DNA from: a virus
Lineage: Duplodnaviria > Caudoviricetes
IMG/VR virus record: IMGVR_UViG_3300005323_000013
Coordinates: 1-46,356 of that record
Reading direction: 5' to 3' (one strand)
DNA length: 46,356 nt
Below are positions 1 through 46,356 of this stretch, piece by piece. The position numbers and the translations under genes were made by a program. Under the pieces are notes generated by a model. The model saw nothing but the letters and a program-made list of their open reading frames with translations. It was not told the origin of the DNA and ran no database searches. Position 1 is the first letter of the stretch; every line of letters begins with the position of its first letter.

Positions 1-123
1 GGCATCGGGGGCGGTGGTATTGAGTTCTTTTAACGTATCCTTAACAGGGGAAGCGGTGAATAGCTTATCGTAGAACGCCGTCATTTTAGGCGTGAGCTTC
101 ACACGCGCCTTGACGCTCTGGTA
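1..123. repeat. Terminal direct repeat, copy 1 (circular-assembly overlap)
   Basis: 1-123 is identical to 46234-46356, and a minus-strand reading frame runs through the junction in frame. Confidence 0.97.
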
Positions 124-2499
124 GAGATCGTAGAGGAACTTTGCCATGCGCTTGAAAAAGCCTTCCGTTTCCGGCGTGGGCGCTTTGCCTGTGGCGATGT
201 AGTCCTCAAGGCCGTAGGCAATGGCTTCCTCGAAGGTTTTGTTCTTGTATTTGTAATCGTCCGTCCAGCCCTGAAATTCGCCCTTCCAGTCGCCGTCCTT
301 TACGCCGAATACGGTTTCCGCTTCCTTCATGAACGCATCGATCTGCGGCACGGTGCGGTTGTTCTGCGCGAAGGTCATGAAGGCATGGACAGACTCGTGC
401 GTGAACGTCGCGGGGTTGGCGTTGGGCGCAAGGTCGATGAGCGTCTTTACTACGCCGTCGATGCTCACCTGCTTTGCCGCGCCGAATACGCCCTGCTGGT
501 TCTCGCCCATGACGGGAGCAAGCACTTCCGGCGCAAGCGTCTTGCCCACAAGATCGTCGGTGGTCATGCCGAACATAACTGCAAAGGGCTTGACGATGAA
601 TACCGCGTCCTCAACGTCCTGCGCGTCCATGTTTGGCCGTTCGTTCTGGATGATCGCTCGGGTAGAGTCTAGCGTCGCAACGTCAGGAGTGTCGATTGCC
701 GCGCTGAACCACTGTACGCCGGTGCCGCGCCGATTATTCTTCTCGAGGTACGTTTTCAGCGCTTCGGCTGCCGGTGTCCGCGCCTCGAATTCAATGTCCC
801 ATCCTGCGTATTTCTTGGCAAGGTCAAGCACAAGCTCCTTGTCAATCGCAGGAGATTTGCTCTGTGAAAACGTGGTAATGGTCAAGGTTCCAGGGCTATC
901 GCTTTCGGTTTCGGCGGGGTCTGCGGTGTAAGTGAGATACGCAAGCTGCTTTCCCTTTGAGTCGCCCGCAACATGGGCAAGCGTCCCGCCGTAGTCCTTG
1001 CTTTCAAAGTGCGTACCTGCGGGAACAGGCTTTGCGGCTGATACTGCGAATTTGTCATACTGTTCGCCCGTGATCTGCGCGTCCTTTGGCATGGCGGTGG
1101 GGGGCGTCACGGTGGGCTTGGTGGCGGGTTTTATTGTTGGCTTTTTGCCTTTTTCGGTAGCGTTCGCTTCGGGCAACAGAAGGTCAACCATGACGGGAGC
1201 GCCGCCGAGTACCGCCGATCCCATGGCCGTGGTCACGATGGTATCAACGATGCGCTGTGTTATTTCCTTGGTCGTAATGGGCGCTATGTTCTTGCCGTCC
1301 AGCTTGTTTGTCACTTGCCGCGCAAGGTCAGTAGCCCATATCTGCGTGCCTTCCTGGAGTGTTTCCTGCAATGTTTCGCTTGCGACATTCTTGCCATACA
1401 TTCCCACGGTGCTGTTAAGAATTCTTGTCATGGTTCCTGCGCGTTGTGCTGCGTCGGGCAAGTTCTTCAATGTCGCGGAAAGAGCTTCGTCAAGCAGGCG
1501 TTTCTTTGCGGTATTCATGCCGGAGAGCGTGTTCCATATGGTGTTGAACTCCATGCCCTCGATGAGTCCTGCAACGCCGCCGTAAATGGTGGAGAAGGTA
1601 GCCGCAACAGTAGGATTCACGCGCTCGCCTGTTTTTGGGTCGCGGTAATTTATCATGTCAAGATATGCCTGTCCGCGCTCCATGTTCATTCCGGCAATGG
1701 ACGCGCCGATGGTTGAGAATACTTTATTGGACAGGAACGCGACTGATGGGAGGGTAACGTAGCCAATGCCTGCGACTGTAGCGCCTATGCCGATAGCAGG
1801 GGCTAGGGTGACTCCTGCCGCCGCCGCCGCGCCTGTGGCAAGGATCATTCCCGCCATGCCCCATAATCCGCCCGCCTTGGAGGTTTCCGCAACGGAAGGC
1901 ACAAGCTGTGCGAAGGCTTTGAGGAACTTCGTCGGGAGTGAACGCTTTATGACATCGGAGGGCGGCATTTGGCTGTTCAGTTCAAGTATCTGCGTATAGA
2001 GCGGATCGCTTTCGATGTCCTCGTAGCTTCCTTTCCATTTGTCAAGCAGTTGTGATGCGAGCTTGGAAGTTTCGTTTTGGATATAGGTCGCTTTCCAGGT
2101 GTTCGCTACCGCGTCGTACCATGTCTTTGGTGACATTGCCGTGCCGTAGTCGGCGGCAAGTATCTCATCGTGATCGCGGAACGCATCCTCGAACGATATG
2201 CCTTTCAATTGTGAAAGGAAGTATGAGGAATTGAGGCGATTTTCCATCGCTATGGGGTCGTCGCTTTCTTCAATGGATCTCTTGAACGTCGCGGCAATGT
2301 CGTTAGGCATCCATGAGCCAATGGGTGCGCCCTCGAATGGCGCTGTTTTCCCTGCGGTTTCGAGGTTAAACTGTGCGTTTGGATTGTCGGTGGAGTATTG
2401 TTTCAGTATGTCGATGGCGGGTGACTTGTAGGGCGAGGCGGGCTGTCCGAGTGATGCGAACAGTTTTTTGTAGTACTCGTCGCCGTAGTTGTCGCTCAT
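1..2499 (-). CDS. Giant internal virion/polyvalent protein, N-terminal 833 aa; continues across the junction into 46233..41485 (total ~2,415 aa)
   Basis: ATG at 2499 with GGAG upstream. Manual translation (MSDNYGDEYYKKLF...ELNTTAPDA) is open to base 1 and joins DNLTLKD at 46233. Contains a hydrophobic Gly/Ala-rich stretch and HESVH (385-399) followed by EEAIAYGLEDY, a zincin-type motif. Absent from the ORF track because it has no stop before the contig end. Confidence 0.9.
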   Translation of the reverse strand, partial: MSDNYGDEYYKKLFASLGQPASPYKSPAIDILKQYSTDNPNAQFNLETAGKTAPFEGAPIGSWMPNDIAATFKRSIEESDDPIAMENRLNSSYFLSQLKGISFEDAFRDHDEILAADYGTAMSPKTWYDAVANTWKATYIQNETSKLASQLLDKWKGSYEDIESDPLYTQILELNSQMPPSDVIKRSLPTKFLKAFAQLVPSVAETSKAGGLWGMAGMILATGAAAAAGVTLAPAIGIGATVAGIGYVTLPSVAFLSNKVFSTIGASIAGMNMERGQAYLDMINYRDPKTGERVNPTVAATFSTIYGGVAGLIEGMEFNTIWNTLSGMNTAKKRLLDEALSATLKNLPDAAQRAGTMTRILNSTVGMYGKNVASETLQETLQEGTQIWATDLARQVTNKLDGKNIAPITTKEITQRIVDTIVTTAMGSAVLGGAPVMVDLLLPEANATEKGKKPTIKPATKPTVTPPTAMPKDAQITGEQYDKFAVSAAKPVPAGTHFESKDYGGTLAHVAGDSKGKQLAYLTYTADPAETESDSPGTLTITTFSQSKSPAIDKELVLDLAKKYAGWDIEFEARTPAAEALKTYLEKNNRRGTGVQWFSAAIDTPDVATLDSTRAIIQNERPNMDAQDVEDAVFIVKPFAVMFGMTTDDLVGKTLAPEVLAPVMGENQQGVFGAAKQVSIDGVVKTLIDLAPNANPATFTHESVHAFMTFAQNNRTVPQIDAFMKEAETVFGVKDGDWKGEFQGWTDDYKYKNKTFEEAIAYGLEDYIATGKAPTPETEGFFKRMAKFLYDLYQSVKARVKLTPKMTAFYDKLFTASPVKDTLKELNTTAPDA

Positions 2500-2512
2500 T
2501 TATTCAATGCTC

Positions 2513-5500
2513 CTATAGACCAAGGGGAATATCGTTGACGGTGGTGGTGGCTAATCCGTTGGTTTCGATATCGAGCTTTTTGTCGCCCTGTGACCGCATG
2601 GCGTTTCCAGCGCTATCAAAGACGACAGACGCCCATCGCCCAAACGTCTTTTGCCCTGAAACTCGTTCCCATGGGACGAATACCATTGCCGCGCCCTGCG
2701 ATTCTTTCATGACGAGAGCATTGCCTTCATACAGGCCCATATAGTAGGTGTCGCCTATATTCAGCTTTGCATTGCCGGTTTTTACGGAATATGACACCGT
2801 ACCGTCTGGGTTGTTGACGGTGATAAAGTCGCGCAGTTCCGGCTTCCCTGAAAGCCTGAGAACGCTGTTGATCTCTTCCAGACTCTTGGCGGCAAACGTG
2901 GCCTGGATATCCTTGAATGCGGGATGCGTCGCGGAATAGAGGCCGTCCCTAGGGGTCATGTAGATTGCGTATTTTCCGGCCATGGCGTTTTCAAGATAAA
3001 TTTCTGAAACGTCATGGTTACCGTTCAGGAGTTGCCAATCTGCGCCGATATTGAGATTCACGGACCGCGTTTTCATTTCGGTGATGATTTCTTTTGTTTT
3101 TTCGGGGCTTGGGCTTGGGTAGAGCGCCTTTACTCCGTCAAGCCAGGCGCTCATCCCCGGCGACCACTTTCCGTTTTTCTCCATGTCCTTCTGCGTTACG
3201 GTAACGTCGCTCCATATCGGATCATTGCCTTTTGATATGAACTTTTGCTGTAGAGCGAGTGCGTCGGAAAACTTGCCGCCTGCGATAAGGTCTGCCGCGT
3301 AATCAGATAAAAGTGCATTGTAACGTTCCGGTGTGGCGACGGCGGTGACTGGTTTCCCGTCCCTGTCAACGTATTTGATAATTGTTGGCGCGGCGCGTGA
3401 AAGGTTTTGCGCGGCAAGGCTCTCTGCGACTGCGCCGATTATATCATATGCCGAATTTGCGGCATTTTTCTGCGCTGGCGTTGGCCCTTCGCCATTTTTA
3501 GCCTTGGCGTCTGCCGTCTGCTTGGCGGCGATTGCGCTTCCTATACTGATAAGGTCGTCGCTGAATTGCCGGTAATGCGTCGAAGATAGCGTAGTAAGCT
3601 GGTCAAGCATGGTCTGATTCAGCACGGGAGCCGACGGATCAAAGCCTACGCCATTAAGCGCCGCCCATGAGTTTGCCTTGGCATCCTGCAATATCTTCAA
3701 CGCGGGGGCTTCTGCGGTTTCCATCGCGGCGGTGGAGGCGTTGAATCCGTTCCACTTGTCTTTCCAATAAGTGCCGAACTTGTTATCAAGGGCGCTGTCG
3801 GTGGGGAATAATGTGCGTATCAGTTCTTCCGACATCATTTCTACGGAAGGATCGTGGACATATCCCTTCACCGTTTGCACTTTTATATACTCATCCATCG
3901 CGTTTTTTGCCCTGGTATCGAGAGCAGAATACTCCGCGTTTGATTGGATGGTATAAAGCAAATCGGCGCTATGGATAAATGCCTGACCCTTGGCAGGGTC
4001 GGAAACGTATATGGCCGTAATATCGCGCACGGCCTGGCTGTATGCGCTTTCTGCGTCTTTGCCCTGTAAGCCGCTGATTCGCGCCGAGAAGTCTTTGAGT
4101 ACGTCGGTGGCTTTGCCCTGCATCGCGGTTTCTGCAACTTCGAGCGCGTCTGATTTTGCCTGTATGCCGAGCGTCCTTTCCCGCTGATTGTCCTGGAATA
4201 CTCTATCCTCACGAGATTGCGCGAGAGCTTCGGCGTTCAGGTCTATGGTATTGAGCTTGTCTTTGAATGCGGCGCGTTCTTCTGGCGCAAGAATCATTGC
4301 CTTGTCTATGAGCGCATAGAGGGCTTCGCGTTTAGTCGCGTTGGGCTGGCCTGATGCGTAGGCGGCATCCCGATAGCTGAATACCGCGTTGTTGAGGGAG
4401 TCTTTTGTCGCCGTGACTGCCGCGTCCGCTTCAAATTTGGAAATACTAGACTGCAACGCGGCGTATACCTGCGGGGTAAGGCTGTTTTTGTGCGATTCGA
4501 GCCATGCGGCGCTCAATACGTCGCCCTGGACCGGCAAGCCCTTCAATGCGCGGTCAAGGTTGTCGGAAAGTTTCAACCCTTCCTTGGTGAGCGCATCTGC
4601 CTCGTTCTGTGGGATAAGTGTGCCGAGATAGTTGGCAAGGTTCACCTGATCGTTGATGGTGATGTCTTTTCTAGCGAATATGCCGTCAATCGTATAAGTA
4701 TCGGGGTTCTTTGCGATATCGAGCTTGATGACTGCGGCTACCATGGCTGAATTGGACTGCGTGAACACGCTATACATCGAAAGGTACGCGCTATTTGCGG
4801 AGCCATAGAGTGAAAGCCCGAGCGCATCCTTGTTCTTTTCGATAAGGTTGCCCATATCGTCAAGGTCGGCCTGTGAAAGAGTCCCTGCCGCCTGTTTCTT
4901 TTGCATCTGCGCGATGCCGGAAAATACCGCCATGCCGGAAGTGTCCTGTCCGTCGCGCTTTGCTTCCGCCTGCATGGAGAGGTAGAGCGAGAAGTTTTGC
5001 GCGAGATATTCAGGCGGGGATTCGGCAAGCACCCGTTCCTTGGTGACTTCGCCTTTCAATATCCGTGCGGTAAGGTTGAGCGTCGCGTCAGTCTTGGCCT
5101 TGGTGTCAATGTTCGATTGCAGATTCCATACCTGCGTTCGATAGGTTGCAAGGGTCTGCGGGTCGATCTTTCCTTCCAGGCTGTTGAGGTATGTCGAGGA
5201 GAGGGTGGGGGCGCTTGGATCTACGATAGCCTTGCCGAGCGAAAGAGATGCGAGGTTGTCGTATGCCTTGCCGAGTTCAAATACCACCGCGTCTTTCTTA
5301 GTTTCGGCGTCGGCCTGGATAAGCGCGTTTTTCATGGAAAAGTTCATGTTCTTGCTGGCAAGTGCCGCGGTTCTGTCGAAAGGCTTGCCCGCCTTTATGT
5401 CTGCGTCGTAGGCAAAATATTCCTGTTCTCCCGCCGCGCCCTCGCCGGTCTTTTGTGCGTTCTCAAACTTTGCAACCCATCCAGGCACATCTTCGGGGTT

Positions 5501-6325
5501 TATACGGCGAATAAGGTCAATGGGGTTTTCGGTGAGTTTCCCTTCTTTCATGTTCAAGAACGCGGTATTAAGTTGCTGTTCCTTGGATTCGTTGGTGGCG
5601 CTTTTTAAGAGGTTTCCGATTGCGGTGAGGCTTGAAAGTGCGGAGGGGTCAAGGACGACGCTTGTATCGCCTACGGTATAGGTAGCGCCCGCAAGATTTG
5701 CGGCAAGGGTGATAGCCTCGCCCCATCCTTTTGTCTGAAGGGTGGTGACTACCTGCTTTTTTGCGTCGTCGAAAAGAATCTTTTGCGTTTCGGCTTCAAG
5801 CATTGGCGCAACGTCGTTCGGGTCGATAAGCCTATTGTTGGCAAGGCCCTGTATTTCGGCATTGGCATTTTCAAGTTTCGCCTGCGTGGTTATCCCTGTC
5901 TTTGATACAACGGAAATGCGTTTTTTGGCGTCGGCTACCTGTTGCTGGCCCCATCCATTGAATTGAAGATCGGATATTTCCGCGCCCTTGGTAACTTCAA
6001 GCTGGCCGACATAGGCTTCAAGTTGGCGACGGGCCAAGGGATTGCTGACGGTTTTAAGGCTTGATTTCGTTTTGTCGAGGTAGTCCTTCCATTTCTGCAT
6101 GTAGCCGGAAGGTTGTTCAGAATCGGGTATGCCAAAGTCGGTATCAGTACGGAGTGAGTCTTTGAACTGCTCAACGCCTAACCCAATTTCCGTTGCCTTG
6201 TTCTTGTAGATATTTTCAGCATCGAGCTTGTAGATGGTTTCGGCAACGCCGCTGACCGCGTTTCCCGTCTGCTGGACGGTGTTTGCGAACTGGCCGAGAA
6301 AGCTGGACATTTTCAGATCGGGCAT
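2513..6325 (-). CDS. Internal virion (DNA ejection) protein, positional T7 gp15 equivalent
   Basis: 1270-aa Ala-rich, helical-looking ORF between the small internal virion protein and the giant protein; standard podovirus gene order. Confidence 0.7.
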   Translation of the reverse strand: MPDLKMSSFLGQFANTVQQTGNAVSGVAETIYKLDAENIYKNKATEIGLGVEQFKDSLRTDTDFGIPDSEQPSGYMQKWKDYLDKTKSSLKTVSNPLARRQLEAYVGQLEVTKGAEISDLQFNGWGQQQVADAKKRISVVSKTGITTQAKLENANAEIQGLANNRLIDPNDVAPMLEAETQKILFDDAKKQVVTTLQTKGWGEAITLAANLAGATYTVGDTSVVLDPSALSSLTAIGNLLKSATNESKEQQLNTAFLNMKEGKLTENPIDLIRRINPEDVPGWVAKFENAQKTGEGAAGEQEYFAYDADIKAGKPFDRTAALASKNMNFSMKNALIQADAETKKDAVVFELGKAYDNLASLSLGKAIVDPSAPTLSSTYLNSLEGKIDPQTLATYRTQVWNLQSNIDTKAKTDATLNLTARILKGEVTKERVLAESPPEYLAQNFSLYLSMQAEAKRDGQDTSGMAVFSGIAQMQKKQAAGTLSQADLDDMGNLIEKNKDALGLSLYGSANSAYLSMYSVFTQSNSAMVAAVIKLDIAKNPDTYTIDGIFARKDITINDQVNLANYLGTLIPQNEADALTKEGLKLSDNLDRALKGLPVQGDVLSAAWLESHKNSLTPQVYAALQSSISKFEADAAVTATKDSLNNAVFSYRDAAYASGQPNATKREALYALIDKAMILAPEERAAFKDKLNTIDLNAEALAQSREDRVFQDNQRERTLGIQAKSDALEVAETAMQGKATDVLKDFSARISGLQGKDAESAYSQAVRDITAIYVSDPAKGQAFIHSADLLYTIQSNAEYSALDTRAKNAMDEYIKVQTVKGYVHDPSVEMMSEELIRTLFPTDSALDNKFGTYWKDKWNGFNASTAAMETAEAPALKILQDAKANSWAALNGVGFDPSAPVLNQTMLDQLTTLSSTHYRQFSDDLISIGSAIAAKQTADAKAKNGEGPTPAQKNAANSAYDIIGAVAESLAAQNLSRAAPTIIKYVDRDGKPVTAVATPERYNALLSDYAADLIAGGKFSDALALQQKFISKGNDPIWSDVTVTQKDMEKNGKWSPGMSAWLDGVKALYPSPSPEKTKEIITEMKTRSVNLNIGADWQLLNGNHDVSEIYLENAMAGKYAIYMTPRDGLYSATHPAFKDIQATFAAKSLEEINSVLRLSGKPELRDFITVNNPDGTVSYSVKTGNAKLNIGDTYYMGLYEGNALVMKESQGAAMVFVPWERVSGQKTFGRWASVVFDSAGNAMRSQGDKKLDIETNGLATTTVNDIPLGL

Positions 6326-6966
6326 TATTTCTCCCCTGTCTTTGCGAGCCAGTTGCCCACATTGCTGATCGTGGACGGCACGGAACCCAGGAACGACATG
6401 AACTCCATCTTGCCCGCGTTCTTTTTCAGGTAGGCCGTGTTTTTGTTCAGGAGCGCAATCTTGCGCTGGTAGCCCTGCGTCAAGAGCGACGTTTCAAGGG
6501 CTTTCGACCGTAGCGCGTTGCCCTGCGCGGTGTACTCATAGCCCTTGTTCACGAGCGACGCGTTTGCCGATACGGTAGTTGCGCCGAGTTCCTCCGATGC
6601 AAGGCGTTCCTGCTGGCGAAGCACGGCAAGCGGGGAGGCTCCGGTTACGCCGGAATAGCCGAGCTTGGCCTTGGTCGCGCCGGTTTCCAGCGCACCTTTC
6701 TGCGCGGTGACGCCGACGGCGTATTTGTTTTCAGCGGCGATGTTCTTCATGTCGCCTATGATGGTTTTTTGCGCGAAGTCGGTATTGGTCTTGGCGTCGG
6801 CATACATGAGATTCGCGCCCTTGATGTCGGCGCGGAACTCTGCGGCCATGTCCGCGTTCTGTTCAACCTGCTCTGCGATTGCGGTCTTGGTAGCTTCGGC
6901 GTTGGTAAGTCCTGAAAAGACACCTGTCGCAAGGCTTCCGATTGCCATGGTGACTGGATCTGCCAT
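6325..6966 (-). CDS. Internal virion protein, gp14-like
   Basis: Hydrophobic MADPVTMAIG N-terminus, coiled-coil body, GYSGVTGASPLAV motif typical of podoviral gp14-like proteins, and position. Confidence 0.7.
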   Translation of the reverse strand: MADPVTMAIGSLATGVFSGLTNAEATKTAIAEQVEQNADMAAEFRADIKGANLMYADAKTNTDFAQKTIIGDMKNIAAENKYAVGVTAQKGALETGATKAKLGYSGVTGASPLAVLRQQERLASEELGATTVSANASLVNKGYEYTAQGNALRSKALETSLLTQGYQRKIALLNKNTAYLKKNAGKMEFMSFLGSVPSTISNVGNWLAKTGEK

Positions 6967-7373
6967 TATGCTACCCTCTCGTATATCGTATAGAATTTGC
7001 CGTCAGGCCCGAATGTCGGCGCGATGCCGACAGGATCAAAGCGCATCCAGTTAACGAAACGCTGTGCTTCCGGCCAGTTGATATCCACCGCTGTCAGGAG
7101 CCGCTTGTACCCTACCTTGAACACTTCATCGAGCAAGGAACGGATCGCCCAGAATACGCGGGGATGCTTCACGGAGTCCGGCGACAGGATCATCCAGCAC
7201 TTTGCGACGCCGTTTTCCGCTTCATAGCCGACGCACGCCATGATGTCGCCGTCCACTTCCAGAGTGAACGATTGCCCCGTTGGTTCAAAGGGCCGATACT
7301 CGCCCGCCTGTGCAAAGCGCTTGATGTTTTGAGCGTCTGAGTCCCTGAACTCTCGCAAGGTGGGGATGGTCAT
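6966..7373 (-). CDS. GNAT-fold virion assembly protein, T7 gp13-like
   Basis: GNAT-like C-terminus (TAVDINWPEAQRFVNWMRF); lies immediately after tail tube B. Confidence 0.65.
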   Translation of the reverse strand: MTIPTLREFRDSDAQNIKRFAQAGEYRPFEPTGQSFTLEVDGDIMACVGYEAENGVAKCWMILSPDSVKHPRVFWAIRSLLDEVFKVGYKRLLTAVDINWPEAQRFVNWMRFDPVGIAPTFGPDGKFYTIYERVA

Positions 7374-9229
7374 TCGACCTCCGGGGATATGGCAAGGATG
7401 GTTGCCGGTAGCGGTGAGTCCTGCTTGAACACGATATAGCCGTCTTTGTCCCAGTTCCCGCTGAATGGGGACTTGTGGGTGCCGGTGAAGGGCGATGTGT
7501 CCAGGCTGATCGTTTCAGGGTAGGCGTCGGTGGAACTCGTCTGCAACTTGAATGCGTAGCTTGCAAGAAGCTGGAGGAATACCGCGATCACGCGTTTTAT
7601 CTGCATGTGGCCGGAGCCTGTCTGCATCTGGAACGGCACCTTGTTGGTCTGGCCGTAGCAGGTGTACGCGAGTCCGACGCCTACGCTTGTCCCGTCTGCA
7701 ATGCCTGTGGGCATGGTAATGACGCCTGTCGAAGCCGCGCCCGTCGCGTCGTACACGGTCGCGCCTGATACAATCTTCACCGCAAGTCCCGCGAATCGCG
7801 CTATTGTGTTCGTGGTGGCCTTGGTGACGATAGAATAGCTGTCAAGATTGTAGACAGGGGAGAGCAGGGGGTCGAGCTTTTCAATGTACCGCACTGACCC
7901 GCGAAGGGTGGATACATAGACATTATCGTTTCCATCGTTGTCCACGATGACGGCGACTGATTCTATCTTGTTGGTGTGCGCGGTGTCGATGACATACCGG
8001 CACCATGCCTGTACTTCGTAGCCGCGTGAGTACACAAGCACGGCCATTTCGCCGTCCGAGCGAACACAGTAGATCATCGGTTGCCAGCTCTGCGCGAAGT
8101 CAACGCCGACGATGCCTGTTCCCATGATGTGTTCAGCGTGGAAGGTCAAATCGGGCGACTGGTAGGCCGCGTCCTCGTTCTGGTAGTAATACTCGCGCAA
8201 CCGCTTACTGCCGCCCTGGACGAATAGCACGGCCTGGTTGACGAGATGCGCCTGAAACGCCGCAGAGCCGTATCGGGTCTGCAATCGCGCTTCAGGGGTC
8301 AATGCGGTCACGCCGGCGGGAACGATGAACTCCGATACCGCGCATCCGATAATCAGATCCTTTCCCGCCGCAAGCCACATGATCTTTTCAAGCTGATCGC
8401 TTCCAAGGTTGAACTGCATGGCGTTGGAGTCGATTGTCACATCCTTGGTCGTCGTGACATCCTCATATTCTGGAACGTTGGGATTCGTCCACGATGCGGC
8501 GGCTTTTGCCTGCTTTATGGTGTATGAAACAGTGTCGAAGTAAAAATAGTTATTATAGCCTACGTTGCGTATGGCGGTCGCGGTGTAGCAGTATGTTTCC
8601 GATGCCCATACCGTTTGCGGCTGGTTGGTCGTGCCTGCCCACCATAAGCGCCCGCCCCACACGGCGACGCATCCCGGATAGTTCCCTGTCGTCTGGAATG
8701 GTATCTTGCCTGAGTTGCCTGTCATAGTAGGGATGCCGATGGTAAACGTGCCGCCTGATACGAAAGACAGCTTGCGGGGAGCGAACGTGCGATGCGCCAT
8801 GTACAGGTCTGGCCCGTCCTGCGCGAACTGCACTTCCGCTATCTGCGCGGCGGTCACATAGGGGAAGTCAACGACGCTGACATCGTGAGCCGTAGAGATA
8901 AACTCCATCGGCACGCCGGGGGTGGATTCCACGAGCGCATCGTTGTACCAGAAGCGCAGATAGCCAACGCCTGAAACAACTCCCATTTCCAGCACATAGC
9001 CGACCGTATCGGAAACATTGAATGCGTATAGACGGACTCCTGTTGCGTTTGTTTTGCACCCGCCGATATATTTCAGCCCTGGGCGCGTTGTAACGCCGCC
9101 TTGAAGGAATGGCACCCAGTTTTCGAGGGTTGTGGAACCCTTGGAATAGAGCGCAAGATCATTTCTTCCGGCCATGCGCGGGGAAAGCTCCCCTGCGGTA
9201 AAGTCGGTGATGATGGGAAGCTGGCTCAC
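7370..9229 (-). CDS. Tail tubular protein B / nozzle
   Basis: N-terminal DFTAGELSPRM..R.D...Y and GGVTTRPG motifs. Start moved to GTG 9229, which has a GGAGG RBS and overlaps the upstream stop. Confidence 0.88.
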   Translation of the reverse strand: MSQLPIITDFTAGELSPRMAGRNDLALYSKGSTTLENWVPFLQGGVTTRPGLKYIGGCKTNATGVRLYAFNVSDTVGYVLEMGVVSGVGYLRFWYNDALVESTPGVPMEFISTAHDVSVVDFPYVTAAQIAEVQFAQDGPDLYMAHRTFAPRKLSFVSGGTFTIGIPTMTGNSGKIPFQTTGNYPGCVAVWGGRLWWAGTTNQPQTVWASETYCYTATAIRNVGYNNYFYFDTVSYTIKQAKAAASWTNPNVPEYEDVTTTKDVTIDSNAMQFNLGSDQLEKIMWLAAGKDLIIGCAVSEFIVPAGVTALTPEARLQTRYGSAAFQAHLVNQAVLFVQGGSKRLREYYYQNEDAAYQSPDLTFHAEHIMGTGIVGVDFAQSWQPMIYCVRSDGEMAVLVYSRGYEVQAWCRYVIDTAHTNKIESVAVIVDNDGNDNVYVSTLRGSVRYIEKLDPLLSPVYNLDSYSIVTKATTNTIARFAGLAVKIVSGATVYDATGAASTGVITMPTGIADGTSVGVGLAYTCYGQTNKVPFQMQTGSGHMQIKRVIAVFLQLLASYAFKLQTSSTDAYPETISLDTSPFTGTHKSPFSGNWDKDGYIVFKQDSPLPATILAISPEVE

Positions 9230-10113
9230 GCGTCCTCCCACCGTGTTTCATGTTCCGGTTCAGCCGATGCCTCTGACTGTGCAACACCCATGGCCGACAC
9301 AAGCACCTGCATATATTCCTGCTGGAGTACTTGCGCCATGCTCGCGCTTCCGGTCACGCCCTCGCAGATCATCATGGCAAGGCGAAGCGATATTGCGGTC
9401 TGGATGAAGTTGTCCCATTCGTCGGGGTCGGTACTCATCTTCACATAGCGCACCGTGGGATATTCGGTGTCGCAATAAAGGAAATAGCCCTCGCGCTTGA
9501 ATTGCGTGCTGTCCTCAACGTCAAGGATACGCAGGCAATCTTCGGGCAGGACATATTGATAGTCGTAGTCGGTGAGATTGGTGTACTCCGCGCAGAACTT
9601 CCAATGCGCGGTATTGTCCGTGATGTCGGCGCTCGTGGTCGTCGGGCCGCCCGATGTGTGCGACGTTCCCGCCGTGATGCACTTGTACAGCCGCGAATTG
9701 TTGACAACCCTATCGTTCAGCACATACGCGGTCGATGCCTTCCAGGGCAGGTTTTCATACGCGCAGACATACTTCCAATGCACCGTGCCGTCGGTGATGT
9801 CGGCAGCGGTCGTGGTCGGGCCTGTCGGCGTTCCCGATGTCCCTGCGGTGATGCATTCATAGAGCCTGGCACTTGATACTGCAAAATCGGCAACCGCGTA
9901 GGCCGTGGACGCTACCCATGCAAGGTCGGCGTCGTCCTGCAAGACTGCCTGCGTGGTGATGGCGGGCCATGGGTGGTAGCGCAACACTTCATCGCGGGCG
10001 AAGGGATAGGATTGTATGGCAAGCCTTGGATTCTTGTTGGTGTCGGAGAGGCTTGTTGCCTGTTGCGCCCCAATGCGGGCGAGCGCAAGGTTCATGATCT
10101 CAAGGCTTGTCAT
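9226..10113 (-). CDS. Tail tubular protein A / head-tail adaptor with two inserted repeat domains
   Basis: LEIMNLALARIG...ARDEVLRYHPW N-terminus and YQYVLPEDCLRI C-terminal half; two ~50-aa W.ASTAY...LY.CITAGTS...HWK repeats in between. Confidence 0.85.
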   Translation of the reverse strand: MTSLEIMNLALARIGAQQATSLSDTNKNPRLAIQSYPFARDEVLRYHPWPAITTQAVLQDDADLAWVASTAYAVADFAVSSARLYECITAGTSGTPTGPTTTAADITDGTVHWKYVCAYENLPWKASTAYVLNDRVVNNSRLYKCITAGTSHTSGGPTTTSADITDNTAHWKFCAEYTNLTDYDYQYVLPEDCLRILDVEDSTQFKREGYFLYCDTEYPTVRYVKMSTDPDEWDNFIQTAISLRLAMMICEGVTGSASMAQVLQQEYMQVLVSAMGVAQSEASAEPEHETRWEDA

Positions 10114-10122
10114 GCTGTCCCC

Positions 10123-11349
10123 TTATGCTATCGGGAAAACCATCAGGAGAAGGTCGGCGCTCGCGGTCAATGCCATGAGCGTGGTTCCGGTTCCCGTTCC
10201 TGATACGGCGCTGCCATAGGTCGCGGTCACGGGCGTGAGGACGAAATACTTGTACCACGATCCTGCGGTAAGCCCGGTGATGGACGCGGCGCTCGATACT
10301 GCTGACACGGTGATTGAATCAAGAATGACTGGCCCTGCGTTGGCATTGATACGCGCCCCTGATGCCTGGTAGCCGCCGCGAAGGAAGGCCGTGCCGCCAT
10401 TGAATGACAGCGTGGCCGAACTGGTGGCGAGGGCGACGAGATTCCCGGCGCTTCCTGCGGTTCTCGCAAGGAATACCTGTGTGGTGTTCGTGTTGGTCGT
10501 CGCTTCGACATCGGGATGGATGGCCGCGCAATACTGCGTCGCGGTGACTCCGGTGGAATTGACGGCTTCTTTCAGGTTGTCGAGGGACGCGGCTGCCGAT
10601 GCTCCGCAAAGCACATTCCCTTCGGTGGTGCCGATGACGCCGACGAACTTGTATACCTTTGTGCCGATGGTCACGGTGTCATCAACGCCGAGCGTTGCGC
10701 CGGTTCCGGTGCCGAGGGTGGCCGCGCTTACGGTGAGGTCGGACGCGGGGTCGGAGCTTGCGACGAGGTTGTAGGCATTGCCTACAGTTCCCGCCAGCTT
10801 CGCCTGGAATATCTGCGTGGTATCTTCGTTTGCCTCTGCCGTGACAAGCGTATGGGCCGCAGCCGCCCAATAGGTCGTCCCGCCTCCCGCCGTGCCGTTG
10901 ACTGCGCTCTTGAGGTTGTCGAGCGCGACGGCAGCCGATACGCCGATCAATACCTCGCCTTCGACGCCAGGAGTTTCGGTGAGCGCGGTTTTGAACGTGT
11001 AGACTTTGGAGGCAATCTCAATGGTGGAGTTGTTGGCAGGGCCGGTTGCGCCGACGGTGATCTTTCCAGTGGCCTTGACGTTCACGTTTGTTTCATTGCT
11101 GGTCATGGTCGCGGTAGCTTTGCCCGCCGCGCCTGCCACGGCCCCCGCTTCGTCGGCAAAGGCTTTGCCTGCGGCGGTCGTTACTTTGGGATTGTCGGTG
11201 TTGTAGCCTGCGACAAGCGAGGTGACGGCTGTTGCTACGGCCTGGTGTTGCGCATCTCTGGCTTCCCTAATCCGAGTTTCCTCGGTCTGATTGAGGGGCG
11301 GCCCCGGATGCACCGAGTCAAACGTTGGTTCGGTATAGGTGATAGCCAT
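10123..11349 (-). CDS. Ala/Thr/Gly-rich virion protein, possible head fibre or decoration protein, with internal duplication
   Basis: Located in the structural operon; two ~95-aa repeats (KVY.F...EG.VL.G.SAA..LDNLK.AVN). Confidence 0.6.
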   Translation of the reverse strand: MAITYTEPTFDSVHPGPPLNQTEETRIREARDAQHQAVATAVTSLVAGYNTDNPKVTTAAGKAFADEAGAVAGAAGKATATMTSNETNVNVKATGKITVGATGPANNSTIEIASKVYTFKTALTETPGVEGEVLIGVSAAVALDNLKSAVNGTAGGGTTYWAAAAHTLVTAEANEDTTQIFQAKLAGTVGNAYNLVASSDPASDLTVSAATLGTGTGATLGVDDTVTIGTKVYKFVGVIGTTEGNVLCGASAAASLDNLKEAVNSTGVTATQYCAAIHPDVEATTNTNTTQVFLARTAGSAGNLVALATSSATLSFNGGTAFLRGGYQASGARINANAGPVILDSITVSAVSSAASITGLTAGSWYKYFVLTPVTATYGSAVSGTGTGTTLMALTASADLLLMVFPIA

Positions 11350-11352
11350 GTG

Positions 11353-11562
11353 TTACTTCCTTGGTATTTTTCGTTTCTTGGGTGCTTCTGGCGCGGCGCT
11401 TTCCGTTGGTTCCTCGTGTGCTGGTGTTTCTATGGGGCCGTCATCGGGGAACTCGAAATGCCGCGCTATGAAGCGGTCGTTTTCGTCAACCATGTACTCC
11501 CGGCCTGCTACGTAGTAGTCCACGCCGGGAGCGCAGGTATCTTTACAGACACCTAGTTTCAT
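11353..11562 (-). CDS. Small hypothetical protein of the head operon
   Basis: 69-aa ORF tightly packed between cement and the fibre-like gene; basic C-terminus. Confidence 0.7.
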   Translation of the reverse strand: MKLGVCKDTCAPGVDYYVAGREYMVDENDRFIARHFEFPDDGPIETPAHEEPTESAAPEAPKKRKIPRK

Positions 11563-11565
11563 GGC

Positions 11566-12000
11566 TTACAGCGCATCCAGGGGGATGTGCGGGGTGAAGA
11601 ACGCGTCGAAGTCGCCCGCCGTGAAGGAGCTGGACGCGACGGCGGTGATTTTCAGGCCGAGGTAGCGCCTGTCGATCTTCTCCGGGAGCCGCACTTTCCA
11701 GACGATGGTGTTGATGGTGAGCGACGCGGTAACGATCGCGCCTGATTCCACTTCAACGGTCGTAGTGCCGAGCGAAGTTCCTGCCGCATCGGTCGCGGCG
11801 GCGGTGGAGCTCACGAGGGCGAAGGAAAGGCTATCGCCTGTCAGGAAGGCAGTACCGACGCGAACCACGAAATAGGGCGCAGACTCGTAAATCTGCGTTC
11901 CTACCGTGGAGAGGTCGATCCAGTTGGTGCCATAGTATGCGCCGGCGGAGGTGATGGAACCCTGGCCGGACGAAATCTCAAGGCTTTTATCGATGATCAT
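11566..12000 (-). CDS. Capsid cement/decoration protein, Bbp16-like
   Basis: Start is ATG 12000 (MIIDKSLEISSGQ) with an AAAGGAG RBS; RRYLGL..T...FTAG motif; follows the major capsid gene. Confidence 0.8.
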   Translation of the reverse strand: MIIDKSLEISSGQGSITSAGAYYGTNWIDLSTVGTQIYESAPYFVVRVGTAFLTGDSLSFALVSSTAAATDAAGTSLGTTTVEVESGAIVTASLTINTIVWKVRLPEKIDRRYLGLKITAVASSSFTAGDFDAFFTPHIPLDAL

Positions 12001-12020
12001 TCTGTTTCTCCTTTCACCTA

Positions 12021-13037
12021 TCAGGTGATCTCGCCGTCGGTGTTGAGGATGGCGTCGCATCTGCGGATCGGCAGGTCCATGAAGTTGAGGACGGGGCCGC
12101 CCACGGGCTTGTCCCAGGTGAGCATGTACTTGCCTGCTTCGGCAGCCTGCTTCTGGAGGTAGCAGAGCACCTTGGCGTTGCAGTAGATGACGGTCTTGCC
12201 CATGTTGATGTTGGGAATCTTGTAGTAGGCGTCCGTCATGGCTCCGAACAGATCGATAGCGGTCTTGGGCGCGGCGTCGAGGGTGGAAATGTCGATGTTG
12301 CCGACGCGCACGTTGTAGCGCCAATCCCTGACGCAGAGGCCGAGGTTCCAGCTGTAGTGCGTCCTGTAGCCCTGGTACCTGCCTGCGGGGGTTGCGGAGT
12401 CGGTAAGGGTCTGTTCGCCCAGGTCCTGATGGACGAAGCCGGAGGGCAGTCCCTTGGGGGTGATGAGGTGCGTGGTGTTCTCGCCCCAGGTCACGAACCA
12501 TATGGAGGTGGTGTCGTCACCGGAAACGGAGCCATGCGCGATGGCGGGAACGAGGTTGTAGCCGATGCTCGTTGCGGTGGAGGAGGACACAGTGCCGTAG
12601 CGGGCCTTGAAGCCGGTGAACTTCTCCTGGTCGGTGGCCTGGTTGCCGTAGAACAGCACGGCGGCCATCTCCTGATTCATCTTCTCAAGGAACGCCCGAT
12701 CTTCGGACAGCCGGAAGGCAGCCGTGTTGCCGTTGAGGTCGGCAAGCGCCTTGTCCACTTCGGCGTAGGCTTCGAGCATACCGCAGGTGTCCGTCACCTG
12801 GGCGGTCGTGGACTTCGAGGGCTGGACGCCGTAGTTGAGCAAGCGCCAGGTCGCAGAGGGCAGGCCGGTGCGGATGACGGTTTTGTGTCCGGTGGGCAGA
12901 TTGCCTTCAACGACGACCGCATCCTTGAGGATTTCGTTCGTCTGCATCTGCATCTCGATGATCTTTGCGATTTTATTGTCGGGGCCGAGTCTGGACGCGA
13001 TGTCCAGATAGGTTACTCCGGTTCCAATGGTAGCCAA
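12021..13037 (-). CDS. Major capsid protein, BPP-1 Bbp17-like, HK97 fold
   Basis: RTGLPSATWRLLNYGVQPSKSTTAQVTDTCGMLEAYAEVD, FYGN, DWRY.VR..NID and PIRRCDAILNT motifs; strong GC3 codon bias. Confidence 0.93.
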   Translation of the reverse strand: MATIGTGVTYLDIASRLGPDNKIAKIIEMQMQTNEILKDAVVVEGNLPTGHKTVIRTGLPSATWRLLNYGVQPSKSTTAQVTDTCGMLEAYAEVDKALADLNGNTAAFRLSEDRAFLEKMNQEMAAVLFYGNQATDQEKFTGFKARYGTVSSSTATSIGYNLVPAIAHGSVSGDDTTSIWFVTWGENTTHLITPKGLPSGFVHQDLGEQTLTDSATPAGRYQGYRTHYSWNLGLCVRDWRYNVRVGNIDISTLDAAPKTAIDLFGAMTDAYYKIPNINMGKTVIYCNAKVLCYLQKQAAEAGKYMLTWDKPVGGPVLNFMDLPIRRCDAILNTDGEIT

Positions 13038-13047
13038 GGTAATCTCC

Positions 13048-13830
13048 TTATTTGGCTAACTCTGGATACAGGACTTCGGCGGCACTCTTAAGAGGTCTGT
13101 CTGCACCTACGGCGTCGATCATTGGCCCTTCGCGGATTTCCTTGCCAATCGCCGCAAACATCTTGACAACGGCGGGGTCATTACCAAGGCCGGAAGCGGT
13201 GATGAGTTTCGCCACTTCGGGAGAGCCGAACCGGGTAAAGGCGCGTTCCATGTGTGCCATGTTCGCCTTGTAGTTCGCCCCCCATTCTGCCTGTAATGCC
13301 TCGCGGGTCTGGTCTGCTTTCACAGCGATCAGTTGCTCCCGACTCGTGAACGCGGCGCTCATGGCCTCGTTGTACTTGTCGAAAAGCGCGGAAGCCTGCG
13401 TATTCGTAAGCCCGGAATCGTGCGCCCAGGTGCGGAAGTTCTTTTCGAGTTCCGCTGATGCAAGTTCCTTCGGGAGCTTGCTCGTATCCAGGGTGTACTT
13501 GTCGGGTGAATCAGGCGCTCCCATCTTCTGGAAGAACGCTCTGATATCCTCTGCCGACGCATTCTCTCCGGGTGGGACTATGGCCTTGCCGAGCTTGCCC
13601 TCCAGTTCTTTGTAGCTTTTCCCGAGTTCAGATATGCTCTTGAACTTGGTGAAAGCCGCATCGCCTTGAAGTTCTTTCTCGAGCTGTGCCGTCCACTTCG
13701 GGGACGCATCGGGTTGCGCCTGCACGGGCGCACTGTCTTTCAATGCTCCGGTAAGGACTGATGTCTGTTCCGGCGCGGCCACGGCGGCCTGATTGTCCGT
13801 TGCCGGGTCAGTCGCCTGAATTTCTGCCAT
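13048..13830 (-). CDS. Capsid scaffolding/assembly protein
   Basis: KSYKELEGKLG, EWG.NY..N, GLGNDP.VVK motifs; C-terminal AAEVLYP; directly upstream of the major capsid gene. Confidence 0.85.
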   Translation of the reverse strand: MAEIQATDPATDNQAAVAAPEQTSVLTGALKDSAPVQAQPDASPKWTAQLEKELQGDAAFTKFKSISELGKSYKELEGKLGKAIVPPGENASAEDIRAFFQKMGAPDSPDKYTLDTSKLPKELASAELEKNFRTWAHDSGLTNTQASALFDKYNEAMSAAFTSREQLIAVKADQTREALQAEWGANYKANMAHMERAFTRFGSPEVAKLITASGLGNDPAVVKMFAAIGKEIREGPMIDAVGADRPLKSAAEVLYPELAK

Positions 13831-14107
13831 TCTCAATCTCCTGTCCGTCATCCCGACGGTCTATGTGTACGTTCATCATCGCCTCAACGAGTGCGAGTGA
13901 ATCACCTGATAAAACCTGTCCCGCAAGGTGCGTCGCGTAGTCGCGCAATACCCGCCCTTCGGCATCCGAATACGGCGTGAAATAGCCCAAATCCTCAAGG
14001 ATCGCGGTGAACACGATCTTGCCTTCGGGCGTCCTGAACACGGCCTGGTAAAGCCGCGCAAGCTCCTTCACGCGCTCCGGCTCAGCAAGCTGATTGATAT
14101 AGGTCAC
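13808..14107 (-). CDS. Bbp19-like small head protein
   Basis: YQAVFRTPEGKIV...LEDL motif; lies between portal and scaffold. Confidence 0.75.
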   Translation of the reverse strand: MTYINQLAEPERVKELARLYQAVFRTPEGKIVFTAILEDLGYFTPYSDAEGRVLRDYATHLAGQVLSGDSLALVEAMMNVHIDRRDDGQEIENGRNSGD

Positions 14108-14298
14108 TTGCGTTCCTCGTGCTTGAACCCTATCCGCGCCTCTACCTTGTCTGCTTTCTTGTACTCGACTTGATAGGTACCGTCACAATTTCCCGAAACG
14201 GGGACAACTTTAAGCCCTATCCTTTTTGCTGTTCTTGTGGCGCTTTTGATAACTGCTCCAATTTCAGCAAAACTATCATCGCGCGATATATCACTCAT
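14104..14298 (-). CDS. Small hypothetical protein
   Basis: 64-aa ORF whose start and stop overlap both neighbours; AT-richer than flanks. Confidence 0.65.
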   Translation of the reverse strand: MSDISRDDSFAEIGAVIKSATRTAKRIGLKVVPVSGNCDGTYQVEYKKADKVEARIGFKHEERK

Positions 14299-15956
14299 GC
14301 CTTGCCTCCGGTCACGTTATCCATCATTGAGCCGGGTACTACGGGCTGATTGAGCTTGTCGGCGTTCCCTGCCAGCATCTTCTGCTGTTCAAGCGCGACG
14401 GCCTGACCCTGTTGTGCCTTCTGTGCCTGCGCTCGTGCGGCGCGAAGCTCGTCAATCTCCGGTTTCTCGCGGATGGTTTTCTGCGGTGCGCCCGATGCGT
14501 TGGCTCCGGCGTAGGCAAGTTCATCCATGTTGAAGTTGTCAATGCTGGTAGAGCTGAACTGCGCGGCCTTGCCCTCAATCTCGACCATTGCGCTGATAAG
14601 GCCGAGCGTCGCGTTCACGCCCTGGTTCTGATTGAATCTGCGCTGTGCCTGTGCAAGCGGCCCCATGTACTCGATGTCAACGCGCCCGCCTTCCTGCGCC
14701 AAGCCTTGCGGGGGAGGCGGTATCATCATGCGGCGCTGTAGGATGGAAAATACGCGGTCAATGAGGGGGGAAAGAACCTCACTATTCATTCGTCCAATCA
14801 TCGCGCCCAATACTGCGGCTTTTTCGCTCTGGCGCTCCATGACTTCGGTCGCCGTCATCTGCCCTGTGCGCTCAAGGTTTTCCAGCATCAGGAAAAAATT
14901 GACGCTGAACTTGTTACGGATTGCGGTTTGCTTGCGCTCAAGTTCCTGGTAACCATAGGGCATATTGGAGCCAAGATTTATAGCTTCAATCTTGCCCGAT
15001 GTCTGGTTGTAATAGTTGTAGCCATTGGGAACAATACGCTCTCTGCCTTTTTGGGCTTCTGGCACATTCAGGGGTGGATTAACCGATTTCTCCCCGCCCA
15101 TAAGCAGGGTTTTTGCCATCTGATTTGCCATAAGCGCATCGGTAAGGGCATCACCTCCTGGCCCGCGTCCGTAGGTTTCATTGCTTGATTTGCGGTATCT
15201 TCCCACAAGGTACGGCATTTCGTCATAGCCGCCTTCATCAAGTTGCACCTGCTCATCAAAGTTGTAATACATGGACGCGAAAGGCTTGTCCCTGCGTCCC
15301 ATGCCTTCCGTACCTCGCGGAAGCACGGAATGAAGCACAGTAACGCGCTGATATGGGTTATTTTCGTATATGGTTTTCCATGAAGTGGAAATGGTATCTT
15401 TGCCAAATTGCTGTACCATGGTGCGAATGGGCACTTTGAATTTTCTAAAAACCGTGTCTACTTTGCCATATCTGTTTTCGGCAATGTATATCTCTTTTAA
15501 GTGCCTGCATGAGAATATTGTCTTTTCTTCTTCCTCGTTATCTTCAACAAATAAGCAACCAGTACCAAATCCTGAATAATCAACAAGGAACTGATTATAT
15601 TCACCATAAAAATCTGACCGATTGAACTCTGAATAGATGGGGTTTTCTACTTCCTCAAGCCAGTCTGCGGCGTATGGTGATCTGGTTTTTTGATCATCAG
15701 CCATCTTGAGCTTGAAGAATTTGAACGAAGGTGATACGGAGTAACCCATAACTCCGTCGGCATGTATCTGTAAACTTTCCTGTGCGGTAGCGTCAAACAG
15801 CTTAGTTTCGGGTTGTTTCCCGCCCGAATCCTCATCGTCCCAAAATGAACGGCGGGGAAGTATCACCTTGCTTATGTCTTTCCAATACGGCTCCCATTTT
15901 TGCCTATCCTCTTTCATGAAGCCAAAGCGTTCAAAAATGTCGCGGGTATCCAACAT
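14295..15956 (-). CDS. Portal (head-to-tail connector) protein
   Basis: FGTGCLF, ETYGRGPG..AL.D, MTATEV.ER..EK...LG, IEY.GPLAQAQ motifs of podoviral portals. Confidence 0.93.
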   Translation of the reverse strand: MLDTRDIFERFGFMKEDRQKWEPYWKDISKVILPRRSFWDDEDSGGKQPETKLFDATAQESLQIHADGVMGYSVSPSFKFFKLKMADDQKTRSPYAADWLEEVENPIYSEFNRSDFYGEYNQFLVDYSGFGTGCLFVEDNEEEEKTIFSCRHLKEIYIAENRYGKVDTVFRKFKVPIRTMVQQFGKDTISTSWKTIYENNPYQRVTVLHSVLPRGTEGMGRRDKPFASMYYNFDEQVQLDEGGYDEMPYLVGRYRKSSNETYGRGPGGDALTDALMANQMAKTLLMGGEKSVNPPLNVPEAQKGRERIVPNGYNYYNQTSGKIEAINLGSNMPYGYQELERKQTAIRNKFSVNFFLMLENLERTGQMTATEVMERQSEKAAVLGAMIGRMNSEVLSPLIDRVFSILQRRMMIPPPPQGLAQEGGRVDIEYMGPLAQAQRRFNQNQGVNATLGLISAMVEIEGKAAQFSSTSIDNFNMDELAYAGANASGAPQKTIREKPEIDELRAARAQAQKAQQGQAVALEQQKMLAGNADKLNQPVVPGSMMDNVTGGKA

Positions 15957-16225
15957 TACTTGCGCCTCGGGTACATCACATCCTCAATCGGGGTAGTGGT
16001 GTCGCCAGAGGTGAGGACGGTGTCCTGCTCGGCAAGGATCGAGCGAACCGTTCCCGCCGCCGCGCCGTCCTGGTTCATCTTCACAATGGCGTCGTCGTCG
16101 TTCCGTGCGCCTATGGCCTTTCGCGCCTTGCTTTTCATCGCGGGCGCTGCCGATAGGTACAGGTCGATTACCGAAGAATCCTGCGCGGGGTCTGCGGTGG
16201 CTGGTTCGGTCGCTTTGATCTCCAT
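15956..16225 (-). CDS. Small protein upstream of portal
   Basis: 89-aa ORF with GAGG RBS; its stop overlaps the portal start. Confidence 0.7.
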   Translation of the reverse strand: MEIKATEPATADPAQDSSVIDLYLSAAPAMKSKARKAIGARNDDDAIVKMNQDGAAAGTVRSILAEQDTVLTSGDTTTPIEDVMYPRRK

Positions 16226-16292
16226 GCTGTCCTCTGTTCGTCGTCACGACGATCTACCGTGGTCCGACCACCTCGCGGCGGTCTTGTGGCCC

Positions 16293-16311
16293 TATATATA
16301 TTACTTAGTCA
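16293..16311 (-). promoter_or_regulatory. Candidate phage late promoter, TGACTAAGTAATATATATA
   Basis: One of three copies of the motif; intergenic, upstream of the portal/head operon. Confidence 0.65.
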
Positions 16312-16312
16312 C

Positions 16313-17842
16313 CTACCTTAGCCCACTCCATAAAATATCGTATGTTTCTTCGCGGGGTGCGTTTATCTTGAATACGTCGATAGGATCGCCTTGCGGGAAG
16401 GTCGCGCCTAGTGTGTCGTCCATGATGCGGGAAAGTGCATCGAGCATATCGTCATGCTCGGAGTATGGGAACGCAAGGAACTCGTCATTGACGAATACCT
16501 GCGACAGATCCACCACTTTGCGGTCGTACTGCTCGTAGGGCATCGCTTCAGGGATGTAGACTCGCCCCTCACTCAATGCCGGGACAAGGCGCTTGATGCG
16601 GTCGTTCTTGGGCATGGTTCCCGCAAGCGGGGTGATGGAAAAGCGGTAGTTCTGCCTATCCATGCGCTCCATCATGTACTGGATATCGGCCTGCATACCG
16701 TACTTCTCATAGCCCACGGCGACAGGCTTGTACTCCTGGTGGAGCTTGAATAGCACATTGGCGCGTTCCTGTAGATTCAGGCGGTCGCGCACGATGCGGG
16801 TGACATAGTAGTTTTTATCGCTTCCCATGCCGACGACGATAAACACGCTGTAGTCGCTTCCCTCTTTCTTCTCGCTGGCAGGATCAACGAGGATGTAGAA
16901 GTTCAACCCTGTCATGCGGTCGGCCTTCCAGTAGCGCAACCATTCGCGCAAGAGCGATTGATTGCCCTCGGCTACCGGATTCAGGAATAGCTGGCAGGAG
17001 GAGATGTACGGCCCCATGGCTCTGACCTTCTGCGCAAGCTGCTCGCGTGTCCATATCCACGGCTCGCCCAGCAGGGTGCCGTCCTTCGTCGCGGGATAGA
17101 TGCGCGGCTTGAATGTACCGTCTTTTATTGCCCGCAAGTGTATGTCGTTGTAGGTGTAGATCGTCCCCACCATTGACTGCTTGCCAATTCCCGTAATGCC
17201 CAGGTTGTAGCTCATCTTGAGCGCGTCTTCACACTTCTGCAATCCATCGGGCGTCCGCACGGTTTCAATGGTTTCCACATCATCATAGCGCCGGTACTTG
17301 AAGTGCATACCTGTGGGCTGGCCGTCCGTTAGCCCTGAACACATGGCAGTAGGCTCTTTTGGGTTATATCTGCGCTTGCATACAATCCCCTCGTCCTGCG
17401 TCCATTTCGATGATTCCTTGCGCGGGTCTTGGTAGAGTATGTCGGAAAATAGCTCTTTCAGGTGTTCATTGCTTTCAAGTTCGTGCGTTACCGGCCCCAT
17501 GAGCTTTTTAGCATTCGGCTTCGTAAACGAGAATAGGCAGGTTGTCCCTTCGGGGTCGTTGAGAATATCCCCGATCATGCCGTTCTGCGTAATGACGGTA
17601 CTCTTGAACCCTTCGCGGAACCATAGATCGGCGTATCCCCATGGCTCGCGCTGTACCTCACGCGTCCTGTCGTATACCCAATCGTTGTCCACAATCTCGC
17701 GGGGTACGATGGACAGCACATACACAAGCCGGAAGAACGGATCGCTCTTGCACAGCTTCCGCGCCATGTCGCGCTTCGTACCGTCCTTCTCGGCCTGCGC
17801 CAAAATGCGGCGGTAGCCTGCGTGGGCTTCGAGGCGGGTCAA
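16313..17842 (-). CDS. terL: Terminase large subunit
   Basis: Walker A-like FREGFKST, Walker B-like RYDDVE, nuclease motifs VDPA...SDYS and HDDMLDALS. Confidence 0.93.
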   Translation of the reverse strand: MTRLEAHAGYRRILAQAEKDGTKRDMARKLCKSDPFFRLVYVLSIVPREIVDNDWVYDRTREVQREPWGYADLWFREGFKSTVITQNGMIGDILNDPEGTTCLFSFTKPNAKKLMGPVTHELESNEHLKELFSDILYQDPRKESSKWTQDEGIVCKRRYNPKEPTAMCSGLTDGQPTGMHFKYRRYDDVETIETVRTPDGLQKCEDALKMSYNLGITGIGKQSMVGTIYTYNDIHLRAIKDGTFKPRIYPATKDGTLLGEPWIWTREQLAQKVRAMGPYISSCQLFLNPVAEGNQSLLREWLRYWKADRMTGLNFYILVDPASEKKEGSDYSVFIVVGMGSDKNYYVTRIVRDRLNLQERANVLFKLHQEYKPVAVGYEKYGMQADIQYMMERMDRQNYRFSITPLAGTMPKNDRIKRLVPALSEGRVYIPEAMPYEQYDRKVVDLSQVFVNDEFLAFPYSEHDDMLDALSRIMDDTLGATFPQGDPIDVFKINAPREETYDILWSGLR

Positions 17843-18003
17843 TGCGTTTTGCCCCAGAACAGTTCAAGCGGCGTAGGGCAGATGCGCTTCCTGAGCATTT
17901 CTATTGCTGTTGTGGGGGCGTGGAATACCAGAAAGTCCCGCCGTGCGTTCACGCGACGGCATATTTCAGCGAACAGAACGCGGAATGTTTCAAGTTCGGT
18001 CAT
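17839..18003 (-). CDS. Small hypothetical protein (54 aa, MTELETFRVLFAEIC...)
   Basis: Manual translation; GAGG RBS; its stop overlaps the TTG start of terL. Confidence 0.55.
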   Translation of the reverse strand: MTELETFRVLFAEICRRVNARRDFLVFHAPTTAIEMLRKRICPTPLELFWGKTH

Positions 18004-18211
18004 GCTGTGCCTCGTTTAGCTTTGTGCCATACTTAAATGCCTCTTCAAGATCCCCTTCGGTTAAATCAACCAACACTGGCGGGAGCATCGTATACTTCAC
18101 TTTGTATGCCTTGTGTTTATTGGGGTTAACCTTGACGGGTATGCAGGCATCGCTCCAAACAATGCGATAAATTTCTCCTGTTGCGTTTGTTACTAAGGAT
18201 TCCCTGCTCAT
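17990..18211 (-). CDS. Small hypothetical protein
   Basis: ATG (MSRESLVT) overlaps the terS stop; AT-richer than neighbours. Confidence 0.55.
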   Translation of the reverse strand: MSRESLVTNATGEIYRIVWSDACIPVKVNPNKHKAYKVKYTMLPPVLVDLTEGDLEEAFKYGTKLNEAQHDRT

Positions 18212-18633
18212 GCAATTATCTCCTGTAGCCACGCTTCCAGCTCGTCGCTGATCTCTTTGTGCTTCTGCGCTTCTATTTCCTTCTGCGCTATGGCAATCTT
18301 GATCAGGCTGTCCATAACGCCGCGTAGTTCCCTGCTCATTGCCGCAATAGCGATGATGTTGCCTGACTCAACCGCCGTGCCTAGTGCGCTGCCGAGCGTA
18401 GTCTTTAGGTCGTACAGCTCGTCAACGATGTCGGCGGCCTTCGATTGCTTGGCCTGGATGACGGCGGGGGCCAAGGTCGCTACTTCGGAAACCATGTGCG
18501 GTTTATGCCTGTTCACCGCCTGATACTTTGTTCCAAACTGTTCCGCGATGTTCCGTAACGAATCGCCAGCCCGTATCGCCTGCTCAATTGCGTCGCGCTT
18601 GGGGTGTTTGCAGATTGAACAGGTTTGCGGCAT
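18208..18633 (-). CDS. Probable terminase small subunit (CxxC plus HTH)
   Basis: CSICKHP...SLRNIAEQFGTKYQAVNRHK HTH followed by helical region; upstream of terL. Confidence 0.75.
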   Translation of the reverse strand: MPQTCSICKHPKRDAIEQAIRAGDSLRNIAEQFGTKYQAVNRHKPHMVSEVATLAPAVIQAKQSKAADIVDELYDLKTTLGSALGTAVESGNIIAIAAMSRELRGVMDSLIKIAIAQKEIEAQKHKEISDELEAWLQEIIA

Positions 18634-18651
18634 ATATATATAACTTAGTCA
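18634..18651 (-). promoter_or_regulatory. Candidate phage late promoter, TGACTAAGTTATATATAT, abutting the terS ATG
   Basis: Second copy of the motif; no Shine-Dalgarno between it and ATG 18633. Confidence 0.65.
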
Positions 18652-18655
18652 GTAG

Positions 18656-19036
18656 CTATTCGCACTCGTCGGGGTCGCAGTCGCCCTTGATGAATGTTTC
18701 AATCTCGTGCCGTTCCGCGCCGATAGCCTGGCTGTATAGCACCTCCTCCTTGAGCTTGGCATAGCGGAACTTCCTACTTCGTAGCCGGTTGCTCGTCGCG
18801 TAGTAGATCACGCCGCCTATGCGCTGGATTGGTTCCCTGCGGTCTAGCCGCGCCATAAGGACAAGTACCGAGTCTGTGATAAGGTCGTCGCGCTCTTGGC
18901 ATGGCACTACGGCCCCTGTCTTGTGCAATAGATGGCTTAGCGTACAAGCAACCTCCGAGCTTATCGCCAGCCATAGAGCGTCCCTGCACTCCGATCCCCT
19001 GCAATACGCATCATAAAGCGATTGTGCTGTGACCAC
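18656..19036 (-). CDS. Sigma-70 region 2-like transcription factor (126 aa), candidate late-gene activator
   Basis: GTG 19036 with AGGGGGA RBS. ERDDLITDSVLVL...GVIYYATSNRLRS resembles the ECF sigma region 2.2-2.4 pattern. No region-4 HTH. Last gene before the packaging module. Confidence 0.55.
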   Translation of the reverse strand: MVTAQSLYDAYCRGSECRDALWLAISSEVACTLSHLLHKTGAVVPCQERDDLITDSVLVLMARLDRREPIQRIGGVIYYATSNRLRSRKFRYAKLKEEVLYSQAIGAERHEIETFIKGDCDPDECE

Positions 19037-19069
19037 GCATCCCCCTGCGCCAGGATGATGTGCGGGCAT

Positions 19070-19116
19070 AAAAAAGCCGCCCGTACCCGTCGATTCTCTC
19101 GACCGTGGTAGGACGG
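19070..19116 (-). terminator. Terminator/attenuator-like hairpin plus U6 tract in the leader of the sigma-like gene
   Basis: CCGTCCTACC...GGTACGGGCGG followed by CTTTTTT on the minus strand. Confidence 0.6.
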
Positions 19117-19144
19117 TTTGCCGTGCGTGTGGCACGTTGGGATT

Positions 19145-19173
19145 AGTATAATGTCACGCGGCTAGAAATACAA
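19145..19173 (-). promoter_or_regulatory. Sigma70-type promoter TTGTAT-17-TATACT
   Basis: Near-consensus boxes with 17-bp spacing, intergenic. Confidence 0.7.
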
Positions 19174-19206
19174 GAGCGTAACGCGTGTTCCCTGTCGGAA
19201 CGCTAT

Positions 19207-19539
19207 TTAACCTAGGGGATGTATGGTTATAATGGGGATTTCCCCTTCTGGCTCGCCAGCAAATTCACGATAACAAAGATTAGAAACCCCTATTTTAGGA
19301 CGGCCACCATTTTCTATCGCCTTCTTAATTGCCGCTTCAATAGCTCTTGCAATTTCCTCGGTGTTATCAGGCACTACAATAGGGACAAGGAGTGAAAGAG
19401 CAGTATTATATTTTTTTATTTCATTGCTATTGTCGCAGAAGTACATATTTGGTTCATCTGTTATTGCATATTCTTTAGCGTTTTCCAACGCCTCACATAT
19501 CTGTGTTCCCTGCTCTTCGGTAAAAAAATAAACCTTCAT
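19207..19539 (-). CDS. Hypothetical protein, paralogous N-terminus to 25005..25538
   Basis: ATG 19539 with GGAGG; MKVY..TE....QI.EAL...LLVP..VP...EE pattern shared with the other gene. Confidence 0.7.
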   Translation of the reverse strand: MKVYFFTEEQGTQICEALENAKEYAITDEPNMYFCDNSNEIKKYNTALSLLVPIVVPDNTEEIARAIEAAIKKAIENGGRPKIGVSNLCYREFAGEPEGEIPIITIHPLG

Positions 19540-19763
19540 TCCGTCGCCTCCTTGATGAGCGCATCGAGGTGCACGGTGTTGTTTTTGTCCCATTCTTGCG
19601 TACTGTCGCGCATGGTTTCGGCATACGCCTCCAACCACGGCAACGCCCGCTGAATCCATGCGGCTTGTTCAGCGATAGCCCTTTCCGCTTCCTTGAGCTG
19701 GTCAACCAATGGTGTACCACCACGCCATGTCCCGCCTGCCTCAATCGCGTGTTTTATGCTCAT
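19536..19763 (-). CDS. Hypothetical protein
   Basis: ATGA overlaps on both sides; GGAG RBS. Confidence 0.7.
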   Translation of the reverse strand: MSIKHAIEAGGTWRGGTPLVDQLKEAERAIAEQAAWIQRALPWLEAYAETMRDSTQEWDKNNTVHLDALIKEATE

Positions 19764-20062
19764 AGATAGTCTCCTTTTTTGCGCATCTGCCTGACAAGTT
19801 GCTGAAACCTAATACCGTTTTCCTTTTGTTCTGTCCACTGATATTGCGATTCATACCATTTGTCCGCATCCATGTGCAAAAGCATAGTGCGTTCAAATGG
19901 CGTAGTTTTCAGGTCAATGCCGTGGATTGCCTGCAAATGTTCCCTGAATTCTGCCAGTACATCGAATTCCGGCAGTTCCGCGCATGACTGGCAAATACAG
20001 ATATTACATGGCTTTGTTTTGCCAATGCCGCCCCGCTTTTTCTTTTGTTCAACCTCGCTCAT
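19760..20062 (-). CDS. Hypothetical protein with CxxC...HxxxxH zinc-finger-like motif
   Basis: CQSC...EHLQAIH; translationally coupled to neighbours. Confidence 0.65.
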   Translation of the reverse strand: MSEVEQKKKRGGIGKTKPCNICICQSCAELPEFDVLAEFREHLQAIHGIDLKTTPFERTMLLHMDADKWYESQYQWTEQKENGIRFQQLVRQMRKKGDYL

Positions 20063-20400
20063 CCCCTTGCTCCTTCGCGCACCTGGCGCGTGTCGAAAAG
20101 TCTGCGTATCTCTTGCATTGTCGCGGCCACTTCATCGGGCGTCGCGTCTGGCCGTGCGTCCGTGATCTGCGGAACATCGTACTTCGTGCTGTCTAGCGCC
20201 TCGCGTCGCACCTCCTCGAAGATCGCAATATCTGGCGCGTGGCCCCATTTCGCAGAGTAGCGTTTAAGCAGCGTCGCCTTGAGCGCGTCGCGGTAGGCTG
20301 GCGACAGGTTGCACAGGTAGTCCCCTATGTCGCGCTTCTGGCCTTCGGGGTAGGGGCCGTAGTAGCCCTGCGCCCATGCGACGAACTCTTTGGCCGTCAT
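20059..20400 (-). CDS. Replication accessory protein, possible helicase loader or inhibitor
   Basis: ATG 20400 overlaps the initiator stop; KWGHAPDIA resembles the P..A.I motif seen in genes following lambdoid initiators. Confidence 0.5.
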   Translation of the reverse strand: MTAKEFVAWAQGYYGPYPEGQKRDIGDYLCNLSPAYRDALKATLLKRYSAKWGHAPDIAIFEEVRREALDSTKYDVPQITDARPDATPDEVAATMQEIRRLFDTRQVREGARG

Positions 20401-21221
20401 GCCGTCACCGCCTCGCGCTCCATCTGCTCGATCCACGCGGTATCCTTCGCCGCAAGCGTGCGCCGCGCCTCCTCTAGCACGCCGTCCCATACGCCGCTGG
20501 AGGAGAGTCGGGAAGGTGTAAACGGCATCCTTGACCAGTAGATGTCATTCTTCCGGCGCAGAGTGAAGAACGTTTTTATCATCGCCTCGATCGCTACCTT
20601 GTCGCCCTTCGTCAGTTTGATGATGCGCTTTATCGCTTGCCCCTCCTTCGCGTAGTTGGAGAAATCGCCGTGCACTTTTTCAAACGCGGCCTTGATGCTG
20701 TCGTACAGCGGGTCTTTTTCAGGGACTGCGACGGCAAACGGTTCGATTGTGGCCGCTTGCGGCGTATCTTTAGAATCAGTTTCAGACTTAGATTCAGAAT
20801 CAGAATCAATATCAGAATAGTTCGGAGGGTATGTATATCCTTTGATATGGTATCTATATCCTATCGATACCATATAGGTAACCATATCATCTGGTAGAGT
20901 CTTTATGATGGCATCTATACCCTCTTTTATCTTTGATCTTGTATCTGCTTTTTGGTGCTGGGGCCATGAAGGTAATACGATGTATTCATCGTGCAGATAT
21001 GCTTTCCCTACCTTCTCGAACTTGCCTAAAATATGCCCTACCGTATCGGCGTTGAATCCAGTATCAAAGCACATCCGGCGCACGGTAATTTTGTAGACTC
21101 CAGCAATATTGGTGAGTGGATTCGTCATCAAGTAGAGGTAAAGCAGTTTTTCCGATGGATCGAGCGTTTGAATCCACTCATCATCCCAAAAACTCGTGGA
21201 AATATACCGCTGTGTTGCCAT
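20397..21221 (-). CDS. Phage replication initiator (replisome organizer)
   Basis: R.ISTSFWDD....L...EKLLYLYLMTNP.TN.AG.Y wHTH N-terminus; low-complexity DSDSES linker; separate C-terminal domain. Confidence 0.82.
   Translation of the reverse strand: MATQRYISTSFWDDEWIQTLDPSEKLLYLYLMTNPLTNIAGVYKITVRRMCFDTGFNADTVGHILGKFEKVGKAYLHDEYIVLPSWPQHQKADTRSKIKEGIDAIIKTLPDDMVTYMVSIGYRYHIKGYTYPPNYSDIDSDSESKSETDSKDTPQAATIEPFAVAVPEKDPLYDSIKAAFEKVHGDFSNYAKEGQAIKRIIKLTKGDKVAIEAMIKTFFTLRRKNDIYWSRMPFTPSRLSSSGVWDGVLEEARRTLAAKDTAWIEQMEREAVTA
20771..20900. repeat. Iteron-like TCAGAA/AGAATC repeats plus AT-rich tract; putative replication origin
   Basis: tagaatcag...gattcagaatcagaatcaatatcagaatag inside the initiator gene, next to an AT-rich stretch. 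Confidence 0.45.
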
Positions 21222-21745
21222 TAGTTGGCCTCCTGCATCTCGCGCTTTAATACTCTTCTTTGATCGTTTAATGCTCGATGAAGTTCCATATGGTGCTTTT
21301 TACAAAGCCATCTTATTTCAAGGGGTTTTGCATAATCGTCGTGATGGGCTTCTATTTTTCTTGTAGTTCCGCAAACTTCACATGGCTTTTTAACAATATT
21401 CTTATTGCGTATTTTTGCATAAACCATCATATGGGCCTGGCGTCTGTCTGGATGTTGCTGTATGTAGTTATCGCTTCGCTTCTTTTCCATTTCTTTGTAT
21501 TTTTGTGGATATTCTGTCTTTAATTTTTCAGCATAAGCAATGTTTTTTTGAATATGTTCGGCTGTCCTTCCGCGCTGTCTGTCGTATTCTCTTATTTTTT
21601 CTATATTTTCTTGTCTGTATAGCTGAATTCTGTTTTTAACGCAGTTTTTACAAAAATTCAAATGCCTATCTGCCATTTTTTTATGAGTGTAAAACTCACT
21701 AATAGGCAACAACATTCCACATCGCCTGCATTTTTTATTAACCAT
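21221..21745 (-). CDS. HNH-type endonuclease with N-terminal zinc finger
   Basis: CRRC...FY...CKNC and PCEVCG...EAHHDDY.KPLEIRWLCKKHH; ATG 21745; markedly AT-rich. Confidence 0.8.
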   Translation of the reverse strand: MVNKKCRRCGMLLPISEFYTHKKMADRHLNFCKNCVKNRIQLYRQENIEKIREYDRQRGRTAEHIQKNIAYAEKLKTEYPQKYKEMEKKRSDNYIQQHPDRRQAHMMVYAKIRNKNIVKKPCEVCGTTRKIEAHHDDYAKPLEIRWLCKKHHMELHRALNDQRRVLKREMQEAN

Positions 21746-21779
21746 ACCAATCTCCCGCCATTGTCGTCCCGACAAAAGC

Positions 21780-21856
21780 AAAAAAAGAGCGCCCCTTGTG
21801 GCAAGGACGGTTAATCCTTTTTTTGCAGGGGTAAGCCCGCGCCACAATGAACGCTC
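21780..21856 (-). terminator. Long hairpin plus U7 tract (terminator/attenuator)
   Basis: GAGCGTTCATTGTGGC (21856-21841) pairs with GCCACAAGGGGCGCTC (21802-21787), followed by T7. Confidence 0.65.
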
Positions 21857-21924
21857 AAAAAAACACATTCGCCCACTCTTACCAGTGGGGAGCCGAGGGG
21901 TAACCAGCCCTTTCGACAGGTAAG

Positions 21925-21953
21925 AGTATAGCGAAATTTTAACAATACTACAA
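21925..21953 (-). promoter_or_regulatory. Sigma70-type promoter TTGTAG-17-TATACT
   Basis: Intergenic between ssb and the HNH gene, 17-bp spacing. Confidence 0.65.
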
Positions 21954-21974
21954 GTAGTTATGTTCATTTTGATA

Positions 21975-22361
21975 TTAAAATGGGATATCTTGGTCGAACG
22001 TTTCGCCAGTTTGCGCGACTTGCGGGGCGTGTTCCGCCTTGCCACCAAGCAGCCGCACGTTGCTGGCATTGACGATAACCTTGCTTCGCGCCTGCCCGTC
22101 CTGTTCCCACCGATCCTGGCGCAGTTCGCCTTCCACGCCGACTTGCTGGCCTTTCGTGAGGTAGCGATTCACGGCCTCCGCACCCTTGCCGAAAAATGCC
22201 ACGTCGAAAAAGCTGGCCTCGTCCTTCCACTCGTTGCCGGATTTTACCGAGCGATTTACTGCGATAGAAAACGCCGCAATAGCCATGCCGCCCGCCGTGT
22301 ATTTCAGCACCGAATCCCGCGTAAGCCGTCCTACCAATACCACGCTGTTAATGTCCCTCAT
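21975..22361 (-). CDS. ssb: Single-stranded DNA-binding protein
   Basis: INSVVLVGRLTRD, KGQQVGVEGELRQDRW and C-terminal DIPF tail. Confidence 0.96.
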   Translation of the reverse strand: MRDINSVVLVGRLTRDSVLKYTAGGMAIAAFSIAVNRSVKSGNEWKDEASFFDVAFFGKGAEAVNRYLTKGQQVGVEGELRQDRWEQDGQARSKVIVNASNVRLLGGKAEHAPQVAQTGETFDQDIPF

Positions 22362-23053
22362 GCCGCCTTCTCCTTTTTGATTCCGAGCAACCCGCGCACC
22401 TTGTCCTGTGCGAGTATGGCCGCCTGCATCGTCGCGTGCAGTCCGCAGTAGATTTGCCGCTTGCCCGCCGCGCCGTAAATCGATGCCTTGAACTTGTTAC
22501 CGTGCCGACTGATGCCGACAGGAAGATCCCTGATGCGGTGCTGCCCCTTGTAGTGCGCCGCCTTCCACTTCCGGGAGCGTTCGGCGCGTGCTTTGGCCTT
22601 CGCCGCCTCGTTCGCCTTGCGTCCCGCGTGGAGCTTGTCCAGGAGCGCGGCACATTCTGCGGGGTCGTAATACAACACATGGCCGCTTCGCCATGCGGGG
22701 GTGGGCAAGTATACGCCGTATTCCTTGCGAGCCTTGGCGCGGGATATCAACGCTGAGGCGGGGCCGTGCCGGGAAACTGCGTCGGCGAGCAGTTCGGGGG
22801 GATAACAGTAGGCCGTGTGCTTTAGCGCGGCGCTATGGGCACATTCGCGCACCATCGCACCTTCGACGCCGTGCGCTCTCGCCCATGCGGACGCGGATAC
22901 TTCGCCCGGCTTGTGTGCGGGGCTGGAATAGTGGCATCCATCGGCGGCGGTAAACGCGGTATGGCCGTCCGGCGTACCCGCGTACAGCGACAGGCGCATC
23001 CAGATCGGCAACGCGCTCCGCGTGTCGGTAGGGTGATAGCACTTGTCAGCCAT
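22358..23053 (-). CDS. DNA-binding protein with C-terminal AP2-like domain
   Basis: LPVGISRHGNKFKASI...QIYCGLHAT..AA..A.D resembles AP2/HNH-associated domains; start uncertain (23053 or 23068). Confidence 0.55.
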   Translation of the reverse strand: MADKCYHPTDTRSALPIWMRLSLYAGTPDGHTAFTAADGCHYSSPAHKPGEVSASAWARAHGVEGAMVRECAHSAALKHTAYCYPPELLADAVSRHGPASALISRAKARKEYGVYLPTPAWRSGHVLYYDPAECAALLDKLHAGRKANEAAKAKARAERSRKWKAAHYKGQHRIRDLPVGISRHGNKFKASIYGAAGKRQIYCGLHATMQAAILAQDKVRGLLGIKKEKAA

Positions 23054-23675
23054 TTGCAGTACCCGCATCGCGGTCGTCTACAGGGTTGTAGACGCTTTTT
23101 TCTGTCACTTCGCGTGCGTCGGCGCACGCCTTGCACCATCGAGCATGGGCTGCGGTATAGGGAAAACTATCAAGGCCATTCCCCGCAATCTTGAGCGCGA
23201 GGATCACCTCTTCCAGTTTCTTGATGCGGGCCTCGGCGGCTTTCATTCCAGTGCATTCAGGGCAAGCGTCGTGCATGGCTTTACGCTTGTATTCTGCAAG
23301 CTCTTTCCTTGCATCTTGCATGGCTTCCATGTGTTCGGCAGCGTGTTCGCTTTCATCCCCTGCCTCTTGTAGCGCGGCATCCCGTTCCTGATCTGCCGTG
23401 GCGAGGGCGCGGAGAACATTAAAACACGCATCAGCTAGGTTGTTTATGCTTTGCTTATCTTTCCCAAATATATGAGGGGCGTTGCAGTAAATACGAAGTA
23501 ATTTTTTATCTTCTTCAATCTGCGTCATGGGTGGCTTTTGATTATTCCATTTCTGGCATTGTTCAGCCGCAGTTCCATCGTCAATATCCCCAGCACAGTG
23601 TTGCTCGAAATTTATATCGTAATAGAGGCATTTTGTATTTTTGCATACCTCATTATCGGCCATTCGATACTTCAT
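23046..23675 (-). CDS. Hypothetical Cys-containing coiled-coil protein
   Basis: 209-aa ORF, GGAG RBS, ATGA overlap. Confidence 0.65.
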   Translation of the reverse strand: MKYRMADNEVCKNTKCLYYDINFEQHCAGDIDDGTAAEQCQKWNNQKPPMTQIEEDKKLLRIYCNAPHIFGKDKQSINNLADACFNVLRALATADQERDAALQEAGDESEHAAEHMEAMQDARKELAEYKRKAMHDACPECTGMKAAEARIKKLEEVILALKIAGNGLDSFPYTAAHARWCKACADAREVTEKSVYNPVDDRDAGTANG

Positions 23676-24157
23676 CCTGCTTCTCCTTGCCCGATCTGAA
23701 GCGGTTCAGGCAACGGCATCCAGTGGGTGGGGAACAGATCATTGTCCCAACCGAAGAATTGGTCTTGTTCTTTTCTGTACCACCCAATGCAAGGGCTTGT
23801 CTCTGAATCGCAAACCAATACCTGAACGCCATCTTCCGGCAACCGTTCCTTGACGCTGATCCACCGCTGTTTCTCAACCTGTTCGCGGAGGGCGAGGAGT
23901 TCGGGATTGATTGGCCTTGTATCTCTTTTGGGTATAGCGTCTGGGTATACGCGATATATTTCTTCGAGTATTTGCTCGGCCTGATTTTTTCCTATATCAC
24001 AACTATAAAGAGTCCTGCCGCCACCCCATGCTTTTGGGCCATGAATTCGGCTTCCAACTCCGCTGTCCTTTTGGCTATTTTCATAGCTAAAAAAATTAAA
24101 TGATGGTCCTTCAACACCGCCCACTATTTCTGCGCTAAGTATTGTAAATTCACTCAT
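23672..24157 (-). CDS. DUF551-domain protein
   Basis: C-terminal WISVKERLPE....VLV...THWMPLPEP signature. Confidence 0.85.
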   Translation of the reverse strand: MSEFTILSAEIVGGVEGPSFNFFSYENSQKDSGVGSRIHGPKAWGGGRTLYSCDIGKNQAEQILEEIYRVYPDAIPKRDTRPINPELLALREQVEKQRWISVKERLPEDGVQVLVCDSETSPCIGWYRKEQDQFFGWDNDLFPTHWMPLPEPLQIGQGEAG

Positions 24158-24564
24158 CTCATGGCCTCCAATGCGGCGAGGGCTTTGTGAATCTTTTTAG
24201 TTAGCTCGCCCTCTTCTTTTGTGGCCTTTTCACCCATGCCTTTTGAGATAAAAAACCCATACTTTGAAATGGCACTTAGTGCCTCTCGCGCCTGCTCGAT
24301 CAGCGCGTCACGAGGATCGGGTTGGCCTAGAATAATAGCCTTCACCTGTTCGGCGTAGGGTTCATCTTGATTGCAGACAATATACTTTTGATCCATTCTG
24401 AATCCGGTTAGTAACAGATAAGATTTTGCAAGATCACAAAGAGCCGTGTAGAACTTTTGTACAACCGGATCATCATGAAAATTTAAGTACCCATCAATAA
24501 ATGCAATTTCTTGAAATCGCTTTTTGTTGATCACAATAAACATGTCCTCGTTAAATTCTTTCAT
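24154..24564 (-). CDS. Hypothetical protein
   Basis: ATG 24564 with GGAG; KYIVCNQDEPYA motif. Confidence 0.7.
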   Translation of the reverse strand: MKEFNEDMFIVINKKRFQEIAFIDGYLNFHDDPVVQKFYTALCDLAKSYLLLTGFRMDQKYIVCNQDEPYAEQVKAIILGQPDPRDALIEQAREALSAISKYGFFISKGMGEKATKEEGELTKKIHKALAALEAMR

Positions 24565-24794
24565 TCTTGCTCTCCTTTCCCTGCGCCCTGCGTGATGGCG
24601 AGATATGCCGTACAACTATCAATAACTACACACTGACCATCACTTGGCTTAGCCAAACATATTGCACACATTCTATTGGCTGACTTCTGCGCTTCGTCGG
24701 CGCGGATGGAGACATCGCGGGAGGCAATGGCTTTAATAAGCTCGCCAACTTCCATAGACCATGCCATAATTGCGAATTCCCTTGTGCTTTCCAT
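24561..24794 (-). CDS. Hypothetical protein
   Basis: GGAGG RBS; coupled to the next gene. Confidence 0.65.
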   Translation of the reverse strand: MESTREFAIMAWSMEVGELIKAIASRDVSIRADEAQKSANRMCAICLAKPSDGQCVVIDSCTAYLAITQGAGKGEQE

Positions 24795-24795
24795 C

Positions 24796-25008
24796 TCAGT
24801 CCTCCTTGGCTTTTGTTTTACCTAAAATAAACCACTCGCCAACCAAAGCCGTTGAGGTCAGCCCATTGGCTCTATGCCCACAACAAATACACCAATCGGT
24901 TTTGTAAGGATTTTCAGGACTTGCTTCTGCTTTATTTACATATTGCAGACAATTTATACAAAAATGCCCGGATACAATTTCACCAACCTTATAGTCCCGC
25001 ATGCTCAT
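24796..25008 (-). CDS. Small zinc-ribbon protein
   Basis: CINC...CICC; ATG 25008 with GGAGG RBS. Confidence 0.65.
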   Translation of the reverse strand: MSMRDYKVGEIVSGHFCINCLQYVNKAEASPENPYKTDWCICCGHRANGLTSTALVGEWFILGKTKAKED

Positions 25009-25538
25009 CCTCCTATCTCGCGCCCGTACTTGGCGGCGACGGTGAAAATGTTCTGTAAATATTCTACGGGTTCCCCCATAGGCCATTGATATCCCAAAAG
25101 CTCATTTAGCATCGCCATCGGTATCTTCCGCGCCTCGTGGATCAGAGCGGCGGCCTCTTGACGTGCCTTGGGCTTTAGGTCTGGTTCTACATTAAAAATG
25201 CCTTCCAAAACGTTCCCCAACTCCTCATCGCTCTCCGGCACTCGACGCGCCTCGTGGATCAGGGCGGCGGCTTGGGAAATGGAAAGTGTAAAAAAGTAGT
25301 CATCACCATTTGGCCCGTAATCGTCAGGATCGTTAGACATGAACCCATAACCGCCATGGCGCAAAGTTTCCACCAGCTCCTCATCGCTCTGCGGCACTTC
25401 GGTCGGAACGAGGAGGGCAAGAAGTGCGCGGTTATGTGTACACGTAGTACACGGGCATGGCTTATCTCCAATTGTTGCCATTGGAAGTGCCTCTTTAATC
25501 TGCTCAACCTCGGCTTCGGTCAGGATGTAGACTTTCAT
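25005..25538 (-). CDS. Modular hypothetical protein with repeated VPxSDEEL / AAALIHEAR boxes
   Basis: ATG 25538 with GGAGG; nucleotide repeats at 25129-25154/25246-25271 and 25221-25242/25377-25398. Confidence 0.75.
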   Translation of the reverse strand: MKVYILTEAEVEQIKEALPMATIGDKPCPCTTCTHNRALLALLVPTEVPQSDEELVETLRHGGYGFMSNDPDDYGPNGDDYFFTLSISQAAALIHEARRVPESDEELGNVLEGIFNVEPDLKPKARQEAAALIHEARKIPMAMLNELLGYQWPMGEPVEYLQNIFTVAAKYGREIGG

Positions 25539-25705
25539 TTGCCCCTCCCCATGTAGACAACCCACAGCGCGACGTACAGCACCTTCGCCAGGATCAGCAC
25601 CACCGGCGCACCAATGGCGATTGCAATGCCAACCGCGAGCGTGTCGCGGTGATCGTAGTACCACTTCCGGGCGACTGCGGCCCGCCATTCCATGCGACTG
25701 GTCAT
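25535..25705 (-). CDS. Small membrane protein (56 aa)
   Basis: Manual translation MTSRMEWR...LAVGIAIAIGAPVVLILAKVLYVALWVVY; AGGAGG RBS; ATGA overlaps on both sides. Confidence 0.7.
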   Translation of the reverse strand: MTSRMEWRAAVARKWYYDHRDTLAVGIAIAIGAPVVLILAKVLYVALWVVYMGRGK

Positions 25706-26004
25706 GATTCCTCCTGTAGCGCCGTGCGGATCTGTGCGACAAGCGCGGCGATAAGTACCGGATGATTGCGGATATCAGCCTTGCCGTTGCATTTCAGTGA
25801 GCAGGTGGCGGCAAGGTTCATCGGGTGGTTTATAACGCGCTTGCCGTATCGGGCGAGGTTGCGCGTGTTCTTCGGGATGCGGTGCGCGAGCTGTGGATGC
25901 GCGACAAGGGTCAGCGGCGCTCCGCATATTTCGCACCGATATCCTGCGCGGGCGTACACGATCTCCCGCGTGTCGTCCATGGTGGACAGGTCGCGGTCAG
26001 TCAT
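25702..26004 (-). CDS. HNH endonuclease-like protein
   Basis: RAGYRCEICG...QLAHRIP...HPMNL..TCS..CN; ATG 26004. Confidence 0.75.
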   Translation of the reverse strand: MTDRDLSTMDDTREIVYARAGYRCEICGAPLTLVAHPQLAHRIPKNTRNLARYGKRVINHPMNLAATCSLKCNGKADIRNHPVLIAALVAQIRTALQEES

Positions 26005-26398
26005 ATTCGACCAGGGAAATGCCTTCCTCGGCGGCGAGCAGGTGTACTGCGTCAATGAGCAACGCGCATTCGACCGTTGACGCATCGGCCTCTGACTGCG
26101 GGATGGTGATTCCGCGATAGCTTTTAAATGGGTAGCCCATGGACACGGCTCGCATCTTTGCCACTTCCTTGATTGCCTGAAAGTCGTTGCCGGTTTCCAT
26201 GGCGATAGTCTGGATGTGGCCGTTGAAGTGGTGCGATTGGCTACGCTCGCCGGTTGTCCTTGCCTTGCGGACGGGCATGACGCGGATCGTTGCCGTATCG
26301 TATCGCTCGGCAAACGCCGCAAGCAGTCCGCGCACCTCGAAAGGCGCGTCAACAGTGAACGGCGTTGTAGACCGAATGGCTCCGCGAAACTCGATCAT
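25997..26398 (-). CDS. NinB/Orf-like recombination accessory protein
   Basis: RT....Q...F.G....IA and S.A....EC..LID motifs; follows ERF. Confidence 0.55.
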   Translation of the reverse strand: MIEFRGAIRSTTPFTVDAPFEVRGLLAAFAERYDTATIRVMPVRKARTTGERSQSHHFNGHIQTIAMETGNDFQAIKEVAKMRAVSMGYPFKSYRGITIPQSEADASTVECALLIDAVHLLAAEEGISLVEYD

Positions 26399-27108
26399 GC
26401 GGGAACTCCGTCAAACGCCCGCGAAATCTGCGCCTCGGTGTCAGCATCCATGGCGGGCTGTGTCATGCGCTGGCGATTGGTAAGCTCAGCAAGCACTCCC
26501 GCCCAGTCCACGCCGATCCAGTGGTTCTTTCCGTCCACGGCCTGTTGCTTCCCGCAGTGCGCCATGAGGATCGCCGCCGATGTTGCCTTGTCCAGGCCGA
26601 GCGCCTTTACGATATCGCCGCACCTCTGTTTCATGCCGTCCTCCAGTGTCTTACCGATTGGGGCTTGCGGGGATAAGGCGGGCTTGGTCGATGGCTTGGT
26701 CGGTTCCCTAGCCGTTGTTTTTCCGCTTGCGCTGTTTCCATCGTCATCATCCTGGGCGAGGCCAAGAAAGGCGGCAAGAGAATAACGGCGGGCATAGGTT
26801 ATTGCGCTTCCCATGCCTTGCGGGTCGGCCTTGACAGCCGTGAGGGAAATTGTCCCCTCGAGCCATTGGCCTGATGTGTGCATGATGCGAGTAGTCACCT
26901 TTGCCGCGCTCCCTTCGCCTTCCGGTGACTGGATAACAAATAGCCCGTGCGCTGAAAGGGTAGGCCGTACCGTGTTGATAATCTCGTCAAGGTCGGCATA
27001 CTTCGATTTGAAGAAGGGATTATCGGCGGTTTTTTTGGGGTTGCTCACTTCGCTTTGAAAAGCGGCAAGAGCCGGAGCAATCTTGTCCAGATCATTCGAT
27101 GATGTCAT
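26395..27108 (-). CDS. erf: ERF-family single-strand annealing recombinase
   Basis: NPFFKSKYADL, H.SGQW, QGMGSAITYARRYSL....G....DDDG. Confidence 0.93.
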   Translation of the reverse strand: MTSSNDLDKIAPALAAFQSEVSNPKKTADNPFFKSKYADLDEIINTVRPTLSAHGLFVIQSPEGEGSAAKVTTRIMHTSGQWLEGTISLTAVKADPQGMGSAITYARRYSLAAFLGLAQDDDDGNSASGKTTAREPTKPSTKPALSPQAPIGKTLEDGMKQRCGDIVKALGLDKATSAAILMAHCGKQQAVDGKNHWIGVDWAGVLAELTNRQRMTQPAMDADTEAQISRAFDGVPA

Positions 27109-27114
27109 ATCGCC

Positions 27115-27606
27115 CTACCTTATAAGCAGGGATTCGCCCTGCTGTAACTCTGCGCCTGGGACAACCTGCCCCGCCTTGATCGCGTCCTTGATCGCTGAAA
27201 GGGAAAGTTTTGGCTCTTGCGGGATGAAAAATATCTGAGGGATGACGTTCTGATCGACTATCTTGACGGCGGGTGGATTGAGTTTGAACTTTGCTTCAAA
27301 GATCCCCGCCTTGACGCTGGTCATGCTCATGCGCTTCATGGAGTCGGAAAGATAGCGGCGCAACCATTCTCCCTTGTTCTCCACGGCGCGGCGGCGGTCG
27401 GCCAGGTGTTTTTCCTCGGCGCGGATCGCTTCGGCGCTTGACTCAAGGTTGCGAACGTAGCGGATGATGTTCTCCGCTTTCACGTCAAACGCTTCCCCTA
27501 TTTCATCGAGCGCCGCCTGTCGTGCGGCCATCATGTCGGGATCGTCGCCCTCAATCTCCATGACTTCGCGGTAACGTTCCGCGATATCGTACAGTGCTTC
27601 GCTCAT
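27115..27606 (-). CDS. Siphovirus Gp157-family protein
   Basis: LYDI...Y, KAENI..Y..N, coiled coil, NPPAV.I.D...IP, IK.G..VPGAEL. Confidence 0.88.
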   Translation of the reverse strand: MSEALYDIAERYREVMEIEGDDPDMMAARQAALDEIGEAFDVKAENIIRYVRNLESSAEAIRAEEKHLADRRRAVENKGEWLRRYLSDSMKRMSMTSVKAGIFEAKFKLNPPAVKIVDQNVIPQIFFIPQEPKLSLSAIKDAIKAGQVVPGAELQQGESLLIR

Positions 27607-27761
27607 GCGTGTTCCTTTGCCCATAGGCGGTCAGTTTCTAAATCTTCGGTATCGTCGTCGGGCGATCCGAAATCCATGTCATCGCGCTCCACCATGTTGC
27701 ACTCCGGCGGCTCCATGTCCCTGTCGGGGAGCGTGGGCATCGTCGATATCCAGCCAGTCAT
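27603..27761 (-). CDS. Small acidic protein (52 aa, 16 Asp/Glu)
   Basis: Manual translation MTGWISTMPTLPDRDMEPPECNMVERDDMDFGSPDDDTEDLETDRLWAKEHA; GAGG RBS; ATGA overlaps on both sides. Confidence 0.65.
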   Translation of the reverse strand: MTGWISTMPTLPDRDMEPPECNMVERDDMDFGSPDDDTEDLETDRLWAKEHA

Positions 27762-27961
27762 ATGGCAACCTCTTTGACGAACGCACCGCGCCGGGCCGTG
27801 AATGCGATGACTTGTCCCTCAAACGGCCATTCCCCGCGCTTGTTTTCTGCGGCCATTTTTGCGCCCACCGCGCAGCCAGACTGCACCCTTATTTTTTCGG
27901 TATGGGAAGTTTTGCCGCGCTCGCGGACGATCACATCCACGTCCCAATCGTACAGCTTCAT
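27758..27961 (-). CDS. Hypothetical protein
   Basis: GGAGG RBS; ATGA overlap. Confidence 0.7.
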   Translation of the reverse strand: MKLYDWDVDVIVRERGKTSHTEKIRVQSGCAVGAKMAAENKRGEWPFEGQVIAFTARRGAFVKEVAI

Positions 27962-28449
27962 GCCGCGCCTCCGTATATGTTGCCCTTGACCATGCTATGG
28001 ATGTTTTCGGGCAGTGCCGTGATGCCGGTGCCGCGCAGGTCGAGCGAGCCGCCAACCGTCAGGCCGTCGGGCAGTGCCGTGATGCCGGTGCATCCCGCAA
28101 GGTCGAGCCAGCCGCCAACCGTCAGGCCGTCGGGCAGTGCGTTTATCATCAGTATCCGCGCTTCCCGCACCTTGACCTTTTCACCGTCTATGGCAATGTG
28201 CGGGCCGCGTGTTTCGCAGAACACAAGCCGCGTTCCCATGATCGTGCCGCCGTGGTCTTTGTCTTGTCCGTGCAACCCGCCGCCGCACTCCGCTTTTTCG
28301 TTCCAGTCGGGCGCGACAGTCCACACGCCCAACGGTTGCCACCGAAAGCCGTGCGCGTCGCTACTGACGCTTTTGCCATTGTCGTCGGCCCTGATGATCC
28401 AGTTGCCGTTCTTGATGACTTCCGCGATGTGCTTCTTTGTTATCTTCAT
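27958..28449 (-). CDS. Protein with C-terminal LRR-like repeats (ALPDGLTVGGxLDL)
   Basis: ATG 28449; ~60-bp tandem repeats at ~28009-28140; N-terminal FRW...G.WT.APDW....ECGGGLHG domain. Confidence 0.8.
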   Translation of the reverse strand: MKITKKHIAEVIKNGNWIIRADDNGKSVSSDAHGFRWQPLGVWTVAPDWNEKAECGGGLHGQDKDHGGTIMGTRLVFCETRGPHIAIDGEKVKVREARILMINALPDGLTVGGWLDLAGCTGITALPDGLTVGGSLDLRGTGITALPENIHSMVKGNIYGGAA

Positions 28450-28748
28450 GCCGCGCCTCCCATGTAAGAAAATTCCGCTTCCGTGCGGATCGTCACGCTG
28501 TACCCCGCCTTCCTGAGCCTGACCCTGACCTCCGGCCTGTCCATGAGTGGGTCGGCGATCTGCTGGATGCGTTCTGGCGGAAGCATTTTTCTTGTGCTTT
28601 TTTCGATTGCGACGCTTGCCACACAGACAAGCGCGGTGTCGGGCGGAAGGTCGCACGTCAATGCGTTGCGAAGAATTTTCAGCCCGCCCTCGGCGAACAG
28701 CTGAACGAGTGTCGCGGCCTCAAACGCCGCTTCGGTTTTTACGGTCAT
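28446..28748 (-). CDS. Hypothetical protein
   Basis: ATG 28748 with GGAGG; overlaps the stop of the HTH gene. Confidence 0.7.
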   Translation of the reverse strand: MTVKTEAAFEAATLVQLFAEGGLKILRNALTCDLPPDTALVCVASVAIEKSTRKMLPPERIQQIADPLMDRPEVRVRLRKAGYSVTIRTEAEFSYMGGAA

Positions 28749-28900
28749 TTCACAGCCTCCTTGACTGCGCTTTCGGGAATTAACAGCTTTTTCCCAATGC
28801 GCTTGGCTTCGAGCTTTCCTGCCTTTACCCAATCGGACACCGTTTCGGGTGTAACGCGAAGGCGGAAGGCAACTTCTTTCCTTGTCAAAAACTTATTCAT
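28745..28900 (-). CDS. Excisionase-like HTH DNA-binding protein (51 aa), Cro-position gene
   Basis: Manual translation MNKFLTRKEVAFRLRVTPETVSDWVKAGKLEAKRIGKKLLIPESAVKEAVK; GGAGG RBS. Below the ORF-track size cutoff. Confidence 0.88.
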   Translation of the reverse strand: MNKFLTRKEVAFRLRVTPETVSDWVKAGKLEAKRIGKKLLIPESAVKEAVK

Positions 28901-28926
28901 ACGATTCTTTCCTCCCCTCATAACCC

Positions 28927-28955
28927 ATAATAAAGCACCTTTGGATGCACGTCAA
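28927..28955 (-). promoter_or_regulatory. Leftward early promoter TTGACG-17-TATTAT
   Basis: Near-consensus sigma70 boxes upstream of the HTH gene. Confidence 0.75.
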
Positions 28956-28960
28956 TAGAC

Positions 28961-28973
28961 AAAAGAATCTTTT
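28961..28973. promoter_or_regulatory. Candidate operator AAAAGA-A-TCTTTT
   Basis: Perfect inverted repeat between the two divergent -35 boxes; the AGAATC core recurs at 29005-29010 and, inverted, at 28903-28908. Confidence 0.5.
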
Positions 28974-28980
28974 ATAGCAT

Positions 28981-29009
28981 TTGACACTCTTTTTTTTATC
29001 CGTTAGAAT
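28981..29009 (+). promoter_or_regulatory. Rightward promoter TTGACA-17-TAGAAT
   Basis: Consensus -35 and near-consensus -10; predicted +1 falls at about ATG 29017. Confidence 0.78.
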
Positions 29010-29016
29010 CTATGAT

Positions 29017-29178
29017 ATGGAAGCAATGAAACCGAGAAGCGTTCGTTTTGATAAAGAAACGGACAGGCTGATTGAAGAAGCGGCGCGGGCAGAGGGTCTT
29101 GAACCGGCGGCATACATTCGGCGGTGTACGATCTTGTACACGCGGGAGCATCATCCCGAACTGTTCCCGCGCTCATAG
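29017..29178 (+). CDS. Ribbon-helix-helix (CopG/Arc-like) regulator, candidate repressor
   Basis: PRSVRFDKETDRLIEEAARAEGLEPAAYIRR fits the RHH beta-alpha-alpha pattern; only convincing plus-strand gene; no SD, so probably leaderless. Confidence 0.8.
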   Translation: MEAMKPRSVRFDKETDRLIEEAARAEGLEPAAYIRRCTILYTREHHPELFPRS

Positions 29179-29180
29179 CG

Positions 29181-29525
29181 TCACGCATAGACTCGCTTCA
29201 TCTTGCCCTTGGCCCGCGCTCGGCGGTGGAAGTACAGGATGAATAGCGGCTGGTCTGCGATAAGATCGTCGGCCAGGAACGCGGTGAAGCTGTTGTTTAT
29301 GTTTATGCCGCGCTTGCGTAGGTCGCCCACGATATCCCGCATGGACAGGTACTTTTCGCCCGCGTTGACAAGCTCCCATGCCCTGTTGCTCACCGCGTCG
29401 ATAGCATCGGGGTTGTCCGCTTTCCAAGCCACGAACTTCTGCGCGAGAGTATCCTGGGCTGGCGGCAGATCGGGGATGACTTCCGGCTCATAAAGGCGCT
29501 TTGATGCAGTTTCAAGAAAGCTCAT
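29181..29525 (-). CDS. Hypothetical protein, possibly DNA-binding
   Basis: F..W...NP, INNSF.A.LA..L, F.RR motifs; ATG 29525. Confidence 0.7.
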   Translation of the reverse strand: MSFLETASKRLYEPEVIPDLPPAQDTLAQKFVAWKADNPDAIDAVSNRAWELVNAGEKYLSMRDIVGDLRKRGININNSFTAFLADDLIADQPLFILYFHRRARAKGKMKRVYA

Positions 29526-30127
29526 GTATTGCCTCCATGCCATTTCCCTTCGTCGCCCTTGAATGTTTTTTTGAACATTGTCCCCGCCGCCTCGTGGTAG
29601 ATAACCACGCCCTCGGGGTCCATGAACGGCGCAGCAAAAGAGCCATGATCCAATAGTTTCATCATTATTTCGCGGATCATGGCAGTATCAAAATCTCCAC
29701 GATAAAGAAGCGGCACAACGCGGCAACACGCCGGACAAACGGGCTTTTCGTTATCGAAGTTTTCCAGCCATTTGAAAGTATTAAAAAGGCTCCAATGCTT
29801 TTCAGTCTGCCCATATTTGCGCTGAATTCCTGCACCCCACCACTCTCCAAAATGGCGTCCGGGGCCAAGTATAAAAAGCTCCTCGGCGTGTTCCTTCGCC
29901 CATCGAGCAAAGCCAAAATTGTCAGCATCTGGAGTGATCCACCTCGTGCGGGAACCAGCGAACATTGCAAGTCCGTCAGATTGGGCGATGCAAAAAGGGT
30001 CGGTTTCAGCAAAACCCTCTAGTTCCTCGATGTAAATCTGCGCGTTTGTGCCGTCTATTTTCTCGGTGATTGTCATTGTGCGCGAAAGCCGCGCAATCTT
30101 TGAAAATTCGGTAAACTCTTCACTCAT
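29522..30127 (-). CDS. RNA ligase (Rnl2-like nucleotidyltransferase)
   Basis: Motif I TEKIDGTNA, GSRTRWI, motif III FGEWWG.GIQ, motif IV PEGVV, motif V FKK; ATG 30127. Confidence 0.88.
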   Translation of the reverse strand: MSEEFTEFSKIARLSRTMTITEKIDGTNAQIYIEELEGFAETDPFCIAQSDGLAMFAGSRTRWITPDADNFGFARWAKEHAEELFILGPGRHFGEWWGAGIQRKYGQTEKHWSLFNTFKWLENFDNEKPVCPACCRVVPLLYRGDFDTAMIREIMMKLLDHGSFAAPFMDPEGVVIYHEAAGTMFKKTFKGDEGKWHGGNT

Positions 30128-30336
30128 GTATTGCCTCCCTGCTTCCTGCATTCCGCGCAGTTGTACACGCCGTCCGTCGGCTTGCACTCGGCGCACTCAT
30201 ACCGTGTTTTTGCGTGGCTCTCGTCGTGCATGGGGTCGGGGTCTTTCGCGCAGCACATCAGCGCGTGGAATGCGTAGCCGACGATTGCGGCAAGCACCGC
30301 GATGGGATAAAGCCAAAATGCGTTAACCATATCCAC
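30124..30336 (-). CDS. Small membrane-anchored Cys-rich protein
   Basis: N-terminal TM helix; two CAEC motifs; GGAGG RBS. Confidence 0.65.
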   Translation of the reverse strand: MDMVNAFWLYPIAVLAAIVGYAFHALMCCAKDPDPMHDESHAKTRYECAECKPTDGVYNCAECRKQGGNT

Positions 30337-30390
30337 CTCCGATAAAATCGCGGGAGTTCGCAGGCACCTACCTGCCAGCCTTCCCCCGCA

Positions 30391-30448
30391 AATGGGGCGC
30401 TCCGGTCATGATCCGGCGTGACACGCGGTAAGCCGCTGCCATGCGTCC
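30391..30448 (-). ncRNA. tRNA-like mini-structure (not a canonical tRNA)
   Basis: Imperfect acceptor-like stem, one long hairpin, a CCGG-ATCATGA-CCGG T-arm-like hairpin, ending ...CCCCA. Confidence 0.35.
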
Positions 30449-30454
30449 TAAAAG

Positions 30455-30820
30455 CTACGCAGGCCGCTTTTCTTTCAGCGCCTTGTATAACTTCATGGCC
30501 TGCTTGTGGTCGATGACGCGCCCCGCGAATAGCTCATCCATGGCGAGCTTGAAAGCTGTATCCATGGGGATATTGCTTCTCAGGTGCTTCTTGACAAGCG
30601 CGGTAGTGTGTCGCCCGTACATGGATCTGAATCGGGAACGTGCAGCGAGTCGCCCATGTCGGTTGACGCTGTTCGGCTCACAATTGCCTTCGTACCGCTT
30701 CATCAGCACGCGGTACTTTTTCCCCGCGACAGTGCGCTTGATGTACTCGTTCGCCAAAAACACCGGGTCGATTGACAACACGCATCCCGGCTTCTTGTTC
30801 TTCATCGAATGATTGCCCAT
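30455..30820 (-). CDS. Basic hypothetical protein
   Basis: AAGGAG RBS; 121-aa ORF. Confidence 0.65.
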   Translation of the reverse strand: MGNHSMKNKKPGCVLSIDPVFLANEYIKRTVAGKKYRVLMKRYEGNCEPNSVNRHGRLAARSRFRSMYGRHTTALVKKHLRSNIPMDTAFKLAMDELFAGRVIDHKQAMKLYKALKEKRPA

Positions 30821-30829
30821 AGATACTCC

Positions 30830-31093
30830 TTATTGCCTCGCCATAGCCGATTGCTGGATTTTCTCGCCGTTAATTGCCGTTGTTTTTCCACGCGTCAGCT
30901 GTTCGCGTAGTTTCGCCCTCTGTTCGTCGGAGAGAACGCGTTTCTCCCTGCGGGGATCTGTCCCAAAGCGATACGGCCATAGCTTGCATTGCTTCTCGCA
31001 AGGGCAAAGCTCAACCTCGTGCGCCGTGTCGGAACAGGACAGGCAATGGGCGCGGATAGTCTGCAAAGGCGAACATAGATTTTTGTACTTCAT
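30830..31093 (-). CDS. Cys-rich phage protein
   Basis: PL..IRAHCLSCS....EV..C....C.LWPYRFG motif. Confidence 0.75.
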   Translation of the reverse strand: MKYKNLCSPLQTIRAHCLSCSDTAHEVELCPCEKQCKLWPYRFGTDPRREKRVLSDEQRAKLREQLTRGKTTAINGEKIQQSAMARQ

Positions 31094-31251
31094 GAAACTT
31101 TCTCGGGGTGGTTTCGCATCTTGCGCGCCGCCGCCTTTTCAAGATGATTTTTCATCTTTTCAGCGTTTCGCTTTTTGTTGCGCGTGCGAATTGCATCGCT
31201 ATACTTCGACACGTGCTTTTTCTTCTTGCCGCCGTCTGTCGATGTTGCCAT
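31090..31251 (-). CDS. Small basic protein (53 aa)
   Basis: Manual translation MATSTDGGKKKKHVSKYSDAIRTRNKKRN...; fills the gap exactly; its stop overlaps the next ATG. Confidence 0.5.
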   Translation of the reverse strand: MATSTDGGKKKKHVSKYSDAIRTRNKKRNAEKMKNHLEKAAARKMRNHPEKVS

Positions 31252-31596
31252 TCAAATACCCTCCATTTCCAAAACTTCGATCACGTCATCCACTCGATAC
31301 GCGACGATATGCAGTCCGCCCTGCTGTACGATGTCGCGCTGAAATTCCACTTGTGCGGGAGATAGTTTGCCGCGTTCGGCCTTGCACTCAATGGCAAGGA
31401 AGCGTCCGCCGGGTAGCACGCCGAGAATGTCGGCAATGCCGTTGCGCCCTGCGTTCGTGCGGAAGCGTTTTGCGGTAGGGTCGTATACGCCGGTAGTGTT
31501 ATTCCGCCATGCGACGATCTGCCGGACAGCGAGATAGTCCAGCACGGCCCTGACGACTGCGCTCTCCGGCACAACAACGCGGATGCGGGCGGTCAT
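31252..31596 (-). CDS. VRR-NUC (PD-(D/E)xK) nuclease
   Basis: WRNNT.G, GIADILG, FLAIECK...GKLSPAQ..F; ATG 31596. Confidence 0.9.
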   Translation of the reverse strand: MTARIRVVVPESAVVRAVLDYLAVRQIVAWRNNTTGVYDPTAKRFRTNAGRNGIADILGVLPGGRFLAIECKAERGKLSPAQVEFQRDIVQQGGLHIVAYRVDDVIEVLEMEGI

Positions 31597-31645
31597 ACAT
31601 TCCCCCCGATCCACGCAGGCAGGGCAAGCGCGTTGAGAAGGAAGA

Positions 31646-31990
31646 TCATGCAAGCCTCCTGCCATTATTATTTATCAGCTTTTCAATGCCGTCAAGTGTA
31701 AATATCTTTATTTTGTTAGCTATCGCAATTTGCATTTCGCGCCGACATCCCGCCGACATTTCCCATCCAGCAAGGAATAATACAGCATCGCACCTTTCAA
31801 GTTCAGGAATACATTTTAGCATTGCCTCTACCCATATTATAGCGGGACACGGCGACGCACTCGAAGTATAGATATCGTGCGGGATAACAAAATCAATGCC
31901 GTGCTGCGCTAGCAAGTCTGCCACACCACGAAACGCGGGAAGATTGTTACGCGGCATACCGGACACCGGGCCGGCAATGTAAACAGTCAT
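31646..31990 (-). CDS. DUF4406 / nucleoside deoxyribosyltransferase-like protein
   Basis: VYIAGP.SG, N..AF, CDAVLFL.GWE.S.GC..E...A. Confidence 0.85.
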   Translation of the reverse strand: MTVYIAGPVSGMPRNNLPAFRGVADLLAQHGIDFVIPHDIYTSSASPCPAIIWVEAMLKCIPELERCDAVLFLAGWEMSAGCRREMQIAIANKIKIFTLDGIEKLINNNGRRLA

Positions 31991-33009
31991 TCTTTATTGT
32001 CTCCATCTTCAGAATCGTCAAGTATTTCTGATTCGACGGTGTTATTTTGTAATTCCGCCCATAGTTCAATCTGTGATTCGCTTACTCCGGCCTCGGCCAG
32101 ATTCTTGACGGCCTGGTGATAATAGGAAGGCTTTAATTCTATTCCGATTCCCTTCCTACCATTTATCACCGCACCATAAACTTCAGATCCTACTCCCATG
32201 AATGGAGTAAGTACCTTTTCGTCGGGATTGCTCCAAAGTGTAACGGCTCTTTCGATTACATCGAGCTGCAACGGGTGAACGTGCTTTTCATCTTCTGCAT
32301 CACGGGCTGGCTTGAATGGTAGGACACGATCAAGGCGTACATCGTCCCAAAATGCGGAAGCGTACTGCCTCCATATCCAATGTGAAAACCTGTTTTCAAT
32401 CTGCTTTCCTGTCCATCCCTGGTATGCCTTTACATCTTCGGGCATTTCCCTTTCCCCGGCGTATCTTGTCAATCCTTCGGGGTGAGTGATAGGAATTGTA
32501 TTCTCGCCCTTTTTTCTAAAAACAAGCAGATAATCGGCACTTGCTACCGTACATCTTGACGAATCATTGACTATGGTTTGATGAGCGAGGCTTTTCGTCA
32601 TTGTCCTATTGCGTACCGTCAATGGCTCTTTCCATACGTGATAGCGGGCGACGTACTTGAATCCGAGTTTGTCATGGAGTCGGATAATGTCGCCAGGGAA
32701 GTCGAGGAGGTAATCATTTTTCCCGTTATTGCTTGACGGTACATCCATGCAATGCACACACGTCATCCTTCCGGGAAGCGTTACCCGGTACAATTCTTTT
32801 ATGAGGAACTCGTACATTTCAAAAAACTCTTGATAGTCACGGCAATTTGAAAAGTCCCTTTCGCTGCTGGAATAGTGATACAACCCTACGAATGGCGGAG
32901 AGTATACGGATAGGTGAATGGAATTGTCGCGCATCTTGGGGATTACTTCTAGGCAATCTCCATTATAAAGCGCGTATCTATCGGAAATGTTTTGATCAAT
33001 TATAGCCAT
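31987..33009 (-). CDS. DNA methyltransferase, N4/N6 class, beta arrangement
   Basis: Catalytic SPPF, SAM-binding TPFMGVGS, GIELK.SY, H.HPLQLDVIER. Confidence 0.9.
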   Translation of the reverse strand: MAIIDQNISDRYALYNGDCLEVIPKMRDNSIHLSVYSPPFVGLYHYSSSERDFSNCRDYQEFFEMYEFLIKELYRVTLPGRMTCVHCMDVPSSNNGKNDYLLDFPGDIIRLHDKLGFKYVARYHVWKEPLTVRNRTMTKSLAHQTIVNDSSRCTVASADYLLVFRKKGENTIPITHPEGLTRYAGEREMPEDVKAYQGWTGKQIENRFSHWIWRQYASAFWDDVRLDRVLPFKPARDAEDEKHVHPLQLDVIERAVTLWSNPDEKVLTPFMGVGSEVYGAVINGRKGIGIELKPSYYHQAVKNLAEAGVSESQIELWAELQNNTVESEILDDSEDGDNKE

Positions 33010-34376
33010 GATGGTATCTCCTCTTCTTTGGTAAACTCTATTCCTCGATTGATCTTGATAGCGTTATTCATTTCAGCTACCAGATTAGTAAACATTACAT
33101 TAGCGGCCTGTTCTTTTCGCTTCATGTTTTCCCGTATCCTGCCCTCTCCTTCCGAGATTACTATATCAACAGTAACGGGCTTCTTTTGTCCGAATCTCCA
33201 GAATCTACGAATGGCCTGGTAATACTGTTCATAACTATGGCTAGCGAATGTTACTGTATGGGCACAATGTTGCCAGTTCAAGCCAAAGCATCCTATGCGC
33301 GGCTTTATTACCAATCCACGAATCGAACCATTTAAAAACCCTAGATACGTTTCTTCCTTCATGTCGTCGCTGTCCGATCCAGATACTTGCACGAAGTCGG
33401 GAAGCATCTTTTCAAGTAAATCTCCTTCATCGTTTAGATGACACCATACCACGGCGGGTTCATTTGTATTCTTGACTAACGAAGCGGCCTTTTCGCACCG
33501 ATCTTCTACGGTCTTTCTTCTTTCTATCCGTTCCTCTCGGAAGTTTGCAGCCGGGAGGTTGAAAAGCATTTCAGGATTAGGCTCGGTCGATTTTACTATA
33601 TGCTCGTTTTCGATAAGTTGTGGAAGGATAAACTGACCATCTTCATATCCCAGGTCCGAAGGCCGCCGCGCCGCACGCGCCCATGAAGCAACCCACCTCC
33701 AGAACGCTTGCTCGGCGTGTCCTTTGAATCTCCAATTCTGAGCCTTTCCACCATTTGCGCGTTCACGTTTCATTGAACAGTTATTTTGATCATTCTTGAA
33801 AAAGCGCGTGAGCATATCCATCTGGCCTAGCTCTCCTAGGGCTTCGCTTGACGTTCCTAGCTCGATGTAGTCATTCGGGGCGGCGGTTGCCGTCCAGAGT
33901 GATCTATATTTTACCGTCCTAAGAAACTCCGTAACCTCTGCACGGTGCTTCCCGTTGTAGGCTTTTATTGCGCTTGATTCGTCACATATCACGCCGCCAA
34001 AGTCTCCGGGATTGAAATAGTGCAATCTCTCGTAATTGGTGGTAATAACTCTAGTTCCAGTAAAAACACCATCGCGGGACTGTACGCAGTCTATCCCGAA
34101 CTTCTCGCCCTCTCGAACGGTCTGCGCCGATACCGCAAGCGGGGCAATACATAGGACTGGCTTATTGGTATGCTCGATGACGTTTTGACCCCATGCAAGC
34201 TCGGCTAGTGTTTTACCTAGACCGCAGTCGTAGAAGTTTCCGCACCTTCCGCGACGTACCGACCAATCAACAATCCATCGCTGAAAGTCAAAAGCCTTAT
34301 GTGGAAAAAACGTTGGGGCAAACCCTTCATCCGCCCCATATTGAGCCTTGTGTTCCAAAAACTCTATATACGTCAT
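33000..34376 (-). CDS. SNF2-like superfamily 2 helicase
   Basis: DCGLGKT, DESS, TATAAPND, GLNWQ, YYQAIRR.WRFGQ; start is ATG 34376 (GGAG RBS). Confidence 0.88.
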   Translation of the reverse strand: MTYIEFLEHKAQYGADEGFAPTFFPHKAFDFQRWIVDWSVRRGRCGNFYDCGLGKTLAELAWGQNVIEHTNKPVLCIAPLAVSAQTVREGEKFGIDCVQSRDGVFTGTRVITTNYERLHYFNPGDFGGVICDESSAIKAYNGKHRAEVTEFLRTVKYRSLWTATAAPNDYIELGTSSEALGELGQMDMLTRFFKNDQNNCSMKRERANGGKAQNWRFKGHAEQAFWRWVASWARAARRPSDLGYEDGQFILPQLIENEHIVKSTEPNPEMLFNLPAANFREERIERRKTVEDRCEKAASLVKNTNEPAVVWCHLNDEGDLLEKMLPDFVQVSGSDSDDMKEETYLGFLNGSIRGLVIKPRIGCFGLNWQHCAHTVTFASHSYEQYYQAIRRFWRFGQKKPVTVDIVISEGEGRIRENMKRKEQAANVMFTNLVAEMNNAIKINRGIEFTKEEEIPSWL

Positions 34377-34389
34377 GGCTTCTCCAAAT

Positions 34390-34428
34390 AAAAAACCGCC
34401 TTTGGGGTCTGCACTCCCCTCGGGCGGT
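34390..34428 (-). terminator. Hairpin plus U6 tract just before the helicase RBS
   Basis: ACCGCC...GGG...CCC...GGCGGT TTTTT. Confidence 0.6.
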
Positions 34429-34488
34429 CTAGTATCGGCTCTCAGTTTCATGCAAGGGTGCAGCCTTCCAAGAATCAAGCCATACCCT

Positions 34489-34516
34489 ATCATACTACTA
34501 TATCCCGCGTTGTCAA
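34489..34516 (-). promoter_or_regulatory. Sigma70-type promoter TTGACA-16-TATGAT with AT-rich upstream tract
   Basis: Consensus -35 and near-consensus -10, intergenic. Confidence 0.7.
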
Positions 34517-34656
34517 GTGGCAAAATAAAAATAATTGCAAAGTCACTCGGTTACGCATTGTCACCGACTGAAACGCTTACGGCGGCGGGAAAACGGTTAT
34601 TTTCCCCTGCAAGGTATAGTTTTCGTTTATACCCTGCCGGGTGTCAGGAGTACGCG

Positions 34657-34947
34657 CTACTTTCCTGACAGCCGCAAGCTCAGCGCAATGAGCGCATCGG
34701 CGGCGATACAGGTTTCCACCGCAAAGCCTGACTCATCCACGGCCTTTCCTTGCATCATCCTGGAAGTATGCCGCGCTATGGCTCCCTGATAGGCGGGCAG
34801 GGCGATGTCAGGCGGTATCTTTTCCCAACCCTTCGCGCCCGGGGTGTCGCCATGGGCTTTCGCCTGCGCCATGAGTAGCCGGACGACTTCCTCCAACGCG
34901 TCCCACGGCAGGAGGTCGAAGCGCAGCTTTTCGCCGGTTATGTCCAT
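34657..34947 (-). CDS. dATP/dGTP diphosphohydrolase-like protein (DUF5664 type)
   Basis: GEKLRFDLLP..AL.EV, GWEK, A..RH, DESG motifs; the usual His after DESG is absent. Confidence 0.7.
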   Translation of the reverse strand: MDITGEKLRFDLLPWDALEEVVRLLMAQAKAHGDTPGAKGWEKIPPDIALPAYQGAIARHTSRMMQGKAVDESGFAVETCIAADALIALSLRLSGK

Positions 34948-34948
34948 G

Positions 34949-35188
34949 CTACTTCACCCATGCGGGTTTTGCGCCCTTTGGTCCGCCCTGCGCGGCCAGC
35001 CGGTCATGGTGTTCCTTCACCTTGTCCTTGCCGATATGCAGGTCGGAGGATAGCTCGCGCTGTGTGCAATGGTCATAGAGGCTCCACAAGTACCACTCCT
35101 GATCGGCGGTAAGGGTCACGCGGTTGCCGGAATTGCCCTTGGGTGGCGCGGTCATGCGCTTGGAAAACAGCGTGGCAAGTTCTTCCAT
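34949..35188 (-). CDS. Small HTH protein
   Basis: TQRELSSDLHIGKDKV; ATG 35188 with GGAGG RBS. Confidence 0.6.
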   Translation of the reverse strand: MEELATLFSKRMTAPPKGNSGNRVTLTADQEWYLWSLYDHCTQRELSSDLHIGKDKVKEHHDRLAAQGGPKGAKPAWVK

Positions 35189-35202
35189 GGTGCCTCCCAT
35201 GT

Positions 35203-35982
35203 CTATATGGCTTCGGCTTTGGCCGCCGCAAACGTGGGGATAAGCCGGTGATACTGCCATGTGAATTCCCCCTTGTCAGATATCCACCACTCAATAAAGC
35301 CGTAGCTTATGGTCTTGCTCATGCGCGTGCCGCCGTACCGCGTCCAGCCTTGGAGCGCCGGGGTCACAATTGCGGTAAAGTCGTCCTCAATGACAGCGTG
35401 ATAGGAGTGGAGGTGCGAACGGATAAACACGGTTGCGCGGGGTTGTAACTCGCGCTCTGCCCACATGAGATTCCACACGGCTTCACGCGGGAGGGCGGGG
35501 GGAACCGCACCGGGGGTTGAGGAAGATCCAATATGGTGCTTGAAGTCGATGACGCATCCGGCGTACTCAAGCCATGCGTGGGCTTGAAGCCTTGTGCCAA
35601 ACGCCTCGGCTATTGGTGCCTCGAATTGCTCGGCGGTGCCGGTGTGCGAGTTGGTTCCCTCGATCACCGTCGCCTCATCAAAGTTAAATTGCTTCATGCA
35701 CTCGATTGCCATTTTCGCCTGTTCGTGCCTATCGGACGACCATAGCTCGGTGGCCCCGCTTCTTATGCCGTCGCCCTCGCATCCGTCGCCGTTCAGCACA
35801 AGCCGGTCAAGGTGGCCTATCGCGTGCGCCCGCTTTTTGAACCATCGCCATGTCGTCATTTGCCAGCGGCGTATCTTTTCTTGTACGGGGTCATCGCTTT
35901 CCCGCTCCCAGTGTTTCGGCGGGCAAAGGCCGAATCGGTGGCCGCAATGCAAATCGGAGATTATAACGCCGTGTTTAGGCAT
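35203..35982 (-). CDS. Calcineurin-like metallophosphoesterase
   Basis: ISDLHCG, NGD..EG, GT.SH, KHH, SHLH motifs. Confidence 0.87.
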   Translation of the reverse strand: MPKHGVIISDLHCGHRFGLCPPKHWERESDDPVQEKIRRWQMTTWRWFKKRAHAIGHLDRLVLNGDGCEGDGIRSGATELWSSDRHEQAKMAIECMKQFNFDEATVIEGTNSHTGTAEQFEAPIAEAFGTRLQAHAWLEYAGCVIDFKHHIGSSSTPGAVPPALPREAVWNLMWAERELQPRATVFIRSHLHSYHAVIEDDFTAIVTPALQGWTRYGGTRMSKTISYGFIEWWISDKGEFTWQYHRLIPTFAAAKAEAI

Positions 35983-36109
35983 GATTCCCCTTTATTTTTG
36001 TACCGGCCTGCGTACACCATGCACGCAAAAGTTGTTCCACTTTTGCGGTAACGGCACACATTTACCGTAACTTTGTACCGCGCTTTTGCATCGTGCCGCG
36101 GCGCGTGGA

Positions 36110-36502
36110 TCAATGCAGAATGAGGAACGCTGTTGCCGCTACAAGCGCGACGTTTACCACGATGGATACCACAAGCCCCTTACGGACTGACCGCAGGCTG
36201 TTTTCGGAGTTCAAGGCTGATTGCTTCGATTGTAGATACAAGGATTCTAATGCGCTGTATTGTGTCTGTCGCTCCTGCAATTTCACTTTGAGCGTGTTCA
36301 AGTCGAAGATGGATACCATCAAGGATTCCTGCGCTTTCTGTAGCTGCGTACTCAAGTTGTCGATTTCGCTCTTTAACTGCGTCAAGGTCTGATCGAAGCT
36401 GTCCCACGTCGCGGGCGTAGCGGACTGCGAAAAAGCCGGAGACAGCGAGCAACAGGACAAGCAGGCCAACAGCAACAGCACGATAGATTTTTTCCACATC
36501 AC
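36110..36502 (-). CDS. Spanin-like protein 1 (signal/lipobox, coiled coil, C-terminal TM helix)
   Basis: KK + LLLLLAC.SC signal; heptad repeats; hydrophobic C-terminus. Confidence 0.6.
   Translation of the reverse strand: MMWKKSIVLLLLACLSCCSLSPAFSQSATPATWDSFDQTLTQLKSEIDNLSTQLQKAQESLMVSIFDLNTLKVKLQERQTQYSALESLYLQSKQSALNSENSLRSVRKGLVVSIVVNVALVAATAFLILH
36180..36497 (-). CDS. Spanin-like protein 2 (N-terminal TM helix plus coiled coil), nested in another frame
   Basis: AVAVGLLVLLLAVSGFFAV anchor followed by heptads; shares the AAGGAG RBS with the enclosing gene. Confidence 0.55.
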   Translation of the reverse strand: MEKIYRAVAVGLLVLLLAVSGFFAVRYARDVGQLRSDLDAVKERNRQLEYAATESAGILDGIHLRLEHAQSEIAGATDTIQRIRILVSTIEAISLELRKQPAVSP

Positions 36503-36726
36503 TTCTCCTTAACGGCTTTGACGAGGCCGATGATGCCCTCCACCGTTGTCATGCCGATCAGCACAAGCACCATGCCCGCGCACAGGCACGCGCCGAAAAA
36601 CGCCCACTTGCTGTCAAATATCACGGCGAGTTGTAACTGCTCGAAGCACACTACGGCATAGAGGATTCCGAGCGTGCGGCGCATCGAGCCGGAGCCGTCC
36701 TGCTCTTGAAATATGGTTGCGCTCAT
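36499..36726 (-). CDS. Holin-like protein (2 TM helices)
   Basis: 75 aa, G..SMRR motif, two hydrophobic segments, basic C-terminus; in the lysis position. Confidence 0.65.
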   Translation of the reverse strand: MSATIFQEQDGSGSMRRTLGILYAVVCFEQLQLAVIFDSKWAFFGACLCAGMVLVLIGMTTVEGIIGLVKAVKEK

Positions 36727-37121
36727 GCTTCCCTCTTTATGATGCGCTTGCTCACGAGTTGCCCCTGCGATACCGTCAGCGCGTTATCCAGCGGGTCATA
36801 GACGCATTGCCCGCGTCCATCGCCTACTACGAAATGCGCATAGGTCTTGACGGTGGTCTTGCGTTCGTAGCGCAGTATTTCCCACTCGTGGCCGAGCGTC
36901 GCGTATGTCGCCGGCGCGTGGCGTACTGACCAATTACCGCCCGATATGAGCGACAGGAGCCGCGCCGGGTCTTTGATGTAGCAGTCCTCGTCCATAACAC
37001 CCGCCGTCACCGCTTGCTTATAGAGGCCGATGGCGTCGTTATCGCGGTTCGCCAGGTGGAGGAGGGCAAGGAAGTAACAGCCGCTTTCCCCGAGTTTGCG
37101 AGCGATGGTCTGCGAGTTCAC
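36723..37121 (-). CDS. DUF261-like papain-fold protein, candidate endolysin
   Basis: GCYFL, CYIKDP, HFVV, YDPL (Cys-His-Asp). GTG 37121 overlaps the upstream stop. Flanked by membrane-protein genes. Confidence 0.65.
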   Translation of the reverse strand: MNSQTIARKLGESGCYFLALLHLANRDNDAIGLYKQAVTAGVMDEDCYIKDPARLLSLISGGNWSVRHAPATYATLGHEWEILRYERKTTVKTYAHFVVGDGRGQCVYDPLDNALTVSQGQLVSKRIIKREA

Positions 37122-37414
37122 GCGGTGCCTCGCAACAAATAGCCCACGGCCCCCGCGACGAGTGCGCCGATGATGTAGCCGATCAGCTGTTCCCACCGTT
37201 TCGCAGGCTTCTGCTTCAAGTCCTGCACGGCGGATTGGATCATCTCAACGCTTCGCTCGATCTTGCCGACGGCAATCCATAGCGCGGCAATTTTCTCCTC
37301 GCGCACGGCCCCCGATTGCTCGATGGTGCGGAGCCGTCCGTCGTGGTTTTCCAGCGTTCCCTCGATGTTTTCGAATCGCTGTTCATGCGCGGCTGTTGGA
37401 TGCGATGCTACCAT
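37118..37414 (-). CDS. Coiled-coil plus C-terminal TM protein, XhlA-like holin candidate
   Basis: Heptads followed by KPAKRWEQLIGYIIGALVAGAVGYLL; ATG 37414 with GGAGG. Confidence 0.7.
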   Translation of the reverse strand: MVASHPTAAHEQRFENIEGTLENHDGRLRTIEQSGAVREEKIAALWIAVGKIERSVEMIQSAVQDLKQKPAKRWEQLIGYIIGALVAGAVGYLLRGTA

Positions 37415-37442
37415 GATGCCTCCGATGGCCTTCTGGCCGTTG

Positions 37443-37670
37443 TTACTCAGCCCACTTTGCAAGGATGTACTGCTTTTCGGCGGGGAAATCGCTCCAGGGC
37501 AGATCGCCCCAGGTGGTCGGGAGAGACTCGCCCAAAGATTCCCCCTTCATAAACCCCCTGCGCCAATTCTTGCGGATTACCTCATCCTCGACCGTGATGA
37601 TCTTCTGGATCAACACACTCGCGTTATTGTTGTCATCGAAAGAAACCGTGCATACAAATTTAGTTTCCAT
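37443..37670 (-). CDS. Small tail-fibre-associated protein or chaperone
   Basis: Follows the fibre gene; AAGGAG RBS. Confidence 0.6.
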   Translation of the reverse strand: METKFVCTVSFDDNNNASVLIQKIITVEDEVIRKNWRRGFMKGESLGESLPTTWGDLPWSDFPAEKQYILAKWAE

Positions 37671-37681
37671 GGAATTCTCCT

Positions 37682-38287
37682 TTATGCCTTCACATAATTA
37701 AAGCTGATATAGAAATAATCGTTGGCCGCTATTGTGTTGCCGGCCACGCGTATTGCAAAATTTGTAGACCCTGTAAAAATCATGGGAATTATGGTGAACG
37801 TGCTTACATACTTTACAATAGAATTGGCACTTCTCCCCGAATCCTCTGCAAGAGTTGCCCCTGCATACGGTAGTCCGCTGACAAGCACATAATCCCCAAC
37901 GGGGGAGGATACGGAGTCCACGCCGACGTAGCCGGAGATGAACACACGTTCACCAATGACATCATAATGCAATGTATTATTTGCGGCTTTCATGGTGATG
38001 GTGCCGCTGGTAGGTACGGTCATTGTGACAGTAATTGCGCCTTCCTCGTAGTCGTCAAGAGTATTTGCGTCGGCGCTTGCCGCCTGCGTTGCGGGGAAGC
38101 TGATGCCGTCGACGTTCAGGCCCTTCGCGGCATTGTAAAGGGGTATGCGTGCGGCGGTCTGCGTGGCGGTAGGTGCGCCGCCCGTTATCCATCCATCGAG
38201 TTTGCCCGCGCCGTCTGATTTCGGTATTGTGTTGGGGGCAGGGGTCGCGCTGGCCGTCGAGAGGCCATCTACAAGTGCGCCTGCCAT
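37682..38287 (-). CDS. Short tail fibre / receptor-binding tip protein
   Basis: IP..D..GKL...W, DANTLDDYEEG, Y..IG.RV, SGLPY motifs typical of fibre C-termini. Confidence 0.7.
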   Translation of the reverse strand: MAGALVDGLSTASATPAPNTIPKSDGAGKLDGWITGGAPTATQTAARIPLYNAAKGLNVDGISFPATQAASADANTLDDYEEGAITVTMTVPTSGTITMKAANNTLHYDVIGERVFISGYVGVDSVSSPVGDYVLVSGLPYAGATLAEDSGRSANSIVKYVSTFTIIPMIFTGSTNFAIRVAGNTIAANDYFYISFNYVKA

Positions 38288-38288
38288 A

Positions 38289-38639
38289 TTATTTAGCCCT
38301 CACGATGATGTCGATGGAGGTGCCGGAGTTGAACGTAACGACGACCGCCCTGACAAGCGGGGAGAGCTTCACGTCAACGGTTGCCGTCTGTGCCGCGCCG
38401 AACGCATCGACGGGAGTCGCCTGTGTGCCTGCCGCAAGCGCCTGCTGTGAGTCGATGGAATACGCAATGTTGTAGTTTGCCGCCGAGTTGACGACGACAT
38501 GGACAACCACGCCCTCTTTCACTTCTGCGGGGATGAGATATGCTTTGTATCCCGACGCTACCGCCGCGTCCTTTTTCTCCCAGGCAAGCGCGTTGCCGAA
38601 AGAAACCTTGTCCAACGTCTGCAATGTAATTGCCGCCAT
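38289..38639 (-). CDS. Small beta-rich virion protein
   Basis: 116-aa ORF with AAGGAG RBS inside the 29-bp repeat. Confidence 0.65.
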   Translation of the reverse strand: MAAITLQTLDKVSFGNALAWEKKDAAVASGYKAYLIPAEVKEGVVVHVVVNSAANYNIAYSIDSQQALAAGTQATPVDAFGAAQTATVDVKLSPLVRAVVVTFNSGTSIDIIVRAK

Positions 38640-38640
38640 G

Positions 38641-38669
38641 CCTTGCTCCTTCTGTCTCCCGACAGTAGC
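38641..38669 (-). repeat. 29-bp direct repeat, copy 1 (GCTACTGTCGGGAGACAGAAGGAGCAAGG)
   Basis: Identical to 41426-41454; CTGTC-GGGA-GACAG hairpin followed by SD. Confidence 0.95.
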
Positions 38670-38679
38670 TAGAACCTTG

Positions 38680-39057
38680 CTATTGCGTTTCTATACGCAC
38701 GAAAACTTTGTCAACAAACCCCTCATATTTCGGCTTGATCTCTGCCGGAAATATCGTCGCGTAGGTCGAAAACGGATGAAAACATGAATGCTCGAATCCG
38801 AGCGTAAAGCCATCGCGCCGATACCCTGCCCGGAAAATATAGGTATTCTGAAACGGCTTGTAGTTCGTGACCTTCTCCGCGAGGTAGTAGCAATCCATCT
38901 GCCCGCCTACATAAAATCCTTCGTATTCGACATCTGCGGCAATCGTGGTATAAAGCGGAAACATGGTGATAGGCTCCGGCACGGGGTAGTTGTATATCCC
39001 GCCGAACATCCCGCCAAGTTCCAGGAACGCGGAAAAAACCAACGCGCTAAAAAACAT
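38680..39057 (-). CDS. Small beta-strand-rich protein, outer-membrane-protein-like moron
   Basis: Aromatic-rich alternating strands (YIFRAGYRRDGFTLGFEHSCFHP) and hydrophobic N-terminus. Confidence 0.55.
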   Translation of the reverse strand: MFFSALVFSAFLELGGMFGGIYNYPVPEPITMFPLYTTIAADVEYEGFYVGGQMDCYYLAEKVTNYKPFQNTYIFRAGYRRDGFTLGFEHSCFHPFSTYATIFPAEIKPKYEGFVDKVFVRIETQ

Positions 39058-39148
39058 TCAATCGGCCCCCGATTTCCTCATGTTTTGCTCCATAAACCGT
39101 ATCAATTTTCCTCCAAAGGAAAAACAAAAATACCCTGCGTTTCTGTAA

Positions 39149-41425
39149 TTACTTCCATCTTCCAATGCCAATAATTGCGACTGCGTATGTCGTTGACGAT
39201 TTGCTTTCATAGGACGCAAGCTCAATGGTTCCCGCGCTCGATGTTGTCGCTCCATCCTGTGCGATAAGCCATGCAACCGTGGATGTTCTGTCGGACAATG
39301 AGGTTGAAACCGTGGGCGTTGCGATAAAGTTCGCAGCCCAGTTTCCCATGGAAGTTGTGCCGCCTGAGTAATAAATGCTTCCGATTGCAGAGGATATCGC
39401 CGTATCGAATGATACCGTTTTCCAACAGATCATCGTGCCGTCGCCGAATTTTATATAATTGCCGTTTGCGTTTTGCCCTGATGTCGTGATTCCAGAGCCG
39501 ACTTCTGTCGATATTTCGCCTATTGGGAATGACACCGACGCGTTGTTGATGGTTTCATAAAGGTAGTAATCTGTAACCCTTGAATACAGGCATATTACCG
39601 TATCGTCGGCAAGCACGGCGAGCGCGGGAAATGTGTCGGCGGTGGTCGTAATATCGGCTGGGGCGCTCCACGATCCCGCCGCGCTTCGTGTGAGATAGGA
39701 TATGCTGTATGGCGAAGCGGAGAGGCGTAGAGCAATCATTGACGTGCTGTCGGGTAATACGGTTGCAGATGGAATAGTCGCCCCATATGCTGTTTTTTCA
39801 ACAGGGCTTCCCCAGGTTCCCGCAGCTGCCCGCACTATTTCGTAGAGGTGTTGAGAGTCGTCTGTATTTTCATATACGCAAAGCGATGTTCCATTGGGAA
39901 GCTCTACAATAGTCAAAGATCCTGTTTCTGTTGTCACAATTTCCGATGCGCTCCCCCATGTTCCATCGGTGCCGCGTACCATTTCGTAAATATGTTGATT
40001 TACGCTTGATCGTGCATAAAGTAATGAAGCTGTTTGATCGGCGTGGACAGTGGAATACACATCATAACATTGTGTTGCAGTAATTGTTGATGGGCTTCCC
40101 CATGTTCCCACAGTACTGCGAATAATTTGTGTTGGGTATAAAACCGAACTCAAGTATGTACATAAAATTCTTCCATCGGAAAAAAGTGATAACGCGGGTT
40201 GGCCTGCTATTGATGCTCCAACAACCGCTGACTCCGCTCCCCAGGTTCCATCAGTATCCCTGATACGCTGTACTAAATAGCCGTCTGATGCTCTTTTATA
40301 TACGCATAACAGCGTGTCATTATTCAACAATAGTGTGGCTTTTGTTTGGCTGTCGGCCGCGTTCGCCGCCGCAACGCTTCCCCATGTGCCGAGCGTCCAC
40401 GCACCGTCATAGGTTACGTCGGTTTCCATCGACTTCCCGGTAAATTCCAGCGCCCGCGCTTCGTTAAATACGGCCTTGTTGCCCTGTACCGATCCATCGC
40501 CGCCGAGGAATAAGCCTGCCGTGCCGTCATTGTCGCCGAGTTCGTTGTAACCGCCGGAATAGATCGCGCCGTCGGCCTGTAGCCGGATGTATTGTGCGAA
40601 TAGTCGATTGATAAACGCGACATTCGCGCCGAGCATTTCGATATAGTTGAGGTTCGTCGTCGTGTAGTACTGCACCTTTTCGCTTGCGGTGTAGTCGGTC
40701 GGCGTGGTCGTCGGATAGCTCGGAGATTGGTTACACGCCCACACAATGTCCGGCCATGCGTTCGCTATCATTTCAGAGGTCGGCACCGGATGGCTGCCGT
40801 CGCTTCCGTCCTGCCTGACCCATGCGCCTTCGGTGCGCTTGTAGATGCCACACTCGGAAGCAGTCGCGGAATAGGCGAGAATGGTGTCGTACTCGTTGCC
40901 GGACGTTCCCGCAAGGCTCGCATATGTAACGCGGCCTTTGTATTTCGGCGTAAGGATCGTCGTGCTTGCCGCAACGCCTGTCAGATTGCTTCGTCCGGTG
41001 TAGTAATCGCTGAACTTCGTGGCGAAGGTTGATGCGTTGATCGTGGTCGATACGGCCATGTCCGCGAATATGGCAAGCGTGGTATTGAGGTAGGTGTCAA
41101 GGGCTTCGTAGGCGGCGACGTAGGCAAGGTATTCGGTGCCGGTCGCGCTTATCCCTGCGGTCACGGCGTTGGATTTTACAAGCGGGTATTCGACGACAAT
41201 CTCATCCCACCGCGATTTGAGCGCGGGCTTCTCCACGATGGAAACCGTTGAATCGGCGGCAATGTCGGTGATAAGCTGGTTGTAGTCTGCGGACACGGTT
41301 GAAGCGATATGCTGTGCGGTTTCTCCGTCGGTGATGATCTTGGTGACGCCTGCGCCGACAAGTTCGCCCTGCACTTCAAGGGTGCCTACCGTCAGCGCAT
41401 AGTCGGAAAAATCTTTAGCCTTCAA
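39149..41425 (-). CDS. Tail fibre/spike with beta-propeller-like repeats and gp53-like C-terminal domain
   Basis: N-terminal helical domain; about six ~47-aa G(T/S)WG(S/A) repeats; NANGNYIKFGDGTMICW...AIIGIGRWK C-terminus. Confidence 0.8.
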   Translation of the reverse strand: MKAKDFSDYALTVGTLEVQGELVGAGVTKIITDGETAQHIASTVSADYNQLITDIAADSTVSIVEKPALKSRWDEIVVEYPLVKSNAVTAGISATGTEYLAYVAAYEALDTYLNTTLAIFADMAVSTTINASTFATKFSDYYTGRSNLTGVAASTTILTPKYKGRVTYASLAGTSGNEYDTILAYSATASECGIYKRTEGAWVRQDGSDGSHPVPTSEMIANAWPDIVWACNQSPSYPTTTPTDYTASEKVQYYTTTNLNYIEMLGANVAFINRLFAQYIRLQADGAIYSGGYNELGDNDGTAGLFLGGDGSVQGNKAVFNEARALEFTGKSMETDVTYDGAWTLGTWGSVAAANAADSQTKATLLLNNDTLLCVYKRASDGYLVQRIRDTDGTWGAESAVVGASIAGQPALSLFSDGRILCTYLSSVLYPTQIIRSTVGTWGSPSTITATQCYDVYSTVHADQTASLLYARSSVNQHIYEMVRGTDGTWGSASEIVTTETGSLTIVELPNGTSLCVYENTDDSQHLYEIVRAAAGTWGSPVEKTAYGATIPSATVLPDSTSMIALRLSASPYSISYLTRSAAGSWSAPADITTTADTFPALAVLADDTVICLYSRVTDYYLYETINNASVSFPIGEISTEVGSGITTSGQNANGNYIKFGDGTMICWKTVSFDTAISSAIGSIYYSGGTTSMGNWAANFIATPTVSTSLSDRTSTVAWLIAQDGATTSSAGTIELASYESKSSTTYAVAIIGIGRWK

Positions 41426-41454
41426 CCTTGCTCCTTCTGTCTCCCGACAGTAGC
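41426..41454 (-). repeat. 29-bp direct repeat, copy 2
   Basis: Identical to 38641-38669; directly precedes the TTG start at 41425. Confidence 0.95.
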
Positions 41455-41463
41455 ATTGCCCTC

Positions 41464-41480
41464 TACATATTACTTAGTCA
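41464..41480 (-). promoter_or_regulatory. Candidate phage late promoter, TGACTAAGTAATATGTA
   Basis: Third copy of the motif; upstream of the fibre/lysis operon. Confidence 0.65.
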
Positions 41481-41484
41481 CTAG

Positions 41485-44400
41485 CTATTTCTTCGGCCTT
41501 CCAAGCAACGCGCCATAGTCGCCTTCAAGTACCCGCGTCGCGTCGCGGTAAAGTTGCGTCGGCGCTCCTACAAGTACCAAGGAGTCGATAAATGACTGTG
41601 TAGCCTTTTCTATGTCGCCTTCTGACACGGCGGCGAGTCCGTCCGCGAAGTCCTGAACGCCGGGGAACATGGTTTCGGGATACCGTTTTGCCTTCTCTCC
41701 GGTGATGAGGCGCTGTGTAAGGTTCGTCGCAATCTCTCCGACAAGCGGAATAGAATCCGTTGCCTGTGTGATACTCCAGAAGAACAGCCTCCGCGCTTTT
41801 TCTTCCGGCGTTTCGTCGTCCTTCGGGTGCGTCTTGACGGCTTTCAGGAGGATCCCCGCAATCGCGTAAGAGGTCACGATGCCGAGCGCCCATGCAACGT
41901 TCTTCTCGCGCACGGCGGCGGGCAGGTCGTAGGCGATATTCTGGAATATGACGTTCAGGGATGATTGGAACTGCAATATCACTTGCATCCATCCTGATTT
42001 GTTCCTGAACATCGGCGCAAGGTCGTCGCTATACGCGCTTGGCTGTGTCATCATGGTTTTGTCGTCGGCCATGGCAACAGCTTTCTCCACGTCGCCGTCG
42101 AAGTCGTCCAGGTAGCGGTCATACATTGCCCGCCAGCCCACGGCAACAAGGTAGCGGTCTACAAGCTCAAGCCCCTTCATGCCGATTTCTTCAACCTTCT
42201 GCACGTTGCGACCTAGCTTCGTATCTGCCTTGCCGGACTTTATCGATTCCATCATGACATTGACGCCCTGCTTGGCTCTGGCGCGAAGGCGTACCGACAT
42301 TCCCTCCGTTTCCCGCAAGTAGCCGATGGGGTTCGTCATAAGCCGTGAGGCTTCCGCGACAAGCCGGACCGGGCCGGTATACTGCATGGCCGGCCATAGC
42401 GACGTGGTAATCTGCGTCATCATCGATGCCGTGCGGAAGGCGAGCGACGCGAACGCGACATTCCCGCGCAACAGTCGCACGGTAGCGTCATTCTTTGCGC
42501 GGTCGTTCATTTCCTGCGGATTCTTTACGTTGTCGATATAATCATACAGGTATGAAAGTGCCGATTTGCCGCCGATGCTTTCGATATCTTCCTGCATTTT
42601 GGGGGTTCGGTAGATTGCGTCAATCTCTTTCGCGTACTTGGCAAACGCGATAAGGTGTTCTTGGCGGTCGATGGATTCGTTCCAAGTTGTCAGGAGGTCA
42701 AGTTTGACCGGGGTCTGACTCCATGGCTTCATGGTTACTCGCGCCTTTGTAAAGCCCTTTCGCGGTGGTGCCTTGCCGTTTATGGCTCTGCTTCCATGCT
42801 CCATCGCCATTTGCTCGTCGATCTTCTCGGTGGCTCCGCGCCGGATAATCATGAAATAATGCTTGACGGTCTTGAATGGCTGGTTGTAGATGTCGGCCAT
42901 GATACGCGCAATTCTCGGCGCGGCTTCGGTAGAGTCCTGCTCGAAGGCTTCGAGTATTTTCATGTCCTCCGGAGTGAGTGTCGCATCGATGAAGTCCATG
43001 ATCTTGTTGAAGCGTTCAGCGCCTTCAAGGTCGAACCATACCAGATCGCCTTTGTGTTCGGCGCGTTCGTTCGCTGAGAAGAACTCGCCATAGAGAACAG
43101 CATTTCGTGAATCTTCGTTTCGGAACGCAAGTTCAACCGCCATGAGGTCGGTTTTGCGGAGTTTAAAGTCGCCGCGTTGTGGCCCTGCGCCTTCAATGGT
43201 GTATTCGGTAGTAAAGAACGATTCCGGCTTCTGGTCTGCGTCAAGGATTGCCTGATTGATAAAAGCGTGCCTGCGTTCGCGCTGAGTCAGATCCTCGCGT
43301 AGGATCGTTTCCTTGTCATGCCATAGCAGTTGAACATTAGCGCCGTCAACGCCGCCGTCAAGGATGTCGCGGATAAACCTTCGTGCGCTGCGCGTTTCAT
43401 AATTCGCGCTTTTCAGCCTGTCGATGAGCTTCCGCGTGTTTTCCTTGGTAAGGTCAAGCCCTTCGGGTTTTTTATAGTTCTTGTTTTCCTCGAAGGTTTC
43501 CGTGACGAGAGAACTTTGGCCTTCCACCTTTTCGCTGAATCGTTCGCGCTTCCCACGCCATTCCGCACGGCCAATATCGGCAAGCACTTTGATTTCAGTG
43601 GTCAATGCCTCAAGTTCGGTGATTGACATTTTCTTTATGTCGGGGTTGTCCTGGAGGTCAAGAATCTGCTGTGCATAGCTCACGGCAACAGATTTCCCCG
43701 GCGCTTTCGTGGCGCGGGCAACAAGCTGGTCATGGTAGCGTTTCAGCTTTTCCAGCGCCCTGCGCTCCGCGTCGCGCTTCTGGTATGCGTCCTGGCCCTT
43801 CGTGCGTTCTTCGAGCGCGGCAAGGTACGTCTGCAACTGCGCGGAGTTCTTGTAGTCCTTGGCAACGGCGAGTTTGGTGGACAGTTCCGCAATTTTGGCA
43901 CGGTTCTCCTGCCTCGTGCGAACGTCGTCGCCGGATACTTCCTCGCCCCTGGCCTTGGCTTGCTGGATGTCAAGGTCGGCGCGGTCGGCAAGTTTTTGCG
44001 CCTGTTGCATCTGGCGCTCTATCTCCATCCAGTCCTGCGCGGCGACAAGTTTTCCCCTGATGGACTCGCGGCGCTTCTCGATGGATACGCGCTGTGATGC
44101 AAGGCTCTCCGGTATCTCCTGCCCTGCGTTCACAAGTTTGTCCGTGCGGGCAATGATCTTTTTCAGTTCATTCTGCACGTTGCGAAGCTCAACGCGCTGT
44201 CGTCCCATGGTGATGCCGTTCGCGTCAACCTCGGATTCGAGCGCCTTGATATCGCCGTTTAGCGCAGTTTCACGCTTGGCCGATGCCTTGCTTTCTGATT
44301 TCAGCTTCTTTATGAGCGCGGCAACGTTATCGCCTGCGACTACCTTGCCGGAAATGATTTCCTTTGCAAGTTTCTCGTCGGTGATGTCTGCCGCAAGCGC

Positions 44401-46233
44401 CGTGCGTTCCGAAATGGTCATGCGTTCCTGTAGCTTGATATCCTCGATCGGGCTGTTTTTAACGGTTTCGGCCTTCTTCCCGATAGCGGACAGCTTCGCA
44501 TCGTTCATGGTGTCGCCCGCGATTCTCGCGTATGCTTCGGGGTTGGCCTTGATAATGCCCATGAGGGTGGCAAAGAAGCGCGTGGATACGTTTCGCCCTG
44601 CTCCGATGGCTAAAGCTCCGGCAATAATCGGCTCGGCTATCTCAGCACGCATTTCGTCGGCGGCGTCCTTTATCGCAAGCGTCGCGGTAATCTCTTCGGG
44701 GTCTGCGCCGACTTCTGGCTTTATGTTCTGCGCCTGAATCACGTTTTCCCATATCGCGGATAGCATCTTGCGAATTCCCGCGTAGTTATCATCGGCAAGC
44801 CGCTTTACCCATTCGGCAATCGTCGGTTCGGTGTCGGGCGCGGGGGAATTCGCCTCGTCCCATGCTTTGCGATACCACGCATTTTTTGCTTCTGGCGACA
44901 GGTCGGGGATGCTCCACTCTATGCGCGTGTCCTCGAATATGGGCGCTTCCATGTCGGCAATAAACTGCTCGACGCTCTGCCCTGTGTCGGCGTAGTTTTT
45001 CGCAGTGGCAAGCACTTCATCCTTGTAGTCGCCCTGGAAAAGAATGTTGCCGTTCGGGAAGTCCTCGCCATTGTAGAATCTTCGGATATAGCCCATAGCT
45101 TTCGCTGGACTCATGCTATCGGTCTGAATGTCTGCATACCTTTTACCATCATACATGGTAATGTTTATAAACCCATTGCTTACCATAAAATCTTTTATTA
45201 CATCCCACTGTTTATTTGTTGGCATTGCCCCCATTTCTGCATAGGATTCTACTGCATCCATTCTTATCCCGCCGAGCTTTTCAAACATATCCATTTCAAG
45301 GCCATCGGCTTTGTTTATGTTTCTATGATCAAAGGCTCGTGAATTTTTAAGGTAATCATCTTTTACTGCAATATATTTACCGTTCTTTTTTGTATATCCA
45401 ACCGCATCATTACGCCCCGAAAAATCAAGCATTTTACCATCGGGAAGTACATATCCTGCTTCTTTGACGTTATTCGTGGTTCCGAAAGTATCAATGGCTT
45501 TGTCGAATGCGGCTTGCACTTCGGGGGATATGCCGCCCTGGTTCAGCACCGTATCGCTTGCCGTGCCTTGCTCTATAAAGAGGCGTCTTGCGGCATCTTT
45601 TGGTTTATATTGTTTTGCGTTGGCTAGTAATGGCTCGCCATCTGAACCACTGCCTATTTCATCGCCTTCAACAATATAAATAGGCTCATTCATTAGTGTT
45701 GAGTATGTACCTATCTCTTGTGGATGGCGCGGAATAATTGCTGTCGATCCATCGGGGAGAAGTTTACCATGAAATACTGAAACCCCTTCTTCTGTAATAT
45801 TGTCACGATAGTTTTTAGATTTCCCCCCTGGCGGAAGTTTCCCATAGCGGACATAAACATCTTTTGCGTTTTTCCATTTTTCGTTGAGTGCCGCTTCTTT
45901 TTCTTGTGCTAAGGTTTTTGTCGCTTGATGCTCTACATTAAGGACGGGTGCTCCGTACCCATCTTCTGAAACTTTAACATCCCATCCATCTTTTTCCATT
46001 TCGGCTACAATATTAGAAACGTCTTTACTTACATAAGGCCACCTCTTTTCTGGCATCTCGTCATTAGCACCTCGGAGAGAGAAGTACCCTTTCCCTGGTT
46101 GTCCATAATCAGCGCCATAAACCGATATTGTGGCTTTGTATGAAAGTTGATGCAGGGCGTCTCGATATATGGCTTCCTTCGTATTATCATCTCCCTGATG
46201 AAGTATAGTAGCATCTTTCAAAGTAAGATTGTC
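41485..46233 (-). CDS. Giant internal virion/polyvalent protein, C-terminal 1,582 aa (continuation of 2499..1)
   Basis: In frame with the 5' part across the junction; AT-rich modules, long coiled coil and a helical C-terminal region with hydrophobic segments, as in gp16-like ejection proteins. Confidence 0.88.
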   Translation of the reverse strand, partial: DNLTLKDATILHQGDDNTKEAIYRDALHQLSYKATISVYGADYGQPGKGYFSLRGANDEMPEKRWPYVSKDVSNIVAEMEKDGWDVKVSEDGYGAPVLNVEHQATKTLAQEKEAALNEKWKNAKDVYVRYGKLPPGGKSKNYRDNITEEGVSVFHGKLLPDGSTAIIPRHPQEIGTYSTLMNEPIYIVEGDEIGSGSDGEPLLANAKQYKPKDAARRLFIEQGTASDTVLNQGGISPEVQAAFDKAIDTFGTTNNVKEAGYVLPDGKMLDFSGRNDAVGYTKKNGKYIAVKDDYLKNSRAFDHRNINKADGLEMDMFEKLGGIRMDAVESYAEMGAMPTNKQWDVIKDFMVSNGFINITMYDGKRYADIQTDSMSPAKAMGYIRRFYNGEDFPNGNILFQGDYKDEVLATAKNYADTGQSVEQFIADMEAPIFEDTRIEWSIPDLSPEAKNAWYRKAWDEANSPAPDTEPTIAEWVKRLADDNYAGIRKMLSAIWENVIQAQNIKPEVGADPEEITATLAIKDAADEMRAEIAEPIIAGALAIGAGRNVSTRFFATLMGIIKANPEAYARIAGDTMNDAKLSAIGKKAETVKNSPIEDIKLQERMTISERTALAADITDEKLAKEIISGKVVAGDNVAALIKKLKSESKASAKRETALNGDIKALESEVDANGITMGRQRVELRNVQNELKKIIARTDKLVNAGQEIPESLASQRVSIEKRRESIRGKLVAAQDWMEIERQMQQAQKLADRADLDIQQAKARGEEVSGDDVRTRQENRAKIAELSTKLAVAKDYKNSAQLQTYLAALEERTKGQDAYQKRDAERRALEKLKRYHDQLVARATKAPGKSVAVSYAQQILDLQDNPDIKKMSITELEALTTEIKVLADIGRAEWRGKRERFSEKVEGQSSLVTETFEENKNYKKPEGLDLTKENTRKLIDRLKSANYETRSARRFIRDILDGGVDGANVQLLWHDKETILREDLTQRERRHAFINQAILDADQKPESFFTTEYTIEGAGPQRGDFKLRKTDLMAVELAFRNEDSRNAVLYGEFFSANERAEHKGDLVWFDLEGAERFNKIMDFIDATLTPEDMKILEAFEQDSTEAAPRIARIMADIYNQPFKTVKHYFMIIRRGATEKIDEQMAMEHGSRAINGKAPPRKGFTKARVTMKPWSQTPVKLDLLTTWNESIDRQEHLIAFAKYAKEIDAIYRTPKMQEDIESIGGKSALSYLYDYIDNVKNPQEMNDRAKNDATVRLLRGNVAFASLAFRTASMMTQITTSLWPAMQYTGPVRLVAEASRLMTNPIGYLRETEGMSVRLRARAKQGVNVMMESIKSGKADTKLGRNVQKVEEIGMKGLELVDRYLVAVGWRAMYDRYLDDFDGDVEKAVAMADDKTMMTQPSAYSDDLAPMFRNKSGWMQVILQFQSSLNVIFQNIAYDLPAAVREKNVAWALGIVTSYAIAGILLKAVKTHPKDDETPEEKARRLFFWSITQATDSIPLVGEIATNLTQRLITGEKAKRYPETMFPGVQDFADGLAAVSEGDIEKATQSFIDSLVLVGAPTQLYRDATRVLEGDYGALLGRPKK

Positions 46234-46356
46234 GGCATCGGGGGCGGTGGTATTGAGTTCTTTTAACGTATCCTTAACAGGGGAAGCGGTGAATAGCTTA
46301 TCGTAGAACGCCGTCATTTTAGGCGTGAGCTTCACACGCGCCTTGACGCTCTGGTA
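46234..46356. repeat. Terminal direct repeat, copy 2 (circular-assembly overlap)
   Basis: Identical to 1-123. Confidence 0.97.

Follow-up and report, generated by a model that had tools for sequence, protein, structure and literature searches.

A phage protein with a predicted sigma region 2 fold and no region 4, and a motif that accompanies its gene ahead of late genes

The DNA analysed here (the window) is the whole of IMG/VR virus record IMGVR_UViG_3300005323_000013, a stretch of 46,356 nt; this phage record is circular, with a 123-nt terminal repeat, and 100% complete. Nearly all of its genes lie on the minus strand. The late block includes T7-type portal, capsid, tail-tube and terminase genes, and the replication block is lambdoid-like. 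The gene under study, its neighbours and the three copies of the motif described below are located as follows.

18656..19036, minus strand: 126-aa protein with a predicted sigma region 2 fold and without sigma-4, candidate late-gene specificity factor (ORF and predicted model)
19037..19206, minus strand: 170-nt non-coding leader of this ORF (sequence)
18638..18651, minus strand: motif copy 1, TGACTAAGTTATAT, before terS (motif search)
18208..18633, minus strand: terS-like gene, the first behind motif copy 1 (weak PHROG terS match, E 0.066)
16313..17842, minus strand: gene for the terminase large subunit, terL (Pfam, PHROG)
16298..16311, minus strand: motif copy 2, past the terL stop and ahead of the portal/capsid block (motif search)
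41467..41480, minus strand: motif copy 3, past the giant virion-protein gene and ahead of the tail-fibre/lysis block (motif search)

The 126-aa ORF is an open minus-strand frame with a GTG start, and it contains the residues quoted in an earlier note on this DNA; the collection's own gene call (P0002) is 11 aa longer. Both the gene and its start are supported, because the homologue in the phage fragment L003 starts in register with it and is 53% identical over 98 aa. The protein as a whole has a pI of 5.6, made up of residues 1-95 with a pI of 9.1 and an acidic tail, the last 31 aa, with a pI of 4.3. Since no sigma-4 or HTH match was obtained at E≤10, the description of a short acidic tail without a sigma-4 HTH, given in that note, holds. 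The same applies to the position of the gene as the last one before packaging, the next gene being the terS-like one, whose homologues stand before terL in the related fragments L002, L003 and L014. As had also been noted, only 4 nt separate the end of the ORF stop codon (18656) from the beginning of the motif core (18651). A Shine-Dalgarno-like run was not found in the 22-nt gap before the terS-like gene. On its upstream side, the leader of the 126-aa ORF contains a weak host-type promoter-like pair (TTGTAT-17-TATACT), under the bar of the promoter scanner, and 30-80 nt after it a hairpin with a U6 run (about 19076-19116; fold z -2.2). The leader (19037-19206, minus strand) resembles a promoter-terminator attenuator ahead of the sigma-2 gene; a counterpart was not seen by eye in L003.

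Consistent with the claim that this phage has no RNA polymerase of its own, no RNA polymerase family was matched among the 113 ORFs of the window (Pfam). The giant virion-type protein, which spans the assembly origin (41485-46356 joined to 1-2499, minus strand), contains an HExxH string and has no family match; it was rejected as a virion RNA polymerase, its DFDGD string not being kept in either of two homologues. On sequence similarity, the host is probably a spirochaete, because the phage SSB is closest to Spirochaetia SSBs and a DUF261 gene is present. The SSB is 58-80% identical to those of 14 genomes belonging to the family of a Spirochaetia MAG, and at most 46% identical to plasmid SSBs among the best 12 plasmid rows listed, with Borrelia leading. 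Neither a spacer nor a prophage match was found as proof of the host link. The DUF261 protein (36723-37196, minus strand; E 2e-16) is encoded in the lysis block, at the place expected for the endolysin. A leader of ~29 nt, consisting of a small hairpin and AAGGAG, is duplicated at 41426-41455 and 38640-38670 (minus strand). One copy lies directly after motif copy 3 and the other two genes on, and the tail-fibre gene and the 125-aa gene that they bracket are possibly an exchange cassette. No variants were found in one DNA sequencing run that may be the source of the record.

The 126-aa protein gave no sigma match in Pfam, PHROG or NCBIfam (NCBIfam at E≤1), and none of its homologues (0 of 7) matched PF04542 or another sigma-2 family at E≤10. 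AlphaFold was uninformative from the single sequence (pLDDT 38.5). With an alignment of eight rows, pLDDT was 74.8, with 79-91 in the core, and the model consisted of four helices and a long C-terminal helix, the residues past the core forming one low-confidence helix (pLDDT 52-58). When this model was compared with 48,161 chains by VIA-align, the top 10 rows were all sigma factors (Z 7.7-10.6), led by ShbA (Z 10.6; rmsd 3.6, 99 aligned), CnrH (9.3) and SigC (9.1); T4 gp55 (7d7d_F) reached Z 8.8 (rmsd 3.0, 87 aligned) and the first clear non-sigma chain 7.3, values to be read knowing that, for helical bundles, a Z below ~13 may reflect only a common arrangement. The top four PDB rows of Foldseek were sigmaE region 2, at probabilities of 0.84-0.97 and E values of 0.17-0.36, and gp55 came seventh; no match was obtained at E≤0.001, the best E being 0.17 and the best viral one 0.024. 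Eight of the 10 structure rows of an independent model, from the Atlas, were sigma clusters (TM 0.49-0.60), all of them under the Atlas naming bar. Because the top rows are uniformly sigma factors and the independent Atlas model points the same way, we predict that the 126-aa protein has the four-helix fold of sigma-2, its fourth helix being long. The likeness to the ECF residue pattern that had been read from the sequence agrees in this way with the fold searches but is invisible to HMMs, and the proposed comparison of a predicted model with known folds placed sigma region 2 first in both Foldseek and VIA-align, with weak E values in Foldseek.

ShbA contacts the beta-prime coiled coil via D60, Q63 and E64 (PMC12019637), and gp55 does so via three acidic helix-3 residues (PMC7892883). 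At the positions matching the ShbA acidic residues, D or E is present in 8/8 and 7/8 of the family rows. The docking with the beta-prime clamp helices suggested in the earlier note gave a predicted complex with a spirochaete beta-prime N-terminal domain that scored 0.69 versus 0.00 for the best of 3 controls, although sigma and the beta-prime clamp are a textbook pair and the score may reflect likeness to solved structures and not binding. The mark used for such scores was reached by 116/157 solved pairs and by 2/215 mismatched pairs. Complex runs shared at least 87% of their contacts, with a pLDDT of 78 for the partner, which is a stand-in, the host being unproven. In the prediction, the closest contacts on the coiled coil are made by D51, T54 and D55 of helix 3 and by the invariant W22. 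We predict that the 126-aa protein docks on the beta-prime clamp coiled coil, likely in place of the host sigma.

The motif TGACTAAGTWATAT is present three times in the window, all copies being exact when up to 2 mismatches were allowed; 0.20 copies were expected and 0/100 shuffles reached 3. All of the copies are on the coding strand, each directly past a stop codon in a late-region gap. The first T of copy 1 lies 18 nt upstream of the terS ATG, and the spacing is identical in L003, which has CTACTGACTAATAA at both syntenic places covered and shares the TGACTAA core. Across the five sites of the window and L003, a purine at offset 14 and an A at offset 18 are invariable, and no shared upstream (-35-type) box was visible by eye in the 30 nt upstream of them. 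The profile built from the 3 sites of the window ranks the two syntenic L003 sites first (15.3 and 14.1; next 4.7), and the reverse profile, from the 2 sites of L003, places only 2 of the 3 window sites in its top 8; the first L003 site is G-rich where the bubble would open. With all five sites, the profile detected no fourth site in the window (third 35.3, next 12.9). Weaker copies of the motif were rejected, since the 9-mer TGACTAAGT with one mismatch occurs at chance (5 vs 4.2).

Gene and motif were then compared in the relatives, which are fragments. In L002 (terS 70%, terL 86%), which is 27% complete, the 8.3 kb ahead of terS contained no homologue of the gene, and TGACTAA was absent from both strands. 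The block of motif copy 2 is an insertion common to the window and L003 and a clean gap in L002. In L014 (terL 50%) gene and motif were both not found. The sigma-2 gene module is thus not universal among close relatives, given that L002, with a terL as close as 86%, is without the gene in that region. None of L002, L003 and L014 has the motif without the gene, a combination that had been named as one that would speak against the proposal. The joint presence or absence of the two rests on three close genomes, the window included, and amounts to one gain or loss. The terL of L002 (8906-11461) carries an insertion of ~340 aa resembling an intein that contains a homing endonuclease.

A phmmer search of 1.84 billion representatives returned 7 proteins, query included, and profile searches added two. 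The resulting nine homologue clusters include two stand-alone forms, the 126-aa ORF and the 112-aa protein of L003, which is 53% identical and is also encoded directly before terS. The other seven are longer and combine the same N-terminal domain with a Cys/His (zinc) knuckle followed by HTH_17 (six clusters; weak in P0007, E 0.031) or by HNH (P0008), on short contigs of 903-4813 nt. The small HNH nuclease fused in P0008 presumably resembles the HNH nucleases found before terS in cos phages. A word-based search returned only the 126-aa protein itself, 50,697 annotated phage records contained no relative of it (best E 3), and alignment A3 had no match in viral_contigs or genome_contigs. The family profile gave no match in 5 related virus fragments, nor in 401 genomes sampled from G001's class and 69 of its family, a search that included no positive control. 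Over 218 loci, the profile recovered only the window's own copies, L003 and the four contigs L086-L089.

These four contigs are near-identical, and in them the fused homologue is split over two frames. It belongs to a satellite-like element of roughly 7.3 kb (L087:83-7482), bounded by a tRNA-Arg duplication and carrying integrase, HTH_17 and AAA_25 genes; the surrounding chromosome encodes an EF-Ts whose closest counterpart (68%) is that of a Spirochaetia MAG. The frame-split sigma2-Zn-HTH_17 gene of L087 is flanked by ~75-nt repeats with a core of the type TG[CT]CTTA..TATATAGGG. The five-site phage profile scores four of these repeats highest in that 1.7 kb, the best score (13.5) being reached by 1/300 shuffles, and the repeats are not independent of each other. 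With a profile of the L087 repeats, the window sites come 2nd, 5th and 10th, and those of L003 are missed. On sequence comparison, the link between the phage motif and the L087 repeat is modest and serves as a lead. The element may be a parallel of P4 with Delta and P2 with Ogr.

Promoters of host type, and proteins that might act as partners, were located as follows.

34489..34516, minus strand: sigma70-type site near consensus (11/12), heading a non-structural block (promoter scan)
28927..28955, minus strand: sigma70-type site (10/12), at the head of the early/replication block, whose end is the sigma-2 gene (promoter scan)
28745..28921, minus strand: stand-alone HTH_17 protein, candidate partner, 10 kb from the sigma-2 gene (Pfam E 2e-10)
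34949-35260, minus strand: 103-aa ORF in which one stretch looks HTH-like by eye, possible partner (no Pfam, PHROG or PDB match)

In the late-region gaps the scanner listed no sigma70 site. Genome-wide, the counts of the promoter and terminator scanner were at chance, and only the top-scoring sites were used. Divergent near-consensus sigma70 promoters lie at 28745-29178, between the HTH_17 gene (minus strand) and a small NikA-like/RHH gene (plus strand), apparently the sole plus-strand gene; this region is likely an early control switch.

The reading that we favour, with a confidence little beyond even, is that the stand-alone sigma-2 protein binds the clamp of the host polymerase and opens one-box promoters (core TGACTAA) of the late genes. 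The sigma-2 gene would be expressed at the close of the early run driven by host sigma70, with the hairpin-U6 of the leader damping its expression. The protein would then take the sigma-2 seat on the host core polymerase and redirect it to the motif, which would act as a -10-type element without a -35 box for the packaging, capsid and tail/lysis blocks. RNA would start about 14-18 nt past the first T and, because the terS ATG is 18 nt away from that T, the terS message would have little or no leader. Three points of this reading are inferred: recognition of the motif by the protein, a promoter role of the motif, and activity of the protein without a partner. By analogy, sigma-2 without sigma-4 can work: in vitro, ShbA without R4 matched the wild type in transcription (PMC12019637), and gp55 alone gave basal transcription (PMC7892883, PMC2988020).

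The main rival in our ranking, ahead of a decoy or a motif with another reader, is a split sigma, because most relatives have an added DNA-binding domain and a free HTH_17 gene is present in the genome. The motif would in that case be read with a required second subunit, either the HTH_17 protein (28745-28921), the product of ORF 34949-35260 or a host factor, after the manner of SigO-RsoA, Sig7-Sig8 of Tn916 or gp55-gp33. We regard this reading as rather unlikely. The additional C-terminal domain in seven of the nine clusters suggests that the bare domain may need a partner, and HTH_16, presumably the Orf8 family, is the named Atlas cluster closest in features. According to the Tn916 preprint, both parts are needed in all of its two-subunit examples (bioRxiv 10.64898/2026.10.01.756105). 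However, the neighbouring genes gave no sigma-4 match, a search that could miss divergent partners; the strongest Sigma70_r4 match among the 113 ORFs is below the cut-off (E 0.028), and the five sites lack a visible shared upstream box. HTH_17 genes are also commonplace in phages, which weighs against a second subunit of this kind.

We consider it improbable that the protein is a sigma decoy, one that would occupy the clamp coiled coil and shut off host or early transcription while another factor reads the motif. Such a role would fit with computational support existing only for the core-binding surface and with L002 appearing to manage without the gene. Yet the motif is present where the gene is and missing where the gene is missing, the window and L003 differ in their motif variant just as they do in the protein, and motif-like repeats also flank the fused copy carried by an unrelated element. 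Slightly less credit goes to the motif serving a dimeric regulator as its operator, or acting as a signal in translation or structure, with gene and motif having merely travelled together. TGACTAAGTAA is an imperfect palindrome with stops in three frames, each copy directly follows a stop codon, and one evolutionary event is unable to separate linkage from function. Against this, the right half of the palindrome is lost in L003 (TGACTAATAA), where only the oriented core is kept; the orientation of all copies along the coding strand and the fixed 18 nt between the core and the terS ATG point the same way, as does copy 2, which follows the gene across genomes despite a distance of 2.3 kb. Finally, it is hardly credible that the fold is another small helical bundle, for instance a histone-like one: histone folds were the only PDB sequence matches of the family profile (E 0.17-1.1) and the single-sequence model was uninformative, but three structure searches on two independent models ranked sigma-2 first, the predicted interface maps to the sigma-binding helices, and a histone identity was rejected with sigma factors topping the VIA-align rows and histones absent from all 50.

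The claim that this would be an undescribed system was overstated, as gp55 with its -10-only promoter, split sigmas and sigma-2-only phage proteins are in print. Compared with the gp55 papers (PMC7892883, PMC2988020), our candidate and T4 gp55 would have in common a sigma-2 domain, an acidic helix 3 on the clamp, a long helix 4, no sigma-4 and a promoter without a -35 box. In sequence there is no detectable homology between the two (no PHROG or Pfam match; no PDB sequence match at E≤10). A clamp-binding motif of the gp55 type was not found in the ORF tail by its pattern, and gp33 and gp45 had no match in genome scans. The T4 late system is that of a T4-like myovirus, whereas the present one would serve three sites in a 46-kb phage with a T7-type portal. 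No Pfam or PHROG match connected the 126-aa ORF with the Ltr family of late regulators, whose types are RinA, LtrC and ArpU. Ltr genes are likewise the last of the early cluster, directly before terS and with a site upstream of it (PMC3753634). The Ltr proteins described there are small, basic, C-terminal DNA-repeat binders, unlike the acidic protein found here (pI 5.6), with its predicted sigma-2 fold and a single oriented site in a 22-nt gap.

The split sigmas SigO-RsoA and Sig7-Sig8 of Tn916 likewise have a separate small region-2 protein in a mobile-element setting, as presented in the preprint (bioRxiv 10.64898/2026.10.01.756105). In these pairs the region-4 gene is adjacent, whereas here no neighbour gave a sigma-4 match, no -35 box is visible, and the relatives fuse Zn+HTH_17 or HNH instead of sigma-4. 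ShbA of Streptomyces, an ECF sigma and the best structural match, has D-x-x-Q-E where the present protein has D-x-x-T-D (PMC12019637). It is a two-domain bacterial sigma, whereas the 126-aa protein naturally consists of the sigma-2 unit plus a short tail and does not combine sigma-2 and sigma-4 in one chain, the test for ECF (group 4) factors. Sigma-2-only proteins have been reported as common in phages (bioRxiv 10.64898/2026.10.08.757525); that survey used Pfam cut-offs, which the 126-aa family does not reach, and its available text assigns no promoter or function. In the literature covered, which included few subscription papers, we found neither the 126-aa family described nor a phage factor that consists of sigma-2 alone and acts without a partner. 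The new elements are a family that Pfam does not detect, a motif accompanying its gene, a fixed spacing to terS and the fusions with Zn+HTH_17 or HNH.

Tentatively, these observations could be brought together as mix-and-match sigma-2 modules in spirochaete mobile elements. The bare 112-126-aa form would be a partner-free sigma that fires one-box promoters and gives a leaderless terS message, and the zinc-knuckle and winged-helix fusion would serve satellites with related motif arrays, where it may trans-activate or soak up the late transcription of a helper phage. If true, this would mean a sigma shorter than gp55 in nature, and one with a second domain other than sigma-4; the fused forms point to such a combination of sigma-2 with a different DNA-binding domain. 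HMM surveys miss proteins of this kind. The minimal sigma and its candidate promoter constitute a natural testable pair, with L003 as a second natural variant for specificity swaps, and they bear on the sufficiency of sigma-2 alone in vivo as well as on a single-domain origin of sigma factors, as proposed in the phage survey (bioRxiv 10.64898/2026.10.08.757525). Should the protein act on its own, it would make a very small orthogonal switch for transcription.
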